The notes under the pieces: generated by a model
Seen by the model: the letters and a program-made list of their open reading frames with translations, nothing else
The model's database searches: none
Told to the model about the DNA's origin: nothing
Translations under genes and position numbers: made by a program
Assembly (NCBI GenBank): GCA_964016885.1
Contig: OZ024758.1
Span: 11,656,001-11,720,000 of the forward strand
Origin: Eledone cirrhosa
Taxonomy: Eukaryota
Length of the DNA: 64,000 nucleotides
Direction of reading: 5' to 3'
Shown here: positions 1 to 64,000 of the stretch, piece by piece
Layout: every line of letters starts with the position of its first letter
How positions within the stretch are numbered: position 1 is the first letter of the stretch

Positions 1-169
1 GCATACAAGCATATATACACATTTAATGATATATATATATATATTTATATATATATATATACATCTATGAATGTATATATGTATACATACATCTATGTAT
101 GTATATATGTATACATACATCTATGTATGTATATATGTATATATACATCTATGTATGTATATATACATT

Positions 170-299
<130 letters not shown>

Positions 300-462
300 C
301 ATCTATGGTTGTATACAAAAGGATTGATATATTTGCTTAAAAAAGAAAAGAAATATGAAAAAGCTGTGGGCAATGATTCTTAAAGCGTGACAGCATCTCA
401 TTCTAAATTCATGCGAAGAACACAACACATATGATCAACACTTTCGACACCTACAGCACCTC

Positions 463-650
463 TACTGAGTAACAGCAGCAACAGTAGTAGTAGTAGTAGT
501 AGCAGTGGTAATAGCAGTAGTAGTAGCGGTAGTAGTAATACTTGTAGTAGTAGTTGCAGTAGTAGTAGCAGTAGTTGCAGTAGTAGTAGTAGTAGTAGTA
601 GTAGCATTAGCAGAAGTAGCAGTAACGGTAGCAGTAGTAGTAGTAATAGC

Positions 651-681
<31 letters not shown>

Positions 682-798
682 ACAGTAACAGTAGCAGTAG
701 TAGTAGTAATAGCAGTAGTAGCAGCAGCAGCAGTAGTAGTAGTAGTAATAGTAGTAGTTGTAATAGCAGTAGCAGCAGTAGCAGTAGTATTAGTAGTG

Positions 799-849
<51 letters not shown>

Positions 850-875
850 TTAATAGCAGTAGTAGCAGCAGCAGC

Positions 876-939
<64 letters not shown>

Positions 940-1002
940 ATAGTAGTAGTAGTAGTAGTAGTAGTAGAAGCAATAGTAGTAGCAGAAGCAGTAGTAGTAG
1001 TA
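463..1002. repeat. (TAG)n/(CAG)n trinucleotide microsatellite
   Basis: Direct agtagt/agcagc repeats; the source of the poly-Leu and poly-Val ORFs. Confidence 0.95.
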
Positions 1003-1498
1003 GATGAAAAAGACGGGTTGATGCCATAGCCGGAAACATAAGTGATATTAAATTGTGATGAAGGATATGATAATGATATTTATGAATAGCATAACAAATG
1101 GCAACTTTTGGGATTACCAAAAAACAAGATGAAAGTAAACATGGAGGAATACGGTCTCTTTCAGCTAATTATGACGTTATTTAGAAAGCAACAGATAATT
1201 TCTTTTGCAAATGAGATTGTAAATTCGTTTTTATTTTTCAAGCATGTAATTACATATGCGTGTCAAAGGTTTGATGCAAGTACGGGGCAAATATTACAAT
1301 TTTATCTGTAAATAATCGCACACCCCAGCTATCAAATGTGGTTTAATGCAAATGCAAGAAAATCCGTGGAATGTCAAATTAGACTCTTTCCTCCAAACAT
1401 TTATATAAACAAACAAACGGTATTGTGATAAATGTAACCGAACTATCTGATTTGAAACATCTCATATTACAAAAGAAGTCATTTAAAATTGTTCTAAT

Positions 1499-1674
1499 AT
1501 TGTTTCTACTTTTGGCACAAAGCCAGCAATTAACCAGTGCATTACTGGTACTTTATTTTATCGACCCCGTAAGGATGAAAGGCAAAGTTAACCTCGGCGG
1601 GATTTGAACTCAGATCATACAGAGAGGTAACTCTATGCTTCAAAGCATGGCGTCCGACCCTCTACCGATACTGC
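1499..1674 (-). mobile_element. tRNA-derived SINE (main family of the window)
   Basis: Reverse complement has B-box GAGTTCAAATCC, body TTGCCTTTCATCCTTACGGGGTCGATAAAATAAAGTACCAG (Meta-domain-like, recognised from memory) and 3' end AAGTAGAAACAAT; about 20 copies in the window. Confidence 0.85.
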
Positions 1675-2613
1675 AGACAGAAAGAATGGTCAGTAAATCT
1701 TGCTGTAAATAAAACAGTAACAATCTAGCAGAAATTAATACTTCAATAAGAACTGAGCAGCGAAAACGTGTGGACACGTTACATGTAACCAAGAATGATA
1801 TATTTGAACAGTATCATGAACTTAATTTGGGTGACAGTCCATATAAAAACAATATAATCAAAGAATACTCTAAATAGCGCTCTAAATGAAAGGTAGAGAT
1901 AGTAAATGAAATAGAAGATAGTTATTATAAGGTAACACAGTCTAAAGGTATGAAAACAACCCAAGAAACTATAAACGTTGTTGACCTTTCTAAAAAAAAC
2001 TAAAGTCGCGCAATCGGGAAACTATAAAAAGTCTAAATCAGAATGAGCAGCCATTTTAAAATATATAATTTTATACTACTGATCATTGTAAGTATAAGAA
2101 ATCATTTCATACGACATCACCAAGACTTAAGAGAAACCCTATAGTGACGATTTGGAGATACACAATTTGGAATATTTAATTCCAACTGCACCAGCTCAAC
2201 TCACAGCCACAGCTGAAAAGGTAAGATAAAAATCTACAACATATAAATGGCAAATGCTGAATAGATTAATTTCACAAATCCAAAATCGGTTTATCTTAGC
2301 TTAAATGGGAATGGCTCAATCGCTGTAAAAGATGCTATTACAGAGGATCAGGCTGCATGTTCTTAGAGATCTGTATAAGAAATAAATGACGAGATGAACA
2401 TGCAGGTTCAACAGTGAGATTAACTAGAGCAGGGGCTACTGTCAATATACGTAATAAAACAATATGAAATAAACAGTGTATTGCCGGAAACATCTCTACC
2501 GAATGTGGCAGAAAATATCCAGGCTGAATAATCTACTATATACAGTATATATATACACATACATACATACATACATACATACATACATACATACATACAT
2601 ACATACATACATA

Positions 2614-3110
2614 CATGGTGGCCGCCAACTCGTTTTCGAGTACGACCACTACTTTATATCCATGTAGGAGAACCCCTACCGATGCGCTGAACGAGTGTGA
2701 CTTTTTAGTCCAGCCAGCGACTTGAAAACTCTGGTACAAACACTACACTTGTGACAATTATTGACACAGTGCTGGGCCCATGGTACCATGTGATGACAAG
2801 TGCAGAGAGATCTCCAGATATAAAGCAATGCATGTGCCGTGAAGCTTTTATAGTGAGCAAAGGCACTGCACAAAGCCAGTCCCACTCTCTTAACCAAGAT
2901 GATATTTACCAAAAAGAAGAACAAGTCAACATCATTGGATACCATCAGGGTTGCAGGTGTTATATCAGAGTTTTCCTTCTCCTAGAATTCGGCCTTGACA
3001 AAGGCTAAGGGGTCATCTCTCCAGGTGATTTTGGATGGCCATTGACTCTTAAGAGCTCCTTTACCCTTTGACAGGTTTTGTTTTTAGTCCTGCAGGATGT
3101 CCAAAGTCAC
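2614..3110 (-). mobile_element. Non-autonomous RTE-like retroelement, 5'-truncated copy
   Basis: Near-identical to 28330-28901. Ends in a C2H2 motif (CSVCTRVFKSLAGLKSHTRSAH) followed by a short 3' UTR and a (TATG)n tail; contains the RTE 5'UTR-like motif CTAGGAGAAGGAAAACTCTGA. Confidence 0.7.
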
Positions 3111-3182
3111 ATATATACATACATATATATATATATATATACATACATACATACATATATACATACATATATATATATATAT

Positions 3183-3402
3183 ATTAAAATACAAATATTA
3201 ATAAAATAGATGTTCTTTTGCTCAATTACATTTTATTATACATATTTCGGATGTACAACAGTACGTCCTCATCAGACAAAATATAATGATACATGACATA
3301 CCTAGAGATGTTAAATGGTTAAGATTTAATCAAGGTAGTCTTCCAATCTACTGTAAAACTCATTCTTTGATATACTCATTGAATCTTGTTTAACTCTTTA
3401 AT
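3183..3402. mobile_element. PLE pLTR remnant, family B, in (TA)n
   Basis: Homologous to 12830-13120 and 26052-26478; minus arm carries the HHR and is followed by the pLTR terminus in the opposite orientation. Confidence 0.7.
3229..3283 (-). ncRNA. Type I hammerhead ribozyme (family B)
   Basis: TATTTTGT-CTGATGA-GGAcGTAC tgtt GTACaTCC-GAAA-TATGT-ATA^-ATAAAATG; stems I and II pair, minimal stem III. Confidence 0.85.
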
Positions 3403-3606
3403 ATATATATATACATACACATATACATACACACACACATATATATATATATATAGGACAGTATCAACTATCAAAGCACATAACCATTCAAACATTAAAT
3501 GTAGTATATATGTGTGGGCCAAGTGTATATTTTATTTTATAAATAGAAAAGTGAGAGTGACATCAAAGTTTCTGATATGTCACTTCTTAGACAAACACAC
3601 ACACAC

Positions 3607-3679
<73 letters not shown>

Positions 3680-3692
3680 GTGTGTATGTGTG

Positions 3693-3728
<36 letters not shown>

Positions 3729-4166
3729 AATAAAGATTCAGCGAGAATCGCATTTCGGCGGGCAGGAAAAGCGAAGCGAAACACAAAAAATCAGAAATGA
3801 TACTGGCAAAGTGCTCAATAGTTAAAAACCTGAGCTAAACAATGTGTTACGAAGCCATACAAAACTGAAAATGTATATATATATATATATATATATATAA
3901 TGCTTTATTTATATAATAAGAACAAAGTGGAGGACTTACTGGACCTTTTGCATACACAGCCCCCCCCCCCCCCCCACACACACCATCCCCCCCCCACATA
4001 TATATATATACGCTCCACATACGACTTATTATCTTCGTTTTTTCGTTCATTGCCAGAGAACGTCTCTATGCACCACCTAAGAGAACATTAGTCTACGACC
4101 TCTTTTATATCATAAACGTGGTTCTGTCTTTGCGCATAATTGTTTTTCACCGCTCCGCTCCTATTA

Positions 4167-4258
4167 ATTGTTTCTACTTTAGGCACAAGGCCAGCAATCA
4201 CTCAGTGCATTACTGGTACTTTATTTTATCGACCCCGTAAGGATGAAAGGCAAAGTCA
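4167..4258 (-). mobile_element. 5'-truncated SINE with 14-bp TSD
   Basis: TSD CCGCTCCTATTAAT at 4155-4168 and 4259-4272. Confidence 0.85.
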
Positions 4259-4395
4259 CCGCTCCTATTAATGACGTATTATTCGTTTTTTCCCGTTCTT
4301 TGCCAGCGAACGTTACCACGAACCAAAGTATCGTCTTCCTCCGGTTGCAACGTTTTTTGAAATATCCAGTTCTGCGTTTACAGATTGACTTTGTT

Positions 4396-4446
4396 AGTTT
4401 CAGAAGATCCCGTTAAGGGTGAAAGCAGCGATTCTTTGCTTAAACT
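4396..4446 (+). ncRNA. Hammerhead-like motif, family D (U4A core)
   Basis: AGTTT-CAGAAGA-tCCC gttaa GGGt-GAA-AGCAG cgattct TTGCT-T^-AAACT; all three stems pair. Confidence 0.6.
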
Positions 4447-4462
4447 TTAATCTGTTATTTTA

Positions 4463-4504
<42 letters not shown>

Positions 4505-4507
<3 letters not shown>

Positions 4508-4915
4508 AAAGTTCTATTTAAATTGTTGGGATACAACAAGCAAATATTTTAATTTTTATAACTGATATAAAGCACTCAACAAATAATTGGAGTAAAAATA
4601 CGATATTAACAAATGGAAATTATATTTATAAAACCATATTTATTTAATTATACATATTTCAAGGACACCAAGTTAAATTATGGTGTGCTTTCATCAGATA
4701 AAATATAATATAGAGCAGTTTTATAAATAAATAAATCCGGGAGCTTCCAACAGTAATGGTTGCATTCTTTAAGGGTATGTCAATATTTATTTATAAAACT
4801 GCTCTATATTATATTTTATCTGATGAAAGCACAGCATAATTTAACTTGGTGTCCTTGAAATATGTATAATGAAATAAATATGGTTTTATAAATATAGTTT
4901 CCATTTGTTAATATC

Positions 4916-4918
<3 letters not shown>
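4505..4918. mobile_element. Fold-back PLE pLTR element, family A, with an HHR in each arm (4641-4705 minus, 4812-4876 plus)
   Basis: Inverted arms flanked by (TA)n; TATTTTAT-CTGATGA-AAG...CTT-GAAA-TATGTATA^-ATGAAATA. Confidence 0.85.
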
Positions 4919-4944
<26 letters not shown>

Positions 4945-4951
<7 letters not shown>

Positions 4952-5145
4952 TAAAACAACAGATTAAAGTTTAAGCAAAGAATCGCTGCTTTCACCCTTA
5001 ACGGGATCTTCTGAAAGCAACGATTCTTTGCTTAAACTTTAATCTGTTATTTTAATAAATATTTGCTCTACGGTTCTTATATATTTGATATATATTTATC
5101 CTTATCGAGCCCTCTTTGGATTTTAGTCTCCAAATTTATTATTAT

Positions 5146-5150
<5 letters not shown>
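4945..5150. mobile_element. Fold-back element, family D, in (TA)n
   Basis: Inverted arms centred on the HHR-like core; other copies at 24057-24180, 33601-33790 and 62668-62830. Confidence 0.7.
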
Positions 5151-5208
<58 letters not shown>

Positions 5209-6149
5209 AAATTTGCTAAAATTTAAAATTACAGAATCGAGGGAGAAAGTTTAGTTGTGGAAAATTTGAAGCTTCAATGTATCAACGTATATTAATTTTG
5301 ATTTTATATTTCTTTGATTTAGGTTTTAACTATATTTAAATCATATATATGTCCATATATACTAATATACCTTCCAAAATATCCTACAATTTCTAATTAT
5401 TAACTGTAAAGATTTCGCCAAGTTGCAGTCATAAATCTCAACAGATAAATTTGAAACAGCAATGGCTGTTGAGCATTAACAATGGAGAACTTACACGAAC
5501 ACATATCGTAAATACATTATTTCTTTGATAAATTAGTCAAACATTTAAGGAGGAATCCTATTACATATGCAATCCTACTATACTGATTAATGTAATTGTT
5601 TATCTACTGAAGTAAGATGTTAGCAGAGAAGGAATTATGTGTTATATCGAAGTAGATTCAACGTAATTAACACTCTTAAAACACGTAAATCCGAGTAGAA
5701 ATGTTAAAGATGTAATGAGAAGAGAAGACCAGACAAGGTTTATGGTATTTTAAGTATGAATAGCTACCATATTGATTATTTGTTGGAAAGGAAAGTCACC
5801 AGATGAGTATCTTATATTCCCAATTGAGGAAAATGTAATTAAACACTTTAAAATATCCCTTTCTCTCTTCCGAATATATAAGCGTCCATCACTACCGCTG
5901 AAATATAATGTTTTCGATTTTAGATTTATTCCGCCTTTACTTACTATTCTCATTCTAAAACATAATCAACAGGTATACATGTCTAAACTAGACGGCTTTC
6001 ACCTGCTTAGAAAGCAATGGGTTTCCTTGAATAGGATCTACATAACACATGTCTGGAACGACAGCCCATCGTTTTCATTGATGGAAAATAGAAGACAGAC
6101 CAGCAAATGATTGTGGGGTCTTGGACCAGAAAGTCCTGCATGGTGTTCG

Positions 6150-6440
6150 GGAAGAGGGGGAGGAGGAGGAGTAGGAGGAGGATGAGAGGAAGAAGAAGGA
6201 AGAGAAAGAGGAGGAGGAGGAGGAGGAGGAGAAGAAGAAGAAGAAGAAGAAGAAGAAGAAGAAGAAGAAGAAGAAGAAGGAGAAGAAGGAAGAGAAGAAG
6301 AAAAAGAATAAGGAAGAGAAGGATAAGAAGAAGGAAGAGAAGAAGAAGAAGAAGAAGAAGGAGAAGAAGGAAGAGAAGAAGAAAAAGAATAAGGAAGAGA
6401 AGGATAAGAAGAAGGAAGAGAAGAACAAGAAAAAGAAGAC
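6150..6440. repeat. (GAA)/(GGA) purine tract with an approximately 81-bp internal duplication
   Basis: AAAAAGAATAAGGAAGAGAAGGATAAG recurs at 6301 and 6382. Confidence 0.85.
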
Positions 6441-7011
6441 CTTGTATTTTTCTTACACATCTCCAAGTCTTAAAAGTACCTTAAAGTGCATCACACCTTT
6501 ATAAGGTCACCTGGTGTACTCCTCTCAGCTCAACGATTCCCAATAACCTAACCATACAGAAAGCCAAGAAAAAATGAGGCTGAATCGATTACAAACCAGT
6601 GATGACATTTCCCTTAATCGATTAATAAATGAATTGTACTTGATTTTTTGTGTCAACAATTACTAATACTCTTTTATTCCTAATTAAACCATTTTTCAAC
6701 TGTGAACAATTTGTCAGCATTTTCTATTCCGTTTACCAATATATATATATATATAGTGTTTTATCAAACACTGTCATTATTTCATTGACCATAATTACCC
6801 CTCCCTCCTAATATTCTCTATAAAAACCAAACAGGTCCTCAGTAATATTATTCTGATGAAATGACAGTAAATAATAATATTGAAATATTGAATGTCTGCA
6901 TAACTAATACTTTGTAGATATCAGCTGTTTTCAGGTTATGTAACTGTTATAGAAACACGTGTCAATAAATTCCTTTCAACTAAACTGTATCCATTCAAAT
7001 CTCTCTCTCTC

Positions 7012-7440
<429 letters not shown>

Positions 7441-7611
7441 AAATGCTATTGTTAAATAATAAATAAATCAACTAATACCTTAACACTTCACACAAAGTAA
7501 AACATTTCGTTTTAATCATTTTCTAACCCAGAAGAGAGAGAGAGAGAGAGAGAGACAAAATAAAGGAAAAAAAAATATTTTTCTTCCTCATAATCGTCTC
7601 TTTCTCCGTAT

Positions 7612-7657
<46 letters not shown>

Positions 7658-8412
7658 TCTCTACTCTCGTCATTTATCATTCATCGACTACAGACAAAAC
7701 CATAATGGGGGAACAATAACCAACATTACAACTTGCTACATAACACCTCCATCTTGTCACAGAAGTTTATTTATTCATTTGTTGTAACCTCCACTCACTT
7801 TCTTGATATTATTCACACTATCAATATCTCTTAGTCATTTTCCATCGTCGTTTCTCAGCCTCATGCCACTCGTAAATTGTGGTCTTCCACTAATGTTGGA
7901 ACATTGCATTTAATTATAATAAAACGAGAAAGCGAAACAATTTATTTTTAAGAGCTACAGGGTGCAATAATATACAGAAAGCTACTTCTGGTAAAGTGGT
8001 TCTGCTTAAGAATACGTTATTCGAAAGCAGAAAGAAAATTGCAGTATATTGGATTGTGCTCTGTGTTCACTGGAATCATACAACGACATAACAGAAATAC
8101 AAATTCATACATTATATAGATTGATCATAGACATTAACAATTTCGTCTTTGCAGAAATGTTGATCGTGTTTCTAGTGTCATCTACTTTGAAATTATGCCA
8201 GAAAAATTATCAAAGCACTGTCATTATTTCATTGACCATAATTACAAACTAGATTACAATTATTAACAAAAATCGCATAATTATCACGATCAGACTGAGG
8301 GATGTTTACAGACATTATCACACGAATATAGAAACTCTCTCCCACAAACAAATACATTCACATACACACACACAAATGCATACACAGACACGCACACACA
8401 ACACACACACAG

Positions 8413-8507
<95 letters not shown>

Positions 8508-8562
8508 AGCTTGACAATATAAACATCTTCCTCATTACACTTTTCATTTTCTATATACATGA

Positions 8563-8627
<65 letters not shown>

Positions 8628-8644
8628 TTTATATATATATATAT

Positions 8645-8842
8645 AACGAAGGAAATGTGGTAAGGATCCAGATGGACCATAACGCACCAAAGTACTCAAT
8701 ACTTAGGGTAGTAGAGTGGGTAATAGGAACGAGTAGGACCCCGACGGCTGAGCTCAAGCCGTTTCGACGGCTAATTCTGGACGTCCAGAATTAGCCGTCG
8801 AAACTGCTTGAGCTCAGCCGTCGGGGTCCTACTCGTTCCTAT
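8645..8842. mobile_element. Fold-back PLE pLTR, family C
   Basis: Arms meet at TTCTGGAC|GTCCAGAA; same sequence as the 3' end of the ORF-bearing copy at 25890-26035. Confidence 0.8.
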
Positions 8843-10104
8843 ATATATATATATGTGTGTGTGTGTCTGTGTGTGTGCATGTATGTATGTGTTTGTGTAT
8901 TTTTTGTATGCAAGTATGCATGTTCACGTGCCTCTGTGTGTATAAACGAACGGGACCAAGTCGAAATTGTTTAATATTCTTTGAATTATGCAAAGTCAGT
9001 AACATAGAAAATGTCGATAGCTCAGCTATCATGCCAACAGTAGAAATATCTGCCACATAATTTCAGCTGATATGATCTGATTGATTCCCACTTGTACATT
9101 CTTTGTAGAATGCGGAAAAAAATTGTTTCTTTGATGCCAAGAAACCTTTTGTATATGTTTGTTATTCTTACTGACATCATATAATATTTCCATCTCTTTA
9201 AGATCTGTCATTAGATTGAGAAATGGTTTCCGTCATTGTTAGAGAATTATTTTCAAGTGAACTGATATCAGTTAAATGGAAAGTGTTCTCAATTTGTAAG
9301 ACCTGCTTCTCAATATGAAATACTTGTAAATTGGCATATTTGCAATTTCTTGTGTGGATTAACTCTAAATGTTAGGATATTTATGATACCCGAACACACG
9401 AGGGAGATGCAACGCATTGCAAATCTTCAAATTCCATCACATCATTTTTAAATAAGCAAACGGCATTCATTTAACAGTTTTGCTCATACATATACAATTA
9501 AACATTTGTCGAGCTTAACACATTCTAGATCCCAGGATCAAAAAGGGAAGCAACAGCTATCACATCTTCTGTTGTAAAACTGAAACGACACATTTGATAA
9601 TATAGAGTTTTAAACACATGTCTCGGAAATAATTTGATGATCATGGTTAGAAGCTCCATACTAATAGCATTGCAGTTTGAAGACTAATGAGGAGATTCAA
9701 GCACCAACAACAACAAAAACAACACAAAGAACATAGAAACAGTCAGAAATTTTTTTAAACAAAATAATTTCTGAAGATTTCCACCGAAATAATCAAGAAA
9801 TTAACATGGAATAAGATAACCTTAATTACATAACTGGACCTAATTAACTTGAATTAATCCACATTTCATTAAGCAACGTGTCGAAGCATTGCATGCAACA
9901 ATTACCTCCTAATATATGCCATGTAAATATCTGTATCATTAGAGATAATTCTTAAGATAATATCTGCTTCCCTCTCTCTTATTATGAAAAAATATATAAA
10001 CTAGTTACATTGTCGTAATTAGTTAATCCACTGGTTAATCAAGCCTACGACCAGCTAATTAGTAGCTTCGCATTATAGGAAATATGTCCTGCTGCTTGTC
10101 TCCC

Positions 10105-10140
<36 letters not shown>

Positions 10141-10335
10141 TATATATATATATACTGAGGTAATAAAAATCAATTATTCAGAGCATAATACAGGTTAATC
10201 AGTGGAATTTGAGATGTTCACAGCTCATGCTGAGTTATACTCAATGAGACTACAGTAGCGTAAATATTTATATATTGAAGTCGTGTATATATATACACAG
10301 TTGAAAATTGCAAACTCGACTGTCACCACATATTA

Positions 10336-10374
10336 TGAACCTGAAGATTGCGAAAGCATGAGAGTACTTGTTCA
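10336..10374 (+). ncRNA. Minimal type I hammerhead-like motif (GAAA changed to GAGA)
   Basis: TGAAC-CTGAAGA-tTGC gaaa GCAt-GAG-AGTACT-T^-GTTCA; perfect stem I and palindromic stem III. Confidence 0.6.
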
Positions 10375-10530
10375 ATTAACACTTAGAATTTAATATTCTA
10401 TCATACTATTTCATTATAATACCATTATATATTTTAAAGGATTGTAAATAAAACGAGTAAATCAGACAAAGTTGGAATTCCTCTTATTAATATAATCTTC
10501 TATACACAATCATACACACCCGTGTATATT

Positions 10531-10669
<139 letters not shown>

Positions 10670-10805
10670 TTACATACATATACGGCTTCAATTGTGATAA
10701 GTAATCGATTATTTACGGTCTGTGATATCTATGTGATATTCTAGTTGAAATCAATTGCCGTTGTTGTCACAGCATCATTAATTAGTAGGGCAGATATAAT
10801 CAGAT

Positions 10806-11205
10806 GAAATAGCGATGTATACATGAATGTATGTATAGTATATTTGGCAATATACCGTATGTTTAATTAAAATCATTTTGAAAACCTTTCGCAATCCTAA
10901 TTTTTAATTGTTGCTGGACCGGCAATCGCTCTGTATAATCAGTTCCTGGTTATTACTGGAATTCTATAAGAATCCAGCCTCTATAATTTTCGGCAAAGAC
11001 CGGGAGTACGATGCTCTGTAGATCGCCAACAGCGTGAAACAGAATCTGTCAGCTTCTCTCCCTTCTTTTTGCCGAAAAAAGAAGTAAGTGACATAGTCAC
11101 TACTTTAAAAATGATAGCGCAAGGTCTTCAAAAATGTTTTTAATTAAACATACGGTATATCACCATATATATTATACATACATTCATGTATACATCGCTA
11201 TTTCA
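10806..11205. mobile_element. MITE-like element with approximately 90-bp imperfect inverted ends
   Basis: TGAAATAGCGATGTATACATGAATGTATGTATA... at the left end is the reverse complement of 11113-11205. Confidence 0.45.
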
Positions 11206-11216
11206 GAGCACCAATC

Positions 11217-11256
<40 letters not shown>

Positions 11257-11338
11257 GATATATATATATGTATTTTCAAATACAAGTCGATGTTGTACGG
11301 TATGTCAAATCTATTTATCTATAAAACTGTTTATATTG

Positions 11339-11404
11339 TATTTTGTCTGAGGAAGGCATAGCATATTGTTAATATGATATCCCTGAAATATATATAATGA
11401 AATA
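11339..11404 (+). ncRNA. Type I hammerhead (family A2) in pLTR fragment 11270-11447
   Basis: TATTTTGT-CTGAGGA-AGG..CATATT gtt AATATG..CCT-GAAA-TATATATA^-ATGAAATA. Confidence 0.8.
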
Positions 11405-11573
11405 AATATGGTTTTATAAATATAGTTTCCATTTATTTAATATCGTATATATATATATATTAGGATATATATATTAGGATATATATATATGTATATATAT
11501 ATATTTCGTTTCTGAATTTGTTTAGCAAGATTCTTTATCTGAAATTATTGGCAACATGACCCTCCCAAAGTAT

Positions 11574-11629
<56 letters not shown>

Positions 11630-11630
<1 letters not shown>

Positions 11631-11893
11631 GGGTTCTGAATTAGGCACAAGGCCAACATTTTGGGGGGAGGGAAAGTCGATGAAATTGACCCCAGTGCAT
11701 TACTGGTACTTTAATAAAGTCTTTAGTGTATCGATCCCTTGAGGATGAAAGGTAAATCTAACATCGACGGGATTTGAAGTCAGAAGGTAAAGTTAATAAT
11801 TGTTTCTACTTTTGGCACAAGGCCAGCAATTAACCAGTACATTACTGGTACTTTATTTTATCGACCCCGTAAGGATGAAAGGCAAAGTTGACC
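11630..11893 (-). mobile_element. Two adjacent SINE fragments
   Basis: GGCACAAGGCCA...GGATGAAAGG occurs twice. Confidence 0.75.
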
Positions 11894-12056
11894 AGTAGTA
11901 GTTCAGTAGTAGCAGCAGTAGTAGTCGTAGTAGCAGCAGCAGCAGCAGCAGTAATAGTAGTAGTAGTAGTAGTTGTAGTAATGTTATTATTTTTATTATT
12001 ATTATTATTATTATTATTAGTAGTAGTAGTAGTAGTAGTAATTGTTGTAGTAGTAC

Positions 12057-12090
<34 letters not shown>

Positions 12091-12306
12091 TGTTGTAGTA
12101 GTAGTAGTAGTAGTAACTTGAAATGGCTCGCTTTAGAAATAATTAGGAGACAGTGAGGTTCTGTCAAAAGCAATGGAATTAGTATATTGGTCTTGATGGA
12201 ACTGTTGATGTCTGCATTGTAGTTGACATTGCAGTGGTGGTGAAACTGACAGCAGTAATATTGATTGACATAAAATACATCTAAATTGGAAACACATACA
12301 TACACC

Positions 12307-12386
<80 letters not shown>

Positions 12387-12390
<4 letters not shown>

Positions 12391-12578
12391 AACGAGTAGG
12401 ACCCCGACGGCTGAGCTCAAGCCGTTTCGACGGCTAATTCTGGACAGAATTAGCCGTCGAAACGGCTTGAGCTCAGCCGTCGGGGTCCTACTCGTTCCTA
12501 TTACCCACTCTACTACCCTAAGTATTGAGTACTTTGGTGAGTTATGGTCCACCTGGTTCCTTACCACATTTCCTTCGT

Positions 12579-12580
<2 letters not shown>
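12387..12580. mobile_element. Fold-back PLE pLTR, family C
   Basis: Short inverted arm plus long arm, flanked by (TA)n. Confidence 0.8.
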
Positions 12581-12619
<39 letters not shown>

Positions 12620-12620
<1 letters not shown>

Positions 12621-12822
12621 AGTTTTAATATAGATGAGATTCTACAGGACTAGAACTGTTTCATTCTTGACAAATCATGAGGAAATCTCTGATGATTTTT
12701 CAAGAATGAAACAGTTCTAGTCCTGTAGAATCTCATCTATATTAAAACTGTTATACTCTGCTATGTATTGAGTACCTTACTTACTGTGGTTACCTGCGAT
12801 TCAACCGGGAATAACTTACCTA
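12620..12822. mobile_element. Fold-back pLTR, family E, with HHR motif
   Basis: Homologous to 33380-33552 and 42512-42715; CTGATGA...GAAACAG ttctagtc CTGTA. Confidence 0.75.
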
Positions 12823-12911
12823 TATATATATATTCGCATTTTCTCATAATTGGGCTATATATGTAAAATCTTCTCTTGGGTTAATCACTACCTTGATTAA
12901 ATCTTAACCAT

Positions 12912-13075
12912 TTAACATCTCAGGGTATGTCATGTATCATTATATTTTGTCTGACGAGGACGTACTGTTGTACATCCGAAATATGTATATTAACATCTCA
13001 GGGTATGTCATGTATCATTATATTTTGTCTGACGAGGACGTACTGTTGTACATCCGAAATATGTATAATAAAATG
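12912..13075 (+). ncRNA. Tandem pair of family-B hammerheads (78-bp duplication)
   Basis: CTGACGAGGACGTACTGTTGTACATCCGAAATATGTATA at 12951 and 13029. Confidence 0.85.
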
Positions 13076-13136
13076 TAATTGATCAAAAGAACATCTATTT
13101 TATTAATATTTATATTTTAATATATATATATATATA

Positions 13137-13375
13137 TAACGGAGGAAATGTGGTAAGGAACCAGGTGGACCAAAACGCACCAAAGTACTCAATACTTAGG
13201 GTAGTAGAGTGGGTAATAGAAACGAGTAGAACCCCGACGGCTGAGCTCAAGCCGTTTCGACGGCTAATTCTGGACTCCAGGTGGACCAAAACGCACCAAA
13301 GTACTCAAGACTTATAGTCCAGAATTAGCCGTCGAAACGGCTTGAGCTCAGCCGTCGGGGTCCTACTCGTTTCTA
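13137..13375. mobile_element. Fold-back PLE pLTR, family C, with an approximately 33-bp internal duplication at the junction
   Basis: CCAGGTGGACCAAAACGCACCAAAGTACTCAA at about 13161 and 13277. Confidence 0.8.
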
Positions 13376-13424
13376 TATACATATATATGTATATATATAT
13401 ATAAACATGTATATGAATGTATAC

Positions 13425-13469
<45 letters not shown>

Positions 13470-13474
13470 CACAT

Positions 13475-13548
<74 letters not shown>

Positions 13549-14117
13549 ATGTATACTTACATATACACATACAAATGTATATACATACACCTTCACACAA
13601 ACACAAATAAAAATCCAAATTATTTTATAAAATAAATAATAGAAACTTAAATAGAGAATTTAAATTTTAACAACTTGAAATGATTTGGCGAAACAATATT
13701 TAACAACTGCTTTGTCGTTTAAAATTCATATATTTAAAGTATCTCTGTTTGACAAATGTTTATATTATCGATTTTAAAATTAGCAGTATTAGAATACAGA
13801 TTATTTTTTAATAGGATGCAGTCATCGTGATATTTTGTACTTCTCAAGAATGTGTCGTTATAATGTTGTTACATCGAAAATAATGTTAAAAAGTAAAAGA
13901 TAAGTCGTGACGTGACAAGCTAGACACCTTTTGACGCTGATAACTGAAGAATCAGATTAATTACGTCAGATTAGTTTTGAGAAATTTATCAAACTTTTGT
14001 CATTAAAAAAAAAAACGCAGCAAAAAAGTTATTAAAAAACGCCGTAGAAAACATTTAAAAAAAAATCATTTTATAAAGTTTTGAGAAATCAGCAGCGAGA
14101 ATTATTTGTTATTTTTT

Positions 14118-14210
14118 GGTGTATGTACATTGAACAAGGTGGTCGTTTGGTGTATGTACATTGAACAAGGTGGTCGTTTGGTGTATGTACATTGAACAAG
14201 GGGGTCGTTT
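14118..14210. repeat. 31-bp tandem repeat, 3 copies
   Basis: GGTGTATGTACATTGAACAAGGTGGTCGTTT. Confidence 0.9.
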
Positions 14211-14516
14211 CAAAATGATAAACAACAGGAAAGGAATAGTTTTGTCTCGTACTGATAATATTGACGAGAGTCATTGAATTCTGTAAAAAGAAACGTTATT
14301 ATTTTTTCTTTGCTGGGTATAGGGTTTGGGGGCTTTCGGGGTGGATGGTATATTTCCCTTTCATCTGTATGCAGTCGGATAAAATAAAGTACCAGTAATA
14401 CACTAGGGTCGATTTAATCGATTGACCGCTAACCCCCCCCCCCCCCCCCACACACACACAAAAAAAAAATTGTTGGCCTTGTGCCCAAGTCCGAAACTAT
14501 TATTATTATCATTATT

Positions 14517-14700
14517 GCGGTGGATTGGCAGTATCGGTAGAGGGTCGGACGTCATTCTTTGACGCATAGAATTACGGCCCTTTCCATGTTGAGTTCAAAT
14601 CCCGCCGAGGTCAACTTTGCTTTTTATCCTTACGGGGTTGATGAAGTACCAGTAATGTACTGGGTATTTGCTGGCCTTGTGCCAAAAGTAGAAAAAATTA
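14517..14700 (+). mobile_element. tRNA-derived SINE, near full length
   Basis: A-box-like TGGCAGTATCGG, B-box GAGTTCAAATCC, conserved body. Confidence 0.8.
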
Positions 14701-15052
14701 TTGAAATAAAACAACATTTATGAAAATATGCATTCTTGAGAAGACATGGTTTAAGGTTAGAGTATTTTGTTCAAAATCGTAATCATTTGAGTTCAATTGC
14801 AGGTGTCACATTATTTCACATTGCTCTGCTTTACATTGCTGGCAAATAGAGGAACCAGTAATGTCACACACCAAAAGTTTGAATCTCCCTGAGAACTAAT
14901 TAAATCAAGGTTAGATATATCTGTGGAATCTTCAAACCCTTCCACATAAATTGTACAAGCAGGTTCCGTTCGTTCTTTGAACAATTGGAGCACAAGTGGT
15001 CGAAGCTGGTGGTAGTCCAAAACACACACACATATGCACATGCATACACATG

Positions 15053-15083
<31 letters not shown>

Positions 15084-15359
15084 GTATATAAAATAGAAAA
15101 TTTCGGTCTACATGGCTGAATACAATAAATGTAATTCGCATGCCAAGATAAGCGCAAGAATGAAGTGTTCATTCTACTGACATGGCTATGAAATTGAGGC
15201 TTGTTTACAAAATCGCAAACGAATCGAATGTTATTATTAATCCGCCGAGGTCAACTTTGCCTTTCATCCTTACGGGGTCGATAAAATAAAGTACCAGTAA
15301 TGTACTGGATATTTGGTGGCCTTGTGCCAAAAGTAGAAACAAATATTCGAAAAACTCTG

Positions 15360-15448
<89 letters not shown>

Positions 15449-15621
15449 GTATATGTATATATATGTATACTTGGAGGGGGTCATATTTTTGTATATGTAA
15501 TAACATTGACAGAAATAATAACAGAACACACTCACTGTTTGGTTGTGTTTCGCTTCTGTATTTTTCATATCTCCATTGTTAATTTAATTGGCAATCAACG
15601 TTTGGATGAAGAAGAAAAAGG

Positions 15622-15661
<40 letters not shown>

Positions 15662-15875
15662 TATGTATATATATATATATATATATACATATGTATGCAT
15701 GTGCATATGTGTGTGTGTTTTGTACTACCAACATCTTCGACAACTAGTGCTCCAATTGTTCAAACAACGGACGGAACCAGCTTGTACAATTTATGTGGTA
15801 GTGTTTGAAGATTCCACAGATATATCTAACCTTGATTTAATTAGTTCTCAGGGAGATTCAAACTTTTGGTGTGTG

Positions 15876-15923
<48 letters not shown>

Positions 15924-15930
15924 TAGAGAG

Positions 15931-16200
15931 AGGCACATGGCATTGGGCTTGCAATCGAAAGGTTGTGAGTTAAATTCTCGGACCGGGTGATGTGTTGTCT
16001 CCTTGAGCAAGACACTTTATTTCACATTGCTCCAGTTTACTCAGCTGAAAATGAGTACCAGCAATAGCTGGAGGTTTAACCCTGCGATGGACTGGCGTCC
16101 TGCCCAGGGGGGTGGGGGAGTCTTGTACTCTCAGTCGCTTCACGCCATGAAATCGGGATAAGCACCGGCCAAATAACCCTTCTGGCTTAAGACAGACTTT
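15931..16200 (+). mobile_element. tRNA-derived SINE with CORE-like and Deu/Nin-like domains
   Basis: CCTTGAGCAAGACACTT (CORE-like) and AACCCTGCGATGGACTGGCGTCC...AGTCGCTTCACGCCATGAAATCGGGATAAGCACCGGCC (Deu/Nin-like, recognised from memory). Confidence 0.65.
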
Positions 16201-16792
16201 ATATATATATATATATATAAGAGAGAGAGAGAGAGAGATGGAAAGAGAGATAGTGAGAGGTGATACAGAGAGCTGAAATATTTGATATAGTTATAAGTTC
16301 TGACCTAGGGAATAACCTAGAACAAAATTGAATTGTCACATTAACACCTATATCTTAATGTATTGTCAGTTAGACATTGGAAGTTTAGACAATTATCCAT
16401 TATTGAACTCTGCTTAAGGCATCAGTTCCCCTCTATACAACTCTGTCTCTTGTATTAATAGTACTATCTCTATTCAAACATGGTTGCATTCGATATCAAA
16501 TTGCATTATGTCGGCAACCCACAATCTTAAAATATGAAAGTGATTTCTAAAATGGACACAAGAGCACACAATTTGGTGAGGGGGCGTAACAGTCGATCAT
16601 ACGACCTCTATATCTCTTGGACTGTTACATATATTATTTATGCCAGAACAATTAAATGCAAAGGTGGGATTCGAACTCATAATTTAAATGTATGTAACAA
16701 AATGTTCAGAATGTGTTTTGATTAATGCTCTTCCAATTATTCTATTCCTTCATTGCCATAGCAACAACAGCAAAGCCTGTAGCAATGTATAA

Positions 16793-17000
16793 TGGTTTCT
16801 GATTTAGTCACAAGGCCAACAATTTTCGGAGAGGGGAAAGTCAACCAAATCGACCCCAATGCGTGACTGGTATTTCATTTAAACGATGAAAGGCAAAGCT
16901 AACCACAGCGGGATTTGAACAGAGAACGTAAAGAGTCGTGGCTCTATGCTGCAAAGCATATTGTCCAACGTTCTACTAATTACTTGTAATCCGCCGCCCT
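16793..17000 (-). mobile_element. Diverged SINE copy
   Basis: CACAAGGCCAAC...GATGAAAGGCAAAG...GGGATTTGAAC. Confidence 0.7.
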
Positions 17001-17701
17001 CAATAAAAACTATTATAAAATTATAATTCTGAGGTCGAATCTCACCTTTGCATTTAATTGTTTGGCATAAATTATAAAATTATGCACTGTATGAAGGTGT
17101 TCAGCTTATTACAGGTATTGTAACAGCTTCGATGACATAACACGATATTATTTGAACTCGGAAAGGTAGAGTGTTGAAAGAACTCTGTTCACAGCTGTCA
17201 CTGATTTGCCGCGTTATGGCTACAGCACCAAGAATCGTATTTTCAATACACTACTTTATTTGCACTGGGTTCACAAGACATTGATCCGATTGGGATAGGG
17301 TGTATAGATTATCGAATACCACGATACAACTGATGTTGATTTAGTTTACCATTCACTGTTGAATGAAGGTAAAAAAAGATAGAGTTGATATACTTGTTCA
17401 ACCCCAGTTCAATCCTCATCAAATAAACTTATCATAAGACCTTTGTCTGCATTGATTTTTACCTTCATTTTCATAACATAAAATATAACCGTTGTCTCTT
17501 ATGAAAATAGCATTACATTATTAGAAGAAGAATTGGCTGCTATTTCTAGATCCAACGAAAGCCTAGAAGCACACACTCTATGAGAATTTATACAAGTTAC
17601 AAACTAATGAGAGTTATATACAAATATAACTTGAGGGTAATAATTTAGTTATTAATGAGTTAAATTGCATTTCTATAATTAAAACGTCAGATAAGAAATA
17701 A

Positions 17702-18160
17702 GGGTTTCTGATTAAGGTGCAAGGCCAACACATTTTGGTGGAAGAGAAGTTAATTCAATCAACCTCAGTATGTTACTGGTACTTTATTTTATCAACCCCG
17801 TAAGGATGAAAGGCAAACCTAACCTTGACGGGATTTGAACTTAGAATGTACAGGGACATAACTATATGCTGTAAAGCATCTTGTCCGACGCTCTATCGAT
17901 TAATTCCAATCCACCGCCCTCAAATAATTATTTCTAAATTTGAGAGTAGCTAACAATATTTTGGTGAGAAGCGAATATCAATTATATCGACCTCAGTATA
18001 TGACTGGTACTTTATTGTACTTTACTTGTAGCGACATCAGAAAGCTGAAAGGTAAAGTTGACCTCGGTGGGATTTGAACTCCGGAAATAAAGAACCGGAA
18101 AAAGCAAACAATACTCAGCATTTCTCCGTCGCTATTACGCCTCTACCAATCCACGACCTT
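17702..18160 (-). mobile_element. Two diverged SINE copies in tandem
   Basis: Two sets of ACTGGTACTTTATT...GGGATTTGAACT motifs. Confidence 0.7.
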
Positions 18161-18517
18161 CAGTTATAAAATAATACTACATCTCAGAAACAAGCATGAT
18201 TCTTGTAGAAAAGAAGTATTTGATTGAATGAGAATAAGTTGATTACATCTGTTTCTTAATTTCCGTTCTATAACTGCTTCATCGGGTCGTCCTAAGTCGG
18301 CATTATTACCATAATTCTGTGTTTTATTATTTCTATAAGAAAAGGTTGCTAGACACCCGATGATCCTTTTGCCCCCATTCCTGTGGAAAGGGAGGCTGAG
18401 GTTCATCCCCATCTACATTCTTACAGCACAAGGAAATGTGTTTAGAGGGAGAAATAGAGAGAGTTTGATAGAGGAGAAGAAGAAGAAGAAGAAGAAAGAA
18501 AGAAAGAAAGAAAAAAG

Positions 18518-18573
<56 letters not shown>

Positions 18574-18896
18574 TTGGTACATTATTAGCGACTCCAGAAG
18601 AGCAGATTTAATGAGGGCGAGATTTGGAATCATAGGTGTAAGACGTTTAAAGTGCCGCTCTAACAATTCTTCCAATTCGCCACCTTAGTTCATTAAAAGA
18701 CTTTACACTATTTAGTTTCTCTTCTTTAACTGGTAAGGTCGAATCTAATTGAGATCGATATTAACTGGTGTAGGTCCTGGGTCGGTAACACAAGAAACAG
18801 ATTTAAATCATGCTTAAATCGATATAAAAAACGCATTAAGTTACTTTCATCTCCCAATATAAATAAATATATAAATATAAATACATATGTGTCTGT

Positions 18897-18947
<51 letters not shown>

Positions 18948-18978
18948 TGTGTATGTGTGTGTTTATATATATGTGTAT

Positions 18979-19036
<58 letters not shown>

Positions 19037-19172
19037 TTTTTACATATTTTCTCTCTCCTGCAGATACGTTCACTCACTCTCTCGTTCCCTTAGTCAGCCT
19101 CTCGCGTTAGTTGTTTATTTTTTTAAAACATTTCATAGTATACCTACTCATAACACACACACACACACACAG

Positions 19173-19213
<41 letters not shown>

Positions 19214-19745
19214 AGCACATGCACACCCGCATAGAGATATAAATACAAGTTTCAAATCCTACCTGTATGAGTACGATGTTTAGTTGGCGCGCTCCATTAT
19301 TTCATTCAGTCCTGTACACAGATTTTATGTGAGGTAGTCAACTGGTAAATATATTCCTTGTCTCGCCTTTGAATTTACAAATTGCCGTCCGTTCATCCAT
19401 TACGGAAAGGAGAGGAAGTTGATACAAATAGTGATTGTCATGATGATGGTGGTGGTTGTAATGGTTGAAAACGGTGTTTGGCGGTTGCCGTGGTCGTGGT
19501 CGTGGTAGTGATAGTGGTAATAATAGTGGTAGTGGTAGTGGTAGTGGTAGTGGTAGAATACGATGATGTTGCTGATAACGATGATGATGATGTTTGATTC
19601 TAAGGGAAACACAACCAAAATAATATTAACGATGTGGATGACAGTAATGATAATTATATTGATAACACTAATTAATATATTTTATATTACAGATAACTAA
19701 GTAATTTGACAGTTATATAGACGATATATGTACGCAAATGCATAC

Positions 19746-19812
<67 letters not shown>

Positions 19813-20001
19813 TGTTTATATATATATGGTCTTATATATATATATATGTTTATATATATATATATATATATATGTTTATATACATATATATATGTATATA
19901 TATATATATATATATATGTTTATTTATATATATATATAAGTTTATTTATATATATATATATAAGTTTATTTATATATATATATATATATTTATTTATATA
20001 T

Positions 20002-20053
<52 letters not shown>

Positions 20054-20080
20054 TTATTTATATATATATATATTTTTATT

Positions 20081-20130
<50 letters not shown>

Positions 20131-20181
20131 TATTTATATATATATATAAGTTTATTTATATATATATATATTTATTTATAT

Positions 20182-20217
<36 letters not shown>

Positions 20218-20224
20218 GTTTATT

Positions 20225-20257
<33 letters not shown>

Positions 20258-20287
20258 GTTTATTTATATATATATATAAGTTTATTT

Positions 20288-20321
<34 letters not shown>

Positions 20322-20412
20322 GTTTATTTATATATATATATATGTATATTTATATATATATATATGTATATTTATATATATATATATGTTTATTTATATA
20401 TATATATATGTA

Positions 20413-20482
<70 letters not shown>

Positions 20483-20630
20483 TAGTGGAGAAAAGGGGTA
20501 CAGAAGCTGAGTGGGTGTAGGGAGGGAGTAAGCGAGTAAGATTATTACTGTTTGAACAGATGATAAATTCTTCCTCGTGTATGGCTTATCAAGATCTATA
20601 TAACTATACAAGTATGTGGTCCGTCCAGTT

Positions 20631-20731
<101 letters not shown>

Positions 20732-20838
20732 ATTTATATATATATATATATATAGATTTATATATATATGTATCTGTTTATCTGTCTATATAATTATATA
20801 TTTATCTCTAATTATATAAATCATCATGTATATATGTA

Positions 20839-20873
<35 letters not shown>

Positions 20874-21349
20874 GTCTATGCATTGATATAGACGAACGTA
20901 TGTATGCATGTATTTATATATGTTTGTACGTATGCGTGTGTGTATGTAAGTTTTTACATAAGTATACATGTGTTTATATGTATGTTTGAATGTATGTAAA
21001 CATGTGTTTCTGTATGTTTTTATGTTTGTTTTTATGTATGCATGTGTTTGTATACAAATATATGTATGCACGTTTTTCTATGTATGTATATATATGCACG
21101 TGTCTCTATATATGTATGTATGCACGTTGTATATAAGTATGTATATATGTATGCGTATATATGTATGTAAATATGTATGTGTATATATGTATGTGTATAT
21201 ATGTATATATGTATGTGTATATATGTATGTGTATATATGTATATATGTATGTACTGTGCCTTCCAAATCGTAAAACAGCTCCGAATGTTAAGACAAAACT
21301 AAGAACAAAATAAAAGTTTTTTTCTTCTTCTTCTAAAGAAGGAAATAAA

Positions 21350-22058
21350 AATTGGAAATGAATGAAAGAATAAGGAAAAGAAAAACGGAAAGAAAGAGGA
21401 AATTAACGAAGGAAGAAGAAAAAACCCAGATGATGATAGAATGAGGAAGAAAGTAGAGAGAAAGAGGGAGAGAGGAATGAATGAGGATGAGAGAACGCGA
21501 TAGGGGAGAGAGAGACGTGAGATAGAGGAGAAAGAGGGAGAGAGAAAGAGACTGTGGTGGAGAGGGAGAAAGAGGCAGAGAAAAAGAGAGTGTGGTGGAG
21601 AGGGAGAAAGAAGCAGAGAGAAAGAGAGTGCGGTGGAGAGGGAGAAAGAGGCAGAGAGAAAGGTAGAGTTAATGATTGTAGGAGAGGGAAAAAGAGAGAG
21701 AGAGAGAATTAGCGAGTGTGGGAGAGGAAGAGGTGGAATAGGAGGAAAAAGAGAAAGAGGGAGAAATTATCTTTGTGAGAGAGAGACAGAGATAGAGAAA
21801 GAGGGAGAGAGGGTGAGGTGAGAAAGAAAGAGAGTAAGAGAGAGAGGAAGAGAAACAGGAAGGGAGAGAAGAAGAGAGAGAGGGTGGTAGGGGAGAAAGA
21901 GAGAGAGAAGAAGAGAGGGAGGGTGGTAGGGGAGAAAGAGAAAGAAAGAGTGTGTGTGTGCGGGAGGGAGAGAGAGAGGAAGAGAGAGGGGAAGAGAAAG
22001 AGGAAGAGAAAGCTGGAGAGAGAGAGGAAGAGATAGAGAGAGGGCGTAGAGGAGAAAT

Positions 22059-22096
<38 letters not shown>

Positions 22097-22430
22097 AGAG
22101 AGATACACAGGGTGATAGGGGAGATAGTGTGAGAGAGTAGAAAAGAGAGAGGGAGATAGAGGAGAAAGAGAGGGAGAAAGTAAGAGAAAGAGGCGAAGAG
22201 AGAGAGTGGGGTTTAGGGGAGAAAGAGAAAGAAAGAGAGGGAGAAAGTAAGAGAAAGAGGCGAAGAGAGAGAGTGGGGGATAGGGGAGAAAGAGAAAGAA
22301 AGAGAGGGAGAACGTAAGAGAAAAAGGCGAAGAGAGAGAGTGGGGGATAGGGGAGAAAGAGAAAGAAAGAGAGGGAGAACGTAAGAGAGAGAGACTTTAA
22401 GAAAGGAAGAGAAAAAGAACGAAGAATGAG
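21350..22430. repeat. Polypurine (GA-rich) low-complexity tract with internal duplications
   Basis: Almost exclusively G and A; GGCGAAGAGAGAGAGTGGGG occurs three times. Confidence 0.85.
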
Positions 22431-22694
22431 AAGCTAAATGGAAGAAGTTGCCGGCAAGTCTAGTATGAGCGGAGTGTTTGCGGTCGTCGTTCACGTCGTT
22501 AGGTTGCCTGTCTGTCGATTGGTCGGTCTGACGAGGGAGGGGGGGGGGGGAGAAGAACTCATCTGCGGCGGGTGTGTAGTTGCCGATGCCAGTGCAGTGT
22601 ATATATATATATGTATATATGTATATATAATTATATATAATTATATATATATATATGTGTGTGTATGTGTCTGTATATATGTATATTTATAATG

Positions 22695-22821
<127 letters not shown>

Positions 22822-22983
22822 GTATATATAGCCAAATAATAACAAATCTCACAAACCCGACTATTCTTCCTTTTTTTACGTAAGCACTCTTTTTCATAAG
22901 TAGAAACACACACGCACACGTACACACACACACACACATGTATATATATATATACACACACGCAAATATATATATACGCACAC

Positions 22984-23034
<51 letters not shown>

Positions 23035-23299
23035 CACACAAATAAATAAATATATATATATATATGTATATATATATACACACACAAAATAAATAAATAT
23101 ATAACAGTAAGGCCTGCTTGTCTGTCTGTCCCACACTCCGACTGACTGACTCAGCTGCCTATGCCTTGTTGTTTTTCATCTTACAATGGATATATTCAGT
23201 GTTAACGTCGCCAGGCAAGCACGAGTAATCTGTTGCAGAGAAACAAAAACAAAACGAAGCAATGAGCCAAAATACAGCTCCACACGGTAAATAATGATA

Positions 23300-23366
<67 letters not shown>

Positions 23367-23367
<1 letters not shown>

Positions 23368-23555
23368 TGTTTCTACTTTAGGCACAAGGCCAGCAAATTA
23401 CCCAGTACATTACTGGTACTTTATTTTATCGACCCCGTAAGGATGAAAGGCAAAGTTAACCTCGGCGGGATTTGAACTCAGACTGTAAAGGGACGTAGCT
23501 ATGCTAGAAAACATGGCGTCCAACCCTCTACCGATACTGCCAAATCACAGCCCCT
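23367..23555 (-). mobile_element. Full-length tRNA-derived SINE
   Basis: Matches the family consensus; long (AAT)n adjoining its 3' end. Confidence 0.85.
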
Positions 23556-23557
23556 TA

Positions 23558-23591
<34 letters not shown>

Positions 23592-23592
<1 letters not shown>

Positions 23593-23960
23593 ATGCTTTC
23601 TTTATTAACCACAAGGGTTTACATAAAGTAGACATTAAGAACAGTACAGGACAATACAGAACGGTACAAATGGGCATTTCTGCGTGTAAAAAAAAACAAA
23701 AACAGAGGATGTAACAAAAAAATAACAATGAAAAACATCCTCATTAGGGTGGAGCCTCCGAGGGACATTTGTGGAGAAAGCCCATTAAAAGGCCACAGTG
23801 ACCCTGACCACAAGGGCAAGTGCCCTCTCCCAGTTTTCCACCTTTAATTTACAGACACATACTCAGAGTAGGCCCATTCACTCGGGCCATTCTTGCTTCT
23901 CTCACCCATCTTTCAACAAAATGCTGGGAAGAGAGCACTTCCCTCTCTACCCTGATTTTT
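23592..23960 (-). mobile_element. 5'-truncated L1/Tx1-like LINE 3' end
   Basis: Minus frame 23959-23849 reads KIRVEREVLSSQHFVERWVREARMARVNGPTLSMCL*, resembling a Tx1 ORF2 C-terminus; 3' UTR with AATAAA and a (TAA)n tail; second UTR fragment at 33788-33882. Confidence 0.6.
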
Positions 23961-24191
23961 ATAATAATAATAATAATAATAATAATGATAAAAATAAATT
24001 AGACAAAACGGAATACCATGAAAGTAAAACGTTTATATCTATCTATCTATCTATATAGTAACAATAATAAATTTGAAGATTAAAATCCAAAGAGGGCTCG
24101 ATAAGGATAAATATATATCAAATATATAAGAACCGTAGAGCAGCGATTCTTTGCTTAAACTTTAATCTGTTATTTTAATAATAATAATAAT

Positions 24192-24235
<44 letters not shown>

Positions 24236-24238
<3 letters not shown>

Positions 24239-24420
24239 AACGAGTAGGACCCCGACGGCTGAGGTCAAGCCGTTTCGACGGCTAGCTAATTCTGGACTTT
24301 TTTTTTAGTCCAGAATTAGCCGTCGAAACGGCTTGAGCTCGGCCGTCGGGATCCTACTCGTTTCTATTACCCACTCTACTACCCTAAGTATTGAGTACTT
24401 TGGTGCGTTATGGTCCATCA
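24236..24420. mobile_element. Fold-back PLE pLTR, family C
   Basis: Arms joined by TTCTGGAC-(T)n-AGTCCAGAA. Confidence 0.8.
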
Positions 24421-24440
24421 CATACATATATATATATATG

Positions 24441-24702
24441 AAGAAGTTATATTTAATTTGTTGGGATACAACAAGCAAATATTTTTATAACTGAAATATA
24501 AAGCACTCAACAAATTATTGGAGAAAAAATACAATATATTAACAAATGGAAACTATATATATATTTATATTTATTTGTTTATAAAACTGATCTATATTAT
24601 ATTTTATCTGATGAAAGCGCACCATAATTTGCTTTGGTGTCCTTGAAATATGTATAATGAAATAAATATGGTTTTATAAATATATTTTCTACTTGTTAAT
24701 AT
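24441..24702. mobile_element. Family A pLTR pieces with HHR at 24600-24664 (+)
   Basis: TATTTTAT-CTGATGA-AAGcGCACCA...TGGTGTcCTT-GAAA-TATGTATA^-ATGAAATA. Confidence 0.8.
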
Positions 24703-24739
24703 ATTATATATATATATATATACACATAAATATATATAT

Positions 24740-24787
<48 letters not shown>

Positions 24788-24788
24788 T

Positions 24789-24847
<59 letters not shown>

Positions 24848-24918
24848 GTGTGTTTATATATGTGTATGTGCATGTAAATATGTGTTTATGTATATATATG
24901 CATTTATATATATATATA

Positions 24919-25152
24919 TTGAACCTCCAAGATAACAATATAACCTACAATCTCACTTGGGGCTTACTGTCCAGAGCTAACTCTTACACTGGAGGACTCC
25001 GTCCGTGTAACTTATGCTCGGAGGAAATATTACAAATGTTGTTTTCAAAGGACCAACTCCTAAACAAGAAAGATGAACTGGTAACCGCATGCAAACACAG
25101 ATTGCGTAGCACTCACCTCGCCCTCAAACCCTATAACGACCCGGGTGGGTAG
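24919..25152 (+). pseudogene. C-terminal fragment of a Penelope-like GIY-YIG endonuclease ORF (5'-truncated)
   Basis: [61 protein letters not shown] fits the PLE pattern Y.I.W.IL..A..Y...C.LC..E...LLNKR.EL...C(R/K)H. Confidence 0.75.
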
Positions 25153-25848
25153 ACAAGGGCTGATACGCCCCCCCACCCTTCACACTTGCCGAATAAGTTA
25201 GGGGAAACCCCAGCTTACATAGGTAAATGTATCTCTTTTCTTTTCCTCTTTGTCTCCTTCTTCCCCCTGTCTCATCCTATCCCTTGCTTCCACCCCCTAT
25301 TTTCTTCCTCGTCTGCTTTCTCCTTTCGCCTACCCAGATGCAACCCATCGGGCCTTGTAGCATCAGTTCCCCCACCCATGTTATTTTAAGATAGAATTGG
25401 CCGAATACGTTTTACTAACTACTTATAGCAGATGTGTTAATAACCCCTTTAAGTTTGTATCTGTTTTGTAATTTCTACAAGTTTTTTCTATTCTCAACTT
25501 ATTCACCTGTAATTGTAAGATAGCATTGTGATTTCTTTATTCATTTCACACTATCTAATTTTATATTTATTTTTTTTATTATTTATTTCTAGTATCTTTT
25601 ACTGTCTCCTACTCTCTTTCGATTTACCTATTCTATAACCTCCCTCCCCCACTTCATACACTATTCTTAGAATCTGATGTATACATATCACTTTCAACGC
25701 TTGACCGCTCCACTCACTCCCCTATTGTTATACAGGCAAGTTCAGCCACCCCTACCTCCCATCAAATGCCATGATAGACTTATTTGTGTTTACAACAAAT
25801 TTTAACCAATCCTCTTGACAACTACAATCTTCCCATATAAGGAAGTAC

Positions 25849-25942
25849 CCCCTTGAAAAGTTCGGCTATTTATTCACCAGGCTAAAAATTCTAATTTAGT
25901 CCAGAAATAGCCGTCGAAACGGCTTGAGCTCTGCCGTCGGGG
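25849..25942 (+). ncRNA. Long-armed type I hammerhead, U3-A8 core
   Basis: CCCC-TTGAAAA-G tt CGGCTATTT...AAATAGCCG t C-GAA-ACGGC ttgagctct GCCGT-C^-GGGG. Confidence 0.65.
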
Positions 25943-26051
25943 TCATACTTTTCCTATTTCCCACTCTAATACCATAAGTATTGAGTACTCTGGTGCGTTA
26001 TGGTCCATTTGGTTCCTTACCACAATCCCTTTGTTATATATATATATATGT

Positions 26052-26474
26052 ATTACTTCAAAATATTAATAAATATAGACATTCATATGATCAAATATAT
26101 TTTATTATACATATTTCAGAGGTACTGAGCTATTTCAACAGTACGTCCTCATCCGATAAAATAAATTGATGTCTGACATACCTTGACTGTGTTGATGGTT
26201 AAAACTCAGTCGTACCATGATTGAATTTTAACCATCAACAGAGTCAAGGTATGTCAGACATCAATTTATTTTATCTGATGAGGACGTACTGTTGAAATAG
26301 CTCAGTACCTCTGAAATATGTATAATAAAATATATTTGATCATATGAATGTCTATATTTATTAATATTTTGAAGTAATATTAATAACTCCAGAACACCTT
26401 ATTGTAGAATGCTTCTAATCTATTGTAAAACTTTATTCATTGATTAATTCATTGAACCTTGTTAAAATTTTAAT

Positions 26475-26478
<4 letters not shown>
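26052..26478. mobile_element. Fold-back pLTR, family B variant; HHR at 26267-26332 (+), mutated copy at 26098-26163 (-)
   Basis: Approximately 160-bp inverted arms; TATTTTAT-CTGATGA-GGAcGTACTG...CAGTACcTCT-GAAA-TATGTATA^-ATAAAATA. Confidence 0.85.
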
Positions 26479-26531
<53 letters not shown>

Positions 26532-26685
26532 GATATATTTAAAACTGCAGTGAGGGATAGTAGATTACACAATAATTCAGATTTCATAGGCGATTACACA
26601 ATTGTATTGAAACACTGAACTCTATTGTATAATAAACCAGATTTTCCTGCTAACCTGTTTATACACAACTACACACATATATATA

Positions 26686-26750
<65 letters not shown>

Positions 26751-26754
<4 letters not shown>

Positions 26755-27338
26755 CAAGGTTTAGCAAATAAGAAAAAGTTTCAAAATAAATTTTAAAAGA
26801 TTCACTGTACTCACTATGGTTACCTTTACCGAATCGGTTTCGGGTCTCAAAAATAAATGGACAGTCCTTGCGGCCTTCCATTGAAAAGATAAACTCTCGT
26901 CAGAAGGGTCTTTTCACTCGGAGAATATAAAATTCCCGAGTTCAAATTACGAACTGGCGCTATTCAAAATTGTTCCCGAGATGAGAATGAATGATGTGCA
27001 AGCAATTCTGTCCAGTGCCGTGTGTAAAGATAGAAGCAGAGCCAGGGAGGTCAGTCTACTACCACTATAAATAGCAGCAGTCAGAACGACCAAATTTTAT
27101 CTCGACCAAGAGGAGTATAAAAATAATAAAGTATATATCCCTACACGCAAAAAGCGTCTAGGGACACATGTATTGTCCAATCATATGACAAAGTGGTTCA
27201 ATGGCAGATTAATAAATTAACGAGCCAGAACATATATAATAAAGGTTTAGCAAATAAGAAAAAGTTTCAAAATAAATTTTAAAAGATTCACTGTACTCAC
27301 TATGGTTACCTTTACCGAATCGGTTTCGAGTCTCAAAT
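26751..27338 (-). mobile_element. PLE 3' end with a direct partial pLTR repeat (family I)
   Basis: About 95-bp direct repeat at 26755-26851 and 27242-27338; (TA)n flank. Confidence 0.75.
26823..26907 (-). ncRNA. Type I hammerhead with extended stem II
   Basis: CCTT-CTGACGA-GAGTTT...AATGGA..CC GCAA GG..TCCATT...AGACCC-GAA-ACCGA T TCGGT-A^-AAGG. Confidence 0.8.
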
Positions 27339-27343
27339 ATATA

Positions 27344-27453
27344 TAGGGTGGACCAAAAGTCACAATACATAGGAAAATAATTACATTTTTAAGTTTCCAT
27401 ATTTATTTTTTAACGTTCTTTTCTAATAGAAAACAATTATTTGGTCCATTCAG

Positions 27454-27455
<2 letters not shown>
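27344..27455 (+). mobile_element. Possible Tc1/mariner terminus
   Basis: TA-TAGGGTGGACCAAAAGTCAC resembles CAGGGTG-type TIRs; no partner end found. Confidence 0.3.
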
Positions 27456-27526
<71 letters not shown>

Positions 27527-27637
27527 GTGTATAAGTATGTGTGTGTGTGGATGTACATATACATATATGTTATTAATATTTATTGAAAACATTTATTGAA
27601 ATATTGAAATTTAAAAGACTAGTTCAAGTAAGATCAG

Positions 27638-27732
<95 letters not shown>

Positions 27733-28329
27733 CAAAATATAATAATATATTTTATGAGGCTACATGGCTAGCTACTCTAGAAATATTGCACTAGAGTTAA
27801 AACCTCACTATAAGTTAGTGATACATTAGTAACGACATTGTTAAGTACAACTGCAATTGTTAGTGGTGAATAAACAATTAGAGAACAATTAAATTATCAT
27901 CCATCTCACGCCATTTTTTACCACTCTACCATATCTAATTACATTTCTATCTACTTCACTCTCTGATTGTTATGGGAACGTTTTAGGAATGTAATTCAAT
28001 TTTTTCACTATTTTCTTATACCTTACATGCAAATATATATATTTCTGTATGTATACTTTTACTGTCATATGGATACATATACGTACATATGCATAGATAC
28101 ATATGCATAGATAGATGCATACGTACATATATAAAGCATGTTTGCATATCTATTGACATAATTGCAGGTAAATGCACCAGTGTAGACATGTATACATAGG
28201 CATGTGTACACATACATACTTATACGTACGTACATACAACCCAAACACATACATACAAACATATCTACATACATACATACATACATACATACATACATAC
28301 AGATATACATACATACATATATACATATA

Positions 28330-28901
28330 TGGTGGCTGCCAACTCGTTTTCGAGTATGGCCACTACTTTATATCCATGTAGGAGAACTCCTACCGATGCG
28401 CTGAACGAGTGTGACTTTTTAGTCCAGCCAGCGACTTGAAAACTCTGGTACAAACACTACACTTGTGACAATTACTGACACATAGTGCTGGGCCCATGGT
28501 ACCATGTGACGACAAGTGCAGAGAGATCTCCAGATATAAAGCAATGCCTGTGCCGTGAAGCTTTTATAGTGAGCTAAGGCACTGCACAAAGCCAGTCCCA
28601 CTCTCTTAACCAAGATGATATTTACCAAAAAGAAGAACAAGTCAACATCATTGGATACCATCAGGGTTGCAGGTGTTATATCAGAGTTTTCCTTCTCCTA
28701 GAATTCTGCCTTGACAAAGGCTAAGGGGTCATCTCTCCCGGTGAATTTGGATGGCCATTGACTCTTAAAAGCTCCTTTGCCCTTTGACATGTTATGTTTT
28801 TAGTCCTGCAGGATGTCCAAAGTCACCCTCCTCACCAAGAAACCTTGGTGGGGTTGCCAGTTTAGTCGCCAACGATCCTACCATGGGACAGATTGTACAG
28901 G
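28330..28901 (-). mobile_element. Non-autonomous RTE-like element, longer copy
   Basis: Homologue of 2614-3110 with about 75 extra 5' bases; (TACA)n on both flanks. Confidence 0.7.
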
Positions 28902-29097
28902 GATATACATACATACATACATACATACATACATACATACATACATACATACATACATACCTATATATATAATTAACAAATTGATTTGTAATGAAGGAGC
29001 ATTGTTCATGATCTGGAAACTGTGGCTATTATGGTAAAATTTGAACTAGAATTCTCTCTCTCTCTTTTATATATATACATATATATATAATATATAT

Positions 29098-29151
<54 letters not shown>

Positions 29152-29314
29152 CATATATATATATACATATATATATATACATATATATGTTTGTGTGTGT
29201 GCGTGTGTGTATGTGTATGTGTGTGTGTGTGTAGAAATATACGTAAGTGTGAAAAACGGTAAAGAAAAAGATTTCTCAATCGAGAAGAGAGTTGATAAAT
29301 TATATATTATATTA

Positions 29315-29365
<51 letters not shown>

Positions 29366-29384
29366 CATATATATCATGATATTA

Positions 29385-29760
29385 ATTAAATGGAAACTAT
29401 ATTTATAAAACCATATTTATTTTATTATATATATTTCAAGGGCAACCAAGACAACATTGGTGCGCTTTCATCAGATAAAATACAAAGTTTGTTTTATAAA
29501 TAGAGACGTACCCATGAAGATCATACCTTATCGGTTGGAAATTCACTGGATAGTGAACCTATAAGGTATGCTCTTCATGGGTACGTCTCTATTTATAAAA
29601 CAAACTTTGTATTTTATCTGATGAAAGCGCACCAATGTTGTTTTCGTTGCCCTTGAAATATATATAATAAAATAAATATGGTTTTATGGTTTTATGGTTT
29701 TATAAATATAGTTTCCATTTATTTAATATCATGGAATATTTACTCCAGTAACTGTTATTT
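29385..29760. mobile_element. Fold-back pLTR, family A variant; HHRs at 29418-29482 (-) and 29610-29674 (+)
   Basis: Long inverted arms; CTGATGA-AAG...CTT-GAAA-TATATATA^-ATAAAATA. Confidence 0.85.
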
Positions 29761-29835
29761 TCCGGCGTAGGACAGAAGAAAGAATGGCGTAGGACAGAAG
29801 AAAGGAAAGGCACAGAAACAAAGAAAGGAATCCCC

Positions 29836-29880
29836 AGTCACTGAAGAGGTCACATAGTGTGTGACGAAAGGACTATGACT
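29836..29880 (+). ncRNA. Minimal type I hammerhead (singleton family)
   Basis: AGTCA-CTGAAGA-gGTCACA tagtg TGTGAC-GAA-AGGACT-A^-TGACT. Confidence 0.75.
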
Positions 29881-30038
29881 ATATATAAACAACTATCTGG
29901 TTGTGGAACCAACCAACCAACCAGAAATTTATAAGTTTGTAGATTTGTAAATTTATAAATTTATAAATATATAATAAATTGAAGTGAAAGCAACTGGTGC
30001 GTGTGTTTCTTATTGGCAACATGACCCTCCCAAAGTAT

Positions 30039-30171
<133 letters not shown>

Positions 30172-30329
30172 GGTTTGAAGGTTCACCACTGGACAATTCC
30201 GTATGGTCAATCTTGATGTAATAATATGGAGAGTACTCAACGTAAAGCAGGTCAATGGTCGGTCGTCCTCGGGTCTATGATTTTCAGCCCCATGGATTTT
30301 ATCTGTTACATTCATTTATTATATTTCGA

Positions 30330-30387
30330 ATACCTGATGATATTACCGGATTCATACGGAACCCGGTCATTGAAATGATCATAGTAT
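30330..30387 (+). ncRNA. Type I hammerhead, family F (second copy at about 43130-43187)
   Basis: ATAC-CTGATGA-tATtACCGG...CCGGTcATt-GAA-ATGATCAT-A^-GTAT; palindromic stem III. Confidence 0.75.
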
Positions 30388-30433
30388 AATAAACCTTTCA
30401 AGGATTTACACAAGTCCAGCCTCCTGTTATTTT

Positions 30434-30464
<31 letters not shown>

Positions 30465-30981
30465 ACTTAGAGCTAACCAAAAGCTGCCACATCTTCACTC
30501 CTTTTATCATTTCCGTCTTTCTAAAACACGAAAATCAGTAGAAACAGCAATACACACAGTTGCGATTTTATAGTCGATATCAATCACCGCGTACTCATAG
30601 TTTACCGATGTCAAAAGACAGAAATAGACTTAAGTGCTGTTCAACACGATGTGTGATGAAACTTCAAAAACGTTGATTCTGTACAAAACCAACTAAATGA
30701 CCGTCGCAAATCTAGTAAGAGCATCTTAAAATTAGCTGCAGTTCATAAAATTAGCCAGCACGAAACAGCATTACTAACTGTAGCAGATTTGATATCACAA
30801 ATAAAAACAGGAAATGCCACCATTTTCTGTCTGTTAAAATCTTTCACAGACGGAACAGTAGTACAGCAACAACAGGCAGGTTACACATAACATACAGAGA
30901 AACAGCTAAAGTAAGTATCTAATGTACACGCCCGTAGCCATTAAAAGAGGAAAACAACTAGAAACAAGATATTATGAAAAC

Positions 30982-31305
30982 ATCGGTAGACTGTATGACA
31001 CCATGCTTTGCAGCACAGAGTTACGGCCTTTGCCATTCTGAGTTCAAATCCCGTTGAAGTTAACTTTGCTTTTCATCCTTACGAGGTCGATAAAATAAAG
31101 TACCAGTAATGCACTGGATAATTGCTGGCCTTGTGCCAAAAGTAGAAACAATTATTAAAACAATATATAAGGATGGTAGATTGGCGGTAGAATCGGTAGA
31201 GCGCCGGACTAAATGTTTTGTGACATATAGTTACATAGTTACGTCACTTTAGGTTCTCAGTACTACAAATCGAGACGAGGTTAGCTTTGCCTTTCGTGCT
31301 TACGG
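30982..31305 (+). mobile_element. Two SINE copies (second partial and diverged)
   Basis: Family motifs GAGTTCAAATCCCG...AAGTAGAAACA. Confidence 0.75.
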
Positions 31306-31349
31306 ATGCACAAACACACACACACACACACATATATATATATGTATGA

Positions 31350-31500
31350 AGTGGTTACACAACAGTTAGTTCACCATACCGAGAGCAATTGTTTCACCTT
31401 AGCGGATCCTCAGCAACAACGTACATATTACGAGCTGGGGATCCGAATAAGGTGAAACAAATGTTCTCGGTATGGTGAACTAACTGTTGTGTAACCACTA
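31350..31500. mobile_element. Fold-back element, family G, with HHR motif (31431-31469 +)
   Basis: CGAG-CTGGGGA-tCC gaataa GGt-GAA-ACAAATGT-T^-CTCG; the opposite arm has an intact CTGAGGA. Confidence 0.65.
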
Positions 31501-32089
31501 TCACCTAACTCGTCCCATGGACTGAGTGCTCTACCACTAAGGATATTACCTTCCAGTGTTCTACCACTATATATGTATGTATATATTTGACTGAATAAAC
31601 AAAAATACATTCAAAACTCTGAAAATGTGCAATGGAACCCTTCCAGCATAAGATAGACTTACATTTCGTTGAAGTGGAATTTACCATCATCACGAAATAT
31701 AAATGCTGTAGTATTATGCACTGAACAAATATATTTAGCACCTTTTGTAGATGTGCATCAAGCAAGATAACAAATATATATATAGAAAACAGGAATTACA
31801 TAACCGACAATCTATTAAGATAAGGTTAAATCTTGAATGCAGTCGGCAAAATGCCATGCTTAATATTTTCTAGAAAAATGTATACAATACATTGATCTTC
31901 CGTGAGTCGTAATAATCTCACGTTTTTGGCCTGTTAATTCTCATCAGAGAGAAAACAATACACGAAGTCTGCCGAAAAATATCCGGCTTTATTTTTTTAC
32001 CGTAAGAAGTCATGGTGTTTGAGAGACAAAAATTCCCAGAGTGGAGTTGTATGCATTCATGCGCATGCGTGGTTTTCTGTGAGCTCCTT

Positions 32090-32390
32090 GGATGCGTCAA
32101 TCGGTATCATGCAGACAGAGTGAGATCTGGTGGTGCAATATTGGCTCGTCACATTTTCATATCACCTGCTATTGAAAACAAGAATCCCGAGTTTCTGAAT
32201 GCTAGCTCTTCCAGAATTTCTTAAGACATTCGACGAGTTGCCTCCAAGGCTTTCTCTTGTTCCTTTGAATTCTGTGTTGAAATTCCTCTACGGTCCTACG
32301 TGGGGGATAGTCATAATCAATTATTATGTTAAACTCTACCACGGGTAACTAAAGTGTCTTTAGTGGCGTCCATTCTGTTGCAAACTTCTG
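32090..32390 (-). pseudogene. Highly decayed Tc1/mariner-like transposase fragment
   Basis: LQQNG/ATKDT resembles FQQDGATxHT and GD...PPDLTL resembles WPxxSPDLT; frameshifts, stops and over-long motif spacing. Confidence 0.3.
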
Positions 32391-32982
32391 GTTTGAGGAT
32401 ACCTTTTTTTTAACATGTAAGAAGTTTCGCAACTTTGAAAGTGGCCACTGGCACAACTTTTCCCGACTAAAAAAAGAAGAAATACACCAACAAAACAAAA
32501 CAAAAAATAAAATACACAGAGAAAAACAATACTACATATTTCATATAATATCTAAGACATAATCTAATGAGCGCTTGACGTTTATTTTCCCACACAATAG
32601 AAATGTAAAAGGCAAAAAGACAAGCAATTGGCAAACCCATGAAAAATATCTAATTTGAGTCTAATGAAATGATAGTACTCACTAACATTTTAAAACCGTT
32701 AAATCTCCATTTACCATTATTTGAAAGCCTGAAGCAGTCTCACATAGAACTCTCTCCTTCCTCTCTCTCTCTCTCTCTCTCTCCAAAATTCATAGAAAGA
32801 CGTACACGATGTAAATCTGTCAGCACGAATCAAAATAGAGCCCTATTCAACCACAAACATAAACCTCACACTAAGCACACCTCTACACATAAAACATCAC
32901 ATTAAGCGCAAGTGTAACGCAAATAATATATTATGTTATTTTCACATATCTATAAAATATTCATAAGAAATATATGTATATA

Positions 32983-33062
<80 letters not shown>

Positions 33063-33069
33063 TATACAC

Positions 33070-33110
<41 letters not shown>

Positions 33111-33117
33111 TATACAC

Positions 33118-33166
<49 letters not shown>

Positions 33167-33270
33167 CATATCTATATATATATATACATATCTATATATA
33201 TATACATATCTATATGTATATATATATATATATATATACATATCTCCCTCTCTCTCTATATATATATATA

Positions 33271-33590
<320 letters not shown>

Positions 33591-33600
33591 TACATATATA

Positions 33601-34040
33601 GTAATAATAATAAATTTGAAGACTAAAATCCAAAGAGGGCTCGATAAGGGTAAATATATATCAAATATATAAGAACTGTAGAGCAAATATTTATTAAAAT
33701 AACAGATTAAAGTTTAAGCAAAGAATCGCTGCTTTCACCCATAACGGGATCGTGAAGATCCCGTTAAGGGTGAAAACAGCGATTCTTTGCAGAAATGCCC
33801 ATTTGTACCGTCCTGTATTGTCCTGTACTGTCCTTAATGTCTACTTTATGTAAACCCTTGTGGTTAATAAAGATAGCATTGTTATTACTACTATTCCAGC
33901 ATAGTTACGTCCCTTTACGGTCTGAGTTCAAATCTCGCCAAGATTAACTTTGCCTTTCATCCTTACGGGGTCGATAAAATAAAGTACCAGTAATGCAGTG
34001 GGTATTTGCTGGCCTTCTGCCTAAAGTAGAAACAATTATT
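33601..34040. mobile_element. Composite of family D fold-back, Tx1-like 3' UTR and SINE 3' part
   Basis: Homology to 4945-5150, 23594-23690 (inverted) and the SINE consensus. Confidence 0.7.
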
Positions 34041-34062
34041 ATTATTATTATTATTGATATAT

Positions 34063-34115
<53 letters not shown>

Positions 34116-34259
34116 AATTAAAATACTAGAGTGTGTTGGAGTTAAACACCCTCTTCATATTATAGAAATGACAGTAAAGGTATAGCTCAATGTAATTAAA
34201 CAGAGCCGAAGAATTATGAAAATAAACCAAAGAAGCCTTCAATACATCAAAAGTCTTTA

Positions 34260-34302
34260 TTAGCCAACAATGTTTCGTCCTATTAAGGACTCATCAGGGT
34301 AA
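34260..34302 (-). ncRNA. Canonical minimal type I hammerhead in TA-flanked island 34113-34520
   Basis: TTACC-CTGATGA-GTCCT taat AGGAC-GAA-ACATTGT-T^-GGcTAA. Confidence 0.8.
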
Positions 34303-35402
34303 GTAAAGTTATAAGAAGCACTATCGGCCAATATAAGCCCAAAACTCAGAAGAATATGGAGTATACATACATTAAAGCATAGGAAAATTATCAAGTAAAG
34401 ATTATCAAGTAAAAATTGCTAAGGAAGTGAATAACATTTTGAACCATATTACAAATATAGTACGATGCGAAAACTAAAACTAAACACAAGTGGTGATATA
34501 AAGCGAGAATTACAGTACTATATATAATATAATATAATATAATATAATATATATATATATATACAATATACGCATTTGTTTCACGGCACTCTTAAAGTGT
34601 TCTTCGTTACACGAACCAATATTGTTATCTTTATCCAATTACATACAAAGAGATATACATGCGCTTGTTTATATAGCATAATATATAGATAAGTAAGTGT
34701 AGCTGGCGTGCGTGCTTGTATGTGTGTCTGTCTGTGTGTGTAAGCGTGTATGTAAGCGTGTATGTAAGCGTGTGTGTGTAAGTGAGCTTGTATGTGTGTG
34801 TGTCTGTGTATGTAAGCGTGTGTGTGTAAGTGAGCTTGTATTTGTGTGAGTTCGTGTGTGCCTGAGTATGTAAGCGTGTGTGTGTGTGTGTGAGTTCGTG
34901 TGTCTATGTGTGAGTGTCTCCCTCTGAGAGCGTTTGTGTATGTGTAAGAGTGTGTTTCAGTGTGTGTAAGCGTGTGTGTGTGTAAGCGATCTTGTATGTG
35001 TATGTGTATGTGTGTGTCTGTGTGTAAGCGTCTGTGTCTGTGTATGAGAGGGTGTGTGTAGGCATGTGTGTGTATGTAAGCCTGTCTGTCTGTCTGTGTG
35101 CATGTGTGTCTGTATGTGCATGTGTGTAAGCGTGTGTGTCTGTGTGTGAGAGGATGTGTACAAGTGTGTATGTCTATGTGTACGTACATGTTAGTGTGTA
35201 TATTGTTATCAACTAATTTAATTTCCTATAAAAGAAAATCTTTTGTGTTCATGGAATATCGGACCTCACCCGGGACTTATGGATCAATACAGTTAATAAC
35301 ATCCATTTGAACGTCTTTTGTGGCATAAAAGAAAGTCAACAACGAAATAACACATAGCATGAGGAACATTCTGGAAAGTTGTAGCTCTGGGTTTCAATGA
35401 TT

Positions 35403-36639
35403 TAGTACCTAGTTCAATGTAGGATCTCTTTATAGTAACTAAGTAGGGGAGACATGTGATGTAGTACCTAGTTCAGTGTAGGATCTCTTCAGAGTAACTA
35501 AGTAGGGGAGAGATGTGATGTAGTACCTAGTTCAGTGTAGGATCTCTTTATAGTAACTAAGTAGGGGAGACATGTGATGTAGTACCTAGTTCAGTGTAGG
35601 ATCTCTTTATAGTAACTAAGTAGGGGAGAGATGTGATGTAGTACCTAGTTCAGTGTAGGATCTCTTCAGAGTAACTAAGTAGGGGAGACATGTGATGTAG
35701 TACCTAGTTCAATGTAGCATCTCTTTATAGTAACTAAGTAGGGGAGAGATGTGATGTAGTACCTAGTTCAGTGTAGGATCTCTTCAGAGTAACTAAGTAG
35801 GGGAGACATGTGATGTAGTACCTAGTTCAGTGTAGGATCTCTTTATAGTAACTAAGTAGGGGAGACATGTGATGTAGTACCTAGTTCAATGTAGGATCTC
35901 TTTATAGTAACTAAGTAGGGGAGACATGTGATGTAGTACCTAGTTCAGTGTAGGATCTCTTTATAGTAACTAAGTAGGGGAGATATGTGATGTAGTACCT
36001 AGTTCAGTGTAGCATCTCTTTATAGTAACTAAGTAGGGGAGACATGTGATGTAGTACCTAGTTCAGTGTAGGATCTCTTTATAGTAACTAAGTAGGGGAG
36101 AGATGTGATGTAGTACCTAGTTCAGTGTAGGATCTCTTCAGAGTAACTAAGTAGGGGAGAGATGTGATGTAGTACCTAGTTCAGTGTAGGATCTCTTTAT
36201 AGTAACTAAGTAGGGGAGACATGTGATGTAGTACCTAGTTCAGTGTAGGATCTCTTCAGAGTAACTAAGTAGGGGAGAGATGTGATGTAGTACCTAGTTC
36301 AGTGTAGGATCTCTTCAGAGTAACTAAGTAGGGGAGACATGTGATGTAGTACCTAGTTCAGTGTAGGATCTCTTCAGAGTAACTAAGTAGGGGAGACATG
36401 TGATGTAGTACCTAGTTCAGTGTAGGATCTCTTCAGAGTAACTAAGTAGGGGAGACATGTGATGTAGTACCTAGTTCAGTGTAGGATCTCTTCAGAGTAA
36501 CTAAGTAGGGGAGACATGTGATGTAGTACCTAGTTCAGCGTAGGATCTCTTTATAGTAACTAAGTAGGGGAGACATGTGATGTAGTACCTAGTTCAGTGT
36601 AGGATCTCTTCAGAGTAACTAAGTAGGGGAGACATGTGA
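35403..36639. repeat. 59-bp minisatellite, about 21 copies
   Basis: GTAGTACCTAGTTCAGTGTAGGATCTCTT(CAG/TAT)AGTAACTAAGTAGGGGAGA(C/G)ATGTGAT. Confidence 0.95.
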
Positions 36640-38613
36640 CTTACTGGAGTTTAAATGGAAACGCTCTACAAAATGTTAGACACGGAATAGGAAGAGTCGT
36701 TAGAGTGTCGTATAAAATTGCGGAATTTGTTTCGGTTCTTTGCTTTCTGAGTTCAAATACCACCGAGGTCAACTTTTGTTTGCATTCAACACAGATTCTA
36801 CAATTTAAATAATTCAATATTCCTTTCCAAGGTGACAAATCGGCAGAGTTGTTAGAACATTTGATAGAATGCTCTGAGGTATTCATTTTGGTTCTCTGCT
36901 CTCTGAGTTCAAATCCTGTCAAGGTCAACTTTGCCTTTCATCCATTCGAGATCGATAAAAAAAGTACCAGTCACATACTGGAGTCAATTCTTCCTCCTCT
37001 TCCTCTATATATTTTTCTGGCTTCCATTCTTTCACACACACACCCTCTCTCTATCTCTGGAAGAAATCTGCTGTATTCAGACCTAGAAAAAAAAAGGGCC
37101 TCCGCCATTTTTAAAGATGGTCTAGAAACATTGTATGCCACCACGGGGCTCCTACGACTCTGGAGATTTACGGGATTATATATGCAAACATCCTGTTATT
37201 TATAGGAGGTGACACCATAATGAAAGAATTGTTATTGTCAGAGGGTGCAAAATAGAAAACGTAGCAATGGCCTAGCGGCCGATCCACAGGAAATATATAT
37301 CACATCTATTCAAGCCTATGAGAAATAAGGATAAACATCTTCCCACTTGATATTAGAGATTTTGAAAATAAATTATGTTTTTGTTTGATTTGTGGAATAG
37401 TATGAATAACGTTTTTCAAGTTGGAACGCAGCCAATTTTTACAGTGAAAATCATTTTATCAATGGAAAGGCATGCGATAGAGAATATACGCAATGATATA
37501 TAGTTAGCATGGAAGTGTTATATGAAATATTTAGGCCTTTGACAAAAATTTGAGTTAGGGTTGATAAAGAAATTCTTCGAATTAGCCCATATATACTATT
37601 GATTATTATTTTATACACATGCTGACACCATGCTTTGCAGCGTAGAGTTATGCCAAGGTTAGCTTTGCTTTTCATCCTTACGAGGTCGATAAAATAAAGT
37701 ACCAGTAATGCACTGGGATAATTGCTGGTCTTGTGTCAAAACTAGAAACAATTATTTTATACACAGGCACTTGGTCTTGCACCTAACTCAGAAACCATTA
37801 TGTTTTTTTACACAGGAACAAAGTTTGAGTAATGTTATAATTGATAGTGATCGATATTTATTTTATCGACCTCGGAAATATGAAAGTGGCACTCGGTGGG
37901 ATTTGGACCCATAACGTAAATGAATGTAATTTGTCCCAGAAATATTGTCTATAGTTCTACCAATTCTAACAACTCAACCCCTTTTCAGTCTGTATTATGC
38001 TCAGATGGTTCGGCGTTACGTTGGTGATCTTAATCTTGGTTAACACACATCCAACACAGAACGGAATTAAATATCAGGTAGTTATAAAATAAAAAATTTC
38101 TCTTTTTATTAGAATAAAAATGAACGGCAAAAACGTATCACATTCTATTGAAATATCAGAAATAATAATTAAAGAAACGAAACAACTTAAATCTCTTATT
38201 AGAAGTAACACATGACATCCACATAATGACAAAGAATTAATAAACAGCATAACACGTATCTTAAGATTAAACAATGGTAAATAAAAAAAATTAACGTTAT
38301 TTGTTGAAGAACTCACATGACAAACGTGTATTGGTTTTAGTGTTGAAGATTAAGGCAAGGATTCCAAAAGAGGCCATGAAGAAATCTAAACTATAGTAAC
38401 TGTGAATGATTTTTGTTGAATGTCAAGAAGTACTTCTTATTCTCACGACGGTGATTTAATATCTGTATTTATTAAAGAATTGAGGTGCGTGCCCTACTGG
38501 TAAGGGCGTTGGACCTGCGACCATAATGTCATTGGTCGATTCCAGGACTGGCTGTGTGGTGCTTTCGAACACATTAGGAGTATTCTTCTTATTTAAATGT
38601 TAATATTTAATCT

Positions 38614-38830
38614 AGGGCGGTGGATTGGCAGTATCGGTAGAGTATCGGACGCCATGCTTTGCAGCATAGATTTACGGCCCAAATGATCTGAGTTCAAATC
38701 CCGCCGAGGTTAACTTTGTCTTTCATCCTTATGGGGTCGATAAAATAAAGTACCAGTCACGCACTGGGGTCGATTTAATCGACTTCCTCTCCCCCCCAAA
38801 TTGCTGGCCTTGTATCTATATAAGAAACCA
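38614..38830 (+). mobile_element. Full-length SINE, long-3' subfamily, with TSD
   Basis: TSD AATATTTAATCTA; extra GGGTCGATTTAATCGACTT...CCCC segment. Confidence 0.85.
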
Positions 38831-38960
38831 ATATTTAATCTAAGGTCTTTCCTGGCCAGGCAGACATACACTAAAAGCAATTCCAGTGATTTTCGCCAAG
38901 TACTTATAACAGGAAATATATATATATAACAAATCGGACTATATTATCTAATGTTCATCA

Positions 38961-39127
38961 GTAGAGGGTCGGACGCCATGCTTTCCACCATAGAGTTACG
39001 TCCATTTATGATCTGAGTTCAAATCCCGCCGAGGTTAACTTTGCCTTTCATCCTTACGGGGTCGATAAAATAAAGTACCAGTAATGCACTGTGATAATTG
39101 CTGGCCTTGTGCCTAAAGTAGAAACAA
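38961..39127 (+). mobile_element. SINE with 18-bp TSD
   Basis: TSD ATTATCTAATGTTCATCA on both sides. Confidence 0.85.
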
Positions 39128-39610
39128 TTATCTAATGTTCATCAAATTAGTTTCTTTAACACAAAAGACACTGGTGGGACAAAAGCTGCAGAGTATGATC
39201 GATCCTAGAACCATGCGAAGATGTAAAAAACGAACCGTTTAATTACCAGTTTTGGTATTCCTATGTGTATGTAATTTTATGTGTTAATAAAATTTGCTAT
39301 AGTTACTATCAAGATAAATGATAGTAAACGATAGTATATGGGGTGGTTTTTGTTATGATGGTTGCAAGAAATAAAAGTACTAAATAACGTACATATACAC
39401 ACACAAACACACACACTCATATACATACATACACATACATAGACACTCATGCACAAAAATACATATTTACACACACACACACACACGCACTCATATACAT
39501 ACATACACATACATAGAAACTCATGCACAAAAATACATATTTACACACACACACACACACATATACATACATACACATACATAGACACTCATGCACAAAA
39601 ATACATATTT

Positions 39611-39663
<53 letters not shown>

Positions 39664-39788
39664 GACTCATACATAATAACATACATACACACACACATAT
39701 ATATATATATATATACAGACTCATACACAATAATACACACATACATACACATACATACATAGACACTCATGCACAAAAAGACATATTT

Positions 39789-39833
<45 letters not shown>

Positions 39834-39910
39834 CTCATACATAATAACATACATACACACACAGTCACACACACACACATATACATATATATACAGACTC
39901 ATACACAATA

Positions 39911-39941
<31 letters not shown>

Positions 39942-40022
39942 CAGACTCATACATAATAACATACATACACACACAGTCACACACACACACATATACATAT
40001 ATATACAGACTCATACACAATA

Positions 40023-40097
<75 letters not shown>

Positions 40098-40190
40098 CTC
40101 ATACACAATAACATACATACACACATATACTGATACAGACCCACACACACATACACACACAGTCGCACACAGACACACAGACACACACCC

Positions 40191-40221
<31 letters not shown>

Positions 40222-41732
40222 TTCATACACAATAACCTACACACACACACACAGACATACACACACAGCTATCTGTCACATTATTCTAGTGAGATTTCTC
40301 TACATGTTATACATTGTTAACTATAGAAAATATTGAACACCTAAACACTTATGATATGGCGCCACTTTCCCCTCTTTTTTCTTTCTCACTCTCTTTCTCT
40401 TTTTTTTCTGTCTCATTCTCTTTTTCTTTTTCTCTCTTTATTCGTTTTCATTTTTTTCTTTTTCGCTCTATTTTTCTTCTCATTCTCTTTTTCGTTCGCA
40501 CTTTCTTTTTCCTTTTCAATCTTTTTTTTTTTTTCACTTTGTTTTACTCTCTCCCTCTCTCTTTCTTTACCCTTCTCTTTCTTATTTCATCTTCCTTCTC
40601 TTTCCTTCCACCAACCTCTTTCTCCCCATCTAATTCTCTTATTATTCGTTTTTCTCAATCCTTTCATCTTTCCATCTCGTATTGTTTAAGTTGTTTAATA
40701 TTTGTTTTACTTCTTATTTAGAATTGTTTTCTTTTTCTTCTGTCTCTCTTCTCAAGATTATTTTGTCAACAATGCTGCTCTTATTGTCATTTAACACTAG
40801 GTCAATCTGGAATAAGCAGAAATATCAAAATCATTGTAGTCATGGTTGTTAGCTTTGTTTACCTGTTTCTCTCTATATATATTAGGTCGACAAATTGGCT
40901 GAGTCATTGGAACGTCGGATAAAATGCTTTGAAATATGTTTCGACTTTCTGCTCTCTGATTTAAAATCCCACCGAGGTAAAAGAAAAGTACCAGTCAAGT
41001 ACTAGGGTCGAATAGCTCTTTCTCATTTCCATTCGTTCACTCTCTAGCAGAAGTCTGCTAGAAGAATTGAACTTTACCAGCTTTAATAATGTTGTAGAAA
41101 TGTCAGATGTTAACACGATGCTTCTACGGTTCCATCAAAACTAATATCTTATATGGCATCATATTATGTATTTCCTGCGATTTTGTTACTCTTTACAGCG
41201 GTCAAGCCATGACCATCCAGTGAATTATTTTCCAAGATAATGTGACCTGGCTGTATTATCCAATGTGTCGATTTTCAAGAGAGTATTGTGTGAAATAAAG
41301 AAATTTGGCTGCTATTTCTAATATATCGAGTAACCACGTAAATCTCCCTCGTATTTCACAAACGTATCCGATTCTATTGTTTTGCTGTTTAACCCTAGGC
41401 CATAGTTAACTGACCAGACCTATGGACAATGGCCTTTTTATCTCGTATTTCTGCATATTTTGGATTAGTTAATATATCCTTCTTTTAGACATTTTAAAAC
41501 ATCAGAAGGATATTCGAGGGAATTTGGTTACTATTTCTATCTATAGACCTGACCATGTAGATGCTCCATCTTTGGCACGTTAGTAGTGACATACAGAAGA
41601 GACATGTTTTATTATTTATTTTTTTCACAAATTTTCCATTGCGTTTAATGATTTCTGACAGTCATTTGTGTTTATTCTGAGATTGTTGTAGATAAATATT
41701 ACGTCTTGAATTCCTGGCGTTATATGGTTTAT

Positions 41733-41918
41733 AGGGCGGTGGATTGGCAGTATCGGTAGAGGGTCGGACGCCATGCTTTCCAGCATAGTTACGTCCCTTT
41801 ACGATCTGAGTTCAAATCCCGCCGAGGTTGACTTTGCCTTTCATCCTTACGGGGTCGATAAAATAAAGTACCAGTAATGCACTGGATAATTGCTGGCCTT
41901 GTGCCTAAAGTAGAAACA
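41733..41918 (+). mobile_element. Full-length tRNA-derived SINE
   Basis: A and B boxes; TSD-like GTTATATGGTTT. Confidence 0.85.
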
Positions 41919-42181
41919 GTTATATGGTTTGGTTTATAGTAAATATGCGAATATAATATAACAAAATGGTGAGATATCAAATAAGACAGCATATCCATAT
42001 ATATATGTTGGTGATGATTAAGTTTTAATGTTACATCGTATAGAGATAGAGTGACAAATACAGACAGGGAAATAGATATTTAAGTAAGTATATATATGGA
42101 AAAATAAATGAGTAGGTGTATATATAGATGGTTAGATGAATCGGAAGATATAGAGATCGATAGACAGATGCATAGATTGAG

Positions 42182-42236
<55 letters not shown>

Positions 42237-42281
42237 CGTAAACGGAAACAACAACACAATCGGTACAGTATATGGAAGGAA

Positions 42282-42314
<33 letters not shown>

Positions 42315-42459
42315 AGAAGATAGGTGATATATGTAATGAGGGAGAGGGAGTGTGAAAGAGATTAGTAGATAGGTGAATATGACATAAAGATTATTACAGG
42401 TTAAAATAATGTGAATAGGTGAAAATAGAATAAAATAATAAAAATATATTGTATACATA

Positions 42460-42513
<54 letters not shown>

Positions 42514-42657
42514 TAAGTTATTCCCGGTTGAATTGGAGGTAACCACAGTAAGTAAGATATTCAATACATAGCAGAGCATAAAAGTTTTAATATAGAAGAG
42601 CTTCTGCAGGACTAGAACTGTTTCATTCGTGAGAAATCATCAGGAAGCTGGACAGCC

Positions 42658-42708
42658 AGCTTCCTGATGATTTCTCACGAATGAAACAGTTCTAGTCCTG
42701 TAGAAGCT
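42658..42708 (+). ncRNA. Type I hammerhead, family E, in fold-back 42512-42715
   Basis: AGCTTC-CTGATGA-tTTC tcac GAAt-GAA-ACAG ttctagtc CTGT-A^-GAAGCT; 6-bp stem I and GUA site. Confidence 0.8.
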
Positions 42709-42709
42709 C

Positions 42710-42751
<42 letters not shown>

Positions 42752-42831
42752 TATCCCTGATGTCTTCCAAAAGTAACGGTCGCATTTTGAAAGGGTATGT
42801 CAATATTTATTTATAAAACTGGTATATATTG

Positions 42832-42896
42832 TATTTTGTCTGATGAAAGCATACCATAATTTAACATGGTATCCTTGAAATATGTATAATAAAATA
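42832..42896 (+). ncRNA. Type I hammerhead, family A
   Basis: TATTTTGT-CTGATGA-AAGcATACCA...TGGTATcCTT-GAAA-TATGTATA^-ATAAAATA. Confidence 0.85.
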
Positions 42897-42935
42897 GATA
42901 TGGTTTTAAAAATATCGTTTCCATTTGTTAATATC

Positions 42936-42988
<53 letters not shown>

Positions 42989-43578
42989 TATAAACATATA
43001 TATGAAGGCGGCCGCCCAGACTAGAATCTGCTAATTTTGGGCCGCTTTATCGTCTTGGGCATCTCTCTCTGCTTTTCAGCCCCTTGGATTTTGTCTATTA
43101 TTATATTCCTTTGTTGGATAAAGTTCGGAATACCTGATGATGTCACCGGATTCATACTGAACCCGGTCATTGAAATGTTCATAATATAATAAATCTTTAA
43201 GGAATTATACATGTCCAGCCTCCTATCATTTTATAATATATGTACATATAGAAATATTAAAACAATGAAATTAAACACAAAACTTTTAATTCATAGTAAA
43301 ATTCATTATTTTACGATCGTTTCGGGGGGGGGGGATAGTTCCCTGCATGTTCATTCAATTATTGATCTATGTATAACATATTACAAAATATCATAGTAAG
43401 AAAAAAATACATACATCTTCACTACCCGCCGTCTTCAGACGTACATATATATATATATATAATTTTAATTTTAAAATGATGTTGCTGTTGTTATTATCTA
43501 TGGTTCTCAGGTTAGTCCTAATCAAGAATACCTATAATGGAACAGATACTAGTAGTGGTCACCTTAGTTCTTTGAAAA

Positions 43579-43742
43579 TAATTGTTTCTATTTTTGGCAC
43601 AAGGCCAGCAATTACCCCAGTGCATTACTGGTACTTTATTTTATCGACCTCGTAAGGATGAAAGGCAAAGTTACCCTCGGCGGGATTTGAACTCAGAATG
43701 GCAAGGGCCATAACTCTATTGATACTGCCAATCCACCACCCA
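43579..43742 (-). mobile_element. SINE copy with an internal deletion
   Basis: Family motifs. Confidence 0.8.
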
Positions 43743-44588
43743 TTCTATGAAAATAATGGACTTTATTGTCCAACACATTCTGTTCTCTTATTTATTGAAA
43801 GCAATAAACAATGCTTTGATAAAAATGTATTCATTGGTGCATATTGTTTACAGTTCATGTTGTTTAACTCCATATATTGCCAATGACAGAAAAACGTGTA
43901 CGTTGTATAACATTGTTATTTATTTAAGACAATAACTTGTGATTTGATGAATATATGACTGCAATTTAAAAGAATATATCAGTTTTGAGGCTCTCACAAT
44001 CGCTCCTTTATTTTGTCTTGTTAAAATTATTTGCCTTTGGTGATTTTATTTTTTGCAATACTGATGCTGGTGCTGTTTGTTTATGTATCAAACATCAAGC
44101 AATTCTTTGAATGAATTTCTTTGCAATTTCTTTACTGATCAAGTGACATAATAAAAACACACTCCTTAATGCTCTTTAAGTAAATCTAAAGTTGGTCATA
44201 ATTTACTGTTGATGTCGTTTGCTGCTGTTGTTCGTAATTATAAATAAAATATTTTTCAATATTATTTCAATTTTGATTCAATATTTTTTCAATATTGTTT
44301 CAATGTTATCACAGACCCAAAAGAAATATAAAACAAATATTGATATTGGTGCTATTACACTCGCCATTGTTATAATATTCTCCATTCAATGATTATCAAG
44401 CAGACGATTCCATATCTCGCAATCTAACGTTTGTTTTCTTCGTTTCTTTTTTGTACCTAGTTCTATTCTACCCAATCGGCAATTTATTATCATAAGATGA
44501 ACACTGATGTTCATCTTATCTGGTATTCCTAAGAGGTGATACGTTCTCTTAAGGATTGAATTGCTTTTTTCTATTAGAATTGTCATTT

Positions 44589-44623
<35 letters not shown>

Positions 44624-44703
44624 GATGTCTCTGCTGTAAATGTAGTGCCAAATGTTTCTACTGCTGTTGATATTGTGGAAATAAACGCGATGACGAGGTA
44701 AAT

Positions 44704-45900
44704 AACCACCACCACCACCACCATCATTAGCACCAACAACAATACCACCACTACCTCCACCATCACCACCACCACCATCATTAGCAGCACCACCACCAAC
44801 AATACCACCCCTACCACCACCATCACCACCACCACCATCATTAGCACCACCACCACCAACAATACCACCCCTACCACCACCATCACCACCACCACCATCA
44901 TTACCACCACCACCACCAACAATACCACCACTACCACCACCATCACCACCACCACCATCATTAGCAGCACCACCACCAACAATACAACCCCTACCACCAC
45001 CATCACCACCACCACCATCATTAGCCCCACCACCACCAACAATACCACCCCTACCACCACCATCACCACCACCACCATCATTAGCCCCACCACCAACAAC
45101 AATACCACCCCTACCACCACCATCACCACCACCACCATCATTAGCACCACCACCACCACCATCATTAGCACCACCACCACCAACAATACCACCCCTACCA
45201 CCACCATCACCACCACCACCACCATCATTAGCACCACCAACAATACCACCACTACCACCACCATCACCACCACCACCATCATTAGCACCACCACAACTAC
45301 CACCACCACCACCAACAATACCACCCCTACCACCACCATCACCACCACCACCATCATTAGCACCACCACCACAAACAATACCACCCCTACCACCACCATC
45401 ACCACCACCACCATCATTAGCACCACCACCACCAACAATACCACCCCTACCACCACCATCACCACCACCACCATCATTAGCCCCACCACCACCAACAATA
45501 CCATCCCTACCACCACCATCACCACCACCACCATCATTAGCACCACCACCACAAACAATACCACCCCTACCACCACCATCACCACCACCACCATCATTAG
45601 CACCACCACCACCAACAATACCACCACTACCACCACCATCACCACCACCACCATCATTAGCACCACCAACAATACCACCACTACCACCACCATCACCACC
45701 ACCACCAGCATCATTAGCACCACCAACAATACCACCACTACCACCACCATCACCACCACCACCATCATTAGCACCACCACAACTACCACCACAACTACGA
45801 CGACCACTACCAGCACCGGCACCGCTACGCCGACAACGACCATTACCACTACAAACAATACCCCACTACCACCGCCACCACAACCACCACCACCAGCACA
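44704..45900. repeat. (CAC)n-derived 60-bp higher-order repeat
   Basis: Unit CATCACCACCACCACCATCATTAGCACCACCACCACCAACAATACCACCCCTACCACCAC. Confidence 0.9.
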
Positions 45901-46187
45901 CACACATATATATGTATATATATATACATATGTATGTATACACATATATATATATATATAAATATATATATATATAAATATATATATATGTATACACACA
46001 CATATATATAAATAAATATGTATACATATATAAATAAATATATATGTATACATATATATATATTCACATATGTATATCTATGTTTATATATATATATATA
46101 TATATATACCATATGTATATATATTTTTTGATACATATATATATATATATTATATGTATATATAGCTAAATGACTGTAGAATTGATC

Positions 46188-46215
<28 letters not shown>

Positions 46216-46218
<3 letters not shown>

Positions 46219-46417
46219 TGTTATACTTTGGGAGGGTCATGTTGCCAATAAGAAACACACGCACCAGTTTCTTTCACTTCAATTTATTATAATAAATTGA
46301 AGTGAAACATCTGGTACGTGTGTTTCTTATTGGCAACATGACCCTCCCAAAGTATAACAATATCGGTTTCAACACACGATTTCAGATAAAGAATCTTGCT
46401 AAAAAAATTCAGAAACG

Positions 46418-46421
<4 letters not shown>
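46216..46421. mobile_element. Fold-back element, family H (other pieces at 11503-11580 and 29966-30045)
   Basis: Approximately 70-bp near-perfect palindrome ending GGCAACATGACCCTCCCAAAGTATAACAATA, in (TA)n. Confidence 0.65.
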
Positions 46422-46465
<44 letters not shown>

Positions 46466-46466
46466 T

Positions 46467-47833
46467 GCAGAGGTTATATTTAATTTGTTGGGATTCAACA
46501 AGCTTAAAAATGTGAGGAACAATTTATTCAGTTCTTGCAAACATCGTTTAAATTCAACTTTTAAATATATATATAAAATGTAATATACGACTTATCTCTT
46601 TTACATAATGTCTCCTATATCCATATATGATTCATATACTTAATTTATTTTCTATTATCTCTACTTCACATATATATTATTACACCTATCGATAGATTAT
46701 AAAACTCCTTTAAGGTAAATTTTTTCTTGAAAATCTTACGGAAGGGTTTAAGAAAATCTTTTGAAAATTCCTTTGAATGATATAGAAAAACTATATTTTT
46801 ATATTCTTATATTTTCAAACGTTTTTAATATATATATCCAAATGTTTATATATATGTGGAGTAACCTATGGTCTATGGTTTAAATATATTCTTAAGAAAA
46901 AATTTTAAAATGTTTTAACTTTATAGGAAGTAAATTTATGACTTCGTATAAAATAACATAAGGTTCATGTTCTAATTATATTCTTAAGATAGAAAATTTA
47001 ACTTCCTAACTTTATAGCATTTAATCCTTAAAAAAGAATCACTTATAACTTCCTTTATGCTCCCTTACTGTTTTTGTAAACTCTCGAAAATGTTCCATAA
47101 ATTTAGAATTATTTGGATGTTTTAAATTTTTGACTTACAACTTTTAATAAAATAAACTATACTAGATTTGGTCTAATGTAAAATAATATATATATTTTTT
47201 AATCATTTATAATCCTTAACATACACATTCAAACTAATTATTAATTTATTAAATTAAATCTTTAATCTAATTTTTCAACTTATCATTATAAATATTATAA
47301 TCAAAACATAACGAATCCTGCAATTATAAATATTATTCCTCCACGCTATTCTTTTCTTTACTTCTCCTCTCACGTAAATATACTTACTCTCTATTTGTCC
47401 TTTAAAACTAATATCTTCTCTCACTTAAAAATATATTTACGATCTTCTCTTCACAATATTTTCACTGTCAAACAATATATGTAATCGCTCCTTCTTTTTT
47501 TTCTTTCTTTCTTTTTTTCTCTCTCCATCACATATCACCTTCTTACAACAGTTTAATTTAAATAAACCGTTATCTTTTCAATCTTTCGGACACTCATGTG
47601 CATACTCAATCATAATTTTCTATCACCCTCAATAATGTAATATCTCCACTATCTAGGAAGCTCCAACCGTTAAGGTTGTATTTTTTTAGGGTATGTCAAT
47701 ATTTATTTATAAAACAAATCTGTATTGTATTTTATCTTATGAAAGTGCACCATAATTTGCTTTGGTGGCCTTTGAACTATGTATAAAAAAATATATATGG
47801 TTTTATAAATATAGCTTCCATTTGTTAATATAT
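46467..47833 (+). mobile_element. 5'-truncated Penelope-like element, family A
   Basis: 35-bp inverted pLTR tip, ORF end NVRNNLFSSCKHRLNSTFKYIYKM* (46509-46583), about 1.1 kb AT-rich 3' region, decayed family-A HHR at about 47729-47792. Confidence 0.65.
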
Positions 47834-47845
47834 TGTATATATATA

Positions 47846-47900
<55 letters not shown>

Positions 47901-47901
47901 T

Positions 47902-48017
47902 ATATGAAAGACGTAAAATAAGAAAATCTGAAAAATTAAAAATTAACTTACTAAAATTTTCAATTTTAGTAAGTTAATTTTTAATTTTTAAGATTCTTAT
48001 TTTACGTCTTTCATATA
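47902..48017. repeat. Approximately 55-bp-arm palindrome beside (TA)n
   Basis: ATATGAAAGACGTAAAATAAGAA...TTCTTATTTTACGTCTTTCATAT. Confidence 0.8.
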
Positions 48018-48122
48018 ATTGTTCTGCATCCCCCTGCATAGAACCACAAAGGTACTAAGACATAACATATATATTTGCTAGCATGGGTGTACATCTGTAC
48101 ACATATGTTGGTAGATATACTA

Positions 48123-48230
<108 letters not shown>

Positions 48231-48827
48231 TATACATATATATATGAGTGAGTGTGTGTGATTGTATGTATATACTGCCTTACAGATTTTATAGATTATA
48301 TGTTTAAAATTATATTTTTTCTTTTTAATTTTTGTCTATATTGAGAACATTCCTGTAGCCTCAGCCTCGCTCCATCACAGTAACTCCTTTATATTTGTCT
48401 TTTTGTTCGCTTCATATTAATTCTTTAGTTGGTTGATTCATTCATAGATCAAGTCTACAGTCATTTATCTATTTATTGGCTTTTCTTGTCAGATATTTTC
48501 ATCATGTATATTCTTTATACATACATACAAATATACATACATACAAACAAACATACATACATACAAACAAACATACATGCATACAAACCTACACACTTAC
48601 ATACATACACACACATATATGTATATATATATATGTGTGTGTGTGTGTAGAGTGTGCGTGGACATACACATATATATTCAATTATATTTTATAATATCTA
48701 TACCAAGTATTATGTAATTGAAAATGTTTGTCTGTCTATGTGTGTACATATATAGGTATGTATATATATATATATATATGTACGCATATGTGCACACACA
48801 CATGTATATGTACACACACAAACACGC

Positions 48828-48879
<52 letters not shown>

Positions 48880-49116
48880 CAAAAGCAGCGAGAAATATGT
48901 AAAAGACTAAGTGTAATTTTGGAAAATTGATATTTTAGCTAAACTAATAAATGCCATGATATTAAATCATATGCGTAACAAACCCATCAAAACACGCACC
49001 CATACATATCACTGTATATATATATATGTACGTATGATTGTATGAATGCATGTATCTATATCACTGCACACCACACTATACACACGCCCACACTCATATA
49101 TATATAAAATCCACAT

Positions 49117-49157
<41 letters not shown>

Positions 49158-49838
49158 GGCGGTGAGTTTTATTGTAGTACAATAAAGCAATGCGCATAAT
49201 AAAATACATGGAACTCTTTTAACCATCTTTTGATCTTATATATTATATATGTATGTATATGTGGATTTTATATAATGGTATTGATTTTGGGCTGTTGATA
49301 CATAAATATATACATTTCACTAGACGTTTTCTGACATGGTGTCAAGGAAACTGAATAGAATTATATCATTCGCAATCATATTTAGATGGATTATATAAAC
49401 AAAATTATTTACAACGTCAATTTAATTATTACGTTCAACAGGTAAGCTGTACATTTTATCGCCATTTTCAATATGTGGCTTGACTTTACTTTCATTGCAG
49501 TTTTCAATTTCAATGGCGGCTCTCTAATTATTTTAATACACGGCTTTATCTATAATTACTGTCGATTTTCATTTAACAATTCTTGGTTTGCACTGTATGT
49601 CGATTTTGCTGGAGATTTACTTGCTTTATAATTGTTGTCTTGTTATTTTGTTTTTGTCGCGTTTTAATAATGTCATTGTCGTATGTGGTGGCAGTTATTT
49701 GGTGTTGGTTGACTCAGTGAGAAAACTTTGTTTTGCTATAATTCTTTGTCTGTTTAACGATGTGGTATTCATGGATAATAATCTCGTGTTTCATTGCGCT
49801 TAGTTTTGCATATATTTATATATATATATATGTATATG

Positions 49839-49869
<31 letters not shown>

Positions 49870-49900
49870 ACACACATATATATGTATGTATATGTATATA

Positions 49901-49955
<55 letters not shown>

Positions 49956-50091
49956 CCAAGGAGTGTAACGTGGAGTTACTGTGAGCACTCGATGTTTAGG
50001 TTCACATTTGTGTCGAGGTGTAGAGCTAGACAGGGTGTATTATAATAAAATAAAACAAGGACGAGTATATATATATTCTTAAATATATATA

Positions 50092-50139
<48 letters not shown>

Positions 50140-51718
50140 GTTGTACATTGTTGATTGCCATTGGAAGTTTAGCGTGTCGTGCGGTGAGGAACTCTATTTA
50201 AATGGAGACTACCGTTTGCTAGACATAAGTTGTGTTGAACGATAGCATCGAATCTATCCCTTTCATCTAAACATGAAAGGAGGTGCCATGAGGAAGATTT
50301 AGCTATTACATCTAGCAAGTCAAATGACCTCGTAGTGGGTCATTTATCGTCTCATTATGTGCTTTATTATTAATCTAATTGCTTTGTAAACCGAGCATAA
50401 GCGATATTATAATAGCTATACGTAATTATTTATATATTTGTGATAATATTTTTCTAGTGTATTTATTGAATCAGCCATATCGATTACAAATCAGAAATAT
50501 TTTCAATTTGAATTTTCTTGACGTATCGAAATGGTGATTTATATATAATTCTGAAGAAAGACTCGTCGACAGAATACTGTGAAATTCATATTAGGTTAGC
50601 CATCAAAGTTTCTATTTGATGAACTGAAATCACTTCAATGTGGCAGGTCTAACAGTAATGCGTACAAATGAAAACCACTATTGAATATTAGTGAATATCA
50701 AGTAAACATAACCAGAAACTACTTGCATGTTAACCAGGATATAGGTTATAGGTTTTCTACTGTCTTTCACTATCTAGCTGTCTATTTCTTTACTTTTCTG
50801 ATCTTCTAGTAGATTTTTATGTTTGCTTTAGATTTGTATATGTTTATTAGTGTGTATATGTATGTGTATCGGGTTGTAAGTATGTGTGTGTGTGTATGCT
50901 TGTGTGTATAAATGAGTATTTCGTGTGTGTATATAAGACTGTATTTAATGTGTGTATGAAAGCGTTTCTTGTGTGTATAGCAGAGTGTTTCGTGTGACTC
51001 TATAAGAGTCTGTTTTGTGTGTGTGTATATATAAGAGTGTGTTTCGTGTGTGTATAACAGATTGTTTCGTGTGACTATATAAGAGTCTGTTTTCTGTGTG
51101 TGTATATATAAGAGTGTGTTTCGTGTGTGTATAAGAGAAAGTTCATATGTGTATAATAGAGCGTTTCTTCTGTGTATATAAGCCCGTTTCATGTGCGTGT
51201 GTCTTAGAGTGTTTCTTCTGTGTATGAAAGAGTGTGTTTCGTGTAAATGTATTTGTACATGAATGAATTGATTTGTGAATTGATGTGTACACAGAGAAAG
51301 AAAGATGTAAATTATCCTTCCTAAATATTTGCTTTATTGTAATATTATATAAAGTGTTTATAATGACTCCTGAAACGTTAGATAGCTAACAACACTCAAC
51401 TTGGCATGTCTTATGTACTTACGTAGCATGAACATATGTATAATGTAATAAAGAAAAGGAAAAGAAAAAACTTCATGGAATAAAGATAAACAGTAATTCG
51501 CTGCATGAGGCGAGTTTTCTAGAATAAAAGAAGCGCAGGTTATTTAAAAAAAGAAACGAGAATAAAGTAATATAATTTTCAGTGAAAAAGAATAGAACCA
51601 AAAGGCAAACACATGCACACATGTACATAATAACAGACACACACATATATACATATATACATATATACATATATACATAGTGACAATGGCACACATGCAT
51701 ACATATATATAGTAACAG

Positions 51719-51769
<51 letters not shown>

Positions 51770-52062
51770 TAGTAACAATGACACATGCACACATATACAT
51801 AGTAGCATACACACACACATATATACATAGTGCTCAATGACACACATGCACACATATACATAGTAACAAATACACACAACATATATATATATATACATAG
51901 TGACAATGAAAAACACACACACATATACATAGTAACACTGACGCCCCCCCCCCCACACACACACTCATACTAAAGCAACCACCACATCATTGACGCTACT
52001 CTGTTAAACGGTTAACCACTATAGCACTCTTTTTTCTTGAAGACAGCATTATTATAATAATT

Positions 52063-52778
52063 GTATCGGTAGAGGGCTGGACGCCATGCTTTGCAGCAAA
52101 GAGTTACGGCCCTTTACGGTCTGAGTTCAAATCCCGCCGAGGTTAACTTTGCCTTTCATCCTTACGGGGTCGATAAAATAAAGTACCAGTAATGCACTGG
52201 GTAATTGCTGGCCTTGTGCCAAAAGTAGAAACAATTATTATTTGGCAGTATTGGTAGAGGCTCAGACATGCTTTCCAGCGTAGTTACGTCCCTTTACGAT
52301 CTGAGTTCAAATCCCGCCGAGGTTAACTTTGCCTTTCATCCTTACGGGGTCGATAAAATAAAGTACCAGTAATGCACTGGGTAATTGCTGGCCTTGTGCC
52401 AAAAGTAGAAACAATTATTATTTGGCAGTATTGGTAGAGGCTCAGACATGCTTTCCAGCGTAGTTACGTCCCTTTACGATCTGAGTTCAAATCCCGCCGA
52501 GGTTAACTTTGCCTTTCATCCTTACGGGGTCGATAAAATAAAGTATCAGTAATGCACTGGGTAATTGCTGGCCTTGTGCCAAAAGTAGAAACAATTATTA
52601 TTTGGCAGTATTGGTAGAGGCTCAGACATGCTTTCCAGCGTAGTTACGTCCCTTTACGATCTGAGTTCAAATCCCGCCGAGGTTAACTTTGCCTTTCATC
52701 CTTACAGGGTCGATAAAATAAAGTACCAGTGGTACACTGGAATAATTGCTGGCCTTGTGCCAAAAGTAGAAACAATTA
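52063..52778 (+). mobile_element. Tandem array of four SINE copies, 180-bp period
   Basis: GGTTAACTTT at 52141, 52321, 52501 and 52681. Confidence 0.9.
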
Positions 52779-53186
52779 TTATAATAATTGTATGTTAATA
52801 GATAAAGAAGTCTTCTTTACAACTCTGCATATATCACCATATACCAGAATTGCTTCCACAGCTGTTTATTTTGGAGGACTAGCTGCAAACAAAATATTAC
52901 AGATATTTTCTTCAGGAAGGAAAATGATAGAGAGAGAGTCAGAGAGAGAGAGAGGGGGAGAGAGATAGAGAGAGAAGGAGAGAGAGAGAGAGAGAGAGAG
53001 AAGGACGGAGAAGGAGAGAGATAAAAGCAGAGAGAAGAATCGATTCGATTATTTCACTAGTTCTATAGTTATTGATCCCCAAAAGATGATTTTAGTAACA
53101 TGTGAATTCAAAGCGCAGAGATCCGGAACGAACATGGCAGGGCATTTGATTAGACACTCAAACGAATCTCTCTCTTTATACATATG

Positions 53187-53228
<42 letters not shown>

Positions 53229-53378
53229 TGGACAGAGATAAAATGAGAGAGAGTGAGAGTAAAAGCAACTCATGCATGGTACATACATGCAACAACACAA
53301 TAGATATAATGTTGATTCTGTTGTTTGCAATTACTTTTCTATATAAATTCGTTCCAGTTCATTTACTGAGATTATAAT

Positions 53379-53910
53379 CAGGAATAAGAACTATCCATAG
53401 CTACCACGACCCTTTCAGGAATAAGTGGGCGAAGAACTATCCATAGCTACCACGACCCTCTCAGGAATAAGTAGACGAAAAAGAATTATCCATAGCTATC
53501 AGGACCCTCTCAGGAATAAGTGGACGAAGAAGGACTATTCATTGCTACCACGACCCTCTCAGGGATAAGTGGACGAAGAAAAATTATCCATAGCTACCAC
53601 GACCCTCTCAGGAATAAGTGGACGAACAAGGACTATCCATAGCTACTACGACCCTCTCAGGAATAAATGGACGAAGAAGAACTATCCATAGCTACCACGA
53701 CCCTCTCAGGAATAAGTGGACGAAGAAGGAATATCCATAGCTACGACGAGCCTCTCAGGGATAAGTGGACGAAGAAGGACTATCCATAGCTACTACGACC
53801 CCCACAGGAATAAATGGACGAAGAAGAACTATCCATAGCTACCACGACCCTCTCAGAAATAAGTGGACGATGAAGAACTGTCCATAGCTACCGCGACCCT
53901 CCCAGGAATA
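53379..53910. repeat. 49-bp minisatellite, about 10-11 copies
   Basis: AGAACTATCCATAGCTACCACGACCCTCTCAGGAATAAGTGGACGAAGA. Confidence 0.9.
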
Positions 53911-55669
53911 CATTATTCTCTCTCTTGTATATGCCCGTCCTCTCTCTCCAACCATTAGGTATCAGTATAAAGAGAAGTTTATCTCTATATATACCAACTC
54001 CATGTTGTTATTTTCATTACTTTCTAATAGGCGATGAACGACGAAGTATCTAAAAATAAATTCCATCTGGTTAAATAAATTAACTTTACATTTTATTCTT
54101 ACCAGCTTTGCTAAATCAACCCTGAGTCAAATATTAGTATAGATGAAACTGTCAACGCTTCTTCACTTATCTATATATACATTTTATATATGTACTGCTT
54201 ATATTTTATTGTTTATTTCTTTAATAAATATTAATGACCGTGTAATATGGAATGGTTGATGAATTTAATTGTGTTTTCTTTTGGTGTTCATCGCTGTTGG
54301 CTTCCAATTAAAATGGCAATCACGGTTCCATTTCCTTTGCCTGCAAATCCGAATAGTTTAAAGCTAAACTGAATGCAAGAAAACCTAATCGTATATAAAA
54401 TAATTTCAACTTCATATCGAATGGGTTATAATGATTCACTAACGTTGTTGCATTAGAATTAGACACTTCGAAAAGCAATAGCTCACAAAAAACACGTGAA
54501 ACAGCACTTGGCGGATGGTGGAATGCTCCGTTTCACAAATTATTTATTACACAGTGAAGGATATGAAGGCAATATGTTCTAATTGTACATTTACTATTAA
54601 AGAAGCTCTCATGGGTGTGCTCCAAGCAATACCGTAACTAAAACAACAGAAATATCTAATGAAAGAAAGACTGAAAGAGCTCCATTTCAATCTTTTATTT
54701 GTTTCAGTCTGCGAGCTGTGGCCATGCTGCGGCACTGAAAAAACGCATTAAATCTTTCAATACATTCTTGTCATATCAGCTACACAGCAAAACCAAACCT
54801 CAATATGTCTAATTTTTCAAAATATTATATTTATGTATTTATCTTTTCTTTTATTTGTCTGTTTGCCGTGTTTACACCATCTGCAGTTACAGAAGCAGTT
54901 TCACATGCAGCAGGTCTAAAGTGTGACGTATTTTGTATAAAAGAACAACACAACTTCAGTTGATGCTTTGCCTGTCTCTATACCTTAGACAAATAAAAAT
55001 AACTAGTACAGTTCACCCAGTATATTTGCTGTATAATTTAACAATGATACAAGTCAACGAAAATCTATTACGTGATCAACTAACTGCCCTGTTAGAAATG
55101 TTAGAAACCATCCTTTATTCACTCCCACGAAAATATCTGCCATCGTTCAATTAGATTCTCATTCCATCCTGCCAACAACAACAACAGCAATAAACAAATA
55201 AAATACGACGAGATTGACAAGAACATTTGGAGTGGTTAGACAGAAATATCCGCTTTGAAGAGAACCATCATATGCTTCAAATTTATTTTAATACTTATAA
55301 ATTTATAGAAGATAACGCATATTTATCATCAGGCGTATGAATGGAATTTGAAATATGAAAAACTGGGGCGAAATATTTTTATCTAAAGCTGGACGCTAGA
55401 AAGTGTCAGTATGATAAACCTATCACAGGCCACGTCAGCAACGCACAAACAACAGACATACATACATAGATACATAGATACATAGGTACATATACATATA
55501 TATATATCGGTACATAAATGTATACATAAATATACATACATATATAAAAATATATATAAATAAACATTTATAAATATGTACATCCATACAAATATTTATA
55601 GATAGAAAGAAGGACGCGTAGACAATGTATATGTATGTGTATATATATAAATTAATGTATACATACATG

Positions 55670-55722
<53 letters not shown>

Positions 55723-55856
55723 AGTATGTTTTGAAACAGTGAGCGAGCTTGAAATTAGAAATATAAGCTATCACCGTATTTTTGACTAAATAAATTTTTA
55801 CCCTGATGGTGGGGTTTAGAACCATCAGAGAAATGGAAAAAGATGAGTATTGACGT

Positions 55857-55913
<57 letters not shown>

Positions 55914-55924
55914 CATATATACAT

Positions 55925-55971
<47 letters not shown>

Positions 55972-55982
55972 CATATATACAT

Positions 55983-56060
<78 letters not shown>

Positions 56061-58145
56061 ATACATACATACACACATATATACACACACATACCCTAGA
56101 ACATAATATTCAGACTACATGTGAAGAGAATTTACATTAAAACCTTACTATCGATTTTTAGATAACAGATTCACAGCATCACTTTTACAGTAATATTTGT
56201 GGCGTCAATTAGCGTTAACGGGAATCTAACTCGCCCGGTGCTTATCAGGGAAACTTCTCAGTCTGTATTACACATGTCTGTTGTCTAAGATTGATTTACT
56301 GTTGTTGTTGCTGCTGCTGTTGTTGTAGTTATTTAAACCCAGGTCAAATCTGCTGGGGCATAGCTGTAACGAAATATGATCTAGATAATATCTGTTTATT
56401 TATTCAACAGTATCTATGACTGGAGAAGGTTGGGCTTCACCGGGTTTAACATATGACCAAGAAAGACTGTATGCCAATACGGTGCCTCTACGACTCCATT
56501 GGGAGTTACGGGATGAAACAAAAAGACAAAATCTAAGTGAACCATATTTAATGAAGCCTTCATTTATTTTTAAGACGGTGGTGTACAGTTTTTAATGATG
56601 GCGTTTTATTTGCTGCTTCTCAAATCTTGAGTATCTTTATAAAAACACTGACGGTGGTTGTTTCAATATGGATTTAGTTTCTTTGATTATAGCAACCGCA
56701 ATATAGTACTGGTATTCATATTTTGAAGATATTAGAAGGTATTTCACACTAGTGGTATTTGAGCTTTTCACATTGATGGGGGCAGGGTGGCATTATGAAG
56801 ATTACAATGCATATCTCTCATCCATTATGATGGGGTGGTGATGCTTTAGATTAGCACTTTATTTTCACTTTGATACTGGCTGCAGAAGAGAAAGGGAAGC
56901 GCTAAACTCAAGGATCACCTTGACATATATAGATATATATATATGAATCATGTCAATCTCCATTGAATGTCCACTCCTTTCGTCGGAATATACGTTGTAT
57001 GTGTTATATATATGGTTTGAAATTATCGACTATATTTGTATATATATATATTTTACACACTGTTATTAGCTAGAGTACCAATACGACGAGGTGATTAACA
57101 GGCACGATCTGTTTGCTAAATGTTATGTTTTCATAGAGAATTTATATACCGTTAGGATATGAGTTTCTAGCGCTTTTAAAACATAGAGTAAATAATACCT
57201 TCATCAGTTATATCAACAGATGTACGGAAACAATTGTAAGATGTAATAAAACATATTCCGTAGTGTTTATCGTACATCCAACATTCTATGACGTGTATAT
57301 TTAACTAGATAAAGAATGTTCTGTAGAAACATAAAATGGTGTTAAGCTACAACATAGTATTCAGTATTTACTCGTCGTAAATACGTAATTAAAAGTTAGG
57401 AAACATATTCAGCAACATACACAAGCTTATATGTAAATATATAGTTTAAAATTCTACACCATGTTCCGCAACATACACAAATCTATACGCAAATATATAA
57501 CTGGAAATTGTACAATATGTTCATTAACATTCACAGGTATACACGCAAATGTAAGAGTCTCATAAAAACCTGTCATTATGAGTATATTTTTATATATAAA
57601 TATATCTATCATAAAGAAGGAAAATGTTTTGTAATTTAAAGGAAATGATTCTAAATTTTGAAGTGAATTAAAAATAATACGGAGAAAGATATTTAAAAAA
57701 AGGTATCCACAGAGTAATTTTAAAAATAGCCATTTCTTCACAAAATTATTCATTATTAAAATTTTATAGCATGTAATACACTTTAAATCGATTTATCTTA
57801 AGCCTGATGAATAATGTTTTTCAGCAATCACTTAGCTACACAAGCAATAAAGATATCTGTATTTTCCAAGCATCTTAGCAAAGGTTTGGCAAACATAAAA
57901 CAGTAGGAGGTGCAGAGAAAGAGAGAGATAAGAATACATCTCTTATTTGAGCTCCAGCCTGTTTCCGACCCAGATAACATTATCATATTTTCAGCAACAT
58001 TTTCACGTATATATGTGTTTTCCAGCATGTAGATGTCGAAAGCATGATGTCTAAATTAAGCCTATATGATTTATAAATCTTACATAACACTCCTACATAC
58101 AAATACACACACTCCCTGTATGTATATGTATATATGTATGGATAT

Positions 58146-58178
<33 letters not shown>

Positions 58179-58221
58179 AGTAGAAGTTCTATTTAATTTG
58201 TTAGAAGTCCGACAAACACAT

Positions 58222-58317
<96 letters not shown>

Positions 58318-58576
58318 GGAAGCAGAAAATTGCTTATTGTGATCCAGTTCGTGGTTAAGAAATACAGTTTCATGGATGGTTTCAACGTACGGTTAGGGGT
58401 AACTCCACAAGTTTGTAAGAATTCCGTTCAATCTTGGAGTATAAAGTATAAAAGAGAAAACACAGGTAAGCATTAAGAGAAGGATTTTATCCAGGGATTT
58501 ACGACCGTTTCATTGGTAAGTGCAACCTTATATTGCTATACTCTCTTAATGCTTACCTGGGATTTCTCTTTTATAC

Positions 58577-58608
<32 letters not shown>

Positions 58609-59636
58609 CCATCATGTATACTTATATTTAGATGAATATGTGTAGCTGTGCACATATGTTTATGCATGCATAGCCACCTCCACACAAAAATATATATTTA
58701 TGTATATATGCATATGCACGTATGTATGATTTATGTATGCATATATGAATAAAATGTATATGCATGTATGTATCTGCATGAATGTATCTATTTTTTAGCA
58801 TAGTTATATTTAAATACACGTACCGTATATATAGATGGAACTAGAAAGAGAGAAGTGTGATAAATATTTATATATAGAAGACACAATTGATGTAAACACA
58901 TCCGAATCGAATCATTTCTGTAGATATTCAAACGGAAATACGTTTAGATAGCATATCTGTTTGCCTATAATGTAAAATTATACATTATCGGCAAAATACC
59001 CAACTTTATAACACCAGATTGTTCCTGTTAAACACATTAGCCCCACTCACTTGATCAAATATGTAATGGACTGTCCAATATGGGTGACGGAAAGCAAATG
59101 TAATCATGGCTTCTTAATTCAGAGATTAACCTTCAGATACACAGGCATACAGAATTCTCCAAATATCATTAGATACGTATGAAACTTGAGCTTCTTATTT
59201 CAATGGAAAACGTTCAATTGATCCAAAGCCTATAGAAAACTTTACTCCAAAGATTATAGAAAACTTTATGTCTATTCGAGTGTTCAAATTATTTGAAATT
59301 TCCCAAAACTTCACCAATATCCTAAATTCCTTAACCGATTTCTGCAATCGTTACCCTATGGTTACTGAATTAATTTTAAAACAATAGAAAATCCCATTTA
59401 AAGATAACGTCTCAGGACCCTTTCTCTATGAACGTTCTCTCGTAACCTTCTTCGACTCTCGCCTTTTCAGTCTAAACCGCCCCTAAACACATATATTCAT
59501 GTAAAGCGACATATGCAATGATTTCCGCTTACAAAGTTCTACAACTAAACTTAACCACACATATTCTGGAACCAACTGTTTCAACAGCAAAGCTGAGTGC
59601 CATCGGATCCCGGCTCACCTGTCTATGTCACTGTTG

Positions 59637-59696
<60 letters not shown>

Positions 59697-59700
59697 TATA

Positions 59701-59892
59701 TAACGAAGGAAATGTGGTAAGGAACCAGGTGGACCATAACGCACCAAAGTACTCAATACTTAGGGTAGTAGAGTGGGTAATAGGAACAAGTAAGACCCCG
59801 ACGGCTGAGCTCAAGCCGTTTCGACGGCTAATTCTGTACTCAATTAGCCGTCGAAACGGCTTGAGCTCAGCCCTCGGGGTCTTACTTGTTCC

Positions 59893-59894
<2 letters not shown>
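59701..59894. mobile_element. Fold-back PLE pLTR, family C
   Basis: Same arms; centre TAATTCTGTACTCAATTA. Confidence 0.8.
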
Positions 59895-59923
<29 letters not shown>

Positions 59924-59942
59924 TTTCGAAAATATTCTTACT

Positions 59943-59976
<34 letters not shown>

Positions 59977-60505
59977 GTATGTATTACTTCACACCTTCTT
60001 TAACTCTGCCTTTATATGTTTTTTCTTTAATACATGCACTCTTAGATAAGAATCGCTGTGAGAGAAATTAACAGAGAAGAAAATACTGCAAACTAAGTAA
60101 TTATAGTTACACATGCGAAATATAATGATTCGTTACAGTTTCAACAACCGAGTTTCTCCGAGGTATTATTAATCAAAAAGACACCCACCTAATGATATTA
60201 AAAATCTAAAACGAACATAAAATAACGAACGTTGATGATAATAAATAGAAAATATATACAATGAACCACAGTTGGCATGTGTTATTTTATTTATTTCTGC
60301 TCTCCTACTAGAGTATAATATGTAATGTTGTTGTGCGTGAGACAACCTGATGGGAATTCGGAAATGTTGCTCTCTTTTAATAAATGACCAGTAATGTGAT
60401 TTAGAAGAAAAAGTCCTCAAAATACATCAGACTTTAACATTTTATCTAAACTTTACAGATTTCCTGTTGAGTAAATAAAAACAGACACAGACACATAGAC
60501 ACACA

Positions 60506-60541
<36 letters not shown>

Positions 60542-60970
60542 TGCACACATACACACACACACACATAGACACACACATGCACACAGACACACACGCATAC
60601 ACACACAAACAAACACATATACACACATACACACAGACACACACACACGCACACACACATATACACACACATGCACACAGACACATACACATACATACAC
60701 AGGCACACACACAGACACATAGACACACACATGCACACAGACACACACACATACACACACATACACACAAACAGACACATATACACACATACACACAGAC
60801 ACACACACGCACACACACACATATACACACACATGCACACAGACACATACATACACAGACACACACACAGACACATAGACACACACACACACAATATCAT
60901 CAACATCATCATCACCATATCATCATCATCGTCACCACCACCACCACCACATCACCACCACCAAATTCTT

Positions 60971-61112
60971 ATTTAGTCCAGAATTAGCCGTCGAAACGGC
61001 TTGAGCTCTGCCGTCGGGGTCATACTTGTTCCTATTACCCACTCTACTACCCTAAGTATTAAGTACTTTGGTGCGTTATGGTCCATCTGGTTCCTTACCA
61101 CAATTCCTTCGT

Positions 61113-61115
<3 letters not shown>
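60971..61115 (+). mobile_element. Family C pLTR, single arm
   Basis: Starts TTTAGTCCAGAATTAGCCGTCGAAAC and ends TTCCTTCGTTA(TA)n. Confidence 0.8.
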
Positions 61116-61150
<35 letters not shown>

Positions 61151-61174
61151 CACACAGACACACACATATATATG

Positions 61175-61215
<41 letters not shown>

Positions 61216-62397
61216 GGAGCGGAGGGGGGTAGCGAGAGGTAGGAGAGAGAGAGGGGGGGGGGGAGAGAGAGAATTAATATATATATGAGTATCTAGTTGC
61301 TGTGTTTAGAGGTTTCAGCATTTTTAAAGCCTCCCATGATTTGAACAACATTGCAAGCACAGTAATACCTCTTTCTCCGTTAAAGGCATTACTATATATT
61401 GCATAGTTCCTCTGAGCGTAGATTAACCAATAAGTACCTCTGAGCGTAGATTAACCTGTGAGGTTCTAGCTCAAATCCAACAAGTTATCGCCTTTGTCTT
61501 TGATTTCTTTGCAATCAATTAAGCATAATACAAACATACTATAGGATGAATACACTCAAGTGCAGACTTCCTATACAAATATTACATTAATGCTGATGAA
61601 AAACAATCTGTTTAATGCGACTTGTGATATTGTTGTTGTTGTCATTCTCAAGGTCAGCCCTGATTAAGCCTGTGTAATGAAAGGTATTCGAGCCGTTAAA
61701 AATCTGTCTTATTGCAGATATTGTTTAAATAGCACTACATTAATGTCAGTAGATTGAGAGTTTAATGGTATCAATGTAACTAATACGAGCAACTTTCTGC
61801 AAACTACGGCGTTAGCTGGGAATGGTTAATGTGGCGTATGTGTTGGTGGCATTAATGCAGAGCTTTTATTTATAATTAGGTGGTGATCATAAAATACTGG
61901 TGCCTCACGGTGATAAACTGAGTAGACAGAATACTATCCGTTGATTATTCGACCGATGGAATAATATCCTTATTGGTTAATCGACGCGTATAACCAATAA
62001 AGTAATTAAAAGTATCATGATGAAGCATCGTTGAATCTTAACCAGTGATTACACGCCCATATCGTGTATCTAACACCCGTTATTCCTTGCCCTCTCATTC
62101 ATTCTTTCAACAGCCTTTTATCTGTTCATCTGTGCTTAAGCTTCTCGCATTCTCTTAACCTTTCCTTGTTCCATTAGTGTTTACGTTTACGTACAGCTTG
62201 TGTAAGCTTGTAAAAATACATTTATAAGCCACATGCAGAAACATACACACACACACAAATATAAATATCGATTTTTGTATGCATGTTTGTACGAAATAGG
62301 TTTTCAATGCGTCTGGCGCCAGAATTACATATATTTGTTTTTAATTACTATATTACAGAGTTACATCTCTGTTCTAACCCTTATCGAACTCTAAACG

Positions 62398-62591
62398 TTT
62401 CTCCAGTTTACTCAGATCTAGAAATGAGTTGCGACGTCACTGGTAGAAAGCTACATTGACCTTTGCCTTTCACTCGAATAACATCGATGTCGTGGCTAGG
62501 AGAGGTCTGTATATATGGGCGACTGCTGGTGTACCACAGATAACCCCGCCCGGACTTGTGGTCATTCGTAACGGAAGGAGGGTTTCTTTAC

Positions 62592-62595
<4 letters not shown>
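62398..62595 (+). mobile_element. 3' part of another SINE-like repeat
   Basis: Shares CTCCAGTTTACTCAG..GAAATGAGT with the SINE at 16030-16058, then has a different tail. Confidence 0.45.
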
Positions 62596-62630
<35 letters not shown>

Positions 62631-62913
62631 AAAATAAATATACAAATATATATATATATATATATATAGTAATAATAATAAATGTGAAGACTACAATCCA
62701 AAGAGGGGTCGATAAGGAAAATATATATCAAATATATAAGAACCATAGAGCAAATATTTATTAAAATAACAGATTAAAGTTTAAGCAAAGAATCGTTGCT
62801 TTCACCTTTAACGGGATCATCCGAAACTAAATATATATATATATAAAAAATAGAATTATAATTTTATTCCTCGCCCTAGCACAGCTGAGACATAAATGGA
62901 AGTATGCATACGT

Positions 62914-62980
<67 letters not shown>

Positions 62981-62991
62981 CATATATATAT

Positions 62992-63468
62992 GTAAAGTTA
63001 TATTTAAAATTGTTGGGTTACAACTAGTAAATATTTATAACTGATATAAAAGCACTCGACAAATATTTGGAGTATATTTACAATATTAAATAAATGGAAA
63101 ACTATATTTATAAAACCATATTTATTTCATTATATATATTTCGGGGATATCATATTAACAATATGCTATGCCTTCATCAGACAAAATACAATATAAACAG
63201 TTTTATAGATAAATATATTCGACATACCGTAATAAACATCAACTTCATTTGAAGAGGTTTACGCTAGCAGTAAACCTCTGCTAGCGTAAACCTCTTCAAA
63301 TGAAGTTGATGTTTATTACGGTATGTCGAATATATTTATCTATAAAACTGTTTATATTGTATTTTGTCTGATGAAGGCATAGCATATTGTTAATATGATA
63401 TCCCCGAAATATATATAATGAAATAAATATGGTTTTATAAATATAGTTTTCCATTTATTTAATATTGT
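62992..63468. mobile_element. Fold-back pLTR, family A2; HHRs at 63123-63188 (-) and 63360-63425 (+)
   Basis: About 180-bp near-perfect inverted arms; TATTTTGT-CTGATGA-aGG...CCc-GAAA-TATATATA^-ATGAAATA. Confidence 0.85.
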
Positions 63469-64000
63469 ATATACATATATATATATACATACACGGCTAC
63501 CTCCATATTCCTTCAATGTCATTGTTTATCGTTTAATTTTAGTTATTCTTGTTGCAAACCTTAGGTAATTTAATAGATATTTATTAAATACATTTCTGTA
63601 TCATCTGAAAACTGACAAAACATTAAGTAAGTCAACTTTTTTAGTCTACTGAGAGACATAACATATTTTTGTTATATATTAAATCATAGTTTCAAACGTT
63701 GATTACGATGTCCTCAAATATTCAGGTCTATTCTTTCTCTCTCGAAAAAAAATATACTAATGGTAACAAACGACTGTTTATAATGAGAATAAACTGTAAA
63801 TAAACAAATATATATATACATTTAAATTAGTGACAGTCAGACGATATGGCGAGCGAGAGGCAGACGAATGAAACCAAAGAGGAATTGAATCATATTAAAA
63901 GTTTAAATAAAATAAGTATATTCACTCACTCACAACAAAAGACCAATAGACCAAAACATAAAATAATTACTATATATCTAAAACTGACAATAATTACACC

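Follow-up and report, generated by a model that had tools for sequence, protein, structure and literature searches.

A putative Hydra-clade Penelope-like element of Eledone cirrhosa with a large U3-A8 hammerhead motif and genomic scars at its predicted cut site

At the 3´ end of a Penelope-like element (PLE) in the cephalopod-derived DNA of Eledone cirrhosa, we found a large type I hammerhead with a U3-A8 core, which, judging from the genomic copies of this apparently Hydra-clade element, probably cleaves a minority of the RNA of the element in vivo, between GUC and GGGG. The starting point was one copy in a 64,000-nt stretch of the genome (the window, to which window positions below refer); pattern counts across the genome were made on an assembly of 3.0 Gb. 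We see directly the anatomy of the element, its tandem units, a core common to the whole family, 3´ ends at two fixed points, and scars at the cut site. The two-sided scars in the DNA likely record RNA that cut itself, and sometimes re-joined, in the living animal.

The window copy is 5´-truncated, comprises the last 1.1 kb of the element (24923..26036, plus strand, as are all of its parts), belongs to subfamily A and is inserted in (TA)n, with TA runs flanking it on both sides. Its source is a high-copy element in (TA)n. Many genomic copies are 91–94% identical to it over its full length and extend upstream into a reverse transcriptase (RT), and this continuity supports the PLE origin proposed in the initial annotation. 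The copy opens with an ORF remnant (24922..25152) encoding the C-terminal 76 aa of a GIY-YIG endonuclease domain, with the CxxC, E, N and CxH residues (CNLCSEE, LLNKKDEL, CKHR) and a TAG stop, and 87% identical to residues 642–717 of an intact 717-aa protein described below. The distance from the ORF stop to the hammerhead core is 701 bp, in agreement with the GIY-YIG-type C-terminus and the spacing of about 700 bp reported initially. Between them lies the pyrimidine-rich 3´ UTR, or pseudo-LTR body (25153..25839), which is ~700 bp long in subfamily A versus 930–1270 bp in the sister subfamilies.

The hammerhead follows, beginning with the 5´ strand of stem I (25840..25852), in which the minimum-energy fold pairs a distal segment, AGGAAGUA, and a proximal CCCC (25849–25852). 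The core U3 U4 G5 A6 N7 A8 A9 reads UUGAAAA (25853..25859) and leads into a 56-nt stem II (25860..25915) made up of G10.1-C11.1, a small internal loop, a 9-bp helix (CGGCUAUUU/AAAUAGCCG) and a variable inner domain. After G12 A13 A14 A15.1 (GAAA, 25916..25919), of which GAA is invariant or nearly so in 28 aligned copies, comes stem III with a 9-nt loop containing the palindrome GAGCUC (25919..25937). Stem III had been given as 5–6 bp; five pairs stand (A25919-U25937 plus CGGC/GCCG), but the sixth position is a U-U mismatch in the window copy. GUC ends at 25938 and is directly followed by GGGG (25939–25942), which places the predicted scissile bond at 25938..25939, in other copies a hot spot for insertion starts and A/T-rich extra letters. 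The 3´ strand of stem I (25939..25957) runs to a "short" element end, ...TTCCTAT, ~20 nt past the cut site, and an optional "tail" of ~80 nt (25958..26036) runs to a "long" end, ...GTTA/TATATA.

Six further insertions in the window carry the hammerhead 3´ half, five of them head-to-head palindromes. One, at 8644..8842 (minus strand), consists of the hammerhead 3´ half plus tail with an inverted short arm; the other palindromes lie at 12386..12580 (plus), 13137..13367 (minus, with part of the tail duplicated at its centre), 24234..24418 (plus) and 59701..59895 (minus), and a single-arm 3´ stub lies at 60963..61114 (plus). The initial annotation had counted these six as copies of the 3´ half, which they are, but by tail sequence they mostly represent sister subfamilies and not the window copy's own. 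It had also seen the 5´ half in only one diverged copy; this is true within the window, but genome-wide there are thousands. The longer copies and full ORF that it hoped to recover were found, the latter as the intact 717-aa protein of a sister subfamily. The window also holds other hammerhead-like motifs. A canonical minimal hammerhead of another repeat family (CTGATGA ... GAAA TATGTATA) lies at 24608–24660 (plus), 300 bp upstream of the PLE copy. An insertion from another family, arranged as a head-to-head palindrome, directly follows the copy at 26047–26380; it contains a canonical CTGATGA minimal hammerhead at 26275 and a mutated version of it in inverted orientation. Two more canonical motifs with short stem II are found at 29841 (plus, CTGAAGA) and 34297 (minus, CTGATGA).

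A protein search led to a younger sister subfamily, Y, with intact 717-aa ORFs combining RT and GIY-YIG domains in 3.5-kb tandem units. Y is the youngest subfamily, with 1.4% pairwise divergence, and its core is UUGAGAA. In one array, five hammerheads are spaced 3,542–3,543 bp apart, with an ORF between each pair and one hammerhead per junction; in the tandem units the ATG lies ~190 nt after the cut site. Stop-to-stop frames of 776–819 aa containing YRDD were present in 18 of 20 regions around long frames. The intact protein (P0001, 717 aa) is a single ORF with GLYRDD at 346 and a C-terminal VIY...YIG at 591. It has SDKT at 116 (DKT rather than DKG, and no ADKG elsewhere), LRWR at 36, the CxCX5C linker CNCPDRSIC at 572, CNLCSEE at 670, LNK at 688 and CKH at 698; a CCHH finger is absent, as judged from the list of Cys and His residues. 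Among 120 homologs of this protein, SDKT is present in 111 and LRWR in 107, and each Hydra-type motif is common to 107–118 except LN (98) and GIY-YIG (89). Searches of Pfam and PDB with the 717-aa protein gave no match. Its best homolog (P0002) is a 1,086-aa protein of Solemya velum, and it has more than 2,000 relatives, yet lacks a Pfam match.

The copies have the traits of endonuclease-bearing (EN+) PLEs: pseudo-LTRs, tandem copies, inverted 5´-truncated copies and an optional tail. The motifs, the (TA)n target and a by-eye likeness to published protein excerpts together point to the Hydra clade. We rejected identity with Hydra-1_Obim, as the protein excerpts available in the published account differ by eye (PMC8557442). 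We also rejected a non-LTR retrozyme, since the units are 3.5 kb long and encode RT and endonuclease, and are not non-coding tandems of a few hundred bases. The 3´ ends of copies cluster at two fixed points, ~+20 and ~+100 nt from the predicted cut; of the breakpoint histogram only the 3´ ends were used, as it is dominated by 2,768 matches starting at +60 and by loci chosen for full hammerheads. A tail word used as a further probe found no locus with more than 5 near matches. In mapped DNA contigs, short 3´ stubs are far commoner than full hammerheads. Many stubs start 30–45 nt before the cut, in the 3´ strand of stem II, which suggests a preferred fold-back or an RT stop there.

The minimum-energy fold of 25836–25960 is the three-way hammerhead junction (-33.6 kcal/mol, z -2.45, equalled by 2 of 200 shuffles), with all elements at the places initially assigned, and the proposed hammerhead register is supported. 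As in type I hammerheads, three helices surround the junction and the ends meet in stem I. In an alignment of 28 hand-picked copies, 94.5% of cells pair, against 29–49% with slid partners; for the proximal stem I helix the figure is 97.8%. U4, G5, A6, A9, G12, A13, U16.1 and C17 are invariant and G10.1-C11.1 is present in 28/28, while N7 can be any of the four bases: subfamily A has A or C there, D, E and Y´ have U, and B and Y have G. In three of ten stem II pairs both bases differ between subfamilies, and most of these changes fall on the single split separating E from the rest, so that this covariation reflects few independent events. As candidate partners for a tertiary contact between loop II and stem I, an internal loop in stem I and an inner domain in stem II are present, neither conserved in sequence, and the alignment gave no conservation of the inner hairpin of stem II. 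Three contigs of a second organism span the hammerhead core with no changed letter.

Folded singly, 4 of 10 copies (from A, Y, Y´ and F) have the hammerhead as their minimum-energy fold, with stem III probabilities of 0.75–0.99; in two C3-A8 copies and four old E copies it is not the minimum. RNAalifold on the 28 copies returned another consensus, in which stem III is replaced. The loop III palindrome is GAGCUC or UGAGCUCA, and for a pair of isolated stem III segments the predicted energy is -26.9 kcal/mol in the dimer, versus 2 x -6.5 for separate hairpins. Given the palindrome and this predicted dimer pairing, competence of the monomer, as initially proposed, remains a prediction. With 5 bp and a 9-nt loop in stem III, against 1–2 bp and a tiny palindromic loop in the minimal PLE hammerhead (min-HHR), the motif falls outside the minimal class; it does have the palindrome. 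Rfam reported no hammerhead at the window locus at E up to 10, and only microsatellite-driven miRNA matches in the window; this miss is expected because of the variant core and long stem II, and it fits the initial claim that such a UUGANAA hammerhead is invisible to CUGANGA descriptors. A separate hammerhead-like motif (CTGATGAG ... GAAAC) is inserted in one copy of the window's PLE family (L029, minus strand near 1130–1250); it has a canonical core and an even longer stem II, of ~85 nt.

The U3-A8 core is the state of the whole family and not decay. Exact patterns in the same stem II frame matched 3,801 times genome-wide for UUGANAA (U3-A8, including the window copy), 468 times for CUGANAA (a C3-A8 mismatch) and 4 times for CUGANGA (C3-G8), these three being the states that the counts cover, with U3-G8 outside them; leaving the core free gave 3,999 matches. 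A Watson-Crick 3-8 pair is thus present in the U-A matches and absent from the 468 with C3-A8. Among the complete 5´ halves of the best-matching copies, a sample biased towards the query, 23 of 24 read UUGA(A/C)AA. Copies in which A8 has become G kept U3 in nearly all cases inspected. The initial annotation had described U3-A8 as a known functional covariant and had named a CUGANGA consensus as the outcome that would count against it; the counts went the other way, and U3-A8 is indeed a published covariant in the available text of PMC4209133 and PMC3088659. Its description of the pair as "compensatory" was not borne out within the family: a search for a canonical C3-G8 ancestor subfamily found none, the older E also being UUGAUAA, and one lineage carried an unpaired C3-A8.

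That lineage transposed, leaving at least 468 copies. A tree was built from the end of the endonuclease together with the 136 nt preceding the ribozyme, using 36 of 70 rows with A thinned to 12 and Y to 8. It places E, A and D (all U3-A8) outside, B1 and B2 (C3-A8) as a grade, and Y (U3-A8) within, together with B2 (99/99). Forcing the 11 C3 rows together was rejected (AU p 0.0005; two changes). The tree and the AU test indicate that, barring recombination, the 3-8 pair was lost and then regained, so that three natural core states would have followed one another: U3-A8, C3-A8 and U3-A8 again. U3 is rare in B-type bodies (16), and 11 of 51 matches represent a master that combines U3 with a body intermediate between those of B2 and Y. 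Loss of the pair accompanied a change of N7 to G, and it is conceivable, as speculation, that a shifted C3-G7 register took its place.

Scars in other copies fall at exactly the bond after 25938 where the initial annotation had predicted the cut, consistent with cleavage there. Among short inverted insertions, of which the first 100 of 1,016 matches (99 places) were analysed, position 0 is the start of 27 main arms and of 27 inverted arms. The seven nearby positions taken for comparison (+1 to +4 and -2 to -4) together hold 15 main and 14 inverted arm starts, giving a binomial p of about 1e-14 for the excess at position 0; position -1 (10 main and 9 inverted arms) is ambiguous and was excluded from the neighbour count. 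Other start peaks (-5, -7/-20 and -14) correspond to fold-backs at GUC and loop III palindromes, that is, microhomologies. Junctions with both arms at 0 contain 1–9 untemplated bases. For Y tails with a base other than C before GGGG (179 matches), 30 were viewed, and 20 were true junctions at G1.1 and 10 were point changes.

We also searched for copies with at least 2 extra bases between -5 and +2, and read the first 100 of 129 by eye. Most were local duplications or G runs. Twelve matches (11 places) were A/T-rich inserts, all at GUC/GGGG; the position of one is ambiguous by a base, and another is altered on its left. The whole 5´ half of the ribozyme is retained in ten of the 11 (six Y, three C3-A8 and one of the window's subfamily). 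In the eleventh, both arms contain the same TAAAA, suggesting that the RNA already carried the insert. As three of the 11 two-sided scars are in C3-A8 copies, the scars do not track an intact 3-8 pair. In these three copies (L465, L470, L472) the second or third base of stem II is C (GCUC/ACUC), and the counting patterns did not capture this sub-variant. In another copy (L479, G000:C2:332356700-332361600), three tandem repeats of 64–66 nt each start at G1.1, as would result from repeated RT jumps out of the cut end and back into the tail. Many copies have runs of 6–15 G at the cut site, some in both arms, which may reflect slippage or untemplated addition.

Such scars are a small minority. The rate of clear both-arm cases, counted by eye against read-through copies, was lowest in subfamily A, the window's own U3-A8 subfamily (5 versus 3,583), compared with 3 versus 1,128 for the B1/D tail, 30 versus 7,578 for the B2c tail and ~52 (scaled from 37 of the first 52 places) versus 7,354 for Y; with single-arm junctions added, Y reaches roughly 1.6%. 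These rates do not follow the state of the 3-8 pair, and the B2c tail is found on both cores (38 of 51 C3, 13 of 51 U3). About 98–99% of copies run through the cut site, indicating that uncut or cleanly re-joined RNA is the main template.

These observations can be assembled into a model. Tandem units would be transcribed by read-through, and the element protein may nick (TA)n and start reverse transcription at two internal sites, as described for an anole PLE in vitro in the available text of PMC11167929. The two start sites would give rise to head-to-head insertions with one tailed and one untailed arm. Usually, cDNA would run through the site, on RNA that is uncut or has been re-joined seamlessly. 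The 3´ cleavage product would begin ~190 nt before the next ATG; with it as template, the cDNA would run off at G1.1, and a few untemplated bases would be added as it is joined. At times the 5´ product, which ends in C17 and apparently carries an A/U tail, would be put back onto G1.1 by ligation or template jump. In this model the ribozyme would cut slowly and only part of the time, setting the 5´ ends of units or producing circles, and some insertions would not depend on it. More tentatively still, and with somewhat less confidence than we would need to favor it, the scars may form a two-sided fossil record of in vivo cutting, A/U-tailing and re-joining, through a circle or template jump, that took place even in a lineage whose 3-8 pair (CUGAGAA) had stayed broken for a long time until U3-A8 was regained; this would imply an active C3-A8 or C3-G7 core, or cutting in trans between sister subfamilies via the palindromic stem III.

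Three other explanations bear on this model. Decay of CUGANGA to UUGAAAA in a single old copy, or a chance match to the motif, would suit a window copy about 6–9% diverged from its relatives, but the same core in nearly all of the best-matching 5´ halves, the ratio of 3,801 to 4 genome-wide and UUGAGAA in the youngest subfamily refute it, and we consider it vanishingly improbable. It is unlikely, though considerably less so, that the hammerhead is a catalytically dead or irrelevant relic, its structure kept for protein binding or RT start and its G1.1 ends set by a transcription start or an RT pause. Extensive read-through, the success of the C3-A8 lineage and an extra G at a few junctions, as from a copied cap, speak for such a relic, as does the anole PLE, which inserts in vitro without cleavage and for which the available text describes no cut-site RNA reads (PMC11167929). 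Against it, the ends coincide base-exactly with the scissile bond, the core positions are fixed while N7 varies, the youngest lineage regained U3, and the inserts have C17 to their left and G1.1 to their right. Neither transcription initiation nor a pausing RT explains an upstream half that ends at C17, since each yields a 5´ end only; inserts flanked by C17 and G1.1 are most simply read as cleavage with subsequent tailing and either re-joining or a template jump.

The third explanation is a serious possibility, although we lean slightly away from it: the hammerhead is real but active only as a dimer or with protein, its palindromic stem III pairing two copies. Such pairing would further allow trans cleavage of a C3-A8 partner by a U3-A8 core, in keeping with the cut-site scars in C3-A8 copies and with the existence of U3 masters carrying the same tail (13/51). 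The loop III palindrome and the greater predicted stability of isolated stem III as a dimer fit this explanation, and the anole PLE hammerhead is described in the available text as cutting only with protein (PMC11167929). The monomer junction, however, is the minimum-energy fold in A, Y, Y´ and F, and the units lie 3.5 kb apart. We consider self-cutting of a minority of the RNA by the hammerhead likely.

Whether PLE hammerheads cut in vivo, and to what purpose, has been at issue in the literature: the available text of a 2014 paper offers no in vivo evidence (PMC4209133), and that of a 2024 paper describes cleavage as dispensable in vitro (PMC11167929). The Eledone family has thousands of copies, intact ORFs in a young subfamily, three core states and base-exact two-sided scars, and its natural sequences make cleavage, re-joining, dimer dependence and tolerance at 3-8 directly testable. 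Against the model stands a deep-mutational scan in which, in the construct used and according to the available text, the 3-8 pair was rescued only by a G-C swap (Roberts et al. 2023, PMC9901934). The family also shows that hammerheads abundant in an animal can escape searches with CUGANGA or Rfam. A literature search, with most subscription journals outside its scope, returned no report of this PLE family or of such cut-site junctions in PLE copies. The clade and the core swap are known; what appears to be new, from the genomic copies, is the architecture, the precise genomic evidence for action in vivo and the natural loss and regain of the 3-8 pair.

Within the Hydra clade, represented by elements such as Hydra-1_Obim, the Eledone family shares the C-terminal GIY-YIG domain, DKT, RW(K/R), CxCX5C, and the CxxC and CxH around E and N, as well as (TA)n targets, an inverted 5´-truncated arm, an optional tail and a hammerhead in the pseudo-LTR (PMC8557442, available text). 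A CUGANGA hammerhead is stated there to be universal for the clade (Craig et al. 2021, PMC8557442), a rule to which the Eledone family is an exception. All 26 Hydra rows of File S2 have CUGANGA, a stem II of 3–7 bp with a 3–10-nt loop and a loop III of 1–3 nt, whereas the Eledone family has UUGANAA, a stem II of 54–56 nt, a 5-bp stem III closed by a 9-nt loop, and units of 3.5 kb. An 11-base hammerhead word had 0 hits in the accessible supplement of that paper, in which line breaks could hide one.

The U3-A8 core itself is not new, as it was published for PLE hammerheads in 2014: the available text describes it in the Cercyon PLEs of Schistosoma mansoni, with about 1,300 hits and no in vivo evidence (PMC4209133, Cervera and de la Pena 2014). 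Like the Eledone motif, the Cercyon hammerheads are type I, lie in a PLE pseudo-LTR, and have U3-A8, a palindromic stem III region and a longer-than-usual helix II; they differ in belonging to another clade and in having almost no stem III and a 7–8-bp helix II, against 5 bp and 54–56 nt in Eledone (PMC4209133). Natural U3-A8 hammerheads active in vitro, with the same 3-8 covariation, were also described by Perreault et al. 2011, in the available text with no tie to PLEs and no C3-A8 lineage (PMC3088659). The initial annotation had set the motif apart from minimal PLE hammerheads; the 5-bp stem III bears this out, but PLE-X1_sMoe, with a canonical core, is listed with a comparably long stem II (9 bp and a 34-nt loop; PMC8557442 File S2). 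The PLE ribozyme of Serpula lacrymans has a large stem III and cleaves as a monomer (PMC4209133). PLE-X1_sMoe and the fungal and protist PLE hammerheads have canonical cores, plant or fungal hosts and membership of other PLE groups (PMC8557442, PMC4209133, available text). In Poseidon PAc of Anolis, two internal RT start sites define the tail (Frangieh et al. 2024, PMC11167929), and the Eledone family resembles it in its two-ended tail signature, its AT-rich targets and the use of uncut RNA as main template. The two differ in that, according to the available text, Poseidon PAc has a canonical C3-G8 pair and no RNA-seq reads ending at the cut site, whereas the Eledone copies carry genomic scars at that site (PMC11167929).
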